A stretch of DNA of 64,000 bases from an uncultured Gemmatimonadaceae bacterium. Its GTDB lineage: Bacteria > Gemmatimonadota > Gemmatimonadetes > Gemmatimonadales > Gemmatimonadaceae. Below the pieces are notes generated by a model. It ran no database searches. It saw only the letters and a list, made by a program, of their open reading frames with translations, and was not told where the DNA came from. The position numbers were made by a program, and so were the translations under genes. Shown in pieces: positions 1-64,000 of the stretch (positions within the stretch are counted from its first letter, which is position 1; every line of letters begins with the position of its first letter). The DNA lies in contig CAWGJO010000020.1 of the NCBI GenBank assembly GCA_963822945.1, positions 288,001-352,000 of the forward strand, given 5' to 3'.

Positions 1-2
1 AC

Positions 3-577
<575 letters not shown>

Positions 578-581
<4 letters not shown>

Positions 582-1423
582 TCGCACCGATCGTCCATCA
601 TCCGTTCGTCGTCCAGCTCGGCCCGCTCTCGCTCACCGGATTCGGCATCGCGGTGGTCGCGGCGTTCGGCATCGCCCAGTATCTGTCGGAATCCGAACTG
701 CGCCGCCGCGGGCACGACACGAGCGCCATCGCCGACATGATTCTCGCCGCCGTCATCGGCGGGCTGCTCGGCGCCAAACTCTACTACGTGGTCATCCTCA
801 AGAACTACGACGCGCTGTTCACGCGCGGCGGGTTCGTGTTCTGGGGCGGCCTCATCGGCGGCATTCTCGCCGTGATGGCGGTGATCCGGTGGAAGAAGAT
901 TCCGATGATGCGGATCTTCGACGTCGGCGGTCCCGCGGTGGCGGCTGCCTACGCCGTCGGACGCACCGGCTGCTGGGCGGTGGGCGACGACTATGGACGC
1001 CCGTTCAGCGGCTTCGGCGCCGTGATGTTCCCCAACGGCCAGCCGCCCAGCACGGTGGCCAGCATGATGGCGGAGTTCCACACCAAGTTCCCGCCGGGAA
1101 CCAATCCTTCCACCGTCGTCTCGGTGTATCCCACGGAGCTGTACGAGATCGTCCTCGCCACGATCATGTTCCTGATTCTCTGGCGGCTCCGCGACCACAA
1201 GCACGCCGAGGGATGGCTGTTCGGCGTGTACTGCGTGCTGGCGGGATTCGAACGGTTCATCATCGAGTTCTTCCGCGCCAAGGACGACCGCCTACTCGGC
1301 GGTCTCACGTACGCCCAGGCCATCGCGCTGGCGTTCGTGGCCATGGGATTCCTCTGGATGTATCTGCGGAAGGACGTGACGAAGAACAAACCGGGGATCT
1401 ACGAGACGGCAGTCGCCGGCTAG
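578..1423 (+). CDS. lgt: Prolipoprotein diacylglyceryl transferase
   Basis: Multi-TM; GGFVFWGGLIGG, GRTGC..GDDYG, YPTELYE, ERFIIEFFR motifs; ATGA overlap with tsaD. Confidence 0.92.
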
Positions 1424-1428
1424 GAATC

Positions 1429-1490
1429 GGCAGTTGGCAGTCGGCAGTTCACTGCTGACTGCTCACTGCTCACTGCTGACTGCTCACTGG
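1429..1490. repeat. Heptamer tandem repeats in two inverted blocks: (GGCAGTY)x3 then (ACTGCTS)x5
   Basis: Read directly; GCAGT/ACTGC cores are reverse complements; lies between convergent lgt and FTR1 genes. Confidence 0.85.
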
Positions 1491-1515
1491 CGCCGGCTCC
1501 GTCCGGCGCCACGGT

Positions 1516-3711
1516 TCAGCTGTCTTCCCCGCGCCCCGTTACGGGGCGACCCAGCGCCTCCTCCACCGCGTCCAGTCGCGCGCGCAGCGCGGCGTGCTCG
1601 GCCTGCAGCCCGGCCAGCGTCTCCGACACTGCGGCGGCCGCGGCCGGTTCGGGCAGCGTGGGCAGCGTCACCGAGCGCTTGGGCCAGAAGGTCTTCACCA
1701 GCGCGAAGCAGAAGAGCAGCAACAACAACAGCTGAGCGAGCACCGTCTCCCATGTCGGGTACAACCCCAGCGCCTCTACGTGCGGGAAGCCCGGGATCAC
1801 GCTCATCCCGATTGCGTTGCCTTCCTGCAGCTCGCGGATCCCCTTGCCCATGAACACGAACGCCATGTAGTAGAGCAGCACGCTGGTGACGCTGAAGAAC
1901 GGCCGTAGCGGAATGCGCACCCCGTAGCGGTAGAACAGCGTGAAGATCACCGCCAGCGCCACGAAGCCGAGCACGATGCCGAGCGAGAGCGGCACGGCGA
2001 GATGCGCGCCCTCGCTGAACAGCGCCTGGTAGAACAGCGCCGTCTCCGCGCCCTCGCGGTACACGGCAAGGAAGGCCACGAACGCCAGCGCCCGCCCCCC
2101 GCCGTGCTGCAGCGCGTCGGTCACCTTCTCGCGAATGAACTGCTGCCACTTGGCCGCCTCGACGCGCGAGATCAGCCAGTAGCTGACCGAGAACAGCACG
2201 GCCACCGCGATCAGCAGCGTCACGCCCTCGATGATCTCGCTGCTCGCCGGCACCGCGCTGAGAATCGTTCGCAGAGCGACCGCGGTCACGGCGCTCGCGC
2301 CCAGACCGAGCCCGACGCCGATCCAGATGGAGCGCAGCCGCTCCCGATGACCGGTCTTGAGCAGGAACGCCACCACCGCGCCGATCACGAGGATCGCTTC
2401 GAACCCCTCGCGCAGGATGATCAGGAACGACTGCCAGAACGCCTCGGCGGCGCTGCCCGCCGGGTGCGTCAACTCGACGACGGCCGGGAGATTGGCCTCG
2501 ATCACGTCACGGGCATGTTCGGCGCCCCGAACGTCGTTCACCCGAACGGCGGCTTTGAAGTCGCCGAACAACTTCTCCATGCGCGCCACGAGCCCGGGGT
2601 TCTTCGCCCGCGCCGGTCCCTCCAGCGGCTCGAACGCGAGGTAGGCGTCGAACGCCTTGTCGCCCGCCTCGGAGGCGCGCCCCAGCTGCACCGACGCCAA
2701 CGCCTGCTCGAGCAACGCCGTCACGTTCCGCGAAGCCCCTACCGCGCCGCTGTCGGACGACGCCGCGACGGCCACCGGAGCCCCGTTCCGCGCCGGCAGC
2801 GTTCGGAGGTACGACACGATGCTCCGCACCTGGTGGTCGGTCAGGTCGCGTGCGCCCGGCATCGCGGCTCCCGGCACGCCGGCACGGATCATATGGGCCA
2901 GACTGTCATCGGTGCGGCCGACCTGCCAGGTGAAGGTGCCGATCTCGGGTGGCAGCTTGGACAGGTTGTGGGCATACTCCCCGTCCCCCGCCCCGGTCAC
3001 CCCGTGGCACTGCGCGCACTGCTGCACGTACAATCCCTCGCCCTCGGCCACCTGCGCCATCGGCGAACGCAGCGTGATCACGTACGACACCACGTTCCAG
3101 CGCTGCTGGGGCGTGAGCGCTCCCGCGAATCCCACCATCGGCGTGCCCGAGACGCCAACCGATGCGATGCGATACATGATGGCCGGCGTCACGCTGGCCA
3201 CGAGCTTCGGATCGCCGATCGGCGCCGGTTTCGGATTGAGCAGCGCCGCCTGTGGGCCGTCACCATGGCCGGTCGGTCCGTGGCACTGGGCGCAGGTCGC
3301 ATCGTACAGCCGCTTGCCCGCCGCCAGGTCGATGGGCGCCGTGGGCAGTTCCAGCGCCCCCTCGCTCCCCAGCGCCTGGGCGAACCGCCCTTCGAGCGCC
3401 GCCAGCACTTTGGGCGGTTGGTGCGCCGAGGCCGCCACGATGATCGAATCGAGAAGCACGCGCGCCGACGCCGCACGCTCACCGGTCAGCCGGTCTGCGA
3501 TTCCCTTGGCATCGTTCAGGAAGCCGACGGCCTCCTGGTACTCGGATGCGGCGGTCAACCGGCCCTGGCCGTCCACCCCTTTGCCGTACTCCTCCACGGC
3601 AACGCTCACGATGTTGGCCATTCGTCGCGCCGGATGTTCCTGCGCCGCCAACCGCGTCGCCGCCAGCCCGAGCGCCCCCAGGGCGATGCAGCCGATCCGT
3701 CCGATTCTCAT
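1516..3711 (-). CDS. FTR1-family iron permease fused to two cytochrome c domains (PbrT-like)
   Basis: Signal peptide (MRIGRIG...LAAQ), two CAQCH haem motifs, ILREGFE and VYREGAE FTR1 motifs, C-terminal TM bundle; start 3711 chosen over 3774. Confidence 0.88.
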   Translation of the reverse strand: MRIGRIGCIALGALGLAATRLAAQEHPARRMANIVSVAVEEYGKGVDGQGRLTAASEYQEAVGFLNDAKGIADRLTGERAASARVLLDSIIVAASAHQPPKVLAALEGRFAQALGSEGALELPTAPIDLAAGKRLYDATCAQCHGPTGHGDGPQAALLNPKPAPIGDPKLVASVTPAIMYRIASVGVSGTPMVGFAGALTPQQRWNVVSYVITLRSPMAQVAEGEGLYVQQCAQCHGVTGAGDGEYAHNLSKLPPEIGTFTWQVGRTDDSLAHMIRAGVPGAAMPGARDLTDHQVRSIVSYLRTLPARNGAPVAVAASSDSGAVGASRNVTALLEQALASVQLGRASEAGDKAFDAYLAFEPLEGPARAKNPGLVARMEKLFGDFKAAVRVNDVRGAEHARDVIEANLPAVVELTHPAGSAAEAFWQSFLIILREGFEAILVIGAVVAFLLKTGHRERLRSIWIGVGLGLGASAVTAVALRTILSAVPASSEIIEGVTLLIAVAVLFSVSYWLISRVEAAKWQQFIREKVTDALQHGGGRALAFVAFLAVYREGAETALFYQALFSEGAHLAVPLSLGIVLGFVALAVIFTLFYRYGVRIPLRPFFSVTSVLLYYMAFVFMGKGIRELQEGNAIGMSVIPGFPHVEALGLYPTWETVLAQLLLLLLFCFALVKTFWPKRSVTLPTLPEPAAAAAVSETLAGLQAEHAALRARLDAVEEALGRPVTGRGEDS

Positions 3712-3777
3712 TGCCGAGAAAATGTATCGGGATTGCCCCGTAAGTTCTAGCCTGGCCAATGGGTTGGCGGCCACTCG

Positions 3778-4503
3778 CTACCCCGCGTCGGGCGGCTCCG
3801 CCAGCAGGGTCGGCTGGAGCGCCGCCCAGCAATGATCGGCGGCGGCGAACAAGCCATGCAGGGCCCGGCTCCAGCGGCGCCAACTGCCCACTCGCTCGTC
3901 GGCCGAGGGACTGGCGGCGACCGCGGCCGCCCGCCTGACGTTCATGATCGCCGCCCGAAGCGGTTCGGCGACTTCCTCCGCCTGAGCGGCGAAGGCGCGC
4001 CGGGCCGCCGGACGCGCATCGGCGTGACGCTCGGTGAGCTGGGCCAGATAGGCGTCGAGCGCGCGGTTCAGGCGATCGGGATCGAAGGCCCGGACGATGC
4101 CCGTGCGCCCAACCGACTCCTCGGCGCGACGCCTCGCCTCGAGGAGCGGGGCAAAGAACTCACGCTGCGCGTTGCCGCCGGCGCGTATGCGGGACGAGCC
4201 GAGCGACCGCAGGGCCCGCGTGAGTTCTGGAATCGTGCAGCACGCGGCCATCAGCGCAGCATCGAGCTGCTCGGGGCGCTGGCATTCGAGAACCAGGGGT
4301 GAGGCGCGCCGGAGCGTAATCTCGATCCGGGGCCCGCGCTGCACCACCTCCTCGATGTCGTCCACGTGCACGTCGTGGATCGGCTTCTGATCGGCGCCTT
4401 CGATGAGCAGATGGCCGGCGGTGAGGCGCACGAACACGGAGGCGTTTCCGTCGCCCGCCAGGCGCGCTTCGAATTCCCCGACTCCCGCAGATCGGTCGGT
4501 CAT
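3778..4503 (-). CDS. Hypothetical protein (beta-rich N-terminus, helical C-terminus)
   Basis: 241-aa ORF with protein-like composition, co-oriented and tightly packed between neighbours. Confidence 0.6.
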   Translation of the reverse strand: MTDRSAGVGEFEARLAGDGNASVFVRLTAGHLLIEGADQKPIHDVHVDDIEEVVQRGPRIEITLRRASPLVLECQRPEQLDAALMAACCTIPELTRALRSLGSSRIRAGGNAQREFFAPLLEARRRAEESVGRTGIVRAFDPDRLNRALDAYLAQLTERHADARPAARRAFAAQAEEVAEPLRAAIMNVRRAAAVAASPSADERVGSWRRWSRALHGLFAAADHCWAALQPTLLAEPPDAG

Positions 4504-4528
4504 CGGCGTGGGGACCGGCGCGCAACGC

Positions 4529-5221
4529 TCATGCGGCGACGATGGCGGCGACGACCGCCGACGTCTCGCGGAAGTCGGCGAACACGGCCGCGGGCTCGTA
4601 TCCGCTGAGCTGCTTCATCGAATAGCGACCAGTGGCGACGCCCACGGCCCGGGCGCGGACGCTGCGCCCGCAGGTGAGGTCGGCCGGCGTATCGCCGATC
4701 ACGACCATGGCGTCGCCCGGAAAATCGCCCCCGAGCAACGAACTGGCGCGTCCGCGGGCGATGGCCGGCAGTTCGGCGCGTACTGCGTGGTCGGAGCCGA
4801 ACGCCCCGACGCGGAACCGATCCGGCATGATGCCCACGGCACCGAGCTTGGCATGGGCTCCCGGCTGGACGTTGCCCGTGAGCAGGCCGAGGATGACGTC
4901 GTCGCGGCGCTCGAGCGCGTCGAGCAGGTCGTGGACGCCGGGGCAGACGGTGGCGGCGTGGCCCGGCGCCGCGAGTTCCTCGCGCAACAACTCGACGTAG
5001 CGCGCGAACACGTCGTCCAATCGGGCATCGACGGTCGCCGTGTCGACACCGGCCAGTTCCATCAACTCGTGCACGATCTGGGGATCGGTCTTGCCGTCGA
5101 ACCAGTGTTCGCCGGGGCCCGCGGTGCCGAACGCTTCGATGAGCGCGCGCTGGATAGCACGGCGGCCGGCGCCGTCGCTGTTGAGGAGTGTTCCGTCGAT
5201 GTCGAAGAGAACGAGCTTCAT
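4529..5221 (-). CDS. HAD-family hydrolase (phosphoglycolate phosphatase-like)
   Basis: MKLVLFDIDGTLL motif I, LLTGN, VIGDTPAD; ATGA overlap with upstream DMT gene. Confidence 0.9.
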   Translation of the reverse strand: MKLVLFDIDGTLLNSDGAGRRAIQRALIEAFGTAGPGEHWFDGKTDPQIVHELMELAGVDTATVDARLDDVFARYVELLREELAAPGHAATVCPGVHDLLDALERRDDVILGLLTGNVQPGAHAKLGAVGIMPDRFRVGAFGSDHAVRAELPAIARGRASSLLGGDFPGDAMVVIGDTPADLTCGRSVRARAVGVATGRYSMKQLSGYEPAAVFADFRETSAVVAAIVAA

Positions 5222-6141
5222 GCGCGTGTGAGAAGGAGTCCCGACATGATGCACACCGCGCCCACGCCCTGCCATGGGGTCGGCGTTTCGGCGAGCATCG
5301 CCCACGCCACGATGAGCGCGAACAGGGGCTGGAGGTTGGAATACATGGCGGTGCGCGTCGGGCCGATCACGCGCATGCCGCGATACCAGAACAGGTAGGC
5401 GATCACGAGCGCGCCGAGCCCGCTGTAGAGAATGGCGCCCCAGGCCGTGAACGAGAGGGCGGTCCACGGGGTGTGCACGAAGTCGGGCAGCGCCACCAGT
5501 CCGAGAGCGACCGTGCCGCCGAGCATCGTGTAGGTGGACAGCGTGATACCCTCCACCCGATGCGTGTACGGCATCAGCAGCACGGTGTACAACGCCCAGG
5601 CCACCGAGCCGGCGAGCACCAGCAGGTCGCCGGCAACCGACGCACCCTTCACCACCACGCGCGTGCCGCTGTACACCACGAAGCCGATGCCGATGATCGA
5701 GAGCGCGATGCCGACCGCCCCTCGCAGGCCCACGCGTTCCACGCCGAGCATGCGGCCGATGAGCGCGATCAGGGCCGGCGAGGCGGCGACGACCAGCGCG
5801 GCATCGCCGGCGCGCGTGAGCGCCACCCCTTCGATGAACAGGAATTGGTACACGCCGTTGCCGAGAACGCCGAGCAGCAGGAGCGCGATCAGGTCGCGGC
5901 GGGCAATGCGCAGCCGCCCCAGCGCGAACGCCAATATCACGAGGGCGATCGACGCTACCATCAGGCGCGCGCCGTTGAACGCCAGCGCCGCCAACTGCCC
6001 CGTACCGTACTTCACGACGCTGAAGTTGACACCCCAGATGAGCGCCATGGTCACCAACGACACGTCGGTGATCCAGACGGTCGTTCGGGAGTATCCGAAC
6101 GCGGCTCCGGTGGGGGCCGGCTCGCCGGCGGGTTGCGACAT
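5218..6141 (-). CDS. DMT/EamA family transporter
   Basis: About 10 TM helices, IWGVNF, duplicated EamA pattern. Confidence 0.9.
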   Translation of the reverse strand: MSQPAGEPAPTGAAFGYSRTTVWITDVSLVTMALIWGVNFSVVKYGTGQLAALAFNGARLMVASIALVILAFALGRLRIARRDLIALLLLGVLGNGVYQFLFIEGVALTRAGDAALVVAASPALIALIGRMLGVERVGLRGAVGIALSIIGIGFVVYSGTRVVVKGASVAGDLLVLAGSVAWALYTVLLMPYTHRVEGITLSTYTMLGGTVALGLVALPDFVHTPWTALSFTAWGAILYSGLGALVIAYLFWYRGMRVIGPTRTAMYSNLQPLFALIVAWAMLAETPTPWQGVGAVCIMSGLLLTRA

Positions 6142-6186
6142 TCACGAAACGTAGACGACGACCAACCGCCAGTCTATGTTTCCCCC

Positions 6187-6613
6187 ATGCATGTAGCCTT
6201 CGCGCTCTTCGCCGACGCCGCCAACGTGTCGCAGGAAGGAAAGCTGAACATCCTCGGCGTGTTCGACGCCCTGCAGGTGGGCAACACGCCGGCCGTACAC
6301 CCTCGCGCCCATCTGGTGGTGCACCTGAAGGGAACGTCGATGGACACCGGGCAGCATACCGTGACCCTGCGGTGGATCAACCCCACCGGCAGCGAGTTGT
6401 GGAGCAGCGCCGGCGATCTGAACGTCGGCCCCCTGCCCGTCGGGAGCCAGCGAGATGGACGTGCCGCTGATCGCCCAGATCGACCTGCCGATCGAGGGCG
6501 CGGGCCCGTACTTCATGAGCATCGCGCTGGACGACGAGCAGCGGGCCTCGGTGCCGGTGCAGGTGCGCGTGGGCAACGCGCCGATGGTCGCGCCGTCCGG
6601 ACTGGTCAGTTAG
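6187..6613 (+). CDS. Conserved hypothetical beta-sandwich protein (DUF6941-like), frameshifted near 6445
   Basis: MHVAFALFADAANVSQEGKLNILGVFD continues in another frame as EMDVPLIAQIDLPIEGAGPYFMSIALD...LVS*. Confidence 0.7.
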
Positions 6614-7392
6614 TCTCGGGGAGCACCTGGCGCGCGAACCGGAAGCGGTCGCGCAACTTGTGAACGTAGCTGTCGTGTCCGGCCGAGAGCCGCTCGATGG
6701 AGAAGCCCCCCCGCCCGATCGCCACGTGGGCCATCCGTCCGCCCCCGATCCCGAGTCCGACGTGCGTGATCTGCCGGTCTTCGCGATCGGAGAAGAAGGC
6801 CAGTTCTCCGGACTGCAACGCGGAGAGCGCCGGAGTTCCGGGCACACCGGCTTCCCCCTGCTGCCACGCATCGCGTGGTAACGACACGCCGTGTAGCCAG
6901 AACAGGGTCTGCACGAAGCCCGAGCAGTCGGCGCCCCACGGTGTGATGCCGCCCCACTGGTAGCTGGCGCCGTCGAAGAATTCCTCCGCCGAACGCGCGA
7001 TGGCGGCCGCTGTCTGCGGGAAGCGCGCCGCCGCTTCGGCCTCGGTTACCGCGTCGCCCGACTCGAGGGTTTCCTCGGGCGCCAGGTAGGCACCCAGCGG
7101 CAGCGAGCGGCGGCCTCCCCCCGGTACGCGCGTCCGGCACCCGAGCGAGATGTGGGCGCGCCTCGCGACTCCGCCTCGCCGAGCCGCCGGGCACACGGGC
7201 GAGATAGCCGGCGTGCACCCATCCTTCGTAGCCATCGGCACCGCGGACGCGATACCAATCGTTCCTCGTCTCGATCACGTCGACCACGTGGCCGGCCAGC
7301 CGCTGCGACAGCTGGACGCCGCTTGCCCGCGGCTCGGCGAGCAGCGGCGCCACGGACGCGCGCACCACGGCGCGTGCGGGACCGGCGTTCAC
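6606..7392 (-). CDS. SH3 + NlpC/P60 peptidase (YkfC-like), frameshifted near 7170
   Basis: WYRVRGADGYEGWVH (SH3b) in one frame; YQWGG..GADCSG, LPRDA, ITHVG in the next. Confidence 0.85.
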
Positions 7393-8358
7393 GGGGCGTC
7401 GGCCAGCCCGGGAAATCCCGGGCGCCCACGGGCGAGGCGCACGCCGCGCTCGATCGCCTCCTCGAGCGCCGCCACGGCCAGTGCTTCCACGTGCAGCGCT
7501 CGGCGCCCGTACCCTGCATGGCGCCCAGCGCGAACACGATGTCGCCGTCGAAGGAAGAACCGGCCGGCGTGATGCGATGGAAGAGCGCGGCCCCGGACGC
7601 CCGCGCCAACTGCGAGAGCTGGATGCGATCGAGCGCCGCGTTGGTGGCGACGACGGCGAGCGTCGTGTTCCGGAGCCGCTGCTCGGCGGCCATCGCCGCC
7701 AGCCGGTGCGGCTCTTCCTGGAGCATGTGGGTGGCGTCGAGGAAGCGGCCCTCCGCGCCGCGTGCGCCGGCCACGATGCGCCCCTGGCCGTCGCGCACAT
7801 CGCCGAACGCATTGACCACCGCCACGGCCGCGACCCACACACCGGCCGACCCGCGTTCCGCGCAGCCCACGCCGCCCTTCATCGCGCGGCCGATGCCCGC
7901 GGCCTTGCCCACCGTCGCGCCGGTGCCGGCGCCCACACTGCCCTCGGAGACGGCCGTCGGAGAGGCGGTGTCGGTGGCCGCGTACGCCATGGCGGGCGTC
8001 GGCCGGCCGTCGAAGCGGCCCAGTGGTCCGAGGTCGAAGATGACCGCGGCCGGTACGATCGGCACCACGCCGCTGCCGATCGGGAACCCGCGGCCGCGCT
8101 CCTCCATCCAGCGCATCACGCCGGCCGCGGCGTCGAGTCCGTAGGCCGACCCCCCGGTGAGCAGTACCGCGTCCACGCGGTCGGCCAGAGCGTCGGTGCC
8201 CACGGCGTGCAGCTCCGCGAGCCGGTCGCCCGGCCGAACACCGCCACCCCGCCGCGCAGGGGGCCGTCGATGCCGCGCACGACCGTACAGCCGGTGGCGC
8301 CCTCCGGATCGGTCGCGTGCCCCACCGCGACTCCGACCCGGGAGAAGTCGACGCTCAC
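7389..8358 (-). CDS. P1/S58 (DmpA-like) aminopeptidase, two frameshifts (~8220, ~7500)
   Basis: VGHATD..TGCTV, LTGGSAYGL, VPIVP.AVIFDL, EGSVGAGTGA, NTTLAVVATNA, FDGDIVF. Confidence 0.88.
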
Positions 8359-8359
8359 C

Positions 8360-8547
8360 TCACGACGCGGCGGACGGGTGCCCCGCGTCGTGCTTGGCCT
8401 GGCAGTCGCGGCAGCGCGTAACGCCGCGCAGGTTGCAGACCACGCAGATGAACGTGCCGCAGTCGACGCAGGGGTAGCCTTCGGATGCGCGCTCCTCGTT
8501 GCCGCAGGAACGGCAGGTCATGGCATCGTGCTCATGCAGCTCGTTGG

Positions 8548-8551
<4 letters not shown>
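8360..8551 (-). CDS. Small Cys-rich protein with four CxxC motifs (63 aa)
   Basis: MTNELHEHDAMTCRSC...CVDC..ICVVC...CRDC; AGGAG RBS upstream; ATGA overlap with the regulator stop. Confidence 0.75.
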
Positions 8552-9922
<1,371 letters not shown>

Positions 9923-10015
9923 GACGGCAGTGGGGTATCGGTCGCAAGCGAACGGAATCTCGACAGCGCAGGCGTACAGAGAATGGACACTCGGACCGCC
10001 GGGAGCAACCCTCGA

Positions 10016-10912
10016 TCATTCCGCTCCCGGAACGAGCAACCGGCCGGCCCCGGACAGCGTCCGGGCATCCAGCGCGCCGGGCGGCAGCAGTTCCCCGTCC
10101 GCTTCGGCCCGCCGCGGCGGGTCGGCGCACACCTGAATGTGCCGGCCGCGATAGAAGCGCGTAAGCTCGTCGTCGGGAAAACGCCCGCGCAGCATCCGCC
10201 AGGCCACGCGAAGCGCCTGGGCCAGATTCCGCGGCGCATACACCGCCACGTCCAGCGCCCCGTCGTCGGGACGGCCGCCGGGCACCAGCGTGATACGTCC
10301 GCTGAGCACCGAGCCGACGTTGGCCACCAGCAGCGAGAGCGCCTCCGCTTCGTGCTCGATGCCGTCCACCGTGAACCGGACGCGGAAGGTGGCGCCGCGG
10401 GTGGCAGCGCCGATCGCCGCGCTCGCCCCGGCCAGCACGTACGCGCCCACGCCCAGCCGGCGTTTGAGCCAGGTTGGCGTGCGCTCGAGCATCGCGACGT
10501 CGATGCCCAACCCCGCCGCGACGGCGAAGTGCCCACCGAGCCCGAGCAGCGCGAGATCGATCTCCCGCACGCGGCCGGCGCACAGCGCGCCGACGGCGCG
10601 CACCGGATTCAACGGAATGCCCATGGCCCGCACCAGCAGATTGCCGGTGCCGCCGGCCAGCGCGCCGAGCGGGGTGCCGACGTCCACGAGCCCACCCAAC
10701 GCTTCCATGATCGTTCCGTCCCCGCCCAGGGTGAACACGGCGTCGAACTGCGCGCCCAGCTCGCGCGCCATCGTGGCCGCATCACCCGGGGCCTGCGTGA
10801 GGCGGGTATCGGCATCGACGCCGCACGCCGCGAGGGCCTCTTCCACGCGTCGCAGATCGCGAGCCCCGCGCCGCGACGCCGGGTTCACGATCAGCAGGGC
10901 CCGCCGGATCAC
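10016..10912 (-). CDS. Diacylglycerol kinase family lipid kinase (YegS/DagK-like)
   Basis: LIVNPAS, GGDGT, GGTGNLL, DDGALDV, ADGE; GTGA overlap with tamB stop. Confidence 0.9.
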   Translation of the reverse strand: MIRRALLIVNPASRRGARDLRRVEEALAACGVDADTRLTQAPGDAATMARELGAQFDAVFTLGGDGTIMEALGGLVDVGTPLGALAGGTGNLLVRAMGIPLNPVRAVGALCAGRVREIDLALLGLGGHFAVAAGLGIDVAMLERTPTWLKRRLGVGAYVLAGASAAIGAATRGATFRVRFTVDGIEHEAEALSLLVANVGSVLSGRITLVPGGRPDDGALDVAVYAPRNLAQALRVAWRMLRGRFPDDELTRFYRGRHIQVCADPPRRAEADGELLPPGALDARTLSGAGRLLVPGAE

Positions 10913-13900
10913 CACCGCCAGGCTTTCGACAACGAGATGCCCCATTGTTGCGGGGTCGGCACGAGCCCGTGCGTGGTGCGTCCGCAGAGTTCGGGCACTC
11001 GCCGGCGGCTCCAGTCCGACTTCGGCCGAGAGGGTACTCGAGAATCGGTACTGCAGCTTGCTTTCCAACTGGTCCACCCACCCATTGCCCCCGGCGCCCG
11101 ACCCGGTGCCGCTCTGGCTCGACGTGAGCTGGCAGAGCCCCGTGCTGATGCTGAAGAAGAGATTGTTGGTGATCTGCTTCTCGCCGCCGACACGGGCGCC
11201 GGAGAGGAACTGGTTCGCTGCGCTGCGGGCGGTCTGTCCCTTGGTGGCCGACTCGTCCGTGGCGCCGGCCTGGAACTGCAGGGCGTCGAAGGCGGAGCCG
11301 ACCTGTCCGCGCAGCGTCTGGGCGAGCACGCTGCTGGCCGTGGGGAGCAGCACCTGGGCCGCCGTCTGCAGGTAGCTCTGGTTCGCGCCCAGTTCGTAGC
11401 TGGGCACGCCGCAGCAGAGGTAGCTGACGAGGTCCGACTGCGGGATGTTGTCGCCCGTGCCGCTGGTGAGATCCAGCGACGGACCCGGGTACAGGTAGCC
11501 GGAGAGCGTCGCGCGCACCGTCACGTCGGCCCGATTGTACTGCCGCACGGTGTACAGCGCGCTGACGTCGATCTTGGGGTTGAGCTCCGGATCGCCGAAA
11601 AAGGCGATCGTGCCGCTCTCCACCTGGAACTCGCGCTGCAGCGGACCGAAGGAGAGCGTATACGTGCCGCGTTCGGCGGTCAGCGTTCCGTCCAGCGCCA
11701 GCCGATACACGGTGTCGCTCGTGGCCGCCGCGGTGCTGGCGAAGGCCTGGGCGCCGAGGGCACGGATCTGGGGCGTGCGTCGCACGTTCAGCGATCCGAC
11801 GAGCTTGATGTTCGCCTCGTGCGACCGGAGCCATACCTCGTCGCCCAGGGTCACGCGCATCCCGCTGATCGTCATGTCCTTGAGCAGCGCGGACGGCGGG
11901 CTTGGCAGTTTGATCCGCGTATTCAGATCCGTGGTGTCCATGCCCTCCAGATCGGCGTAGCTCAGTTGGATCATCTGGCGCTTCGAGGCGTCGCGCTCCG
12001 GGATGTAGATCGTGCCGCGGATGATGTTGACCGGTCCGGTCAGCGTGGAGGCGGTCTTCCGGCCGCTGAGCCGGATCGTTTCGCGCCCCAGGGGACCCGT
12101 GGAGATGTCCAGGCGCGCCAGCGTCCGCTTGTCGATGGCGCGGAATTGGTGCGCATTCAGCCGGAGGTCGAAGCGCGGATTGGCGCGGTCCGCGAAGTCC
12201 ACATACCCGCCCACCGACAGCGAATCGGACGACGACGGCCCGCTGTACGCCGTGAGCCGGCGGATCGCCAGGCTGTCGTTCGCGGCCGACACGGTCAATT
12301 CGGCACTGAGTCCACGCAGGGTGATGCCCAGGTCGTTGAGGGCCAGCTCGGCGTCATTCATCTGCGCGAACCCGTCGAGCGTCGGGTGGTGCCAGGTGCC
12401 GCCGAGCGTCAACGCGACGAAGAGCCGCCCCCGCGCCCTGGTGATGGCGGGTACGAACGCCTCGACGATCGCGAAGTCGGTGCTGTCGGCGCGGATCTGG
12501 CCGCTGAGGGAGTCGTCGAGCAGGCGGCCCCCGAACAGCTGGACCGCCATGGGCAACGAGGCCGACGCCCGCAGCGACTGCACGCCGTTCCGGAAGATGA
12601 CCAGGTCCGCGTTGGTACGGCGGTTCTGATAGGTTGCCCTGGCGTTCACCTGACTCAGCACCATGCTGCCGTACAGGAGGTTCCGCCCCATCGCATCGAC
12701 TCGGATCAACGGGGCCGCGCGGGTTCCGGACACATCGGCGTGCAACGCACTCCATCCTGACATCGTGTCGGCCACCTGCAACAGCGTTGCGGCGTCACGC
12801 ACCGGGATGCTGTCTGCCCGGAACTGCAGGGACACCGAGTCCCGATCGGGCACCAGACCGGCCAGCGACACCACCCCACCGTGGTCGTTGACCATGCGAA
12901 GCGCGTCGATCGCGATCTGCGTGGAATCGATGTGCACGGCACCCTCGGCGGCCAGGTGCCAGACGTCGTGCCCCAGATCCACCTTGCCCGACCGCACGGT
13001 CAGATCCGTGCGCCCGGACGCGTGCGAGATCGTGCCGCCGACAGCAATCGTCGGTCCGTTGTCGCTGAGCGCCCCGACGTCGAAGGTGCCCGCGAACTGA
13101 AGTCCGGTGGCGCCGTTCTTCTTCACCCGGGCCAGCTCTGCCTGGAAGCCGATCGTGTCCACCCGGACGCCGACGAGCACCAGCGTGTCGAGTTCGAACG
13201 ACGCCAGGCCGTGCGGCGCCCGCAACACGTCGTCGAACGCGAAGTGCCCGCGGGCCGCCGCCCCGCGGTCCTTGTTGATGTACAGGCCGACGGCGGCGAG
13301 CGAGTCGGAGGACACGTTGAGGCCCACCACGTTGCCGGTCATCCACCCGCTCAGGTACAGCCGCCCCGCCAACGAGTCCGGCACCCCGGCCGGTTCCGCT
13401 GGTTGACGGGCGAGGAACGGTCGGAGCCCGCCCAGCGAATCGACGGTGACCTCGTAGCGGAGCGAGTCGTTCACGCCGTCGCTCAACCCGAGCGCGCCAT
13501 ACGCGCGGAGCGTGGCCGCCGACGTCTCAAGACGCAGCGTGTCCACGTGGATCCGGCCGTCGGCGAAACGCAGATGCGCCCGCGACGAGAACACGTGCAC
13601 GCCGTCGAACTCCGACCGCTCCATCGCGAGGTTGGCCGACCCGGTGAGATCGGCGAGGGAGTCGCCGCTCACGTCCACTTCGTAATTGCCCGTAAGCGAG
13701 CCCACCGGCAGCTTGGCCGCCGCCACCACCATGGATGGGTCGAGCGCCACGACGCGCCCGCTGCCGTGGGCGCCGTATGCCGGCGGGTCTGCGTCCACGT
13801 GGCCGTTGTAGCTGATCGCCCCCCCGGGGCCGTGCAACGAGGCGTCGAGGAACAGGTCGGGCACCGTCCCCTGCACGCGGATCGAGCCGGCATACTCGCC

Positions 13901-15541
13901 GATGATGGGCAGCTTGGGGTACGATCGCTGGAGCGCGGTGAGCGAGAGCGAGTCGGCGACAAGCGTCGCGTCGTAGCTCATGTACGGCTCGCCGTACGTG
14001 ATGCGCCCGCTGCCGGTGAGCCGGGTCACGGGCGCATCGCCATCCTGGAACCGCAGATCGGCATCGGAGAACCGGACGTCCATCCACGACGAATCGAGCA
14101 CGGCCCCGCCGGCAATCGACCCCTGAAGTCGTGGAAACGCGGGATACAGGAATTCCACCGTCCGCAGATCGAGCCGCTGCGCGTACACGTCGAAGTGGTG
14201 GAACTCCGCGAGGCCGGGGTTCAGGATGTTCAACTCGCCGCGCCCGCTCAGTTCGGAGATCGCCCCCGGCACGTGCGCGTCCTGGAAGGTGAGGTGCGTG
14301 GTATCCACGACGAAGTTGGTGAGCGGGCCGCCCCGCCCGGTCACCGTACCGCGCAGCTGTCCCTGCCAGTCCACGGGGAACGGCTTTCCGGCCAGCGTCC
14401 GGAGCAGGTCGAAATCCACCGGCTCCGCCCGCAGGCTCACGTCCTTCACCTGAAGCACCGGTCCGCCGACCGCGAACGTCATCGCGCCACGCAGCTGCGA
14501 CTTCGTGGTCCGCACGTCCATCTTGGTGAGCTTGTAATCCATCACGTGCAGGTTCTGCTCGTTCTGGATGTCGAGCACCATCGAGCCGCCGCCGGTGCGG
14601 GGCAGCGTCGGATACACCCATGCCACGTCGGCCAGCGACACCGAGTCGCCGATCACATGCAGGTTCCAGCGGACGGGGAGATCGTTCCCCCACACGACCT
14701 TTCCATTCGCGCTCCCGTACGAACCGGGGAGTTCGAAGTGCGCCAGGTCGGCCCACACGGAGTCGCCCAGATTCCGGACCGTCCCCCGCACGTTGCGGAA
14801 CCGGAAGGGCGGATCCTGTTCGTCGACGTCGAGCCGGGCGATGGCGAACACGCGGCCCACGCTGTCCGGATCGTTGATCCGGACGTGCGGCACCAACGCG
14901 TCGATGTGCGTCCACCGCCTGGTGCGCGCCAACCCCTCGCGGCGCCGCCGGACCTCGATGTCGGGGTTGGCCAACGCGGCCGCCACGGCGCTGTCCCGCC
15001 GTGCGCCGTGCAGCGAATCGTCCGGCTGCCACGGCTGTGTCAGGATGAACGTGGCGTCGTGCAGCCGCACCGAGTCCATCACGACGTAGTCCCCCCACTG
15101 CGGGCCGGTGGCTTTGGCAGTGGCCCCGCTCTTGCGGCCGCTGCGGAAGATCCGCCGGAAGTTCCAGTCGTAGTTCTCGTGCTGGCGCAGATACACGGTG
15201 GGATGCTGCACGTTCACATGCGAGAACAGCAGCCGCTTGTCCATGATGTCGCGCGGATCGTACTCCACCGTCAACGGTCCCGACGCCACGAACAGCGAAT
15301 CCTCGGCGTCGCGGATCTCCAGCGAGTCGACGGTCACACCGGTGAGATAGTTCCCCGTGATGCGGCCGAGGTATACGTGGCCATGCACCGCACCCGCCAG
15401 TTGGCGCTCCACCAACTGCCGGACGTGATCCTGCCCCCATCCGCTCTTCGTGAGCACGAGCACGCCCGCCCCGGCCGCCGCGAAGATGGCCAGCACGAGT
15501 CCGAGACTCACGTAGAGCACGACGCGACGGCGGGTGGTCAT
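10909..15541 (-). CDS. tamB: Translocation/assembly module TamB (AsmA-like), frameshift near 10990
   Basis: N-terminal TM anchor, long beta-taco sequence, C-terminal DUF490-like region (G.IAFFGDPELNPKIDVSA); true end QWGISLSKAWRW* in another frame. Confidence 0.85.
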
Positions 15542-15543
15542 GG

Positions 15544-17832
15544 CTAGAAATCAGAACCGATGGAGAACGTCAACGTCAAACGGTGGAAGAAGCCGGTGGA
15601 CTGCGGCGGCAGGAAGGTCGCCGGGCAGGTCTGCTCCTCCTGTACGTACGTCGTCGAGGTGCTGCCCGTGCCGGGTATCACGTGTACCGGGATCGAGTTG
15701 CCGGGGCTCACGCAATAGAGCGGCGCCAACCCGGTCTCCTTGTTCACGCTCGCGTCGTAGTAGATCGGCCCGCGCGTCTGCCGATAGGGATTGTACCCCA
15801 CATTCACCTGCAGCGGTCCCACGGGCGTGAACACCCGGATCCCGACTCCGGGGGTCCACTTGATCTGCGACAGGGCGAGGGCGCTGCCGGACAGCCCGCG
15901 CGTCCATACCTCCCCCCCATCCGTGAACAGCACCCACTGCAGCAGCTGGGGGAAGAAGGCGTCCGGCACCCGATACTCGAAGTTGGTCACCAGCAGCGCA
16001 TTGCCGCCCACCGGCACGACGCGGAATGGCCGCACCCCATTCGGCGATTCGAAGTAGACCGTGCTGTCGTTGACGGCCACCTTGTCGTACCCGTCGGCGA
16101 TGTACAGCAGCGACCCCAGCTCGTTCTGGTAGAAGCCGCGCACGCTGTTCGCACCGCCGGCGTACAGCCGTTCCTCGGGCGGGATGTACCGCGTGGTGGT
16201 TTTGAGCGACAGGCTCGGCCCGAGCACGACGCCCCCCCGCAACCGCGACGCGAACACGCCGCTCGCCCCCACGGGATGATACCACGATACGTCGAACGTG
16301 CCCTTGTTGAACGCCAGATCGGGCGACGAGCCGAGCGCGCGCGACGAACTCCGTACCTCGGTGCGCACGACCCACCCCCGGCTCGGGTTGAAGGGATCGT
16401 CGGTCCGTGAGATCGTGTATTGCGCGCCGGCCACCGCGAGCGGCTGGGCCACCCGCGAGATCTGGTCGCGCGACGCCTGGTCGCAACGGTTGAACACGGC
16501 GCAGAGGAGCGCCGGCTGTGCCTGCGTGCTCCCATACTCCAGACTGTAGGCCAGGCGCAGCGCGCCACGGCCATCCGCCGTCCCCCGCGTGGCCGAGGCC
16601 TCGGCGCCGATCAGCGTGGAGCGGAGGTACGCGAGGTACTCGCTCCGCCGCTCCCGGTACAGCGAGTATGACGGCGCCCAACTCGTCCCGAACAGCGCCG
16701 GTTGCTGCAGCGTGGCCGAGATGCTGTAGTTGGTGGTGTCGCTGAACGGATCGCGACGCAGCACGTCCTGATAGCAGAGTCCCCGCGTAGCCGACGATGC
16801 CAGCGGATGACCGTACCCGATCTTGGAGAGCTGCCCCGAAAGTTCGAAGTGGCGCGCCTGGTGGAGGAAGTTCTTGTTCGTGTACTGGGCGCTCAACCGG
16901 AAGCAATCCAGGGTGGCCCACCCGTACTTCGTGTCGAGCTGCTGCATGTAGTCTTCGCGCAGGTTCACGAGCAGCGTGACCAGTGAATCGCCCGCCGGCT
17001 GCACGGAGTCGAGCGCAACTTCCACGTGCCGGTAGGCCCCCAGTTGGTAGAGGCTCCGCTGCGCGTCGATCAGCTTCTGATCGCTGTACAGATCGCCCCG
17101 CCGGATACCCAGCAGTTCCCGCACCACGTCGTCACCGATCTGCTGCGGATGCGTGCTGTCCACCGGCAACACGTTCACGCGAATGGCCCCGATGTGCGCG
17201 CGCGGCCCCGGCAGCGCGCGGATCGACACGCTGGCCTTCCGGGCGTCGTACCGGACGTTGTAGTTGCGCAGCAACTCGACGTCCGGATACCCCGAATCCC
17301 GCATGCGGGCCGTGATCGTGTCCAACTCCGTCCCCAACAGGCCGATGTCGAACGGCATTCCCACGCGCAGTCGAAGCCCGGAAAGAATGTCGGCCCGGTT
17401 GGGCACGGATTCGAGGCCGCTGATGGTCAACGAGTCGATGAGGATGGGCTGCCCTTCGGCGATCGTGAACGTGACGCGGACGGCATCGTCGCCCATCGCC
17501 TGCACGAGCGTATCCACCTGCGTGTCGTAGTAGCCCTTGTTGTGATAGAACTTCTTGAGCCGGAGCACATCCAGCGGCAGTTCGCCGCGATCGAGGCAGT
17601 GCCGCGTGCCGAAGAATCCGAAATGCCGGCGGAACCAGCCCGATTCGGTCGTGGCGATCCGGACCGCGAGGTCCGATGCGCTGAACGCGTGATTGCCGCG
17701 GAACACGAGCGAGCGGACTTCCTTGTCGCCCGGATCGCACGTGATGTCCTGCGCATGGGCGCGCACAGGCGCCGCGGCGACCGCCAGGATGAGGCACGTG
17801 GCCGCCAACGCCGTCTGGAGGAGCCGGTGCAT
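15544..17832 (-). CDS. Omp85 family outer-membrane protein (TamA/BamA-like)
   Basis: Signal peptide, POTRA repeats (FRGNHAFS, Y.NKGYY), YAGGANSVRGF motif, C-terminal Phe; start uncertain. Confidence 0.9.
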   Translation of the reverse strand: MHRLLQTALAATCLILAVAAAPVRAHAQDITCDPGDKEVRSLVFRGNHAFSASDLAVRIATTESGWFRRHFGFFGTRHCLDRGELPLDVLRLKKFYHNKGYYDTQVDTLVQAMGDDAVRVTFTIAEGQPILIDSLTISGLESVPNRADILSGLRLRVGMPFDIGLLGTELDTITARMRDSGYPDVELLRNYNVRYDARKASVSIRALPGPRAHIGAIRVNVLPVDSTHPQQIGDDVVRELLGIRRGDLYSDQKLIDAQRSLYQLGAYRHVEVALDSVQPAGDSLVTLLVNLREDYMQQLDTKYGWATLDCFRLSAQYTNKNFLHQARHFELSGQLSKIGYGHPLASSATRGLCYQDVLRRDPFSDTTNYSISATLQQPALFGTSWAPSYSLYRERRSEYLAYLRSTLIGAEASATRGTADGRGALRLAYSLEYGSTQAQPALLCAVFNRCDQASRDQISRVAQPLAVAGAQYTISRTDDPFNPSRGWVVRTEVRSSSRALGSSPDLAFNKGTFDVSWYHPVGASGVFASRLRGGVVLGPSLSLKTTTRYIPPEERLYAGGANSVRGFYQNELGSLLYIADGYDKVAVNDSTVYFESPNGVRPFRVVPVGGNALLVTNFEYRVPDAFFPQLLQWVLFTDGGEVWTRGLSGSALALSQIKWTPGVGIRVFTPVGPLQVNVGYNPYRQTRGPIYYDASVNKETGLAPLYCVSPGNSIPVHVIPGTGSTSTTYVQEEQTCPATFLPPQSTGFFHRLTLTFSIGSDF

Positions 17833-17999
17833 CAACCGCCGGAGCGCGACGAACGTCGCTTGTCGGACATGCGAACCTCGGAGCAGGACCTCCGGACTCC
17901 GCATACCCGCGCGAACTCCGGAACTACGGGATCGTGCCGGGCTGATCCGCCGACACACGACACGCCCGCGCGGCGCGTAAATCCGGCGGGCGCATATGA

Positions 18000-18028
18000 T
18001 TGACGCGTCAGTGCGGGTATCATAAGTT
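18000..18028 (+). promoter_or_regulatory. Sigma-70-type promoter TTGACG-N17-TAAGTT with palindrome TGACGCGTCA over the -35
   Basis: Near-consensus hexamers with 17-nt spacing just upstream of the ABC SBP gene. Confidence 0.55.
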
Positions 18029-18045
18029 CACGCCCGCTTTCCCAG

Positions 18046-19644
18046 GTGTCAACCGCCGTGACGCTACCCTGCACGCGAGCTCTAGGCTCGTCGCTCCTCA
18101 TCGTTCTCGCCGCCACCGCCGGCTGCCGCGGGGCGGCCCCGGCCGCGACCTCGCGCCACACGCTGATCGACGCCCGCGACACCTACGACCCGCGCTCCCT
18201 CGACCCCGCCCTGTCCACCGACGTCCCCACCGGCCGGGCCGTGAGCTACGTGTTCGAGGGGCTGACCCGCTTCACGGCGGACGCCCACCTCCAACCGGCG
18301 CTCGCCACCCGCTGGGACCTCTCGGCGGACGGCCGGACCTACACCTTCCACCTCCGCCCCGGCGTCACCTTCCAGGATGGGCGGCCGCTCGCCGCCGCCG
18401 ACGTCGTCCACTCGTTCACCCGGGCCCTCGCCCCCGCCACCCATGGAGGGCGCGCCGAACCCCTGCTCCCCATCCGGGGCGCAGCGGCGTTCGCCGACGG
18501 CAAGGCCGCCACGGTTGCCGGCCTCTCCGCCCCCAACGACAGCACGGTCGTCATCACCCTCGAGCAGCCGCTGGCCATCTTCCCCAAGCTGCTGGCCATG
18601 CCCGTGGCGTCCGTGCTTCCGGCCGACGCTCCGGCCAACATCGGTGACCACCCCGTGGGCACCGGCCCCTGGAAGCTCGTGCGGTGGAAACACGACGACT
18701 ATCTGCTGTTCGCGCGCAACGACCACTACTGGGGCGGCGCCCCGAAAACCGACTCGCTCGAAGCCCGGATCATCGCCGAACCGAGCACTGCCGTCGCCGA
18801 GTTCGAGAGCGGGAACGTGGACGTCGCGGAGATTCCGCCGGACGAAGTCGAGACGTGGGAGTCCGACTCCGCCAAGAAGCGGCTCCTCATGGACGCGCCG
18901 TCGCTCCAACTGGTGTACGTGGCCATCAACACCACGCGCGGCCCACTCCAGGACCGGCGCGTGCGACAGGCCATCAACTACGCCGTGGACACGAAGACCA
19001 TCCTCGCCCAGCTCGTCCACGGACGGGGCCGGCTGGCCGCGGGGGTCATCCCCCCGTCCCTCGGCGGCGCCGACACCACGCGCGCGCCCTATCCCTACGA
19101 CCCCGCGAAGGCACGCGCGCTGCTCGCCGCCGCGGGGCATCCGGGCGGCATCGACGTCGAACTCTGGACCGGCGCCACGCCGATCATGGTTCGGGTGGCC
19201 GAAGCCATCCAGGCCTACCTGAACGCCGTGGGCATTCGCACCAAGATCGTGCAGCGCGACGCGGCGTCGGCGCGCGAGGCCGCACGCAAGGGCGACACCG
19301 ACCTCTTCCTGAAGGACTGGTACGCCGACTACCCCGACGCCCAAGACTTCCTCGACCCGCTGCTCGGCGGCGCGAACACCGGCGTCGGCGGCAACGTATC
19401 GTTCTACCGGAACCCGGCATTCGACCGGCTGATGACGCGCGCCCGGCTGGAGCCCGACGAGTCGAAGCGCGACGCGCTCTACCGCACAGCCGACTCCCTG
19501 GCCTACGCCGATGCGCCGATGATCGACCTGTACTTCTACGACAAGCTGTACGCCGTACAGCCCTGGATCGAGGGATTCACCCCGCCGGTGATCTTCAACG
19601 GCCAGCGATGGACCGACGCGCGCATTCGCGCGGCCACGCCGTAG
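18046..19644 (+). CDS. Peptide/nickel ABC transporter substrate-binding lipoprotein (family 5)
   Basis: Lipobox ATAGC, SLDPA, YTFHLRPGVTFQDG, PVGTGPW, RVRQAINYAVD. Confidence 0.92.
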   Translation: MSTAVTLPCTRALGSSLLIVLAATAGCRGAAPAATSRHTLIDARDTYDPRSLDPALSTDVPTGRAVSYVFEGLTRFTADAHLQPALATRWDLSADGRTYTFHLRPGVTFQDGRPLAAADVVHSFTRALAPATHGGRAEPLLPIRGAAAFADGKAATVAGLSAPNDSTVVITLEQPLAIFPKLLAMPVASVLPADAPANIGDHPVGTGPWKLVRWKHDDYLLFARNDHYWGGAPKTDSLEARIIAEPSTAVAEFESGNVDVAEIPPDEVETWESDSAKKRLLMDAPSLQLVYVAINTTRGPLQDRRVRQAINYAVDTKTILAQLVHGRGRLAAGVIPPSLGGADTTRAPYPYDPAKARALLAAAGHPGGIDVELWTGATPIMVRVAEAIQAYLNAVGIRTKIVQRDAASAREAARKGDTDLFLKDWYADYPDAQDFLDPLLGGANTGVGGNVSFYRNPAFDRLMTRARLEPDESKRDALYRTADSLAYADAPMIDLYFYDKLYAVQPWIEGFTPPVIFNGQRWTDARIRAATP

Positions 19645-19647
19645 CCG

Positions 19648-20565
19648 ATGCTGCGCTTCATCGCGCGGCGTCTCGCACTGGCCGTTCCGACCCTGTTCGG
19701 CGTGCTCGTCGTAGCGTTCCTCCTCCTCTACGTGGCCCCCGGCGATCCCGTGACCGCGATGATCGGGGAACGCGCCGATCCGGCGACGATCGCCCGCCTG
19801 CGCGCCGAACTGCATCTGGACGACCCCCTGCCGGTGCAGTTCGCGCACTACGTGGACCAGATCGCGCACGGCAACCTCGGTCGCTCGTACATCACGGATC
19901 GTCCGATCAGCGCCGACATCGCCGAGCGCTTTCCGAAGACCCTGGAGCTGGCGCTCGCCGCGATGCTGCTGGCCACGGTGTGCGGCATCTCGCTCGGCGT
20001 ATTGAGCGCGCGCAATCCGGGGGGCTGGATCGACCGCCTGGCACTTGGCGTCGCGTACCTGGGCATCTCGTTCCCGGTCTACTGGGTGGGGCTGCTGCTG
20101 ATTCTCGTGTTCGCGGTGGGCCTCCGCTGGTTCCCGCCCTCGGGATCGGGCGGACTCCGGTACCTCGTGTTGCCGGCGCTCGCGCTCGGCATGCGGTCCA
20201 TCGCCTTCCAGGCGCGGGTCACGCGCTCGTCGATGCTCGACGCTCTCGGCGCCGACTATACGCGGACGGCGCGGGCCAAGGGCGCGCGTGAGTGGTCGGT
20301 CACCCTGCGCCACGCATTGCGCAACGCACTGATCCCGGTGATCACCGTCGTCGGACTCGACTTCGGCTCGTACCTCACCGGCAGTATTCTCACCGAGACG
20401 GTGTTCTCGTGGCCGGGGCTGGGCCGGTACGTCGTGAACGCCATCTCACGCCGCGACCTGCCGGCCATCCAGGGATCGGTTCTGTTTCTGAGCACCGTGT
20501 TCGTGGTGGTCAACCTGCTGGCGGATCTGGCGTACGCGAAGGCGGATCCGCGGGTGGCGTATTAG
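19648..20565 (+). CDS. Peptide ABC transporter permease (DppB/OppB-like)
   Basis: PGDPV, GNLGRS, TARAKG, HALRNALIP, ETVFSWPGLG. Confidence 0.93.
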   Translation: MLRFIARRLALAVPTLFGVLVVAFLLLYVAPGDPVTAMIGERADPATIARLRAELHLDDPLPVQFAHYVDQIAHGNLGRSYITDRPISADIAERFPKTLELALAAMLLATVCGISLGVLSARNPGGWIDRLALGVAYLGISFPVYWVGLLLILVFAVGLRWFPPSGSGGLRYLVLPALALGMRSIAFQARVTRSSMLDALGADYTRTARAKGAREWSVTLRHALRNALIPVITVVGLDFGSYLTGSILTETVFSWPGLGRYVVNAISRRDLPAIQGSVLFLSTVFVVVNLLADLAYAKADPRVAY

Positions 20566-20718
20566 AGACAGTCGGACAGTCGGACAGTCGAGACAGTCAG
20601 ACAGTCGGACAGTCGGACAGTCGGACAGTCGGACAGTCAAACAGACGCACAGGCGCACCGGCGCAGAGACGCACCGACGCACCGACGAACCGGCGGACAG
20701 GCGGACAGGCGGACAGGC
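20566..20718 (+). repeat. Degenerate octamer tandem array (~19 units: GGACAGTC > GCACCGAC > GGACAGGC)
   Basis: Read directly; 8-nt register kept throughout apart from one 1-nt insertion. Confidence 0.9.
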
Positions 20719-20763
20719 GTGGCGATGGCCCGGGTGTCCCTCACTCATCAAGGAGCCGTACTC

Positions 20764-21066
20764 GTGACCCTCGACGAATATCAGCTCGCCGCGGCCCGCA
20801 CGATCAACCAATCTCTCTCGGCGCCCGACCGCTTGCTGGATGCGGCGGCTGGCCTGGCCGAGGAAGCCGGCGAGGTACTGGGGATGGTGCGGAAGGAGCG
20901 AATGCAGGGACGCGCGATGGATGGCGGTCGCCTGCGGGAGGAGTTGGGCGACGCCCTCTGGTGCCTGGCCGTTGCGGCGCAGAGCGCCGGTCTGACGTTG
21001 GAGGAGGTGGCGGCGGCGAACATCGAGAAGTTGAAGGGACGCCACCCGGATGGGTTTCGAAGCTGA
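20764..21066 (+). CDS. MazG-like nucleotide pyrophosphohydrolase (single domain)
   Basis: TLDEYQ, GLAEEAGEV, EELGDALW, NIEKLKGRHPDGF; AGGAG RBS. Confidence 0.85.
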   Translation: MTLDEYQLAAARTINQSLSAPDRLLDAAAGLAEEAGEVLGMVRKERMQGRAMDGGRLREELGDALWCLAVAAQSAGLTLEEVAAANIEKLKGRHPDGFRS

Positions 21067-21128
21067 AGCTCCGAGATCGCACAACGGCGCGTGCGTTCCC
21101 TTCACCTTTCACGCGTTGACTTTCCCGT

Positions 21129-22151
21129 TCAGTCGTCCTTCTGCCCGAAGATCGCCATGTTCGAGCTGTGTCCCGGATTGATCTTCTTCTCCGGGTACAC
21201 CCAGTGGACGGCCTGATTGACGGCGGTTGCCGCATCGCCGAATCCCGTGGCGATGAGTTTCAGCTTGCCCGGATAGGTCACCACGTCACCGGCCGCGTAG
21301 ATGCCCGGCCGTCCGGTTTCCATCTGGCTGGTCACCAGAATCTCGTCCTTCTCGATGTTGAGGCCCCACTCGCCGATGGCGCCCATGTCGCTGACGAAGC
21401 CGAGCATCGGCAGGACGACGTCCGCTTCCAGTTGGCGCGTGGACTTGGCCTTGATGTCCTTGAGCAGTATGTGCGTGAACCGCTCGCCGCCTTCGGGCGC
21501 AACGAGGTCCTGCAGTTCGTGGAAGGTGTAGAGCGCGGCACGATTCGCCTCGACGGCGGCCCGGAATTGCGCCACGGTCGCGGCGTGGGCGCGGAAGCGA
21601 TCGCTGCGGTGCACGATGGCAACCGAAGCGGCGCGGTCGAGCAGTTGCACCCCCCAGTCGAACGCCGAATCGCCGCCGCCGATGATGACGACTCTCTTTC
21701 CCCTGAACTGCTCGGGGTCGGTCACCACGTCGTGGATCCCACGGCCGTACCAGGGCTCGGCACACGCCTGTGGTAGCCGGCGGGGCGCGAAGGCGCCGAT
21801 GCCCGCCGCGATGATGATGGACCGGGTCGGGAAGCGATCCGTCTCGGTGACGAGGACGAAGTGACCGTCGACTTCTTCGAGGCCCGTCACGCGCTGCGAG
21901 AAATGCATCGGCTGGTCGAACTGAGAAGCCTGCACCCGCAACTGTCGCACGAGTTCCTTGGCCGGAATCCTGGGAAATCCGGCGACGTCGAAGATGTCCT
22001 TTTCGGGGTAGAGCGCCGTGAGCTGGCCGCCGGGCTCCGCCAGGGCATCCACGATTTGCGCGGTCGCGCCGCGCATGCCAGCATAGAACAGGGCGAAGAG
22101 GCCGGTGGGGCCGCCGCCGATGATGGTCAGGTCGCGAATTTCGTGGTCCAT
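21129..22151 (-). CDS. Ferredoxin--NADP reductase, thioredoxin-reductase-like (YumC type)
   Basis: GGGPTG, GGQLTALYPEK.I.DVAGF, GGGDSAFDW, AAGD, C-terminal PGHSS; no CxxC. Confidence 0.88.
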   Translation of the reverse strand: MDHEIRDLTIIGGGPTGLFALFYAGMRGATAQIVDALAEPGGQLTALYPEKDIFDVAGFPRIPAKELVRQLRVQASQFDQPMHFSQRVTGLEEVDGHFVLVTETDRFPTRSIIIAAGIGAFAPRRLPQACAEPWYGRGIHDVVTDPEQFRGKRVVIIGGGDSAFDWGVQLLDRAASVAIVHRSDRFRAHAATVAQFRAAVEANRAALYTFHELQDLVAPEGGERFTHILLKDIKAKSTRQLEADVVLPMLGFVSDMGAIGEWGLNIEKDEILVTSQMETGRPGIYAAGDVVTYPGKLKLIATGFGDAATAVNQAVHWVYPEKKINPGHSSNMAIFGQKDD

Positions 22152-22252
22152 TCGATAACGTTCGCCAGTGCTGCATCGTTAAACAAGCGCGGGTCCGTAG
22201 TCCGTCCCCGAAGATCACCGTCCCCCCCAGTCGCCCCCGATCCCATCCACGC

Positions 22253-23284
22253 ATGCACGAGAATCTCGAGTACCACGGTTCCTTCCACCTGGTCCGTAAG
22301 GTGGCCGAGGGCGGGATGGCCACTGTGTATGAAGCCGAACAGCTCGGCCCGTCAGGATTCGCCAAGCGGATTGCGCTCAAGGTGATCCATCCGGAGCTGG
22401 CCGAGCGTCGCGAATTTCTGCAGCTGTTCATCGACGAAGCGAAGCTCTCGGCCAACCTGATGCACGGCAACATCGTCCAGATCTACCAGTTGGGCGAGGT
22501 GAACGAGCAGTACTTCATCGCGATGGAGTACATCCAGGGTCCGACCCTCCGCAGCGTCATCGAACGTCACTACGAGTTGGGCCGGCCCATCGCGGCGACG
22601 CTGGTGGCGTACATCGGCAGCCGTCTCTGCCGGGCGCTCGATTTCGCGCACAACGCCGTGGGACCGGACGGCCGGCGTCTCGACGTCGTGCACCGCGACG
22701 TTTCGCCCGGCAACGTGATGATCACCTGGGACGGGCACATCAAACTCGGCGACTTCGGTATCGCCAAGGCGCGAACGTCCATCGACCCCGCCTCCGAGCA
22801 GCACGTCCGGATGGGGAAGAAGCGGTACATGAGTCCGGAGCAGGTGCTCGGCACCATCGTCGATGCGCGGAGCGACGTATTCTCGCTCGGCGTCGTGCTG
22901 TACGAGCTCCTCGCGTTGAGTCCGCTGTTTCACGAAGACAACACGGCGCTCTCTGTGGAGGAGGTGGTCCTGCGCCCGCTCCCCGATCTCCGGTCGCGCA
23001 TCACCGACCTCGACCCCGAACTCGGCGAGATCCTGCAACTCTCGCTGCAGCGCAATCCCGCCGAGCGCGCCACGGCGGCGCAACTCGGCACCCTCCTGGA
23101 CGAGTGGATCGTCACCCAGAGCGACCGCGCCGGCGCGTCACCGGATCGGTTGCAACTGCACCTGGCAGAAATCTTCCCGACCACCTTCCAGGCGCGATCT
23201 GAGGCAATCTCAGGTGGAGCGAAGACGGTTTCGGCGGCGTTCAAGAAGAAGCGTGGCTCCATCATCGCGCGACTGTTCGGCTGA
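22253..23284 (+). CDS. Hanks-type Ser/Thr protein kinase (soluble)
   Basis: EGGMATVY, IALK, HRDVSPGN, DFG, YMSPEQ, SDVFSLG. Confidence 0.95.
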   Translation: MHENLEYHGSFHLVRKVAEGGMATVYEAEQLGPSGFAKRIALKVIHPELAERREFLQLFIDEAKLSANLMHGNIVQIYQLGEVNEQYFIAMEYIQGPTLRSVIERHYELGRPIAATLVAYIGSRLCRALDFAHNAVGPDGRRLDVVHRDVSPGNVMITWDGHIKLGDFGIAKARTSIDPASEQHVRMGKKRYMSPEQVLGTIVDARSDVFSLGVVLYELLALSPLFHEDNTALSVEEVVLRPLPDLRSRITDLDPELGEILQLSLQRNPAERATAAQLGTLLDEWIVTQSDRAGASPDRLQLHLAEIFPTTFQARSEAISGGAKTVSAAFKKKRGSIIARLFG

Positions 23285-23298
23285 CCGACGAACCGGCC

Positions 23299-23482
23299 GG
23301 TAGGTCGGTAGGTCGTAGGTCGGTCAGGTCGGTAGGTCGGTAGGTCGGTAGGTCGGTAGGTCGGTAGGTCGGTAGGTCGGTAGGTCGGTAGGTCGGTAGG
23401 TCGGTAGGTCGGTAGGTCGGTAGGTCGGTAGGTCGGTAGGTCGGTAGGTCGGTAGGTCGGTAGGTCGGTAGGTCGGTAGGTC
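23299..23482 (+). repeat. Octamer tandem array (GGTAGGTC) x ~23
   Basis: 19 perfect units 23331-23482 preceded by 2 perfect units and one 7-nt and one 9-nt variant. Confidence 0.97.
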
Positions 23483-23544
23483 GGGCGAGACACTAACGCT
23501 TCTTCACCCGATTCGCTGTTTCCGTGATTCCGTTTCCCCGCGGC

Positions 23545-23607
23545 TTCGGCCCTGCGTCGTTTCGGCCCTGCGCCGTTCATCGGCCCTGCGCCGTTTCGGC
23601 CCTGCGC
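23545..23607 (+). repeat. Four copies of a ~16-nt repeat TTCGGCCCTGCGYCGT
   Basis: Units start at 23545, 23561, 23577 (2-nt insertion) and 23595 (truncated). Confidence 0.85.
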
Positions 23608-23652
23608 TTCTTCGAGGTTCCGCCTCTTCACGGAATTACATTTCCCTTTCTC

Positions 23653-24198
23653 ATGAAGATCTACACGAGAACCGGCGACGCCGGCGATACCGGCCTGTTC
23701 GGCGGCGGGCGTACGCCCAAGAGCGATCCGCGGGTCGAAGCCTACGGCGACGTCGACGAGCTGAATGCGGCGCTCGGACTCGCCCGGGCGAGTGAATTGA
23801 TGCCCCGCATCGACGAGGTGCTGGTGCCCATCCAGCGCGATCTGTTCGCCATCGGCGCACTGTTGGCAACGCCCGATCGCGACAAGATGAAGCAGCAACT
23901 CGAGAAGGCGCGCATCGACGACGGGCGCATCGCGGAACTCGAGCACGCGATCGACGACGGCGACGCCGAGTTGGAACCGCTGCGGTCGTTCATCATTCCC
24001 GGCGGCACCCCGAAAGCTGCGGCCCTGCATCTTGCGCGCACCGTCTGCCGGCGCGCGGAACGACGCGTGGTCGCGCTGCGGAGCACGGCCGAAGTGCCCG
24101 ACGTCGTGGTTGTGTATCTCAACCGCCTGTCGGACCTGCTGTTCACCCTCGCCCGCGTGGCGAATCGCCGCGCCGGTGCGGGCGAGGTCACGTGGTGA
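23653..24198 (+). CDS. ATP:cob(I)alamin adenosyltransferase (PduO type)
   Basis: MKIYTRTGDAGDTGL, YGDVDELNA, FIIPGG, RTVCRRAER, YLNRLSD. Confidence 0.95.
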   Translation: MKIYTRTGDAGDTGLFGGGRTPKSDPRVEAYGDVDELNAALGLARASELMPRIDEVLVPIQRDLFAIGALLATPDRDKMKQQLEKARIDDGRIAELEHAIDDGDAELEPLRSFIIPGGTPKAAALHLARTVCRRAERRVVALRSTAEVPDVVVVYLNRLSDLLFTLARVANRRAGAGEVTW

Positions 24199-24223
24199 AC
24201 GCTCGGCCCCGGGGAGCGGGACG

Positions 24224-25305
24224 GTGATCGATCCGGGGTACCGGGTTCACGTCCTGCCGGGAGCACTCGACGCGGTCGGCGGCGTGGCCCGGGTGGCCGT
24301 TCGCGCGCATCGCTATGCGATCGTCACCGACTCCAATGTGGGGCCGTTGTATGCAGCCCAGGTCGAGGCGGCGCTCGCCGGCCTGGCCGCGCACGTGTTC
24401 ACCATCCGTGCCGGGGAGACGCACAAGACGCGCGACACCTGGACGACGGTCACGGACCAGATGCTCGACGCGGGATTCGGCCGCGACTCGGCGGTCATCG
24501 CGCTCGGCGGCGGTGTGGTGGGCGACCTCGCGGGATTCGTGGCGGCGACGTTCATGCGCGGCATTCCGTTCATCCAGATGCCGACGAGCCTGCTCGCCAT
24601 GCTCGACGCCTCGATCGGCGGCAAGACCGGCGTGGACACGCGAAGCGGCAAGAATCTCGTCGGCGCGTTTCACCAACCATCCGCGGTGATCATCGATCCC
24701 GCGGTGCTGGCGACGCTGCCTCGCAACCAGTTCAGGTCCGGCCTGAGCGAGGCGCTCAAGCACGGCGTGATTGCCGACCGGGCACACTTCAACGCGGTGG
24801 CCGCGCTGGCGGCGGAGCATCGCGATCGCCTGCCCGATCTCCGGGCGGTCAGCGCACTCATCGCGCGGAGTGTGGAGATCAAGTCGGCCGTCGTCGCCGC
24901 GCGACACGCGCGAGGCGGGGCGACGCAAGACGCTGAACTTCGGCCACACGCTCGGCCATGCAATCGAGCATCTCAGCGGATACCGGTTGCTGCACGGCGA
25001 GGCCGTCGCCATCGGCATGTGCCTGGAATCAACATCGCCGAACGGGCCGGAGTTGCCGTCGCCGGCACGGCCGACCGCATCCGCACCGCCGTGGAAGCCG
25101 CGGGGCTCCCCACGCAGCGGCCGGCCGATCTCGAACCCGCGGCAATCCTTCAGGCCACGCACGGCGACAAGAAGGGACGCCGGGGCCGTGCCGAGTATGC
25201 GCTACCGGTGGATCTCGGCCGCATGGCCTTCGATGATCGCGGGTGGTCGGCGCCGATGGACGATCGCTGGTGCTCGAAGCACTGCAGCGAACGACGCGGG
25301 AATAG
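24224..25305 (+). CDS. aroB: 3-dehydroquinate synthase, frameshifts near 24900, 25027 and 25263
   Basis: [53 protein letters not shown] and HGEAVAIGM in the second frame. Confidence 0.92.
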
Positions 25306-25663
25306 CTGGCCGAGCATCGCCCGTCTCTGAGTTCTGCAGTTCCGCGCCACGATCGGAGCAGTGTATCGGAAATCGCCGCGCGCGTGGGATTCCGGCGAGA
25401 GGCCCCCCACCACCTTCGGCTAATTTTCGGAAACGATGACCGAACTTCATTTCGTTTTAGCCGCATTGGAATCTGTACATATGCAAATTTCTGCCACACA
25501 CAGACTTAGCTTGGTAAACACATGGATCGGTGTGATGGTCAACTGTCACCACTGTTGACGCTTCCTCCGCCCGACGTTAACGTGCCCGTCCCTGCCAGTC
25601 ACCGGCGTGTCGCGAGCCTTTCCGCTCGTTCCCACCTTCCCGCTTTCAGTGATAGGGGCGTGT

Positions 25664-26554
25664 ATGGAGCAAGTGACCGAAACCAGGTCCAAGGGATACT
25701 TCCGCTCGTCTCCCTCCTCGGCTTTCGACCAGTACCTGCAGGACATCCAGAAACTCCCCCTCATCGACGACCCGCAGGAAGAGCGACGGCTGGCACGCCG
25801 GGCTCAGAAAGGTGACGAGAAAGCAGCCGAGCGGCTGGTCACCGCGAATCTCCGATTCGTGATCTCGTACGTGAAGAAGTACCAGGGCCACGGACTCGAC
25901 CTGAGTGAACTCGTGGCGATCGGGAACGAGGGCCTGCTCAAGGCCGTTCGCAAGTTCGATCCCGACCAGGGCGTGAAGTTCATTTCCTACGCCGTGTGGT
26001 GGGTGCGCCAGGCCGTCCTCAAGGCGCTCGCCGAGCAGACCCGTTCGGTGCGCATCCCACTCAACCAGAATTCGCAGCTCATCCGGCTGGCGCGCGCCGA
26101 GACGGTGCTGGCCCAGGTGCTCAAGCGCGACCCGACCGAGAACGAGATCGGCCGCCTGCTCGACGAGTCGCCGGAGGCGATCCGGACCGCCAAGCAGATG
26201 TCGGCCACCGAAGTCTCGCTCGACGCGCCCATCGATCGCTCCGACCGCGAAGCCTCCACGCTCGGCGAGCGGTTCGCCGGCGTCGACGGCTCCGAGATCG
26301 AAGAGGTCACCGACTACAAGCTGATGCGCGAGTTCATCGACCGCGTGTTCAAGAAGTATCTCACGCCGCGCGAGCGGAAGATCCTCTACCTCTACTACGG
26401 GCTCGAGGAAGGCAGCGAGGCGATGACGCTCGAGAAGATCGGTGCGTTGATGGGCGTGACGCGCGAACGTATCCGGCAGATTCGCGAGCGCGCGTTCGAG
26501 AAGTTGCGCGAAAGTCCCGACGGGCGTGCGCTGTGCGGCTTCTGGGCCGCGTAG
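25664..26554 (+). CDS. RNA polymerase sigma-70 factor, RpoD/SigA family lacking region 1.1
   Basis: YLQDI, LVTANLRFVISY, FDPDQGVKFISYAVWWVRQA, RSVRIP, TLEKIG...TRERIRQI. Confidence 0.93.
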   Translation: MEQVTETRSKGYFRSSPSSAFDQYLQDIQKLPLIDDPQEERRLARRAQKGDEKAAERLVTANLRFVISYVKKYQGHGLDLSELVAIGNEGLLKAVRKFDPDQGVKFISYAVWWVRQAVLKALAEQTRSVRIPLNQNSQLIRLARAETVLAQVLKRDPTENEIGRLLDESPEAIRTAKQMSATEVSLDAPIDRSDREASTLGERFAGVDGSEIEEVTDYKLMREFIDRVFKKYLTPRERKILYLYYGLEEGSEAMTLEKIGALMGVTRERIRQIRERAFEKLRESPDGRALCGFWAA

Positions 26555-26577
26555 GCCGCCGAGCGGACCGACCAATG

Positions 26578-26608
26578 AACCCCCGGCGAAATCGCCGGGG
26601 GTTTTTTT
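26578..26608 (+). terminator. Rho-independent terminator
   Basis: AACCCCCGGCGA-AA-TCGCCGGGGGTT stem running into a T7 tract, downstream of the sigma gene. Confidence 0.9.
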
Positions 26609-26692
26609 CTTGCCCTCGCGGCACGGCGCGCGCATGCCCGCCGCCCGATACATATCACTGTATGTGCCTCGCCCCGTTCACCGACGCCCGCC

Positions 26693-28171
26693 GTGACCGC
26701 CGCGCCTGACGTCGGCGCCGGCGCCGGCGCGGTCGACGCACGACTCGCCGCGCGCCTCGCCGCCATCGTCGGCGAGCGCCGCGTCCTGTTGCGCCGCAGC
26801 GACCTGGTAGCGTACAACTCCGACGGCCTCCCGTCGTATCGCCGACAGCCGTCGTGCGCCGTCTTCCCCGGCACGCGCGCCGAAGTCGTGGAGGTCGTGC
26901 GGACGCTGGCCGACGCAGGCGTGCCATTCGTGCCGCGCGGTGCGGGAACGGGGTTGTCCGGGGGCGCGCTCGCCGACGGGGTGGTGCTGCTCGGACTCAA
27001 CCGCCTGACACGCATTCTCTCCATCGACGCCGAGAACCGGATGGCCGTGGTGGAGCCCGGCGTGGTGAACGTGGCGCTCAGCCGCGCCGCCGCGCCCTAC
27101 GGCCTGCACTATGCCCCCGACCCGTCGAGCCAGGCGGCGTGCACCATCGGCGGCAACGTGGCCGAGAACGCCGGCGGTCCGCACTGTCTGAAGTACGGCG
27201 TGACCACCAATCACGTCGTCGCCCTCACCGTGGTGCTCCCGGACGGGGAGGTCGTGACGCTCGGCCGGGCCGACGCCGAATCCGAAGGCTACGACCTGGT
27301 CGGCGCGTTCGTCGGGTCCGAAGGGTGTTTCGGCGTGGCGCTCGACATCACGGTGCGTCTCACCCCGAACCCCGAGGCGGTCCGGACGCTGCTCGCCGAC
27401 TTCACGAGTCTCGATGCCGCGGCCCGCTCGGTGTCGGCCATCGTGGCCAGCGGCATTCTGCCCGCGGCACTCGAGATGCTGGACGCGCCCACCATCCGCG
27501 TCGTGGAAGCGTCCATCTATGCCGCCGGCTACCCGGTGGACGCGGCTGCCGTTCTGCTCATCGAACTCGACGGGGCACTGGCCGGCCTCGAGCAAGACGT
27601 GGCCGCCGTGGAGAGCATGTGCCGGGCCGAGGGAGCGCGGTCGGTGCGCGTCGCCCGCGACGAAGCCGAACGTGCCCGGCTCTGGCAGGGCCGCAAGAAG
27701 GCGTTCGGCGCCATGGGCCGCCTCTCATCCCATCTCGTCGTGCAGGACGCGGTCGTTCCGCGCACGCAGCTGCCCCACGTGCTCGCCGCCATCCAGGCGA
27801 TCGCCGACGAGTATCGCATCACCGTGTGCAACGTGTTCCACGCGGGCGACGGAAACGTGCATCCGAACGTCGCGTACGACGCCGGCGATCCCGACGAGAC
27901 CGCGCGCGTGCATGCGGCAATGCGGGAGATCATGCAGGCCTGCATCGCGGCCGGCGGCACGATCACCGGCGAGCACGGCGTGGGACTGGACAAGCTTCCG
28001 TACATGGACGCCATCTTCTCGCCGTCGTCGCTTCGCGCCATGTGCGACCTGCGCGACGTGTTCGACCCCGCGCGCCGCGCCAACCCCGGCAAGGTGGTGC
28101 CCGTCCACAGCTGCCGCGAGTGGCGCATGGCACCCGCCGGCCGGCCCCGCGTGCAGGGCGAACCCCGATGA
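26693..28171 (+). CDS. glcD: Glycolate oxidase subunit GlcD (FAD-linked oxidase)
   Basis: PRGAGTGLSGG, APDPSS..CTIGGNVAENAGG, HAGDGN, GEHGVG. Confidence 0.88.
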   Translation: MTAAPDVGAGAGAVDARLAARLAAIVGERRVLLRRSDLVAYNSDGLPSYRRQPSCAVFPGTRAEVVEVVRTLADAGVPFVPRGAGTGLSGGALADGVVLLGLNRLTRILSIDAENRMAVVEPGVVNVALSRAAAPYGLHYAPDPSSQAACTIGGNVAENAGGPHCLKYGVTTNHVVALTVVLPDGEVVTLGRADAESEGYDLVGAFVGSEGCFGVALDITVRLTPNPEAVRTLLADFTSLDAAARSVSAIVASGILPAALEMLDAPTIRVVEASIYAAGYPVDAAAVLLIELDGALAGLEQDVAAVESMCRAEGARSVRVARDEAERARLWQGRKKAFGAMGRLSSHLVVQDAVVPRTQLPHVLAAIQAIADEYRITVCNVFHAGDGNVHPNVAYDAGDPDETARVHAAMREIMQACIAAGGTITGEHGVGLDKLPYMDAIFSPSSLRAMCDLRDVFDPARRANPGKVVPVHSCREWRMAPAGRPRVQGEPR

Positions 28172-29316
28172 TCGAGACGCGGGAGGTCGCCGACCGGGTA
28201 CGCGACGCCGCGCGCACGCGGCGCACGGCTGCGCGTGAGCGGACGGGGCCACTGGATGGCAGCCAATCGCCCGGTGGACGCCGACGAGACGCTGTCGCTG
28301 CGCGCCTGCACCGGCATCGTGGAATACGTGCCGGGCGATTTCGTGCTCACCGCACGTGCGGGAACGCCGCTGGCCGAGATCGCCGATGCCGCCGGCGCGG
28401 CCGGGCAGTGGCTGCCGCTGGATGCGTATGGGGAGGACGACGGCAGTATCGGCGCCACCGTCGCCACCGGCTTCTTCCGGTCCGCTAGCTGCGACATTCG
28501 GTACGCCGCGCGACCACCTGCTGGGCATCGAATTCGTCACCGGGGCCGGCGATATCGTGCGCGGCGGCGGACGCGTGGTGAAGAACGTTGCCGGCTTCGA
28601 CCTCGTGCGGCTCGCAACCGGCGCATGGGGAACGCTCGGTGTACTCACCGACGTCACGGTGCGCCTCCGTGCCCTGCCCGCGGCACAGGAGACCCTGGCC
28701 CTGGCGCTGGACGCCGACCCGGAGACGATCGCACGGCTGAGCGCTGCAGCTGCGCGCGCTGCACCCGGCCCCGATGGCCTGCGAGTTGGTGAACGGCGAA
28801 CTGGCCGCTCGCCTCGACCTGCCACCGGCGCCGACGCTGCTGGTTCGCATCGGTGGGAACGCCGAATCGATGCGCGCCCAGCGTGCCGCCCTCGCCTCGA
28901 TCGGCGCCGGCGCGTTCCGCGAGATCGACGGCGCCGCGTGGCCTCGCCTCCGAAGGGCGGCCTCGGTGGACGACGCCGTGTGGCGCATGTCGCGGAGCCC
29001 CTCGTCATTCGCCGCCACATGGATAGCGGCGCGGGACGCGTTGGCCGTCGCCGGCGGAACCTGGATGCACGGAAGCCCCCTGCGTGGCGTGGTGCGGTGC
29101 GGAGCGCCGGGCACGACCGACGGGGCAGCGGACGTCGAACGCCTGATGCGCGCGCTCACCACTCCCTTCGACGGCGCGCGCATCGGCGAAATCCTGCCCG
29201 CGCACGCCTGGTCGTCGCTCCCGTCGGCGACCATGGACCGCCTCTCGCGCGGCGTGCGCGCCGCGTTCGACCCGCGCGGTATTCTCAACCCGGGCATTCT
29301 CGGAGCGTCCGCATGA
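28168..29316 (+). CDS. glcE: Glycolate oxidase FAD-binding subunit GlcE, several frameshifts
   Basis: GIVEYVPGD, GGRVVKNVAGFDL, FDPRGILNPG split over different frames; between glcD and glcF. Confidence 0.82.
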
Positions 29317-30632
29317 CGGCAGTGAGACCGGAAGCGCCCGGCTGCGCGATTCCCGGCACCCCGCTGGCCCTGGCCGGCGCGGGCATCGATGCCTGCGTGC
29401 ACTGCGGATTCTGCCTGCAGAGTTGCCCCACATATCTGGCTCTCGAGAACGAGAACGACAGCCCACGCGGGCGTATCGTGCTCATGCGCGCGGTCTACGA
29501 CGGCACGCTGTCGGCGAACGACGAAACCGTGGAATCGCACATCGGCCGCTGCCTCGGATGCCGCGCGTGCGAGACGGCCTGCCCGTCCGGCGTGCCGTAC
29601 GGACAACTGCTCGAGGCAACACGCGCCACGCTGGCCATCCGTCGCCCGCTGCCCTTGCTGGCGCGCGCCCTCCTGGCGGTGTTCGCGCGACCCGCGCTGC
29701 TCCGGACCGCGATGCGTGTGGCCCGCGTGGCACGAGGAACACGGATGGCGGCGTTGGCGTCGCGACTGCCCGGCCGTGTCGGATTCGCATTCGCGATGCT
29801 CGATGCGACCCGGGTTCCCGTGGCACGTGCGCCGTACGACGCCGACGCGCCGCCGAGTCGCGATCGCGTGGCGCTGCTGGAAGGCTGCGTGATGGATGGC
29901 CTGTACGCGGAAACCAACCGGGCCACGGCGCGTGTGCTGAGAATGAACGGCTTCGCCGTGTCGGACGCGCCCGGTCAGCGGTGTTGTGGCGCGCTGCATG
30001 CGCATGCCGGCGACCTCGAGGGTGCCCGTGCGCTGGCACGTGCCAACATCGCGGCGTTCGAGCGATCGGGAGCCGATCGGGTGGCCGTGAACTCCGCCGG
30101 ATGCGGGGCGATGTGCAAGGAATACGGCCATCTGCTGGCCGGCGATCCCGCGTGGGCCGCACGGGCGGCGGCGCTGTCCGCCCGTGTGCGTGACGTGACC
30201 GAGTTGCTGGCCGAGGCCGGGCCGGCCCCGGCCCGCGCCGGGGGGACGCCGGTGCGCGTTGCCTACGACGCCCCCTGTCATCTCCTCCACGCCCAGCGCG
30301 TGGCCGACGCTCCCCTTCGCGTGCTCGGCGCCGCGCGGCCGCTGGAGTTGGTTCCACTGAACGGCGCCGACCAGTGTTGCGGCAGCGCCGGCATCTACAG
30401 TCTGCTGCAGCCGGCGATATCGCGGGCCGTCCTGGAATCGAAGCTGCGGGCCATCCGGGAGGCAGGGGTGACGCTGGTGGCCACCGGCAATCCCGGATGC
30501 CTGATGCAGATCGGCGCCGGATTGCGCAAGTCCGGGATCGGCGCCCGCACGGTCCATCCCGTGGATCTGCTCGACGCGGCGTACGCGAGGTCGGGCACGG
30601 ACGCGGGAGACGCCGGCGGGGCTCCGGGCTAG
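29313..30632 (+). CDS. glcF: Glycolate oxidase Fe-S subunit GlcF
   Basis: CVHCGFCLQSCP, CLGCRACETACP, CCGALH, CCGSAG, NPGC. Confidence 0.9.
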   Translation: MTAVRPEAPGCAIPGTPLALAGAGIDACVHCGFCLQSCPTYLALENENDSPRGRIVLMRAVYDGTLSANDETVESHIGRCLGCRACETACPSGVPYGQLLEATRATLAIRRPLPLLARALLAVFARPALLRTAMRVARVARGTRMAALASRLPGRVGFAFAMLDATRVPVARAPYDADAPPSRDRVALLEGCVMDGLYAETNRATARVLRMNGFAVSDAPGQRCCGALHAHAGDLEGARALARANIAAFERSGADRVAVNSAGCGAMCKEYGHLLAGDPAWAARAAALSARVRDVTELLAEAGPAPARAGGTPVRVAYDAPCHLLHAQRVADAPLRVLGAARPLELVPLNGADQCCGSAGIYSLLQPAISRAVLESKLRAIREAGVTLVATGNPGCLMQIGAGLRKSGIGARTVHPVDLLDAAYARSGTDAGDAGGAPG

Positions 30633-30686
30633 CCGTTGTGAATTCCCGGTGGCGACGTGCGCCCCGCCGGTATTAGATATTCAGCC

Positions 30687-31373
30687 ATGCTCGATGCACT
30701 GCTGCTGGAGCTGGAAGGAGTGGTGATCGATACGCGCGCCGCGCGCTTCGACGCCCTGGTCCGGGCGCTCGCCGACGACGGGATTGCGAATCTGCCCACC
30801 GGGGCCGCCGAGGAGCTGCTCGGCCGGTCGCCGCGCGACGCCGCAGGTGTGGCATCGCGGCTGCTCGGCGTCGCCGCCGATCCGACGACGCTCGATCTCA
30901 TCGGACTTCGCGCCGACCGGTACTTCACCGAGCGGGCGAGCCAGGGGATGTCGCTCCGCGAGGGCGCCCGCGTGCTGGTGACGATCGCGCACGCCCGTTC
31001 GCGTCTGGCGCTGGTGACGCGCGCCTCGCGGGCAACCGTTGACCTGCTGCTCGGCCTGTCGGGATTGCACGACGCATTCGAGGTGATCGTGTGCGCGGAC
31101 GACGTGCTGGACAACAAACCGGCCCCCGAGAGCTACACGCGCGCCCTGAACCGATTGCAGAATCGTCGGCCGCTGGCCCGGGACCGGGTGCTGGCGCTGG
31201 AGGACGCGCGATCGGGGATCCTGGCGGCGCGCGCGGCGGGAATTCGCTGCCTGGCGGTGGGCGACCTCCCCGCGCACCAGGCCGTGGAAGCCGACGGGCT
31301 CGTCCCGTCGCTGGCGGACGCCGGCCATGACGTGCTGTCGGAACTCGAACGCTGGGCGCACGAAGCCGCATGA
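30687..31373 (+). CDS. HAD-family phosphatase-like protein
   Basis: LLELEGVVIDT (Glu-substituted motif I), KPAPE, LEDA..GI.AARAAG. Confidence 0.8.
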   Translation: MLDALLLELEGVVIDTRAARFDALVRALADDGIANLPTGAAEELLGRSPRDAAGVASRLLGVAADPTTLDLIGLRADRYFTERASQGMSLREGARVLVTIAHARSRLALVTRASRATVDLLLGLSGLHDAFEVIVCADDVLDNKPAPESYTRALNRLQNRRPLARDRVLALEDARSGILAARAAGIRCLAVGDLPAHQAVEADGLVPSLADAGHDVLSELERWAHEAA

Positions 31374-32452
31374 CCACCGACAGCGTAGCCGGGAGAATCA
31401 CACCCACGTCGCCGGCGCTCGAGACGATCTCCGGCCGGCCCGTGGTTCTGACGTACTCCAACGTCGCGGCCGAGTATGGCGCGCTGCGCCAGCGGGCCGG
31501 CGTGGTCGATCGCAGCCAGCGCGTGCGGATCCGGCTGTCGGGACCGAAGGCCGCGGAGATGATCGCCGGCCTGGTCACGAACGACACGCAGGCACTCGAG
31601 GCGGGCCAGGGCCAGTACGCCGCCGCGCTCTCGCCCAAGGGCAAGGTCGTCGCCGACGTTCGCATCTTCGTGCAGGAGGACGGCGTGCTCACCGACACCG
31701 GCGCGCGCGCGGGTGAAGGGTGGCGCACGATGGTGAAGAAGTACGTCAACCCGCGTGTCGCGCCGCATGTCGACGAATCGGACACCACGCGGTCGCTCGG
31801 CGTCTTCGGTCCCACGGCACATCACGTGGTCGAAGCGATGACCGGCGTCAACGCGAGCGCGTTGGCCATCCTGCCTCCGTATGCGCACGTGCGCGTGGAG
31901 ATGGACGGCTCGATGCTGACCGTGGCGCGCACCCCCGAGCTGGTGGTGCAGGGATTCGAGTTCTTCCTGCCGGCGGCGATGTTCGACGACGTGTGGCAGC
32001 GCGCGATGCACGCCGGCGCCGTACCGTGCGGGCTCTCGGCCTGGGATGTGGCGCGCGTCGAGGCGGGACGGCCGGAGTGGGGCATCGACATGGACGACTC
32101 CACCCTCACGCAGGAGGCCAACCTCGACGACCTCCAGGCAATCAGCTACACCAAGGGCTGCTACGTGGGCCAGGAAGTCGTGGCGCGGGTGCACTTCAAG
32201 GGACACGTGAACCGGCACCTGCGCGGGCTGCGCGTTTCGGGAACGGCGGCGATCCCAACGGGCGCCGCGCTGGAAGACCCGGCCGGCAAGCCGGTGGGCG
32301 ACGTGCGGAGTTCCGTCGTCTCACCACGCCTCGGGCCCATCGCCCTGGGCATGGTGCGCCGCGAAGTCGAGCCCGGGACGACGCTCTCGGCGCGGTGGGA
32401 GGATGGCGAGGGGCGCGCAGACGTGTGCGCGCTTCCCTTCCCGAACGAATAG
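31370..32452 (+). CDS. YgfZ/GcvT-family folate-binding protein
   Basis: KGCYVGQEVVAR signature, RVEAGRP. Confidence 0.9.
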   Translation: MTTDSVAGRITPTSPALETISGRPVVLTYSNVAAEYGALRQRAGVVDRSQRVRIRLSGPKAAEMIAGLVTNDTQALEAGQGQYAAALSPKGKVVADVRIFVQEDGVLTDTGARAGEGWRTMVKKYVNPRVAPHVDESDTTRSLGVFGPTAHHVVEAMTGVNASALAILPPYAHVRVEMDGSMLTVARTPELVVQGFEFFLPAAMFDDVWQRAMHAGAVPCGLSAWDVARVEAGRPEWGIDMDDSTLTQEANLDDLQAISYTKGCYVGQEVVARVHFKGHVNRHLRGLRVSGTAAIPTGAALEDPAGKPVGDVRSSVVSPRLGPIALGMVRREVEPGTTLSARWEDGEGRADVCALPFPNE

Positions 32453-33471
32453 TGCGCGCCCTGGTCACCGGGGCCACCGGCATGGTGGGTCACCACATCG
32501 CCGAGCGATTGCTTGCCGATGGCTGCCGGGTGCGCGCCATGGTGCGCGATCCCGAAGGCGCCGGCGCCCGTGAACTCTCCGATCTCGGACTCGAGTTGGC
32601 TCGGGGCGACGTGCTCGATCAGCCCACGTTCGTGGCGGCGGCCCGCGACTGCGACGTGGTCTTCCACGCCGCCGCGGAGATCATGACCCGCGGGTGGGAG
32701 TCGTACCGCGCAGTGAACGTGGATGGAACGCGCAACGCCATCTCGGCCGCCGCCGCAAACGGCGCGCGGCTACTGCAGGTGAGCAGTGTCGCCGTGTACG
32801 GGTCGGCCACGCGATACCTGGGAGAGCGTCAGGGCACGAAGACGAGCGAGGATCTGCCGCTCCTGCCACTGCACGAGCGATCGTACTACGCGCGGAGCAA
32901 GCGCGAGTCCGAAGCGTTGGTGATGGCCGCCCATGCGTCGGGACGCATCTGGGCCACGGCGGTGCGGCCCGACGTGATCTACGGGCGGTACGACCGACAG
33001 TTCGTGCCGCGAATCGCGCGGCTGCTCCGCTTCGGCATCGTGCCGCTGGTCGGGGGTGGAGGATCGACGCTGGCCGTGGTCCACGCCGCGGCCGTGGCCG
33101 ACGGCGCGGTGCTGGCGGCGACCTCCGACGTCGCCGCCGGGCGTGCCTACAATCTGGCCAACGATTTCGACGTCACCGTGCGCGAGTTCTTCACGTACGG
33201 AGCACGCGGGCTGGGGGTCACCCCGCACTTCATCTCCATGCCGGCCCCGATGGCGCACGGCGGACTTCGCGCAGCCAAGCGACTCGTGCGCGTACTGTCG
33301 TTCGGGCGGGCGCGCCTGGGCGGCGGCACGGCCGTGGACTTCGTGTCCCGCGACAATCCGTTCACTTCAGAGCGTGCTCGTGCCGAATTGGGATGGACAC
33401 CGACGGTCCCTCCCGATGCCGGCGTGGCCGACGCGTTCGCCTGGGCGGCTGCGCGCCGTGCTCGTGCGTGA
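32452..33471 (+). CDS. NAD-dependent epimerase/dehydratase (extended SDR)
   Basis: LVTGATGMVG, HAAA, VSSVAVYG, YARSK. Confidence 0.9.
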   Translation: MRALVTGATGMVGHHIAERLLADGCRVRAMVRDPEGAGARELSDLGLELARGDVLDQPTFVAAARDCDVVFHAAAEIMTRGWESYRAVNVDGTRNAISAAAANGARLLQVSSVAVYGSATRYLGERQGTKTSEDLPLLPLHERSYYARSKRESEALVMAAHASGRIWATAVRPDVIYGRYDRQFVPRIARLLRFGIVPLVGGGGSTLAVVHAAAVADGAVLAATSDVAAGRAYNLANDFDVTVREFFTYGARGLGVTPHFISMPAPMAHGGLRAAKRLVRVLSFGRARLGGGTAVDFVSRDNPFTSERARAELGWTPTVPPDAGVADAFAWAAARRARA

Positions 33472-33473
33472 AT

Positions 33474-33510
33474 GCGAACGGGCGCGACCCGTAAGGTCGC
33501 GCCCGTTCGC
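33474..33510. terminator. Perfect 16-bp hairpin between convergent genes (probable bidirectional terminator)
   Basis: GCGAACGGGCGCGACC-CGTAA-GGTCGCGCCCGTTCGC. Confidence 0.7.
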
Positions 33511-33533
33511 GTGATCGGCATCAAGAAGAGCGA

Positions 33534-33743
33534 TTACGGCTTCTTCTTCGTGTCCATCGCCTTCATCGACGTGTCCTTATTCGTCGAATCCATCTTCATG
33601 CCGGTGTCCGCCTTCATCGCCGAGCTGTCGCTCATGGCGGGAGCCGCCTGCTTCATCGCGGCGCCGGTATCGGCGGCGGGCTTCGCCTGCGACGAGCAGG
33701 CAGCAACCGCGAACATCGCGGCAATCAGGGCCAAGCGCTTCAT
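33534..33743 (-). CDS. Small Met/Lys/Asp-rich lipoprotein (MXKDX-repeat-like)
   Basis: MKRLALIAAMFAVAAC lipobox, AGGAG RBS, low-complexity Met-rich mature part. Confidence 0.8.
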   Translation of the reverse strand: MKRLALIAAMFAVAACSSQAKPAADTGAAMKQAAPAMSDSSAMKADTGMKMDSTNKDTSMKAMDTKKKP

Positions 33744-33831
33744 TAGCAATCTCCTGGGATAGCTGGGGTGAACGAGAGGCGCGCAGCACCGTTGCACGCA
33801 ACGGAAAGGTGCTCGTGCTCTTGCGGCATTC

Positions 33832-33859
33832 AACATATGGAACCGGTTGGGCCTGTCAA
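33832..33859 (-). promoter_or_regulatory. Sigma-70-type promoter TTGACA-N16-TATGTT for the Met-rich lipoprotein
   Basis: Perfect -35 on the minus strand; palindrome AACCGGTT in the spacer. Confidence 0.5.
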
Positions 33860-34119
33860 TAGATGGTGCTGGCGCTCAAGTGACTACCCCACAACGGGTT
33901 CGTTGATCGCAGCAGCCGGGCGTATGACATTGAATATGGGCCGCGTCCGGCAGCCACCGTGCGCTGCCTCGGCAGCAAACCCCCATGCGCACAACGCGTT
34001 ACCAACATTAAGAAACCTTCGCAGACGTCGAGCGCCGTCGGGATGCGGAGCCGGCGTTGCCCGCCGGCCGCCGCCCCCTAGCTTTGAATTCCACCACCTG
34101 CCGCCACTCCGCCCATCCG

Positions 34120-36232
34120 ATGGCTGCCTCTCTGCCCCGAAGCCAGATCATGGAACTCCAGCAGCACGGGATCGTGCGGGGCGCATGCCCGCACGATTGC
34201 CCCGACACCTGCGCAATGCTGGTGACCGTGGAGCAGGGCCGCGCGACGCGCGTGGCCGGCGACCCGGAGCATCCCTTCACCAACGGCTTTCTGTGTGCCA
34301 AGGTGAACCGCTACGTGGAGCGCACGTACCACCGGGATCGCGTGCTCCGGCCGCTCCGACGCGTGGGAACCAAAGGAAGCGGGAAGTTCGAACCGGTGAC
34401 GTGGGACGACGCGCTCGACGCGATCGCGGGCCGGCTGAGCGCGATCGCCCGTTCGTCCGACGGCCCGCAGGCGATTCTCCCGTACTCGTACGCCGGCACG
34501 ATGGGCATGCTCCAGGGATCGTCCATGGACCGCCGGTTCTTCCACCTGCTGGGGGCATCGAAGCTCGACCGTACGATCTGTTCGATGGCCGGCACCATGG
34601 GCATGCGGATGACGATCGGGGCCAACATCGGTGCCGATGCGGAGGGGATTCCCGAGAGCGACCTCGTGCTGCTGTGGGGCACGAACACGCTCACCTCCAA
34701 TCCGCACCTCTGGCCGTTCGTAGCCCGGGCCCGCGAACGCGGAGCACGCGTGATCGCCATCGACCCGATCCGGACGCGGACCGCCGCCCAGTGCGATGAA
34801 TGGATCGGGATCCGGCCCGGCACGGACGCCGCGCTCGCGCTCGGTATGTTGCACGTGATCTTTGCCCGCGGACTCGACGACGCGGACTATCTCAAGCGGC
34901 ACACGCTGGGCGAAGCCGCGCTGCGCGAGCGCGCGGCCGAGTACGCGCCGTCACGCGTGGCCGAGATTACGGGCCTCGACGCCGCGACCATCGAGCGGCT
35001 CGCCGAGACGTTCGGGCGCGCACGCGCGGCGTTCATCCGCGTGAACTACGGCCTCCAGCGCCATGCCGGAGGCGGCATGGCGGTGCGCACCATTGCGTGC
35101 CTCCCGGCCGTGACCGGCCACTGGCGCCGGGCCGGCGGTGGCGTTCAACTGTCGACGAGCGCGAACTTCCAGTTCGATAAGCGGGCGCTCGAGCGCCCCG
35201 ACCTCTCGCCGCCGGTGCGCACCGTCAACATGATCCGGCTGGGGGAGGCCCTGACACAGCCCGACGCCGGCGTCGGCGGCCCGCCCGTACGCGCGTTGGT
35301 GGTCTACAACTCGAATCCGGCATCGGTGGCGCCCGACCGCAACGCCGTGTTGCGCGGACTGGCACGCGAGGACCTGTTCACGGTGGTGCTCGAACACTTC
35401 CAGACCGACACCGCCGACTGGGCCGACTACATCCTGCCGGCCACGACGCAGTTGGAGCACTGGGACGTCCACCTGGCATACGGGCATCACTACGTGACGC
35501 TCAATCGGCCGTCCATCGCGCCGCTGGGCGAGGCGCTGCCGAACACCGAGATCTTCCGCCGGCTGGCCGGCCGCATGGGCATGACCCACGACTCACTGCG
35601 CGACGACGACCTCACGCTCATCGCCCAGGCCCTGGCCTCGCAGAGCGAGAAGCTGCACGGCGTCGACGTTCGAGCGGCTGCTCGAGCGGGGTTGGATGCG
35701 ACTCAACGTGCCGACGCCGTACCTGCCCTTTGCGGACGGCGGCTTTCCGACGCCGAGCGGCAAGTGCGAGTTCTTCTCCGCGCGCATGCAGGAAATGGGG
35801 CTTGATCCGCTGCCGACGTACACGCCCCCATACGAAAGCCCCGAGCGGGCGCCCGATCTGTCGGCGCGCTACCCGCTGGTGCTCATCTCGTCGCCGGCGC
35901 ACCAGTTCCTGAATTCGACGTTCGTGAACGTGGACACCCTGCGCCGCGGCGCGCGCGAGCCCGAATGCGTGCTGCATCCGGTGGACGCGCAGCGCCGCGG
36001 CATCGCGGCGGGTATGCGCGTGATCCTGCACAACGACCGTGGATCCTTCACCGCCACGGCCCGCGTGGAGGATTCCATCCGCGAGGGCGTGGTGTGGGCC
36101 CCGTCGATCTGGTGGGGCAAACTCACGGCCGACGGTGCAAACGCCAATCAGACCACTTCACAGCGGGAGACGGACATGGGGCACGGCCCCGTGTTCTACG
36201 ACAACCGGATCGAGGTTTACGCGGCCGACTGA
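34120..36232 (+). CDS. Molybdopterin oxidoreductase (DMSO reductase superfamily), frameshift near 35668
   Basis: CPHDCPDTC...C Fe-S motif, [14 protein letters not shown]-terminal FLNSTF molybdopterin-binding domain in the second frame. Confidence 0.9.
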
Positions 36233-36293
36233 TCCGCCCCTTGCGCCACCCGCCGATGCTTTGCTGATTCCGAACAACACACCGGAGTCGCCC

Positions 36294-37763
36294 GTGACGA
36301 AACTTCCCGAGACCCTCGGCGCCCTCAAGCGCTCGCCATACGGCGTCCCCGACCGTGCCCTGCGTTCGGTCAAGGACGAGATGCGCGAGAACCTCCTGGC
36401 CCGCCTCTGCACCGACGGCCCATTGTTCGAAGGGGTGCTCGGCTACGAAGACACCGTGATGCCGCAGATCGTGAACGCGATCCTCTCGCGGCACAACTTC
36501 ATTCTCCTGGGCCTGCGCGGCCAGGCCAAGTCGCGCATCCTGCGCGCCCTCACCACCCTGCTCGACGACGCGATGCCGATCGTGGCCGGGAGCGAGGTGA
36601 ACGACAATCCGTTCGCGCCCATCTCCAAGCACGCGCGGATGCTGATCACCGAAGCCGGCGACGACACGCCGATCGCCTGGGTCGGTCGCGAGAACCGGTA
36701 CGTCGAGAAGCTGGCCACGCCCGACGTGACGATCGCCGACCTGATCGGCGATCTCGATCCGATCAAGGCGGCGCGCGGCGGGCACCTGCTCTCGGACGAA
36801 CTCACGATTCACTACGGCATGCTGCCGCGCGCCAACCGCGGCATTTTCGCGCTCAACGAACTCCCGGACCTCGCGGGCAAGGTGCAGGTCGGTCTGTTCA
36901 ACGTCATGCAGGAAGGGGACGTGCAGATCAAGGGCTATCCGGTGCGGCTGTCGCTGGACGTGCAGCTCTGCTTCACGGCCAATCCGGAGGACTACACGGC
37001 GCGCGGCAAGATCATCACGCCGCTCAAGGACCGGATCGGCAGCGAGATCCTCACGCACTATCCGGAAACCGTGGAGCTCGGGGTGGAGATCACGCGCCAG
37101 GAGGCCTGGACCAAGCGTGGCCACCGCCCGGTGCGCATTCCCGACTTCGTCGCCGAGCTGGTGGAGCGGGTCGCCTTCGAGGCCCGCGCCGACCGGCGCG
37201 TGGACAAGCGATCGGGCGTGTCGCAGCGCATGCCGATCACGGTGCTCGAGAACGTCGTGTCCAACGCCGAGCGACGGGCGGTGAGCACGGGCGAGGAGGA
37301 GATCGTACCGCGCGTGTCGGACGTGTACGCGGCCCTGCCCGCCATCACCGGCAAGCTCGAACTCGAATACGAGGGCGAGCTGGTGGGCGGCGCCACGATC
37401 GCGCGCGAACTCATCCGCAAGGCGGCCGACGAGACGTTCGAGGAGCGGGCCGGCGGCGCCAACGTGGACGAGATCGTGATGTGGTTCGACGAGGGCGGGG
37501 CGTTGCAGGTGGCGGACGACGCGAAGGCGGACGTCGTCCTGCAGGGGTTCGACGTGGTCCCCGATCTGGTGAACATCGTGCACCACACCGGGCTCTCCCC
37601 CGACGACGATCCCGCGCAGGCGGTCGCCGGGTGCGAGCTGGTGCTCGAAGCGTTGGTGGCCCGCCGCCGGATTTCGCGCAGCGACGGCGGCCGGTACACG
37701 CGCGCCGTGACGGAGCAGCGCCGCCGGCCCAATCAGGACTTCTTCGGCGGCGGACTCGGCTAG
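36294..37763 (+). CDS. Magnesium-chelatase-like AAA+ ATPase
   Basis: GLRGQAKS Walker A variant, EKLATPD, NELPDL, ANPEDYT.RG.IITPLKDR. Confidence 0.88.
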   Translation: MTKLPETLGALKRSPYGVPDRALRSVKDEMRENLLARLCTDGPLFEGVLGYEDTVMPQIVNAILSRHNFILLGLRGQAKSRILRALTTLLDDAMPIVAGSEVNDNPFAPISKHARMLITEAGDDTPIAWVGRENRYVEKLATPDVTIADLIGDLDPIKAARGGHLLSDELTIHYGMLPRANRGIFALNELPDLAGKVQVGLFNVMQEGDVQIKGYPVRLSLDVQLCFTANPEDYTARGKIITPLKDRIGSEILTHYPETVELGVEITRQEAWTKRGHRPVRIPDFVAELVERVAFEARADRRVDKRSGVSQRMPITVLENVVSNAERRAVSTGEEEIVPRVSDVYAALPAITGKLELEYEGELVGGATIARELIRKAADETFEERAGGANVDEIVMWFDEGGALQVADDAKADVVLQGFDVVPDLVNIVHHTGLSPDDDPAQAVAGCELVLEALVARRRISRSDGGRYTRAVTEQRRRPNQDFFGGGLG

Positions 37764-37772
37764 GCGCCTCCG

Positions 37773-38276
37773 ATGACCACCACCAGGGCCGAACACGGCG
37801 TGGAGGTCCACGTGCGCCACGCGCTCGCCGACGATCTCGACACCGTCGTTTCGCTCCGTCTCGCCCTGGTTCGCGAGTACGAAGGCCACGCCGTGTACGG
37901 CCAACTCCACCCGAAGGCGGAGTCCCGCGCCCCACGGCTGTGCGAGGAGCAGCTGGCCTCGTCGCGCGACGCGTTCTTTCTCGCCGAGTGCGACGGCGCG
38001 GTGGTCGGACTCCTCCGCTGCACCGAGTCACACGCATCGCCGCTGCTGCTGCCCGAGCGATTCGCGTACGTCTCGTCAGCGTACGTGGTGCCGGCCTGGC
38101 GCCGGCGCGGCGTGCTGCGCGCCCTGCTCGCCCGCGCGGAGCGCTGGTGCGCCGCCCGCGGACTCACCGAGATGCGCCTGCACAACGTGCCGGGAGGCGT
38201 GGCCGCCGCCGCGTGGGCGGCGCTGGACTTCGCGATGGTCGAGGAAGTGCGCACCCGCAGGCTGCCGGCGCGGTAG
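37773..38276 (+). CDS. GNAT family N-acetyltransferase
   Basis: YVVPAWRRRGVLRAL acetyl-CoA motif A. Confidence 0.85.
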   Translation: MTTTRAEHGVEVHVRHALADDLDTVVSLRLALVREYEGHAVYGQLHPKAESRAPRLCEEQLASSRDAFFLAECDGAVVGLLRCTESHASPLLLPERFAYVSSAYVVPAWRRRGVLRALLARAERWCAARGLTEMRLHNVPGGVAAAAWAALDFAMVEEVRTRRLPAR

Positions 38277-38279
38277 CCC

Positions 38280-38900
38280 ATGGCCATCGTCACCATCTCG
38301 CGAATGTACGGCTCGGGCGGGTCGCTGGTGGCCCGCCGCGTGGCCGACGCGCTCGGCTGGGACCTGCTCGACAACGGCGTCGTGGATGCCGTGGCGGAGC
38401 GGCTCGGCCTCTCGGTCGCCGAGGTCTCCGCCCATGAGGAGCGGGTGCCGTCGCTGGTGGAGCGCCTGGCGTCGGCATTGACGCTCAGCGTTCCCGAAAT
38501 GCTTCCCGTGGTCGACACGACTCTGGCGCCCACCGAGGAGCGGATCGTGGCGGTGACGCGTGCCGTCATCGAGGAAGCGGTGCAGACGGGGCATGCCGTG
38601 CTCGTCGGCCGCGGCGCCCAGTGCGTGCTGGCCAACCGCCCCGACGCGTTGCACGTGTTCTGCTACGCGCCGCGGCGCGCGCTCGCGGCGTTCGTGATGA
38701 GCGAGCGCGGCGTGTCGAACGAAGAGGCGCTGCGCGTCGTGGACACCATGAACCACCAGCGCGAACAGTACGTCAAGCAGCACTGGCACCGGGAATGGCG
38801 CGCCGAGGAGAACTACGATCTGTGCGTCAACACGGGGACGCTGGGAATCGAGGGCGCGGCGCGCATGGTGATCGCGTTGGCGCGCGATCGCTTCGAGTAG
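38280..38900 (+). CDS. Cytidylate kinase-like family protein
   Basis: VTISRMYGSGG, VLVGRGAQ, YDLCVNT. Confidence 0.88.
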   Translation: MAIVTISRMYGSGGSLVARRVADALGWDLLDNGVVDAVAERLGLSVAEVSAHEERVPSLVERLASALTLSVPEMLPVVDTTLAPTEERIVAVTRAVIEEAVQTGHAVLVGRGAQCVLANRPDALHVFCYAPRRALAAFVMSERGVSNEEALRVVDTMNHQREQYVKQHWHREWRAEENYDLCVNTGTLGIEGAARMVIALARDRFE

Positions 38901-38919
38901 ACCGGCCCGCCTGCGCCGC

Positions 38920-40030
38920 TCACGCCGACGGCGCCGCGTTCTCCCCGAGCCGCTGCCAGCCGTCGCTCCACGTCATCGGGTACGAGCAGGTCGTCCGAGA
39001 TCGCGGCGATCTCTTCCGCCTCCTTCCACGCCGCTTCCAGCATCGCGAGTTCGCCCTCGAGCGCGCGGCGCTCGACGTCCTCGTGCGCCGACATCTCGAG
39101 CGCGAGGGAGATCGCGGTCGGCAGTGCGCTGAACGGGACCCCGCCATTGGGGGTGATGACCGTGGGCGACCCGTGCTCGCGCGCCTGGCGGGCGAACAGG
39201 TCGCCAGGATCGGGGTGCCGGGTCAGCACCTCCACCGCATCGCGCACGACCGCGCGGCGCGCGCCCTTCTCGTTGACGGCGGGCAGGACCTTTCTCGCGG
39301 CGGCGAGCGCGGCGTCGCCGGTGAGTTCCATCTCGATCATCCCGTCGGAATTGCGAATGCCGGGCTTCCACTCGCGGGGTGAACGGACCGGGATGAGCGC
39401 CTCGAGAATGGCGGGGCGGTCGCTGACGGCGAGCCGCATCGACCACCCGTCCGGTCCCGCAGGCACCAGCCGGATCCAGGGCATGTGGCGCCGCCGGAGT
39501 GGAAACTGCTCGCCCGTTTCGGGATCGGCGACCCGGGCCCGGATCCGGCGGCCATTGTGGACGTGACGCGCGAAGTTGAGCCCGTCGAGTGCCAACATCG
39601 GTGCGACACCGCCGAGCAGTCCCGCCATCGGTCCCGCCGCCACGTATGCGGCGATGAAGACGGCCGACGCACCGATGCGCACGACCTTGCGCCTGCGGCG
39701 TCGCCCGAACTGATCGCCGTAACGCCACGCCGCCATCTCGGGCCGCTGCGCCGCGCCGATGCGCACCAGTTCGAGTCCCTCACGTACCCGGGCCAACCCG
39801 ATGTTGTCGGTGGAGGCGCGAAGCCGCGTGTCCCGGTACAGGCGTTCGCACTCCTCGATCGCCTCCCACCGCTCCTCGAGCGGCGTGAGGTTCCAGCGCT
39901 CGCAGTGCCGGCAGATCACCCAGAGCCGCCCCTTATCGGCATCGAACGCGAGGCGGCGACCGACCGGAAAGCGCTCGATGACTTCGTTGGCCCCGAGGCC
40001 CTGATTGCAGAACAGGCAGGTGGAGTACAC
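38920..40030 (-). CDS. Hypothetical Zn-ribbon membrane protein, paralogue A (probable indel near 38958; ORF track extends it to 38813)
   Basis: CLFC...CRHC, central hydrophobic segment; termini nearly identical to 40034-41140. Confidence 0.8.
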
Positions 40031-40033
40031 GAC

Positions 40034-41140
40034 TCAGATTTTCCGCTTGAGACGGGCGAACCAGGTCTCCACTTCGGCCGGGAGCAGCAGGTTGTCGGAG
40101 ATGTGGGCGATCTCGTCGGCTTCCTTCCACGCCGCCTCGAGCATGGCCAGCTCGCCCTCGAGGGCGCGGCGCTCGGCGTCCTCGTGGGCGGACATCTCGA
40201 GCGCCAGCCGGATGGGCTTGGGGATCTGCTTGATGATGCGCCCCTTTTCGGTGAGCGAGGCGGGCGTGAGCAGGCCGCTGCGCGTCTGAGTGGCGAAGAA
40301 GCGCCCGGGATCGGCGTCCTCCTCGATCAGTTTCACGGCGCGCTGCACGTCGTCCTTCGCAGCACCACTGGCGTTGATCTTGGGCAGGATCTTCCCGGCG
40401 ATCCGGACCGCCTCGTCGCCGACGAACACGGCACTCGTGCGCCGCCCCCGCTTCCCGTGGCGGACGATGCGCGGCGGCGGCGGATCGCCCGGCCGGCCCG
40501 GCGTGCTCGGCAGTTTGAATCGCTTGGGAGCGATGGGCACGCGGAGCGCCCACCCCAGTTCGTTGTCATCGCGGATCAGGTTGACCTTGACCACGTGCTC
40601 CGCGTCGAGCACATACGGCTTGTCCATCCACGGCATCGGCAGCTTCACGCGACCGAACGCGCGTCGGTACAGCTGCGCGAACAGCTGCGGCGTCTGGCCC
40701 AGGAACCCCGCACCCCCGATCGCGTACAGGCCAAGCGCGGGGCCGACGATGTAGACGCCCGCAACCGCTGCCGCCCCGACACCCGCATAGGTATAGTAGC
40801 GGCGGCGCCGGCGCCCGAACTGATCGCCATAGCGCCACGCCGCCATCTCGGGGCGATGCGGGCGCCCGATGCGCACCAGTTCCAGCCCTTCGCTCACGCG
40901 CGCGAGTCCGATGTTGTCGGTGGACGCACGGAGCTTGGTGTCGCGGTACTGCCGTTCGCATTCCTCGATCGCTTCCCAGCGCTCGTCGAGCGGGCTCAGG
41001 TTCCAGCGCTCGCACTTTCGGCACACGACCCACAGCCTGCCCTTCTCGGAGTCGAACGCAAGCCGCCGTCCGATCGGAAAGTGCTCGATGACCTCATTGG
41101 TGCCGAGGTTGGAGTTGCAGAAGATGCAGGTCGAATACAT
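40034..41140 (-). CDS. Hypothetical Zn-ribbon membrane protein, paralogue B
   Basis: CIFC...CRKC, hydrophobic segment after the RRRRR stretch; tandem paralogue of A. Confidence 0.85.
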   Translation of the reverse strand: MYSTCIFCNSNLGTNEVIEHFPIGRRLAFDSEKGRLWVVCRKCERWNLSPLDERWEAIEECERQYRDTKLRASTDNIGLARVSEGLELVRIGRPHRPEMAAWRYGDQFGRRRRRYYTYAGVGAAAVAGVYIVGPALGLYAIGGAGFLGQTPQLFAQLYRRAFGRVKLPMPWMDKPYVLDAEHVVKVNLIRDDNELGWALRVPIAPKRFKLPSTPGRPGDPPPPRIVRHGKRGRRTSAVFVGDEAVRIAGKILPKINASGAAKDDVQRAVKLIEEDADPGRFFATQTRSGLLTPASLTEKGRIIKQIPKPIRLALEMSAHEDAERRALEGELAMLEAAWKEADEIAHISDNLLLPAEVETWFARLKRKI

Positions 41141-41206
41141 GTGGGACGGCGTTGGAGGAGCACCGACGGCCGGCGAGTGGAGGGTCCTCAGCGGCCAGTC
41201 TACAGT

Positions 41207-42424
41207 CTACAGCGCTCGCATCTGGGGCGTCTGGCGGAAGGCCCACACACAATACGCGAAAATCATCGCCGCGGTGCCAGAGATGGCCCACTGATCGCCG
41301 AGATGCTCGGCGAGCACCCCGGCAATGAGCGCGCCCACGGCCTGGGAGAGGCCGACGACGATGAACGAATAGGCTGCCATGAGCCGCCCGCGCAGGTGAT
41401 CGGGCACGATCGACTGCAGGATCCCGTTGGCCAGCGCCCCACTCACGATCATCGCGAATCCGACGGCGAGCAGAGCCGGGTACGCCATGGCCGGTGTGTA
41501 GACGAGCCCGAACAGCACGAGGAGGAGCGCATAGGCGCGCACGCCGCCCTCCCAGAGGCGGCCGCGCGGCCAGTTGGCGCCCGCGGCGGCCAGCCACAGG
41601 GCGCCGCCGAGCCCGCCGATGCCGACACAGGCGAGGAGGAGCCCGTACCCGCCGGCGCCCATGTTCAGCCGGTCGCGCGCCACCACCGGCATGAGCACCA
41701 GATACGGCACACCGAGAATCGAGTACACGGCCACGACCTTGAGCATCGCGGCCACCGCCTTCGTGTCGCGCAGGTACCGGACGCCTTCGATGGCGCCGGC
41801 GAGCGGGGAGGCAACGACAGCCGTCGGGTGCCATTTCGGAAGCCGTATCATGTACAAGCCGACGAGCACCGCCACGTAGCTCAGCGCGTTCAGGCCGAAG
41901 CACCAGGCGATGCCCAACTGCGCGATGGCGGCGGCGCCGACGGCCGGTCCGACGATGCGGGCCAGGTTGAAGCCGCTCGAGTTGAGCGCGATGGCGTCAC
42001 GCAGGTCGTCGCGGCCGACGAGTTCGACGATCAGCGACTGGCGCGCTGGAATCTCGACGGCGTTGATGGCGCCGTTCGCGAACGCGAGTCCGACCAGCCA
42101 CCAGATGGTGGCGGCCCCCGACCAGGTGATGTACCAGAGCGCCACGGCCTGCACGAGAAACAGGATCTGGCCGAGCTTCACCAGGCGGAGCTTGTCGCCG
42201 CGGTCGACGAACACACCGGTGAACAGCGAGAACCCGACGATGGGCCAGGAGGATGCGGAGGCGACGAGGCCGACGAGGAAGGGGCTGTTCGTGAGTTGCA
42301 GCGCCAACCAGCCCAGCGCCATCGTCTGCATCCAGGTGCCGATGAGCGAGAGCGTCTGACCGAACCAGAACAGCCGGAAGTTCCGGTGCTTGACCAGGGC
42401 GCGGAACGGGTTCGCCGTCGGCAT
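41207..42424 (-). CDS. MFS transporter (DHA3/MFS_3-like)
   Basis: NFRLFWFGQ.LS.IGTWMQ, PARQS, AIALNS..FN.ARIVGPA; about 12 TM. Confidence 0.92.
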   Translation of the reverse strand: MPTANPFRALVKHRNFRLFWFGQTLSLIGTWMQTMALGWLALQLTNSPFLVGLVASASSWPIVGFSLFTGVFVDRGDKLRLVKLGQILFLVQAVALWYITWSGAATIWWLVGLAFANGAINAVEIPARQSLIVELVGRDDLRDAIALNSSGFNLARIVGPAVGAAAIAQLGIAWCFGLNALSYVAVLVGLYMIRLPKWHPTAVVASPLAGAIEGVRYLRDTKAVAAMLKVVAVYSILGVPYLVLMPVVARDRLNMGAGGYGLLLACVGIGGLGGALWLAAAGANWPRGRLWEGGVRAYALLLVLFGLVYTPAMAYPALLAVGFAMIVSGALANGILQSIVPDHLRGRLMAAYSFIVVGLSQAVGALIAGVLAEHLGDQWAISGTAAMIFAYCVWAFRQTPQMRAL

Positions 42425-42489
42425 GCCACCAATATACCGGAGACCGGTGGCCGCGTTGTGGCGTCGGAAGCGCCATCCGGCGCCATGGA

Positions 42490-42516
42490 GCCGCAGATCT
42501 CGCAGACCACGCAGAC
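42490..42516 (+). repeat. Left inverted repeat (3 x 9-mer, core CGCAGA) flanking the GxxExxY gene
   Basis: GCCGCAGAT CTCGCAGAC CACGCAGAC. Confidence 0.8.
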
Positions 42517-42535
42517 GGAGTAGCAGTCGACACGA

Positions 42536-42981
42536 CTACGGTCGAAGTGGCCGCGCCTGCTTCAGCCGGTTCGTCAGGACCAGGCGCTCGAATTGCGGCT
42601 TGGGACCGAAGTTCAACAACAGCCCCCGCTCGATCGTGGTTGCCTTCAAATAGTTGATCACCTGGGCGCGATGCGCCGGGCCGAGGCTCTCCACCGCCTT
42701 CACCTCGACGATGACCTGATCGTCCACAATCAGATCGGCACGGAATTTCCCAACCACCCGCCCACGGAATTTGACGGGCAATACCACCTCTGCGCGGACG
42801 GTCGCACCGGCGTCCGCGAGAGCCGCCATGAGGGCCCGGCGGTAGACGCTCTCGAGAAACCCCCAGCCGAGTTCCCGGTACACACCAAAGAAGGCGCCGA
42901 TCACCCGGTAGGTAATCGGATCCCTCGTCTGATCGCTTTCGGCCTGAGGCAACGCGGCTCCTGGGTGATCGGCTGTGCCAT
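42536..42981 (-). CDS. GxxExxY protein (PD-(D/E)xK nuclease-like); start uncertain
   Basis: LGWGFLESVY motif, RADLIVDDQVIVEVKA, QVINYLKAT...GLLLNFG. Confidence 0.9.
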
Positions 42982-43008
42982 TTCTGTGTGCTCTGCGTGT
43001 TCTGCGGC
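42982..43008 (-). repeat. Right inverted repeat (3 x 9-mer) flanking the GxxExxY gene
   Basis: Minus strand reads GCCGCAGAA CACGCAGAG CACACAGAA; 22/27 identical to the left arm. Confidence 0.8.
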
Positions 43009-43144
43009 CCACGCTGCCAGACCCCGCTCTCGGTAACCCCTTTCCCCAGCGCCTCCATCATCAACTCGCCGCGGGGCGCCACGAAATCCCCGCGGCGTGG
43101 CACTCTTTCGCCGGTGCGGGTATTCTTGGGAGAGGGAGGCCCGC

Positions 43145-44425
43145 ATGCGATTCCATACCTACACCAAGTTCAGCGCCGAAGCCGCCGACCAGGTGGACCT
43201 CCAGGCGCTCCTCGACAAGCTCGCGGACTTTCTCCTGCAGTCCGGGTTCGCCGGGGCCAACCTGCCATTCGGCGGCAACTTCGACTTCGAGGAGGAACAC
43301 GACCGGTCGCTCGACGCCCTGCGCCAGGCGATCCTCGACGCCCTCATCGAGAGCGGACAGTTCACCCCCGAGATGCTGGAGGCCCTGCGCGGCGAGGGCG
43401 ACGAGGAGTCGCAGGCCAAACTCGCCAAGCTGCTGGACGATCTCGTGCAACGCCTCATCGAGGAGGGGTTTCTCAACCTCGAGGCGCCACCCCAGATGCC
43501 CGGCGCCCACCAGCCGGTCGAGGGCCCGGGCAGCCTCGCCAAAGCCGCCGCCCGCGACGTCCAGTTCAACCTCACCGAGAAGGGCATCGACTTTCTCGGA
43601 TACAAGACGCTGCGGAACCTGCTCGGCTCGCTGGGCAAGTCGAGCGCCGGCAGTCACGAGACGCCCCATCTGGCCACCGGCATCGAGGCCGACGGCTGGA
43701 GCAAGCCGTACGAGTTCGGCGACGTCCTGAACCTCGACGTCAACGAAACCCTCAAGAACGCGCTCGCCCGCACCGGCAAGATCGAGGTGCCCATCGACCT
43801 CGACTACGGCGATCTGATGGTGCGCCAGGCCGAGTACCGCTCGTCGTGCGCCACCGTCCTGATGCTCGACTGCTCACACTCGATGATCCTGTACGGCGAG
43901 GACCGGTTCACGCCGGCCAAGAAGGTGGCCCTGGCGCTCACCCACCTCATCCGCACGCAGTTTCCCGGCGACACACTCAAGGTCGTGCTCTTCCACGACT
44001 CGGCTGAGGAGATTCCGATCGCCACGCTGGCCGGGGCGCAGGTGGGACCGTACCACACGAACACCGCCGAAGGGCTCAAGCTGGCCCGGCGGCTGCTGAT
44101 GGCCCAGAAGAAGGACATGCGGCAGATCATCATGATCACCGACGGCAAGCCGAGCGCGCTCACCATGCCCGACGGCCAGATCTACAAGAACGCGTTCGGG
44201 CTCGACCTCACCGTCATCCAGGAAACACTCAAGGAAGTGGCGCGCTGCCGGCAGGCCGGCATCATGATCAACACGTTCATGCTGGCGCGCGACCGGGCCC
44301 TGGTGGAATTCGTCAAACGCGTGTCGGAGATCAGCCGCGGCAAGGCGTACTTCACCACTACCATGAGTCTCGGCCAGTTCATCCTCATGGATTTCCTGAA
44401 GCGGAAGACGCGGAAGGTCTCATAG
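43145..44425 (+). CDS. VWA domain-containing protein
   Basis: [23 protein letters not shown]. Confidence 0.9.
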
Positions 44426-44502
44426 CTCCATCCGCGCCCCGGCAACGGTCGTCCGGCCGGCCCCGCATCGATCCGACCACCGCCCGTGAGTTCTCCCGCC
44501 GG

Positions 44503-45145
44503 TTGCGCGCCTGGTTCCGCCGGAACCATCGCGACCTGCCCTGGCGCCGCACGCGCGACCCGTATCAGATCCTCGTCTCGGAACTGATGCTGCAGCAGAC
44601 CCAGGTCTCGCGCGTGCTGGAATTCTATCCGCGATTTCTCGCCCGGTTTCCCACGGTCCACCACCTGGCGCGTGCCACGCCAGGGCGCGTGCGCGAAGCG
44701 TGGGAGGGGCTCGGGTACTACGCGCGGGCCCGCAACCTGCACGCGCTGGCCCGGCACGTCACCCGGGACGGCGCTGACGGCGTGCTCCCCGCCCACCCCG
44801 ACGAACTCCGCGGCCTGCCGGGCATCGGCGCCTACACGGCGGGCGCGGTGGCGAGTTTTGCCTACGAGACGGCGCGCTGCGGCCGTGGACACCAATGTGG
44901 CCCGGGTGCTCACCCGCGCGTTCGCGCCGAAGCTCGACCCCAAACGCCCCCGGGACCTCACCACGCTCTGGGCGATCGCCGAGCGTGTTCTTCCCCGAAC
45001 GGGCAAGGCGACCTGGATACACAACCAGGCCCTCATGGAACTCGGGGCCCTCGTCTGCACCGCGCGGGTGGCCCGGTGCGAGGCGTGTCCGGTGCGGAGC
45101 TGCTGCAGGACCGGCCGGAAGGCCCGGAAGGGTCCGGCCTCCTGA
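44503..45145 (+). CDS. mutY: A/G-specific adenine glycosylase, short form, frameshift near 44870; start uncertain
   Basis: RDLPWR, VSELMLQQTQV, WEGLGYYARARNL, LPGIGAYTA; VDTNVARV and C-x6-C-x2-C-x5-C in the second frame. Confidence 0.85.
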
Positions 45146-45332
45146 GGTCGCCGGACCCCGACCACCGGCGGCGGGCGGGCGAGGTCCGATTCGGGGGAAT
45201 TCCAGCCACCCGATCGCCCGGGCGGCACAGGGGCGCCAACCGCCTTATCTTACGTACTCCGCCGGACGCGGCAGCCGTCCCGCCATTCTCATCGTCGGCC
45301 CCCTGGGGGCCCGACCCAACCCCACCCGACCA

Positions 45333-45497
45333 TTGGCGAAGAAACCCAACTACGGATTCCAGAAGCACATGAAGGAACTGGCGCGCAAGAAGAAGAAGGA
45401 GGAGAAGCGCCAGCAACGCCGTGAGGCCGCTGCGGCCAAGCGGGAACAGACGGACACCACTCCGGTGGAAGGCGACCCAGAGGCCGAACAGGAATAA
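45333..45497 (+). CDS. Small basic protein (54 aa, TTG start)
   Basis: (M)AKKPNYGFQKHMKELARKKKKEEKRQQRREA... with an acidic tail; purine-rich coding-like sequence in an intergenic gap. Confidence 0.7.
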   Translation: MAKKPNYGFQKHMKELARKKKKEEKRQQRREAAAAKREQTDTTPVEGDPEAEQE

Positions 45498-45527
45498 TCG
45501 GCTGCGCGCTTCGGCACGCCCCCTGAA

Positions 45528-47489
45528 ATGACGCTCCTCTCCTTTTCCGACGTCGGCGTCGATTTCGGCGCCAACACGCTGTTCTCCGGCATCACGTTCA
45601 CGGTCGGCGCCGGAGACCGATGGGGCATCGTCGGCCGCAACGGTACGGGCAAGACCACCTTGTTCCGTCTCCTCACCGGGGAGATGGAACCCACGCGCGG
45701 CGCTATCGCCCGGCAACCCGGGCTGCGGGTCTCGCTGCTCGAGCAGCACCGCGACTTCGGCGATGCGGCCACGGTGTGGGAAGCGGCGGCCGGAGAGTTG
45801 CGCGAACTCCTGATCCTCGAGCGTTCGCTGGTGGATCAGGCGGCGGCGTTGGCCCACGACTCGTCGGACGAAGCGATGGAGCGCTACGGCCGGGACCTCG
45901 AGCGGTTCGAGCACGAGGGAGGCTACGAGGTCACGTCGCGCATCGACGCGGTGCTGCATGGCCTCGGCTTCGATCCCGTCACGGCCCGCACCACGCCGGT
46001 GAGCGTGCTGAGCGGCGGTGAACGCGGCCGCCTCGGGCTGGCCCGCCAGCTCACGAGCACCGCCGACGTGCTGCTCCTCGACGAGCCGACCAACCATCTG
46101 GACCTCGAGACCACCGAGTGGCTGGAGAACTACCTCCGGAACGTCGGGAAGACGGTGCTCCTGGTCAGCCACGACCGTGCGTTCCTGGCCGGCACGGTGG
46201 ATCACATCCTGCATTTCGAGGGCACCACGGCCACGCCGTACGGCGGCGGGTATCAGGCCTTCGTGGCCCAGCGCGCCGAGCGGCGCCTTACGCAGCAGCG
46301 GGCGTTCGAACAGCAGCAACGCAAGATCGCGCAGGAGAGCGACTACATCGCGCGCAACATCGCCGGCCAGAACAGCCGCCAGGCAAAGGGCCGGCGCAAG
46401 CGACTGGAACGCCTGCCCCGCCTCAGCGCCCCGGTGGGCGGCGAGGACGCAATGGCGCTGCGGTTCGACGTTCACCATCGCGGCGGCGACCGGGTGGTGC
46501 AGGCGGCGAACGTCTGTGTGAAGGTTGGCGAGCGCGTGCTGGTGGAGCGCTTCAACGGCACCCTGATGCGCGGCGACGTGCTCGGGCTGATCGGGCCCAA
46601 CGGCGCCGGGAAGTCCACCCTCATCCGCGCGCTGTTCGGCGAGCACCCGGTGACGTCGGGCGATCTCAAGCTGGGCGGCTCGATCGACGCCGGCTGGTAC
46701 CGGCAGGATCTCTCCCAGGTGCCGCTGGGCCGGACCATCTATCAGACCATCGAGGACCTGCGTCCCACGTGGGACCGCCGCCTGGTCCAGGGACACCTGG
46801 GCCGGTTCGGCTTCTCCGGCGACGAGGTCCAACGCCGCGTCGAGACGCTGTCGGGGGGCGAGCGGGCCCGCGTGGCGCTGGCCATGCTCATGCTGTCGCA
46901 CGCGAATCTGCTCGTGCTCGACGAGCCCACGAATCACCTGGATGTCGAATCCATCGAGGCACTCGAAGACGCCATCGACGCGTACGACGGTACGGTGATT
47001 CTGGTGAGCCACGACCGCGAGCTCCTCCGCACCCTGACCACCAAGGTCTGGGTGCTGCACGACACGCACATCACAGAATTCAACGACGGGTTCGCGGAGT
47101 GGGAGGTGGTGAGCGCCGAGCGTGCGCATGCGGCGTCGGTGCGTGCGGCCGAGGACGTGGCACTCCGCCGCGTGCATGAGCGCAAACGCACGTCCGCCCA
47201 ACGGGAGCGCGAGTCGAATTCGACGGCGGACCCCCGCAAGCAGCTCCGCACCGCAGAGCGCGAACTGGAATCCGCCGAAGCCGACGTGGAGCGGCTGGAA
47301 GCCGAGGTCACCGCGCTCACGTCGGCGCTGGAGGACCCGGATCTCTACACGCGTGCCGACGGCGCCGCCGAGGCCACACGGCTCGGCGGCGAGTTGGATG
47401 CGCGCAAGCGAGAACTGGATTCCGCGCTCGAGCGGTGGGGCGCCGCGAGCGAGCGGGCCGAGGCGTTGGCCGCCGGCGGACAGGCCTAG
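45528..47489 (+). CDS. ABC-F family ATPase (Uup/YdiF-like)
   Basis: Two ABC domains (GRNGTGKT, GPNGAGKS, LSGGE, DEPTNHLD x2), no TM, C-terminal coiled coil. Confidence 0.93.
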   Translation: MTLLSFSDVGVDFGANTLFSGITFTVGAGDRWGIVGRNGTGKTTLFRLLTGEMEPTRGAIARQPGLRVSLLEQHRDFGDAATVWEAAAGELRELLILERSLVDQAAALAHDSSDEAMERYGRDLERFEHEGGYEVTSRIDAVLHGLGFDPVTARTTPVSVLSGGERGRLGLARQLTSTADVLLLDEPTNHLDLETTEWLENYLRNVGKTVLLVSHDRAFLAGTVDHILHFEGTTATPYGGGYQAFVAQRAERRLTQQRAFEQQQRKIAQESDYIARNIAGQNSRQAKGRRKRLERLPRLSAPVGGEDAMALRFDVHHRGGDRVVQAANVCVKVGERVLVERFNGTLMRGDVLGLIGPNGAGKSTLIRALFGEHPVTSGDLKLGGSIDAGWYRQDLSQVPLGRTIYQTIEDLRPTWDRRLVQGHLGRFGFSGDEVQRRVETLSGGERARVALAMLMLSHANLLVLDEPTNHLDVESIEALEDAIDAYDGTVILVSHDRELLRTLTTKVWVLHDTHITEFNDGFAEWEVVSAERAHAASVRAAEDVALRRVHERKRTSAQRERESNSTADPRKQLRTAERELESAEADVERLEAEVTALTSALEDPDLYTRADGAAEATRLGGELDARKRELDSALERWGAASERAEALAAGGQA

Positions 47490-47498
47490 CGCAACGAC

Positions 47499-50181
47499 TC
47501 AGCGGACCGTCAGGAAACCGCGCAGCCGGATGTCACGGGAACTGGCACCGACCATCACCCGGAACCGCCCGGGTTCCACGATCCAGTGCATCGCCTGATC
47601 GAGCATGTGGAGTTCGTCGGGCCCCAGACGGAAGCTCACCTCCGCCGATTGACCGGGCGCCAGATGCACGCGGCGAAACCCTTCGAGTTGCATCACCGGG
47701 CGACCGGCCGAGGCGAGGACGTCGTGTATATATAGTTGCGCCACCTCGTCGCCTGCCCGCTGCCCGACATTCGTGACCGTGCATCGCACGACCGCCGACT
47801 GCCGGGTGCCGATGGTGTCCGGCGTGATGCGAAGGTTGGAATAGTCGAATCGCGTGTAGCTCAGCCCGAATCCGAACGGGAAGAGCGGCTGGCCGGTGAG
47901 ATCTCCGTAGTCGTCCCCCCGGCCGGTGGGTTGGTGGTCGTACACGAGCGGCAGTTGCCCCTCGGCCACCGGGAAGGTGACGGGCAGGCGGCCCGCGGGA
48001 TCGGCGTCACCGAACAGCACGTCGGCCACGGCGGGTCCGCCCTGCTCCCCCGGGTACCAGGCATCGAGCACCGCATCCACGCGGCCGAGCCATCCGGACA
48101 TCGTGATCGGCGCTCCCGCCGACGAGCACCACGACCACCGGTTTGCCGGTGGCAGCCACGGCGTCGATCAGCGCTTGCTGATGCCCGGGCAAGCCGAGCA
48201 GCGCGCGATCGTGGAACTCCCCTTCCTCGATCCCGGCGACGACCACGGCCACGTCACTGCGGCGCGCCACCTCCACGGCGCTGTCGATCGCCGCCTGCCA
48301 GTCGTCCGGCACCCCCGCATCCCAGACCAGCTTCACCCGCGCGCCCCCCGTGCTCTCGTAGTAGTCGAGGCGCACGGTGTGGGTGCTGCCCGGCGCCAGC
48401 GCGACGTCGGCCATGCGCGTTCCGTACGACCGCTTGATCCAGTCGTCGATGACGAGCTTGCCGTCGACGTAGAGCCGGTAGCCGTCGTTGCCCTCGACGC
48501 CCAGTCGGTGGACGCCGCCGGCCGGCGCGGTGATCGATCCGGTCCAGCGCACCGAGTACCAGTCGAACGGGATCCCGCGGGCCGGCGAATTCAGCGTCCA
48601 GCCGAAGTCGACGGCGTGATCGATGCGGGTGATGAGCGGCGCGCCGTCGAGACCGGTTGTTCGCCCAGTATTCCGCGCGCAGACCATGCACGGTACGGCC
48701 ACTGTCGACGGTCGAGAGGCGTTCGGTGGGAACCGGCACGTACGTCACGGACGACCGCCCGGGTCCGGGCGCGAAGCGCACGCGGGCGGCGCCCAGGCGG
48801 CCGCGAAGCGCATCGAGGATCGACACGCGGCGCCCGCCGGGCGCGCTGTAGTCGCCGAGTCTGGCCTCCGATGCGTCGGCGCCGATGACCGCCACCGACC
48901 CGATGCTATCGGAGAGCGGCAGCGTCTGCGTGGTCGTTCTTGAGGAGGACGATCGCCTCGCGGGCCGCCCGGCGGGCCAGGCGCGATATGGGCGGGGCTT
49001 CCGTTCACGGCCGCAGCGTGTTGGGGATCGACGAACGGATGGTCGAACAGCCCGAGCTGGAACTTCACGCGCAGCACGCGCGCCACCGACGAGTCCATCA
49101 CGGCCTGCGGCACGAGCCCGCGCTCGAACGCGGCGAGGTATGGGCGATACTGGGGATACGAGGACTGGAACACCACGTCGAGCCCGGCACGGAAGGCATC
49201 GCGCGTGGCCGTGGCGGTGCTTGCCTCGGTGTGCTGGAGCACCGTGGGCCCACCGGTGGCAGCCGCGTCGGAGATCACGAATCCCTTGAACCCCCAGGTG
49301 CGCTTGAGCGTTTCGGTGAGCAGCGCGCGGTTCTGGGTGGCCGGGATGCCGTTCACGGAGTTGTACGCGCTCATCACCGAGCGAGCGCCGGCCTGGGTAA
49401 CGGCCGCCTTGAACGGCGGGAAGAAGTATTCGCCCAGCACGCGGGGGTCCCAGTCGATGGGATAGCTGTCGCGCCCGCCGGCGCCGACGTTGGCCACGAA
49501 GTGCTTGGGGGTCGTGACCACACCAGCGTGCTCGAAAGGCTCGATGAAGTTGCGCGCCATCACCGAACTGAGATAGGGATCCTCGCCGTACGTCTCCTCG
49601 ACGCGCCCCCAGCGCACGTCGCTGGCGATGTTCACCACCGGCGACAGCACCTGCCGGATGCCGCGGCTGCGCGTCTCCTGCGCGATGGCCGTGGCGACGT
49701 CGGTCATCAGCGTGGTATCCCACGTGGCGGCCAGGGCGATGGCCTGCGGGAACACCGTAGCGCCCTCGCGCACCAATCCGTGCACCGCCTCGTCGAACGG
49801 GATGATCGGGATGCCGAGCCGCGTGCTGTCCACGAAGTAGCGTTGGATGGCGTTGATCCGCTCCGCCTGCTCGCCGGCGGCGCCGGCCAGCGGAACGCTG
49901 TCGCTACCCGGGGCCTCGCTGATCTGGAGCCCGAACACACCGTGCGAGTAGTCGTCGGCCGGATTGTCCCGGCTGCCGGGAATCATGAACAGCTGCCAGA
50001 ACTTGTCGCGCAGGCTCATGCGGCGCATGAGGTCGTGCACACGCGCGTCGACCGGGAGCCGCGGGTTCCGGTAGGGGGCCAGGGAGTCCGGGGGAGCGGT
50101 CCGCTGCGCGGCGAGCGGTGCGGCGGCGATCGTGCTTCCGGCCAGGCCGAGGACGGCCAGCAGGCGAAGGGAGTGGCGCAT
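47499..50181 (-). CDS. GH3 beta-glucosidase with PA14 and Fn3-like domains, several frameshifts
   Basis: Signal peptide MRHSLRLL; RLGIP..DEAVHG, RWGRVEETYGEDP, KHF, VISD; PA14 YSVRWTG; PFGFGLSY, EVAQLY. Confidence 0.9.
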
Positions 50182-50415
50182 GAAGGCGGATCGTACCAGT
50201 GGCGGCGGCCATTTGCCAGCATGCCGACGGTCCGGTTGGCGGACCGCCGCGGCAGGAAGTTTGTGATTTCTTTGTGCGCGCCGGCGTTCATGGTAGCGCC
50301 GGGGGATTGCGAGCGTGGACGGATCAACCAATGGGGAGTGGACTACTTGCGGATCGATCCCGGAGGCTAAAAGATACTTTATCCAATCTGGACCCTCCCG
50401 CCCCTCCCCCTCCCT

Positions 50416-52789
50416 GTGATCCCCCTGCACTCCCACCCCCTCGCACGTCCACGCCGGCTGGGCATCCTCGCGCTCGCCGCGGTACTCGTCCCGTGCGCCA
50501 GGCTCGGCGCGCAGGTGGATTACCACCGCGCCGAACAGGCGCTGACGTGGAACGAGCTGCGGCTGGTGTACGGGGACTACATCGCGCCGCAGTGGATGCG
50601 CGACGGCTCGCGCTTCTGGTACCGCGTGCACACGCGGGCGGGATGGGCGTTCATGCTCGAGGATCCCGCGCACCTGCGCCGGGCGCCGCTGTTCGACAAC
50701 GCGAGACTCGCGGCGGCCATGTCGTTGGCCGGCGACACGAGCTACGATCCGACCCGGCTGCCGTTCACCACCTTCGATTTCGGCGGTGACGGGCGCGACG
50801 AGGGACACATCGCGTTCCGGGCACACGACAAACGATTCGTCTGCGACATCGTGGGTTATGCCTGCTCGGTGGGCGACACGCTTCCGAGCCGGGTACCCTA
50901 CGTGCGGTCTCCCGACGGCACGCTTGAGGCTTTCATCCGCGGGCACAACGTGTACGTCCGCACCGTCGGGAGTTCCGACTCGACGGCGCTCACGAGCGAC
51001 GGCGAGAACCTGTTCGGCTACGGCTACGCGGCGATGCGGCCTACCCAGGAGATCCACCCGACGCCGCAACGGCCCACGCTGCAGTGGTCGCCCGACTCCA
51101 AGCGGATTGCGGTGGCCCGATTCGACGAACGGCACGTGTTGACGATGCCGCTGATCTCGATGACGTCGCAGCGCCCGAAGCTGTACACCTACCCATACGC
51201 GCTTCCCGGCGATTCCGTGATCCCGCGCTTCGACATTCACCTGCTCGACGTCGCGGCGCGCACCGACGTGCGGGTGGACGTGCCGCCGCAGAATGCACAG
51301 GACAACGGGCTCACCGGCATGCAGGACTCGAGCTGGATCAGCGTGAAGTGGAGTCCCGACTCGCGCCATCTCTACTTCACGTACGCCGACCGCGGCCCCA
51401 AGCACGTGCAGTTGATGGAGGCCGACGCGTCGACCGGCCGCGCCACCTCGCTGTTCACGGATTCCAGCCGCACCTACGTCGAGTTGAACCTCGAATCGGG
51501 CGGCGCCCCGAACTGGACACCGGTGGATGCCGGCCGCGACGTGATCTGGTTCTCGGAGCGCGACGGCTGGGGCCACCTGTATCTCCTCGACGCGCATGGC
51601 GCGCTGGAGCACCGCCTCACGCCGGGCGCGTGGACGGTGGGCGACCTGGTGCACGTCGACTCCGTCGGCCGGTGGGTGTACTTCACCGCACGGGGCCGAG
51701 AGGCTGGGGACCCGTACTACGCGCGGCTCTATCGCGTGCATCTCGACGGCAGCGCGCTGCAGCTGCTGACGCCGGAGGCGGCCGACCACACGGTGCGCAT
51801 GACGCCGTCCGGCCGCTACATCGTGGACACCTATTCCACCGTCCGGCGGGCGCCGGTCACGGTGCTGCGCACGCCGGACGGCAAGGTGGTGCAGACGCTG
51901 GAGACGGCCGACATCAGCGACCTGCTCGCCTCCGGATGGCGCTATCCGGTGCCGTTCACGGTGAAGGCGCGCGACGGCGTGACCGATCTGTACGGCGTGA
52001 TGTTCCTGCCCGCCGACTTCGACTCGACGAAGCGCTACCCGGTCATCGACCACATCTATCCCGGCCCGCAGATCATCGCCGCCCCGAAGAGCTTCTATCC
52101 CACGAGTTCGCCGGCGCTCGAATACTCGCTCAATGGGGCAGGTCGAGGCGCTGGCCCAACTGGGATTCGTCGTCGTCGAAGTCGACGCCATGGGCACGAA
52201 CCTCCGGTCGAAGGCCTATCACGACACGTGGTACGCCGACATGCACGACAACGGCATTCCGGATCACGTGACGGCCATCAAGCAGCTGGCGGTGCGGTAC
52301 CCGTTTCTCGATCTCGATCGCGTGGGCATCTACGGCCACTCGGGCGGCGGCTTCGCCTCCACCGACGCCATGCTCAGCTACCCGGACTTCTACAAGGTGG
52401 CCGTATCGAGTTCCGGCAATCACGACAACCGCAGCTACTACTACGGCTGGGCGGAGCGGTACCAGGGGCTGCTGGTGCGCGACACCGCCCGCCACACCGA
52501 CAACTACGCGAGCGCCGCCAACAAGTCCTACGTGAAGAATCTCAAGGGGAAGCTGTTCCTCATTCACGGGGACATGGACGACAACGTCCATCCAGCGAAC
52601 ACCATCCAGATGGTGGATGCGCTGATCAAGGCGAACAAGTCGTTCGACCTCCTGATTTACCCCGACCGCAATCACGGCATCACGCAGGAACCGTATCTCA
52701 TCCGTCGGACGTGGGACTACTTCGTCCAGAATCTGCTGGGGGCCACCCCGCCCCACGACTATGACATCGCGCCACCGCCGGCGCGGTGA
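50416..52789 (+). CDS. S9B (DPP IV-like) peptidase 1, frameshift near 52133
   Basis: Signal peptide, beta-propeller (WSPD, SERDGWGHLY), YPGP, GHSGGG, HGDMDDNV, NHG. Confidence 0.9.
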
Positions 52790-53106
52790 ACGGCATGCTC
52801 GGATGCTGCAATCGTTCTGTTCGCTTTTCGACCACGTGGAATTTCGCGGTGACGCGAGAGGCCGTTTGTTGAGTTGAGTCATTGTTCCGCGATCGCGGTC
52901 GTCCAACGCCGCGTGGTGCGGAACCCCGATTGAATGAAGCTCCAGCGCATCGGCTGCCCCGTGTGTGCGCCGCGCTGGAATACCCTACGCAGCTCCCCTC
53001 CCTAATCGAGTTCATCGGCGCGCCGTTGCGGCGCCGTGCAGTGCGGCCGATGGCCGCTTGGCAGTCATCCTTCCCACCCCTACCCTGGCCCGGGGGACCC
53101 TTCCCT

Positions 53107-56025
53107 ATGGATCGACTTCGCTCCACCCTGCGGCTGCGCGTGACATCGGCCTGGCTCGTATGTGCCGGCGTCATCGCAGCACTCACCGCCGTACCACTCG
53201 CCACCGCGTCCGCGCAGGGCGGTGGCATGGTGGTTGGCACCGTGACCGATCGCGGTACTGGACAGCCGCTGCAAGGCGCCAGCGTTCTCGTCGCGGGAAC
53301 GCAGCTCGGCGCGACCACCGACGGACGCGGACATTACGTCATCCGCGGCGCGAGCGGCCAGGTGACCGTGCACGTGCAGCGCATCGGGTTCCGGCCGGCC
53401 TCGAAGGTCGTGCAGGTGCCCGCCGGCGATTCCGTCGCCGCCGACTTCAGCTTGTCGGTGAGCGCGGTGCAACTCACCCAGGTTGTGACGACCGGAACGG
53501 GCGGCGCCGTCTCCAAGCGAGAATTGGGCGCCCCGCTGGCAATCGTCGACGTGGCGCAGATCCAGGCCGTCAAACCGTCCAACGACATGACGCAGGTGCT
53601 GGAGGGCCAGGTGGCCGGCCTGCGGTCGGTGAGCGTCGGCGGCGGGGTCGGCGGCGCCATGGACCTGCGCATTCGCGGTGTGTCGAGCTTCACGCTCGAC
53701 CAGCGCCCGGTGGTGTACATCGACGGCGTCAAGGTCGACAATCGCGCCACCGACTGGACCGCCAGCCTGGGGAACCAGGGCTGCTGCAACTTCAACGGCG
53801 GCGTGGGTGAGGATCGCCTCTCCGACCTCAATCCCAACGACATCGATCACATCGAAGTGCTGAAGGGCGCGGCGGCGGCCACGCTGTACGGCTCCGACGC
53901 ATCCAACGGCGTCATTCAGATCTTCACCAAGCACGGGCAGAACGACAGCCCGCCGCAGTGGACGATCGGCGCCGGGGTGGGCTTCGATCGGCAGCGTCCG
54001 AACTATCCGACGAAGCTCTACCCGAACTTCACCGGGCCCGACGGCACGCGCGCGCTCGACATGAACAAGACGCTCATCAAGAGCGGCCCCTACGGCTCCT
54101 ACGACATCCAGGTGCGCGGCGGCGCCAAGCAGGCCACCTACTTCGTGTCGGGTGCCTACTCCGACGAGGTGGGCAGCATCCAGCCCAACGACGAGAAGCG
54201 CGGCAACCTGCGCGTCAACGTCACCTGGGACGCGAACACCAAGTGGAAGTTCGCGGTCCGCTCGGCGTTCGATCACAACATGATCAACTCGCTCCAGTCC
54301 GGGAACAACTGGACGTCGCTCACCGGCAACGCGTCCAACGGCGACCCGCGGCAGGCGACGGCGCTGCGCCCCTACGGCGAGGCCTGGGTATCGGTGAAGG
54401 ACATCCAGACGATGACGTCGTACAACTCCGCCAACCACTGGACGGGTGGCCTGACGGTCAACTACCAGCCATTCGAGCACTTCCAGAACCGCCTCACGCT
54501 GGGCAGCGACATGGTCGGCGAAGCGAAAGTCCGCTTCTTCCCGCCCGACGGAAACTTCAGCAGCGCGTACGTGAACAACGGCGAGAAGGACGACGATTAC
54601 CGGAATCAGACCATCTACACCGCCGACTACCTCGGCCAGATCTCGTTCAAGCTGCCGTTCGGGATCGGATCGGACTTCGCGTTCGGCGGCCAGGGCTACT
54701 ACGACACCGAGTGGCTCAGCGCGGCGATCGGAAAAGTGTTCGCCGGCCCGGGCGTGTCGACCGTCTCCTCGGCGTCGCAGACCTTCGGCGGCGAGATCTA
54801 CACGCACCAGGTCAACCTGGGCGGGCTCGTCCAGGACCGTTTCTCGTACGGCGGCCGCCTGTACACCACGGTCGGCCTGCGCATCGACGGGAACAGCGCG
54901 TTCGGCAAGAACTACGGCTTCCAGAAGTACCCGAAGATCGACGTCGCGTACAATCTCGACGGCTACAAGTGGCTGCCGAGCTGGATCAACAGCTTCAAGC
55001 TGCGCGGCGCCATCGGCAAGGCGGGCAAGGCCCCCGGCCCGTACGACGCCTTCCTGACGCTGGCGCCGGGCGCCGTGTTCACCAACACGCCGTCGCTCAC
55101 GCCGTCCAGCCCGGGCAACCTCGATCTCAAGCCCGAGGTGACCACGGAAATCGACGCCGGCTTCGACGCCGGGTTCTTCCACGACCGGCTCGGCCTGTCG
55201 GGCTCGATCTTCCGGTCGGGCACCAACGACGCGATCCTCGCCATCCCCCTCGCGCCCAGCCAGGGCTTCTCGCAGGCCCAGCGGCAGAACGTGGGCGGCA
55301 TCGTCAACCACGGGTGGGACTTCAGCATCAACTGGGTGACCATCGATCGCAACGATCTCCAGTTCAGCAACGACATCAAGCTCGACGGCAATCACAACAA
55401 GATCACCGATCTCGGTACCGCTACACCGACCACGTCGGTGCGGGTAGGCTACCCCGTGGGAGGTGTGTGGGCCGTGGCACCCAAGTCGTATGACGCAGGC
55501 ACCAAGACCTGGGTGTCCACGGATACGGCGGTGTACTTCGGGCCACCGATGCCGACCTTCAACTTCTCGTACAGCCCGACGGTCCGGTTCAAGGCGTTCC
55601 AGGCCTACCTGCTGGTTACGGCCGCGCGCGGCGCGATGTTCAACAACGGTGACCGTCCGTACCGCTTCCGTGAGCACACGGGCGACGAGTACCTCAAGCT
55701 GCTCGGACCCGGCGGCGCCGACACGCCGGCGGCGGACTCCACGGTTGCCCTGTGGTCGCGGTTCACCGACATCGAGTCCCGTGACAACGTCGAGTTGCGC
55801 GAGATCTCGGTGGCGTGGAGCGTGCCCCGGTCACTGTCCGCATTCGCCCGGCTGGGCGAGACCTCGGTGACGTTCAGCGTCCACAACGTGATGTGGTGGG
55901 ACCACTGCGCGTGCCAGGACCCGTACACCAACTGGGCCGGCGCATCCGCATTCAACGTCGCCTCGGCGTTCCTCACCGACCCGGCGCCACGTCAATTCCG
56001 ACTCACCATTCGAAGCCGATACTAG
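53107..56025 (+). CDS. SusC/RagA-family TonB-dependent transporter
   Basis: Carboxypeptidase-regulatory-like N-domain, plug IRG.SS...PVVYIDGV, LNPNDI.HIEVLKGAAAATLYGSDASNGVIQI, LKPE.T.E, C-terminal aromatic. Confidence 0.93.
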   Translation: MDRLRSTLRLRVTSAWLVCAGVIAALTAVPLATASAQGGGMVVGTVTDRGTGQPLQGASVLVAGTQLGATTDGRGHYVIRGASGQVTVHVQRIGFRPASKVVQVPAGDSVAADFSLSVSAVQLTQVVTTGTGGAVSKRELGAPLAIVDVAQIQAVKPSNDMTQVLEGQVAGLRSVSVGGGVGGAMDLRIRGVSSFTLDQRPVVYIDGVKVDNRATDWTASLGNQGCCNFNGGVGEDRLSDLNPNDIDHIEVLKGAAAATLYGSDASNGVIQIFTKHGQNDSPPQWTIGAGVGFDRQRPNYPTKLYPNFTGPDGTRALDMNKTLIKSGPYGSYDIQVRGGAKQATYFVSGAYSDEVGSIQPNDEKRGNLRVNVTWDANTKWKFAVRSAFDHNMINSLQSGNNWTSLTGNASNGDPRQATALRPYGEAWVSVKDIQTMTSYNSANHWTGGLTVNYQPFEHFQNRLTLGSDMVGEAKVRFFPPDGNFSSAYVNNGEKDDDYRNQTIYTADYLGQISFKLPFGIGSDFAFGGQGYYDTEWLSAAIGKVFAGPGVSTVSSASQTFGGEIYTHQVNLGGLVQDRFSYGGRLYTTVGLRIDGNSAFGKNYGFQKYPKIDVAYNLDGYKWLPSWINSFKLRGAIGKAGKAPGPYDAFLTLAPGAVFTNTPSLTPSSPGNLDLKPEVTTEIDAGFDAGFFHDRLGLSGSIFRSGTNDAILAIPLAPSQGFSQAQRQNVGGIVNHGWDFSINWVTIDRNDLQFSNDIKLDGNHNKITDLGTATPTTSVRVGYPVGGVWAVAPKSYDAGTKTWVSTDTAVYFGPPMPTFNFSYSPTVRFKAFQAYLLVTAARGAMFNNGDRPYRFREHTGDEYLKLLGPGGADTPAADSTVALWSRFTDIESRDNVELREISVAWSVPRSLSAFARLGETSVTFSVHNVMWWDHCACQDPYTNWAGASAFNVASAFLTDPAPRQFRLTIRSRY

Positions 56026-56094
56026 CCTCGCGTCTGCCGGCCACCGAGGGCAGGCGGCCGGCGCGCGCGACCTTCACACTTGGAGATACCGATT

Positions 56095-57435
56095 ATGCAT
56101 GGTCTGTTCAGCCGCGGGGCGCGATTGGCGGGATGCGCACTGGCCGCGGTGTCGGTGGTGCTGGTAACGGCATGCCGCGACATCCTGCAGGTCCAGAACC
56201 CGCAAGCGTTCACCAGTGAAGCTGCCAACAATCCCAAACTGCTCCCGGCCGTTGCGGCGGGGGCCGAGGGTCAGTTCCAGTTGTCGATCGCGACGTTCGC
56301 GATCATGACCGGTATGCTCTCGGACGAACTGCAGAACTCGAGTACCTGGATCGATTGGAAACAGGTATCCGACGGCACGATCACCAAGAACTGGCCCACC
56401 GCCGGCGCGTTCAGCGGCGCACAGGACAACCTGCTCCGCGCGCGGTACGACGCCATCTCGGCGGCGGAGCGGTTCGAGTCGGTCATGGGTGACACGGCCA
56501 AGACCAGTCCGTTGTTCATCCAGGTCGAGATCTCGCGGGCGTGGGATGACCTGGAACTGGCAATGGGTTTCTGTGAATCCCCGCCCAGCCCGGGCGTGCC
56601 CGCAGTCTCGGATGCCGCCATGTTTCAGCAGGCGGCGGACAGCCTGAAGGCGCTGCTCCCGATGATCCAGGCCGCACACTTTCAGACCGCGGCCGAACGA
56701 CAGGACCGGCTGAATCTCGCCAATGCCGGATTGGCCCGGGCCAGTCTCATGCTCGGCAACTACGCCGACGCGGACACGTACGCCGCTGCCGTTCCCGCGG
56801 GATACGAGTACGATGCGATCTATTCGACCAACAGCGGATCGCAGAACAACAACATGACGGTCCAGGGCACCTTCACGAACAACCGGTCCTACACCATCCG
56901 CAGCATCTGGGACCAGTACGTGGATACGCTCACCGGCTTCATGCGCGATCCGCTCAGCGGCCAGGACGACCCCCGCATCCCGCTGGGGCACGACAACAAC
57001 AACGCCACCGGGAAGTGGTACGGCGCCGACGGCATCTCGCCGTTCTACAGCATGACCAAGTACATCAACCTCAATTCGCCGATCCCGATCACGAACAAGG
57101 CCGAGATGAATCTGATCCAGGCCGAAGTGGCATGGCACAACACCGACTACACGACGGCCGTGACCGACATGAACATCAACCGCACCGCCGTCGGTCTCCC
57201 GGCGCTGGTCGTGCCGGCCACGAACCAGCAGCAGGGCGTGTTCACCATGCTGCTGCAGGAGCGGTTCGCCACGATGTTCGCCCAGGGCGACCGGTTGCAG
57301 GACATCTACCGGTTCGGTCTCATGGCAACCCGCGTCGGGACCGGACGCCCCTTGAAGCTGCCCCTGTCGTACAACGAGGCACACAACAACCAATCCATCG
57401 GGCCCGGCGGAGGTAAGTGCCCCGATGTGAGCTGA
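56095..57435 (+). CDS. SusD/RagB-family lipoprotein
   Basis: Lipobox VTAC, EMNLIQAEV, LLQER...QGDRLQD.YR; directly after SusC. Confidence 0.88.
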   Translation: MHGLFSRGARLAGCALAAVSVVLVTACRDILQVQNPQAFTSEAANNPKLLPAVAAGAEGQFQLSIATFAIMTGMLSDELQNSSTWIDWKQVSDGTITKNWPTAGAFSGAQDNLLRARYDAISAAERFESVMGDTAKTSPLFIQVEISRAWDDLELAMGFCESPPSPGVPAVSDAAMFQQAADSLKALLPMIQAAHFQTAAERQDRLNLANAGLARASLMLGNYADADTYAAAVPAGYEYDAIYSTNSGSQNNNMTVQGTFTNNRSYTIRSIWDQYVDTLTGFMRDPLSGQDDPRIPLGHDNNNATGKWYGADGISPFYSMTKYINLNSPIPITNKAEMNLIQAEVAWHNTDYTTAVTDMNINRTAVGLPALVVPATNQQQGVFTMLLQERFATMFAQGDRLQDIYRFGLMATRVGTGRPLKLPLSYNEAHNNQSIGPGGGKCPDVS

Positions 57436-57468
57436 GCCGCAAGTGCAAGTGCCGTGAAATGTCGGGCG

Positions 57469-57501
57469 CAACCGGGGTGGGCCGTCGGCCCGCCCCGGTT
57501 G
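57469..57501 (+). terminator. Stem-loop after susD (terminator or mRNA stabiliser)
   Basis: CAACCGGGGTGGGCC-GTC-GGCCCGCCCCGGTTG followed by pyrimidines. Confidence 0.6.
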
Positions 57502-57539
57502 TTCCCTTCCCCACACCCTCCGCGCGACGCACCGTCCCC

Positions 57540-58268
57540 ATGACGCGACCCGAAACGCCTGCCATCATCCTGCCCCATGCCCCGGCGCTCATCACGCGCC
57601 GCGCGTTCATTCACAAAGTCGGATCGACGGCGGCCATCCTCACCGCTGCCACGCTCCTCGGCGACTGCGGCGGCGGCCTGACCAGCCCGGCCGACAACAC
57701 ACCCAAGGGGTCGGTCAAGGGCACGGTCGTCGACCTGCAGGGCAACCCGCAGGCCATCGGGCGTGTCTTTCTGCTCACCGACAGCGGCCTGAACAACGGC
57801 CTGTATGCGGACGTCGACGCCGCCGGGGCGTTCGACCTCGGCGCGGTGGACATCGGGGCCCATCAGGTCCGCTACTGGGGCGGCAACCAGGCCGACGTCC
57901 CGGAAACCTTCGACAACCCCGTCCGCATCACGGTCGCCGCCAACCAGACGGTCACCGTCGACTTCCACATCCAACTCGGCGGCCTCAGCGGCAGCGACCG
58001 CGAGATCTACGCCGGCGACTTCTTCTACCAGGAACAGCCCACCGGATTGCCCAACGCCACCGTCGTCGTGCCACTCGGCACCGGGGTGTGCTGGTACAAC
58101 GTGGGCCGACACACGCACACCGTCACCGGCGGTCCCTGGGGCGACTCGGGTGACATCGCGCCACTCGGCAACTTCATGTGGACCAGCGATCAGGTGGGCA
58201 CCTTCCCGTACCGTTGCACCTATCACAGCCCCGACATGCAGGCGACGCTCCAGGTCGTGCCGGCCTGA
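57540..58268 (+). CDS. Tat-signal protein with beta-sandwich plus cupredoxin (type-1 Cu) domain
   Basis: TRRAFI twin-Arg motif; HTVT ... FPYRCTYHSPDM giving His/Cys/His/Met ligands. Confidence 0.8.
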   Translation: MTRPETPAIILPHAPALITRRAFIHKVGSTAAILTAATLLGDCGGGLTSPADNTPKGSVKGTVVDLQGNPQAIGRVFLLTDSGLNNGLYADVDAAGAFDLGAVDIGAHQVRYWGGNQADVPETFDNPVRITVAANQTVTVDFHIQLGGLSGSDREIYAGDFFYQEQPTGLPNATVVVPLGTGVCWYNVGRHTHTVTGGPWGDSGDIAPLGNFMWTSDQVGTFPYRCTYHSPDMQATLQVVPA

Positions 58269-58327
58269 ACGGCCGCACCCCAGCGTCGTTCCGCATGATG
58301 CTTCCATCCGCTCGGAGGAGCGTGAAC

Positions 58328-60949
58328 ATGACAGGTCCCGGAATCTCCGCCACCGTCCGTCTCTGGGCCGGTGCGCTCTTTGCCGCTGCCGTGCCCGCCG
58401 GTCACGCGACCCGCGTGTCGCAGTGGCTCGTGCTGGGTCCCGTGCCGGCGGTGGCGCCGGCGTTTGGGGCCTCGAGCGACTCGGTGTTGCTCGCCTCCGG
58501 GCGCGTGTCCCTCGCGCACGGCTGGCCCGCCGCCGGCGACGCGGAGCAGTGGCTCGACGGCGCGACGGTCAGTTGGCAGGCGCAGAACGCCGCCGCGGGG
58601 ACGCTCCGCCTGGCCGTCACCGCACCGTCGTTGGCGTTCGCCGTGACCTACCTCGACGCCGATCGATGGACGGAAGCGAAGATCACCGTATCGGGCGGCG
58701 CCGCGCGGCGGGTCACGGTGGACGGCCGCCCGGTGGCGGCTGGCCCCGTGGCGCTGGAACGTGGCAAGCACGTGCTGTTCGTGGAGGCGGTGCTGCGGCC
58801 CGGCGCCGGATCGGGGCTCACGGCCAGCGTGGAGCCGACGACACCCGGGGCCCGCATCACCACCGGCGTCGATCCGCGACACGCGGCCTCGCTGCGCGAG
58901 TTGATGTCCACCACCGACGTCACCGGCATCGCCGTCGCCGCCGCCGGCAATCGCGTGGCGTGGATCGCCCGCCGCGTGGACGAGGTCAACGACGACGCGG
59001 CGACCGTGCTCGAAATCCACGACCTCATCTCGGGCCGGCTGCTGGGCCAGGTACACGGACGCGGACTCGCGGCGGCGCGCTGGTCGCGCGACGGGAGCGC
59101 GCTGGCATACGAATCGGCGACCGACGAGAAGGGCGGCTCGGGCCGCGACCTCTGGCTCTACGATCCGGCTACCAACCAGAGCCGGCGCGTGCTCCGGAAC
59201 GAGCACGGCCTCGGCACCGTGGACTGGTCGCCCGACGGCCGCTGGATCTACTTCTCGGCGGCCCGGCATGTCGGCGAAGCCGAGCAGTACAAGCCGGGCG
59301 ACCTCCAGCGGCTCACGCAGGTGTGGGACCGGTGGTCGTTCTATCCGGAGAAGGCGCAGCTGTTCGCGCTCGACACGCAGGCCGGAACGATCGTGCAACT
59401 GCTTGGCGACACGCTCACCTCCGCCGAAGCGCCAACCGTGTCTCCCGACGGGAACGCCATCGTGTTCGCCCGGAGCGTGCGCACCGACTCCGCACCGCCC
59501 TGGCTGCGCGCTCAACTGTGGGTCCTGAACCTGCGTGATCGGAGCGTGCACAAGCTGCTCGACCTGCCACACGAAGCATTCGGCGCGCCCACCGCGTTCG
59601 CCTGGTCGCCCGACGGCAAGGCGGTGGCCTTCTGCGCCAGCGCCGAGGAATTGCAGGCGCACCCCGCGAAGACGTTCAGCGTATACGAGTCGGAGCTGTA
59701 CGCCACCACCGTGGGGCATCCGTCGCTCGTGCACCTGAGCGCCGGCTTCGTGCCCGCCGTGACGTGCAGCCGTCCGCTGTACTGGAGCGCGGCGGACGGG
59801 CGGATCTACGTCACGGCCGACGACGGGGCGCAGACGATTCCGGCGCGCACGTCGGCCCCGGTGCCGAGCACGCTCGACCAGCAGCCGCCGCTCGAAGCCG
59901 TGGCGATGCCGGGCAACAACATCGTCGCCTACGACTTCGCCGGGAACAACCTGGTGGCCGCCATCGAGACGCCCGTGTCACCGTCGGTCGTGTATCGAAT
60001 TCCGCTCGCCGGCGGGGCGGCCGTGGCCATCGCCAATCCGTCGAGCGACGTGCTCACGTCGTCCATCGAACTCCCGACCTGGCACCCCTGGAGCTTCACC
60101 GACAGCCACGGCACGAAGATCGAGTCGTGGTACTGGCTCCCGCCCGGCTTCGATTCCACGAAGACGTACCCGATGATCGTGCACTACTACGGCGGCACCC
60201 TGCCGATGAAGGAGACGTTCGACGAACGCCTGGTCTGGTTCGCGAACAACGGCTACGTGATCTGGATGTGCAATCCGGCCGGCGCGCCGGGCTACGGGCA
60301 GGCCTTCGCCGACCTGCACATCAACGACTGGGGCTACCCGGCCGGCACCGACATCATCGAGGGCGTGCAACAGTTCGAGAAGACCCACCCGTTCGTGGAC
60401 GCCGCCCATGTGGGCAACTTCGGCCATTCCTACGGCGGGTTCATGACCATGCACATGGCCACCCGCACGTCGCTGTTCGCCACGTCCATCGAGATCTCGG
60501 GCATCAGCAACATCGCCGACTACTGGGGCGTGGGCTGGACGGGGTACAGCTATACGGAGGGTACCTGTCCCTCGTGCTACCCCTGGAACCGGCGCGACGT
60601 CTACGTGAACCGGTCGCCGCTGTTCAACGCCGACAAGATCCACACACCGATGCTGCTGATCCACGGCACATCGGACACCAACGTGCCGGAGAACGAGAGC
60701 GAGCAGATGTTCACGGCGCTTCGTATGCTCGGCCGTGAAGCCGAGTTCGTGCGGGTGTACGGCGAGAACCACGGGATCAATTCCAAGCCGTCGATCACGC
60801 GCCACCTGTACGGCGTGATGCTCGACTGGTACGACCGGTTCCTGCGCCAGGAGCCCTCGGCCTGGACCGCGCGCTGGCGGGACGGCAACCGCGTGGCCGG
60901 CATGCAGGCGGGCGGCACGCCCACGGTGCCCGCTCCCACCATCCACTAA
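58328..60949 (+). CDS. S9C (acylaminoacyl-peptidase-like) peptidase with an extra N-terminal beta domain
   Basis: WSPDG repeats, YYGG, GYGQAF, GHSYGG, IHGTSDTNV, GENHG. Confidence 0.88.
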   Translation: MTGPGISATVRLWAGALFAAAVPAGHATRVSQWLVLGPVPAVAPAFGASSDSVLLASGRVSLAHGWPAAGDAEQWLDGATVSWQAQNAAAGTLRLAVTAPSLAFAVTYLDADRWTEAKITVSGGAARRVTVDGRPVAAGPVALERGKHVLFVEAVLRPGAGSGLTASVEPTTPGARITTGVDPRHAASLRELMSTTDVTGIAVAAAGNRVAWIARRVDEVNDDAATVLEIHDLISGRLLGQVHGRGLAAARWSRDGSALAYESATDEKGGSGRDLWLYDPATNQSRRVLRNEHGLGTVDWSPDGRWIYFSAARHVGEAEQYKPGDLQRLTQVWDRWSFYPEKAQLFALDTQAGTIVQLLGDTLTSAEAPTVSPDGNAIVFARSVRTDSAPPWLRAQLWVLNLRDRSVHKLLDLPHEAFGAPTAFAWSPDGKAVAFCASAEELQAHPAKTFSVYESELYATTVGHPSLVHLSAGFVPAVTCSRPLYWSAADGRIYVTADDGAQTIPARTSAPVPSTLDQQPPLEAVAMPGNNIVAYDFAGNNLVAAIETPVSPSVVYRIPLAGGAAVAIANPSSDVLTSSIELPTWHPWSFTDSHGTKIESWYWLPPGFDSTKTYPMIVHYYGGTLPMKETFDERLVWFANNGYVIWMCNPAGAPGYGQAFADLHINDWGYPAGTDIIEGVQQFEKTHPFVDAAHVGNFGHSYGGFMTMHMATRTSLFATSIEISGISNIADYWGVGWTGYSYTEGTCPSCYPWNRRDVYVNRSPLFNADKIHTPMLLIHGTSDTNVPENESEQMFTALRMLGREAEFVRVYGENHGINSKPSITRHLYGVMLDWYDRFLRQEPSAWTARWRDGNRVAGMQAGGTPTVPAPTIH

Positions 60950-60971
60950 CGCCTACCGGAGACGCATCCAC

Positions 60972-63356
60972 ATGCCGTTGCCGAGACGCACGGTCACGTC
61001 CGCCGCCCACCGGCTCGCGCTCACCGTGGCGATCGCAGGACTCGTCGCGGGCGCCCAGCCCTGCACCGCCGGAGCCCAGGGGACCCGCGACGACTATGCG
61101 CGCGCCGAGCGGTTCCTCGGCCCGAATGCGCAGGAACTGGTGATCGACGACGCCGTGCAGCCCCGCTGGTTCGGTCCCGATCGCTTCTGGTACCGCAACC
61201 GCTCCGACCAGGGCTACGTCTTCATGACCGTCGATGCCACCACCGGCATCCGCCGGCCCGCCTTCGACCAGGCGCGGCTGGCCGCGGCGCTCTCGACGGC
61301 CGCCGACACCGCGTACGACCCGCACGCCCTCCCGTTCCGCGAGATCAAATTCGTCGACGGCGACCGCAGCGTGCGGTTCTCCGTGGGCAAGAACCGCGAA
61401 TGGACGTGCAGCATCGTGACCTACACCTGCGCGGGCCCGGATTCGATCCCGCTCGACACGGTGACCGAGGTCGCGTCGCCCGACGGGAAGTGGGTGGCCT
61501 TCACGCGGGACGACAATCTGTGGGTGCGTGAAACGGCCACCGGTCACGAAGTGCAGCTCACCAACGACGCGGAGCCCGATTACGGATACGCCAAGCCCAC
61601 GGGGTGCTGCGCCCAGGTCACCAGCGTGGTGCGCCACCTGCCGCAGCGACCGGTGCTCGTGTGGTCGCCCGACTCGAAGTACATCGCGACGTACAAGATG
61701 GACGAGCGTCACGTGCGCCGCATGTATCTGCTGGAGACCAAGAGTCCGGCCTTCGTCCTGCACAGCTATCCCTACGCGCTTCCGGGCGACTCGGTGATCC
61801 CGACCTACGACACGTACGTGTTCGATGTGGCGGCGCGACACGGCGTGAAGGTCGATCGCTCGCCCCAGCAGGCCGTGAACACGACCTGCTGTTGGCTCAC
61901 CACGCAGGACAGCGTGGTGAAGGACGTGAAGTGGGATCCCACGGGCGAGCATCTGTTCATGACGTACGGGCACCGGGGCTACCACCAGCTCGATCTGCTG
62001 GACGTGGACCCCGCCACGGGTCACGCCCGCACCGTGCTCACCGAGAAGAGCAAGACGTTCGTCGAGACCAACCTGGCATCGGGTGGCGTGCCCGACTGGC
62101 GCCCGCTGCGCCACGGCCGTGAAGTGATCTGGTTCTCGGAGCGCGACGGCTGGGCCCACCTCTACCTGTACGACGCGCGCACCGGCGCGATGGAGCACCG
62201 GATCACCGGCGGGGCGTGGACGGTGGGCGACGTGCTCCGCGTGGACGAGACCGGAGGCTGGGTCTATTTCACGGCTCGCGGGCGGGAGCCGGGGCGCGAT
62301 CCCTACTTCCGCTTCCTGTACCGCGTGAAACTCGACGGCAGCGGCATGCAGTTGCTGACGCCCGAAGACGCCGACCACGACGTGTCGTTCGCCCCGTCGG
62401 GCGCCGAGTTCCTGGACAACTATTCGCGGCTCGACGCGACGCCGGTGACGGTCGTTCGCCGCGCCGACGGCACGCTCGTTCACGAAGTGCAGAAGGCCGA
62501 CGCGAGCCGCCTGTTCGCCATCGGATGGAAGTATCCGACCCCGATCACCGTCAAGGCGCGTGACGGCATCACCGATCTCTACGGCGTGCTCTACCGCCCG
62601 TCCAACTTCGATTCCACCAAGCGGTATCCGATCATCGACTACATCTATCCCGGCCCACAGACCGGCCCGATCGGCGACCGCACCTTCGCCTCCGCCCTGC
62701 GGAGCAGCAACGCCGCCATGGCGCAGCTCGGATTCTTCGTCGTCGAGATCGACGCCATGGGCACACCCTTCCGGTCCAAGGCGTTTCACGACACGTACTA
62801 CGGCAACATGGGCGACAACGGGATCCCGGACCTCGTCACCGGCATCAAGCAACTGGCGGTCCGCTATCCGCAGATCGACCTGAATCGCGTGGGCATCTAC
62901 GGCCACTCGGGAGGCGGATTCTCCTCGACCGACGCCATGCTCCGCTATCCGGATTTCTTCAAGGTGGCGGTGTCGCGCGCCGGCAATCACGACAACCGCA
63001 GCTATGACTACACGTGGGGCGAGAAGTACCAGGGACTCCTGGTGAAGACCAGTGACAGCACGGACAACTACGACAGCCAGGCCAACCAGCGGCTGGCCGC
63101 CAACCTCAAGGGCAAGCTGCTGATCATGTACGGCACCATGGACGACAACGTGAGCCCCGTGAACTCGCTGTTGCTGATCGATGCCTTGATCAAGGCGAAC
63201 AAGAACTTCGACACCCTCGTGCTCCCGAACCGGAACCACGGCTTCGGCAACGAACCCTACGTCGTGCGGCGAACCTGGGACTACTTCGTCCGGAACCTGC
63301 TGGGAGTGGAGCCGCCCGAAGGCATCGTGCTGCACATGCCGTCGCCCGGCCGGTAG
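60972..63356 (+). CDS. S9B (DPP IV-like) peptidase 2
   Basis: Paralogue of 50416-52789; GHSGGG, GTMDDNV, RNHG. Confidence 0.92.
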   Translation: MPLPRRTVTSAAHRLALTVAIAGLVAGAQPCTAGAQGTRDDYARAERFLGPNAQELVIDDAVQPRWFGPDRFWYRNRSDQGYVFMTVDATTGIRRPAFDQARLAAALSTAADTAYDPHALPFREIKFVDGDRSVRFSVGKNREWTCSIVTYTCAGPDSIPLDTVTEVASPDGKWVAFTRDDNLWVRETATGHEVQLTNDAEPDYGYAKPTGCCAQVTSVVRHLPQRPVLVWSPDSKYIATYKMDERHVRRMYLLETKSPAFVLHSYPYALPGDSVIPTYDTYVFDVAARHGVKVDRSPQQAVNTTCCWLTTQDSVVKDVKWDPTGEHLFMTYGHRGYHQLDLLDVDPATGHARTVLTEKSKTFVETNLASGGVPDWRPLRHGREVIWFSERDGWAHLYLYDARTGAMEHRITGGAWTVGDVLRVDETGGWVYFTARGREPGRDPYFRFLYRVKLDGSGMQLLTPEDADHDVSFAPSGAEFLDNYSRLDATPVTVVRRADGTLVHEVQKADASRLFAIGWKYPTPITVKARDGITDLYGVLYRPSNFDSTKRYPIIDYIYPGPQTGPIGDRTFASALRSSNAAMAQLGFFVVEIDAMGTPFRSKAFHDTYYGNMGDNGIPDLVTGIKQLAVRYPQIDLNRVGIYGHSGGGFSSTDAMLRYPDFFKVAVSRAGNHDNRSYDYTWGEKYQGLLVKTSDSTDNYDSQANQRLAANLKGKLLIMYGTMDDNVSPVNSLLLIDALIKANKNFDTLVLPNRNHGFGNEPYVVRRTWDYFVRNLLGVEPPEGIVLHMPSPGR

Positions 63357-63481
63357 GCCGGGGCAAGCGGCTCGCGCCGGTCCCGGCTCAGCGCCGGGGC
63401 CGGCGCGCCTGCGCGTCTTGGGGGATATGCTATCTTACCCAGCGACGTGATGACCACCCTCTCCCTTCCCGCCGACCGCCG

Positions 63482-64000
63482 GTGACCGACAAGCAGAAGC
63501 CGTCCGGCCGCCGTCCGCGATCGAAGTCCGGTGCCTCCACCCGAGGATCGGCGCACGGTCACGCCTCCGCGAAATCCGGTCCCGCGGCCAAGTCCGGCCG
63601 CTCGCGGGGCGGCGGCTCGCGCCGGCGCCGGGGCGGACGCGGCCGCAGCACGCAACCACAGGAGACGTCGCTCCCCACGTCGCGCAACGCCTACATGGAA
63701 ACGCGGCGGTGGCTCCTCGCGCAGCACGGTCCGGTGTGCGCCTACTGTGAGCGTCGCGTGGACGCCGATTCGATCACCCTCGACCATGCCACCCCCCGAC
63801 GGGGCAAGACGGCGTACGATCGGCGCGACAACCTGCTCCTCTCGTGTACCGAGTGCAACGCCCGCAAGAAGGATCAGTCGTTCCTCGCGTTCCTGCTCGG
63901 GCACCGCAAGAGCGCGGCGAGCGTCGTGCGCTACGGCCAGCATCTGAGTCCGATGCTGTTGCACATGGCAAAGGAGATCGCGGGGCCCGAAGCCACCGCG
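63482..64000 (+). CDS. HNH endonuclease-domain protein (3' partial) with basic disordered N-terminus
   Basis: Translated manually (absent from the ORF track): CAYC...TLDHATPRRG...DNLLLSCTECNARK. Confidence 0.85.
   Translation, partial: MTDKQKPSGRRPRSKSGASTRGSAHGHASAKSGPAAKSGRSRGGGSRRRRGGRGRSTQPQETSLPTSRNAYMETRRWLLAQHGPVCAYCERRVDADSITLDHATPRRGKTAYDRRDNLLLSCTECNARKKDQSFLAFLLGHRKSAASVVRYGQHLSPMLLHMAKEIAGPEATA

What the first reader, a model, noticed from the sequence alone, without database searches (positions are those of the whole stretch)
42490..43008. GxxExxY nuclease gene bracketed by inverted triple-9-mer repeats: candidate non-classical mobile cassette or REP-like system
Seen: left arm GCCGCAGAT-CTCGCAGAC-CACGCAGAC (42490-42516, +) and right arm GCCGCAGAA-CACGCAGAG-CACACAGAA (43008-42982, -) are 22/27 identical. 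Both have internal 9-nt periodicity (core CGCAGA) and point inward around a single small gene. Known: GxxExxY proteins are PD-(D/E)xK-fold proteins of unknown function. Inference: iterated binding sites in inverted orientation around a lone nuclease resemble transposon ends or REP/RAYT arrangements, so the protein may recognise, mobilise or maintain these repeats. No target-site duplication was found.
Basis: partly seen in the sequence, partly recalled or inferred. Interest (0 to 1): 0.8.

Follow-up and report, generated by a model that had tools for sequence, protein, structure and literature searches.

The report
Swappable nuclease cassette with repeat arms
A small nuclease-family gene sits between two mirror-image runs of a 9-base repeat, a design shared by most relatives examined across ten bacterial phyla, and at this spot the whole unit has been exchanged for a very different version while the neighbouring genes stayed put, which likely reflects an undescribed system in which the enzyme would cut at its own repeats and host repair would copy a cassette in.

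Summary
The arms are real (22/27 identical) and enclose an intact GxxExxY gene under purifying selection, with a predicted Cas4/Hjc-like PD-(D/E)XK fold. The design is family-wide: 141 of 184 loci carry inverted arms of 8-11-base boxes (controls 2 of 292), matched within a locus and tracking protein clade. Each of this genome's three paralogs has its own arm type and its own gene-less copies. The MFS-VWA site is empty in 10 of 17 genus genomes. Specific to this locus: 42443-43036 was replaced in place. The sister genome is about 97% identical in the flanking genes but 66% in the gene; a more distant genome is 95% identical in the gene; metagenome contigs join window-identical flanks to either allele. 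No target-site duplication, no G-U bias, and swap borders outside the arms argue against a classical transposon or an RNA stem. Best reading (0.5): an enzyme-plus-cognate-repeat system that cuts at its arms and is exchanged, flipped, lost and regained by recombination; it works like REP/RAYT or Ssn/NTS but belongs to neither. Binding and cutting are untested. I found no description in print; this scan noted the design before on other DNA, including this genome's two paralogs.

The parts
42443..43036 (.). Block exchanged in place (allele A here; a deeply diverged allele B in the sister genome and in strains with window-identical flanks)
42490..42516 (+). Left (downstream) arm: three CRCAGA boxes at 9-nt period
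42982..43008 (-). Right (upstream) arm: three CRCAGA boxes at 9-nt period, inverted to the left arm, 22/27 identical
42536..42952 (-). GxxExxY / PDDEXK_3 gene, 138 aa from the inferred TTG start (longest ORF starts at GTG 43012); invariant E34, D73, E83, K85 (catalytic role inferred from the PD-(D/E)XK pattern)
42958..42962 (-). AGGAG, likely ribosome-binding site, 5 nt before the TTG
   Evidence: function inferred
41207..42424 (-). MFS transporter gene, host flank (MFS_3; far below the cut-offs of named efflux families)
43145..44425 (+). VWA-domain gene, host flank, divergent from MFS

Best explanation
This is a one-gene cassette, a PD-(D/E)XK-family gene between inverted arrays of its own short boxes, that has been exchanged in place at a fixed intergenic site; the protein likely binds its cognate boxes and cuts at or near paired arms, and host homologous recombination would then repair the break from an arm-bearing template. 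Shown: the architecture, matching of the two arms within a locus, arm type tracking protein clade, gene-less arm pairs for each paralog, empty sites, and in-place replacement, inversion and presence/absence of the gene at fixed sites. Inferred: (1) several subunits bind the 8-11-nt-phased boxes on one face of duplex DNA or of the stem formed when two arms fold back; (2) the Cas4/Hjc-like active site nicks or resolves that structure; (3) repair using arm and flank homology gives swap, flip, loss or gain of the gene and overwrites gene-less arms with the resident type. The cassette would thus persist as a homing-like, semi-domesticated element with a satellite population, without a transposase.
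For: Architecture in 141 of 184 loci vs 2 of 292 shifted controls; a locus's own downstream arm is the best match to its upstream arm in 92 of 184. Purine positions of the outer box are near 50:50 across the family but 95-97% identical between the two arms of a locus (75 anchored loci); first two spacings equal in both arms in 91 of 109. Box ending G in 62 of 69 GPGLLE-type proteins, T in 44 of 69 GxGFxE-type; 54 changes of box type on the tree vs at least 75 in 200 shuffles. Three paralogs, three arm types, each with gene-less pairs. In-place swap: 66% vs 94-98% to G012, 95% vs 79-93% to G001; pS 0.71 in the gene vs 0.09 in VWA; strongest such block in 617 windows over 187 kb; both alleles joined to window-identical flanks in runs X3 and X4. 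Same swap at paralog site C33:37k (flanks 97-98%, gene 74%) and gene inverted in 5 of 7 relatives at C33:86k. Two sites hold the gene in other species and a gene-less pair in G000. Different arm types at orthologous gene-less sites. dN/dS 0.12-0.29 in the four unsaturated pairs, active-site residues kept. Fold closest to Cas4 SSO0001 (E 4e-5; Z 8.5, rmsd 3.2, 95 aligned), Hjc among the next hits.
Against: No binding, cutting or expression data. Arm-protein covariation is also expected from plain co-inheritance (kin are not independent). The swap borders lie outside the arms, so ordinary recombination between conserved flanks plus selection could give the same mosaic with no cut by this enzyme. 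G011 has 6 CRCAGA arrays, G004 2 and G010 1 without a gene of this type found. 43 of 184 loci fall below the arm threshold. No GxxExxY remnant was detected inside 12 gene-less loci scanned. Alleles A and B differ greatly yet keep the same arm type, so a swap need not change specificity. The contig evidence is at depth 3-5 and no contig spans the whole cassette. The fold does not indicate substrate, and Z 8.5 is not far above unrelated rows.
Confidence: 0.5

Rival explanations
1. Domesticated Ssn-like restriction: the protein is a site-specific single-strand DNase that cuts incoming or lagging-strand DNA near its repeats and so tunes gene transfer; alleles turn over at fixed sites through ordinary recombination and frequency-dependent selection.
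For: Same repeat-gene-repeat layout, small single-domain nuclease and homolog-specific repeats as NTS-ssnA-NTS (PMC11893778, sections read). Fixed sites, purifying selection, rarity on plasmids (8 of 72,556 records) and phages (0 of 50,697; 1 locus in viral contigs).
Against: A single arm does not fold into a hairpin of its own (-3.5 to -6.2 kcal/mol for 50-nt stretches, with weak pairing partly from flanks), unlike NTS; only 11 arrays lie outside the cassette, few for a genome-wide filter; it does not by itself explain inversions or overwritten arm types.
Confidence: 0.22
2. The arms are operators for autoregulation or looping of a nuclease with another job (such as defence or repair); gene-less arrays and swaps are passive by-products of slippage and host recombination.
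For: Phased non-palindromic boxes on both sides of a gene fit cooperative operators (established knowledge). The in-frame array in a P-type ATPase gene can be explained by a 9-nt slippage of a chance seed. Weak Cas4 profile hits (E 0.0015).
Against: Does not explain gene-less inverted pairs at many unlinked sites for each paralog, nor the glycine-dehydrogenase-like loop that carries a whole arm with its outer and inner end motifs, nor arm types changing at orthologous sites.
Confidence: 0.13
3. A classical insertion sequence with terminal inverted repeats and its MITEs, the nuclease acting as transposase.
For: Inverted ends, gene-less derivatives, empty sites, lower GC than the flanks in 161 of 166 loci, patchy distribution with 'multiple transfers' (PMC3424549 table passage).
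Against: No target-site duplication (mean longest direct repeat 4.91 own vs 4.95 cross-locus, 75 loci); no DDE or HUH family hit; no near-identical gene copies in the genome (paralogs 42-48%); few fixed sites; exchanged block ends outside the arms.
Confidence: 0.08
4. The arms act in RNA: they pair in the transcript and are processed (for example by RNase III) like an rRNA intervening sequence.
For: The two arms form a duplex of about -25 kcal/mol (DNA parameters) and both would lie in one transcript.
Against: Mismatches between arms are G-U-compatible 176 times and A-C 174 times on the sense strand (141 loci); a stem does not need internal periodicity; here the cassette sits between divergent host genes; no Rfam match.
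Confidence: 0.07

Closest known systems
Ssn/NTS (GIY-YIG site-specific single-strand DNases and their repeats; PMC11893778)
   Same: Small single-domain nuclease gene flanked on both sides by its own repeat, dispersed copies, homolog-specific repeat variants, wide phylogenetic spread.
   Different: PD-(D/E)XK instead of GIY-YIG; arms are non-palindromic arrays of phased boxes, not 20-50-nt hairpins; copy number tens rather than hundreds; in-place swap and inversion of the cassette.
REP/REPIN with RAYT (REPtrons) and TIRtrons (PMC3116915, PMC5581495, PMC3733652, PMC8266576)
   Same: One gene per repeat type, flanked by its repeats in inverted orientation; gene-less inverted doublets elsewhere; fixed chromosomal sites; several gene-repeat pairs per genome.
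   Different: No HUH/tyrosine transposase; no GTAG/CGTC tag or palindromic unit; periodic boxes; exchange borders outside the repeats.
Free-standing homing endonucleases (recalled, no call)
   Same: Lone nuclease gene, filled and empty alleles at fixed sites, replacement with borders in flanking homology.
   Different: Own terminal repeat arrays and a satellite population; filled-for-filled replacement; no intron or intein; no cleavage site in the empty allele shown.
Cas4 (SSO0001, 4IC1) and Hjc resolvases
   Same: Nearest solved folds.
   Different: About 22% identity, no Fe-S cysteines among the invariant columns, no CRISPR context in the stretch examined.

Membership tests
GxxExxY / PDDEXK_3 | Scores above the TIGR04256 and PF13366 cut-offs; GxxExxY motif | tested here: met
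REPtron (RAYT) / TIRtron | HUH tyrosine transposase gene | tested here: not met
   Family hits and fold are PD-(D/E)XK
REPtron (RAYT) / TIRtron | Gene flanked by cognate inverted repeats that also form gene-less doublets | tested here: met
REPtron (RAYT) | Each repeat is a palindromic stem-loop with a GTAG-type tag | tested here: not met
   Sequence; single arms fold weakly
Ssn/NTS | GIY-YIG cd10448 domain | tested here: not met
Ssn/NTS | Hairpin-forming repeat on both sides of the gene | tested here: not met
   Repeats on both sides, but not self-hairpins
Ssn/NTS | Site-specific cleavage of single-stranded DNA | not testable with these tools
   needs purified protein
Insertion sequence / MITE | Target-site duplication | tested here: not met
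   (75 loci)
Insertion sequence / MITE | Element ends coincide with the inverted repeats; multiple near-identical copies | tested here: not met
   Swap borders 47 and 28 nt outside the arms; paralogs 42-48% identical
Homing endonuclease cassette | Filled and empty alleles at a fixed site with conversion tracts ending in flanking homology | tested here: met
Homing endonuclease cassette | Enzyme cuts the allele that lacks it | not testable with these tools
   needs assay
ORF-bearing intervening sequence (RNA stem) | Ends selected to pair as RNA | tested here: not met
   G-U 176 vs A-C 174
Cas4 | Profile match and Fe-S cysteines | tested here: not met
   Only weak profile hits, E 0.0015; no invariant Cys

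The most novel reading that the evidence does not exclude
GxxExxY cassettes are a transposase-free class of selfish DNA: a minimal Cas4/Hjc-like nuclease reads helically phased boxes, cuts folded-back or cruciform arm pairs, and lets host recombination home the cassette into gene-less arm pairs, displace rival alleles and paste arms onto partly matching sequence, even inside genes. The family would be a large natural library of 130-residue sequence-specific nucleases whose targets can be read from the flanking DNA.
Probability: 0.3. Interest if true: 0.9.

Novelty: new variant of a known kind. Interest (0 to 1): 0.72.

Why it matters
GxxExxY is a widespread family whose function is listed as unknown (PMC3424549, passage). 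The arms give it a candidate substrate that can be read from the genome for every member, which makes the function directly testable; this locus adds natural A and B alleles with one arm type and two paralogs with other arm types, a ready cross-specificity panel. If true it is a third enzyme class, after HUH (RAYT) and GIY-YIG (Ssn), that keeps a population of intergenic repeats; it would explain abundant unexplained 8-11-mer arrays in many environmental bacteria and could supply very small site-specific nucleases.

Tried and rejected
No RNA holder listed among 20 runs: no evidence on expression either way. No Rfam match; no sigma-70 consensus promoter. Sequence search of solved structures gave one weak hit, 4IC1 at E 0.25. 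Broad alignments A1 and A2 were too variable for the locus scan; narrower A3 and A4 were used, so the sample is the best 80 of about 600 hits for each of two subfamilies plus Gemmatimonadota loci, not a random draw. No GxxExxY remnant in 12 gene-less loci. Residue-to-box association was dominated by the deep split of two clades and gave no recognition code. A co-conversion tract in G001's MFS 5' end was considered and dropped because that stretch is conserved in all relatives. The direction of transfer between the G000 and G001 lineages is not resolved. The 3.1-kb stretch between two arms in G006 holds an IS-like and island-like insert and was not counted as cargo mobilised by the arms. The script stopped after printing the figures quoted; its last table was redone. 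Literature searches for a description: GxxExxY (3 papers held, 2 listed), PDDEXK_3 (1), TIGR04256 (0), PF13366 (2), combined terms: none describes the repeats in what I saw; subscription journals and supplements were not seen.

Full report
Observation. The two arms are as described: 42490-42516 (+) and 43008-42982 (-), 22 of 27 identical, three CRCAGA boxes each at 9-nt spacing. They enclose a minus-strand GxxExxY gene (TIGR04256 130 bits; PF13366), most likely starting at TTG 42952 behind AGGAG (138 aa; inferred). It lies between an MFS gene and a divergent VWA gene. The pair alone is only moderately unlikely (15 of 3000 random genome positions reach its score), but the triple array occurs 13 times in the genome and never in 5 Markov simulations. 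The nearest named related locus is labelled Gemmatimonadaceae.

Within the genome. There are three GxxExxY genes, 42-48% identical. The other two are also bracketed by inverted periodic arms, of different sequence (CGGAT-type cores). Each arm type has gene-less copies elsewhere, many as inverted pairs; 11 CRCAGA arrays lie outside this cassette.

Across the family. Of 218 loci gathered, 188 had full flanks and 184 remained after removing near-duplicates. 141 of 184 have an inverted match scoring 30 or more between upstream and downstream flank, against 2 of 292 shifted controls, 36 of 184 in direct orientation and 117 of 1828 cross-locus pairs; the locus's own downstream flank ranks first in 92 of 184. 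50 of 72 loci from the named collection have arms, in ten named phyla. Box spacings are mostly 8, 9 and 10 (128, 158, 127 counts) and the first two spacings agree between the two arms in 91 of 109 loci. In the 75 loci that could be anchored on the outer box, purine positions vary about evenly across the family yet agree 95-97% between the arms of one locus, similarity fades within a few bases outside the box, and there is no excess of direct repeats outside. Box type follows protein clade, which co-inheritance alone could also give. Arm mismatches show no G-U bias (176 vs 174). The sample is biased to best hits of two subfamilies, and 43 of 184 loci fall below the threshold.

History of this site. 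Among the 30 best VWA loci of the family only the window's genome has the gene; MFS was detected next to VWA in 25 of the other 29. In the genus 7 of 17 genomes carry the cassette and form one group on a VWA tree (support 0.89); 10 are empty, and of these G011 holds a gene-less element of another arm type and G013 a 7-mer repeat at the same place. The cassette does not follow its flanks: G012 is 94-98% identical to the window in eight neighbouring genes but 66% in the gene, while G001 is 79-93% in the neighbours and 95% in the gene. In 42400-43099, 228 alignment columns (gaps included) group the window with G001 and 15 with G012; the pattern is reversed on both sides. Over 187 kb only 6 of 617 windows are closer to G001 by more than 3 points, three of them this cassette. 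Synonymous difference to G012 is 0.71 in the gene and 0.09 in VWA. Public contigs confirm the borders: one from run X3 equals the window over 42211-42442 and continues as the G012-type allele, one from X4 equals it over 43037-43174 and is preceded by that allele; both differ from G012 in the flank, and both runs also hold pieces of the window's allele with no difference (depth 3-5, two studies, no contig spans the cassette). So two deep alleles, or hybrids of them, occur in one background, with borders 47 and 28 nt outside the arms. The gene is under purifying selection (dN/dS 0.03-0.29 in the 19 of 21 pairs where defined, 0.12-0.29 in the four unsaturated ones).

Other sites behave alike. Genus GxxExxY genes map mainly to five sites (32 loci placed against G000, a few unplaced). 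At C33:37k the window's genome and G012 again share flanks (97-98%) but not gene (74%) or arms (60-65%); at C33:86k the gene is inverted in 5 of 7 relatives. At C44:16.5k and C13:34.7k other species have the gene where this genome has a gene-less pair. Four orthologous gene-less sites hold different arm types in different species. CRCAGA arrays occur in 7 of 7 carriers and 3 of 10 non-carriers (kin not independent, several genomes incomplete; G011 with 6 arrays is a clear exception). Two arrays lie in frame inside coding genes, with zero, two or three boxes in orthologs; one fits slippage, the other carries the arm's end motifs (gene identities recalled from the translations, not from a family scan).

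Protein. The model (pLDDT 96) has a PD-(D/E)XK core; best matches are Cas4 SSO0001 (E 4e-5; Z 8.5) followed by other nucleases including Hjc. The acidic and lysine residues of the motif are invariant in 24 sequences. Fold does not give substrate. The gene is rare on plasmids (8 of 72,556 records, identity under 60%) and was not found in 50,697 phage records with this query.

Mechanism. The simplest account of matched arms, clade-linked box types, satellite pairs, swaps, flips and gain or loss at fixed sites is an enzyme that binds its phased boxes, cuts at paired arms and leaves repair to homologous recombination (0.5). Binding, cutting and the causal link to the swaps are inferred. An Ssn-like single-strand restriction role with passive allele turnover (0.22), operator-only arms (0.13), a classical transposon (0.08) and an RNA stem (0.07) are the rivals.

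Comparison and literature. It works like REP/RAYT, TIRtrons and NTS-ssnA-NTS but fails their defining enzyme and repeat-structure tests. Papers seen: PMC11893778 (abstract, Results part 1 of 4, section on the Ssn family, Discussion); PMC3733652 (passages and the section on tyrosine transposases); PMC3116915, PMC8266576, PMC5581495 (abstract and outline); PMC3424549, 10.1101/2021.01.26.428298, PMC12085832 (one passage each); PMC9756366 (listing only). No supplements were read. Searches showed no description of repeats at GxxExxY genes. Earlier notes of this scan report the design on other DNA, including the two paralogs here; they are not independent support.

Verdict. Real feature; new variant of the nuclease-plus-cognate-repeat kind, apparently undescribed; interest 0.72. 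The contribution of this locus is the base-level map of an in-place allele exchange with both alleles seen in one background.

Noticed in passing
   Followed up: no
G000:C20:155532-155557 and C20:859659-859685 (L320, L321): CRCAGA triple arrays in frame inside a glycine-dehydrogenase-like and a P-type-ATPase-like gene; orthologs show 0, 2 or 3 boxes.
   Followed up: partly
G000:C21:5502-5857, C20:55800-56037; L383; L308: Gene-less elements are compound: outer CRCAGA arm, AACTGC 6-mer runs, inner arms of another type and a central hairpin, suggesting layered insertion or overwriting.
   Followed up: partly
window 43057-43085 (minus strand): A GATGAT hexamer with a 16-17-nt spacer to a TTGG-like hexamer is kept in the filled alleles and lies just outside the exchanged block; a possible promoter for the cassette, seen by eye, not scored by the consensus scan.
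   Followed up: no
window 38813-40030 and 40034-41140: Two tandem paralogous minus-strand genes with an N-terminal CxxC...CxxC pattern; the second has no Pfam hit; a 300-nt window at 39901 is also closer to G001 than to G012.
   Followed up: no
window 44503-45372: A MutY-like A/G glycosylase frame (name recalled from the translation) appears split by a frameshift near codon 122 relative to relatives; could be an assembly error.
   Followed up: no
L308 and L309 (G006:C3:31267 and 42551): An identical arm-bearing stretch of about 150 nt is duplicated 11 kb apart next to a tRNA-like sequence, as at the two ends of an integrated island.
   Followed up: no
G000:C27:29814-29945: A 106-nt tandem duplication of the left half of a gene-less element, absent from G012 and G009.
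   Followed up: partly
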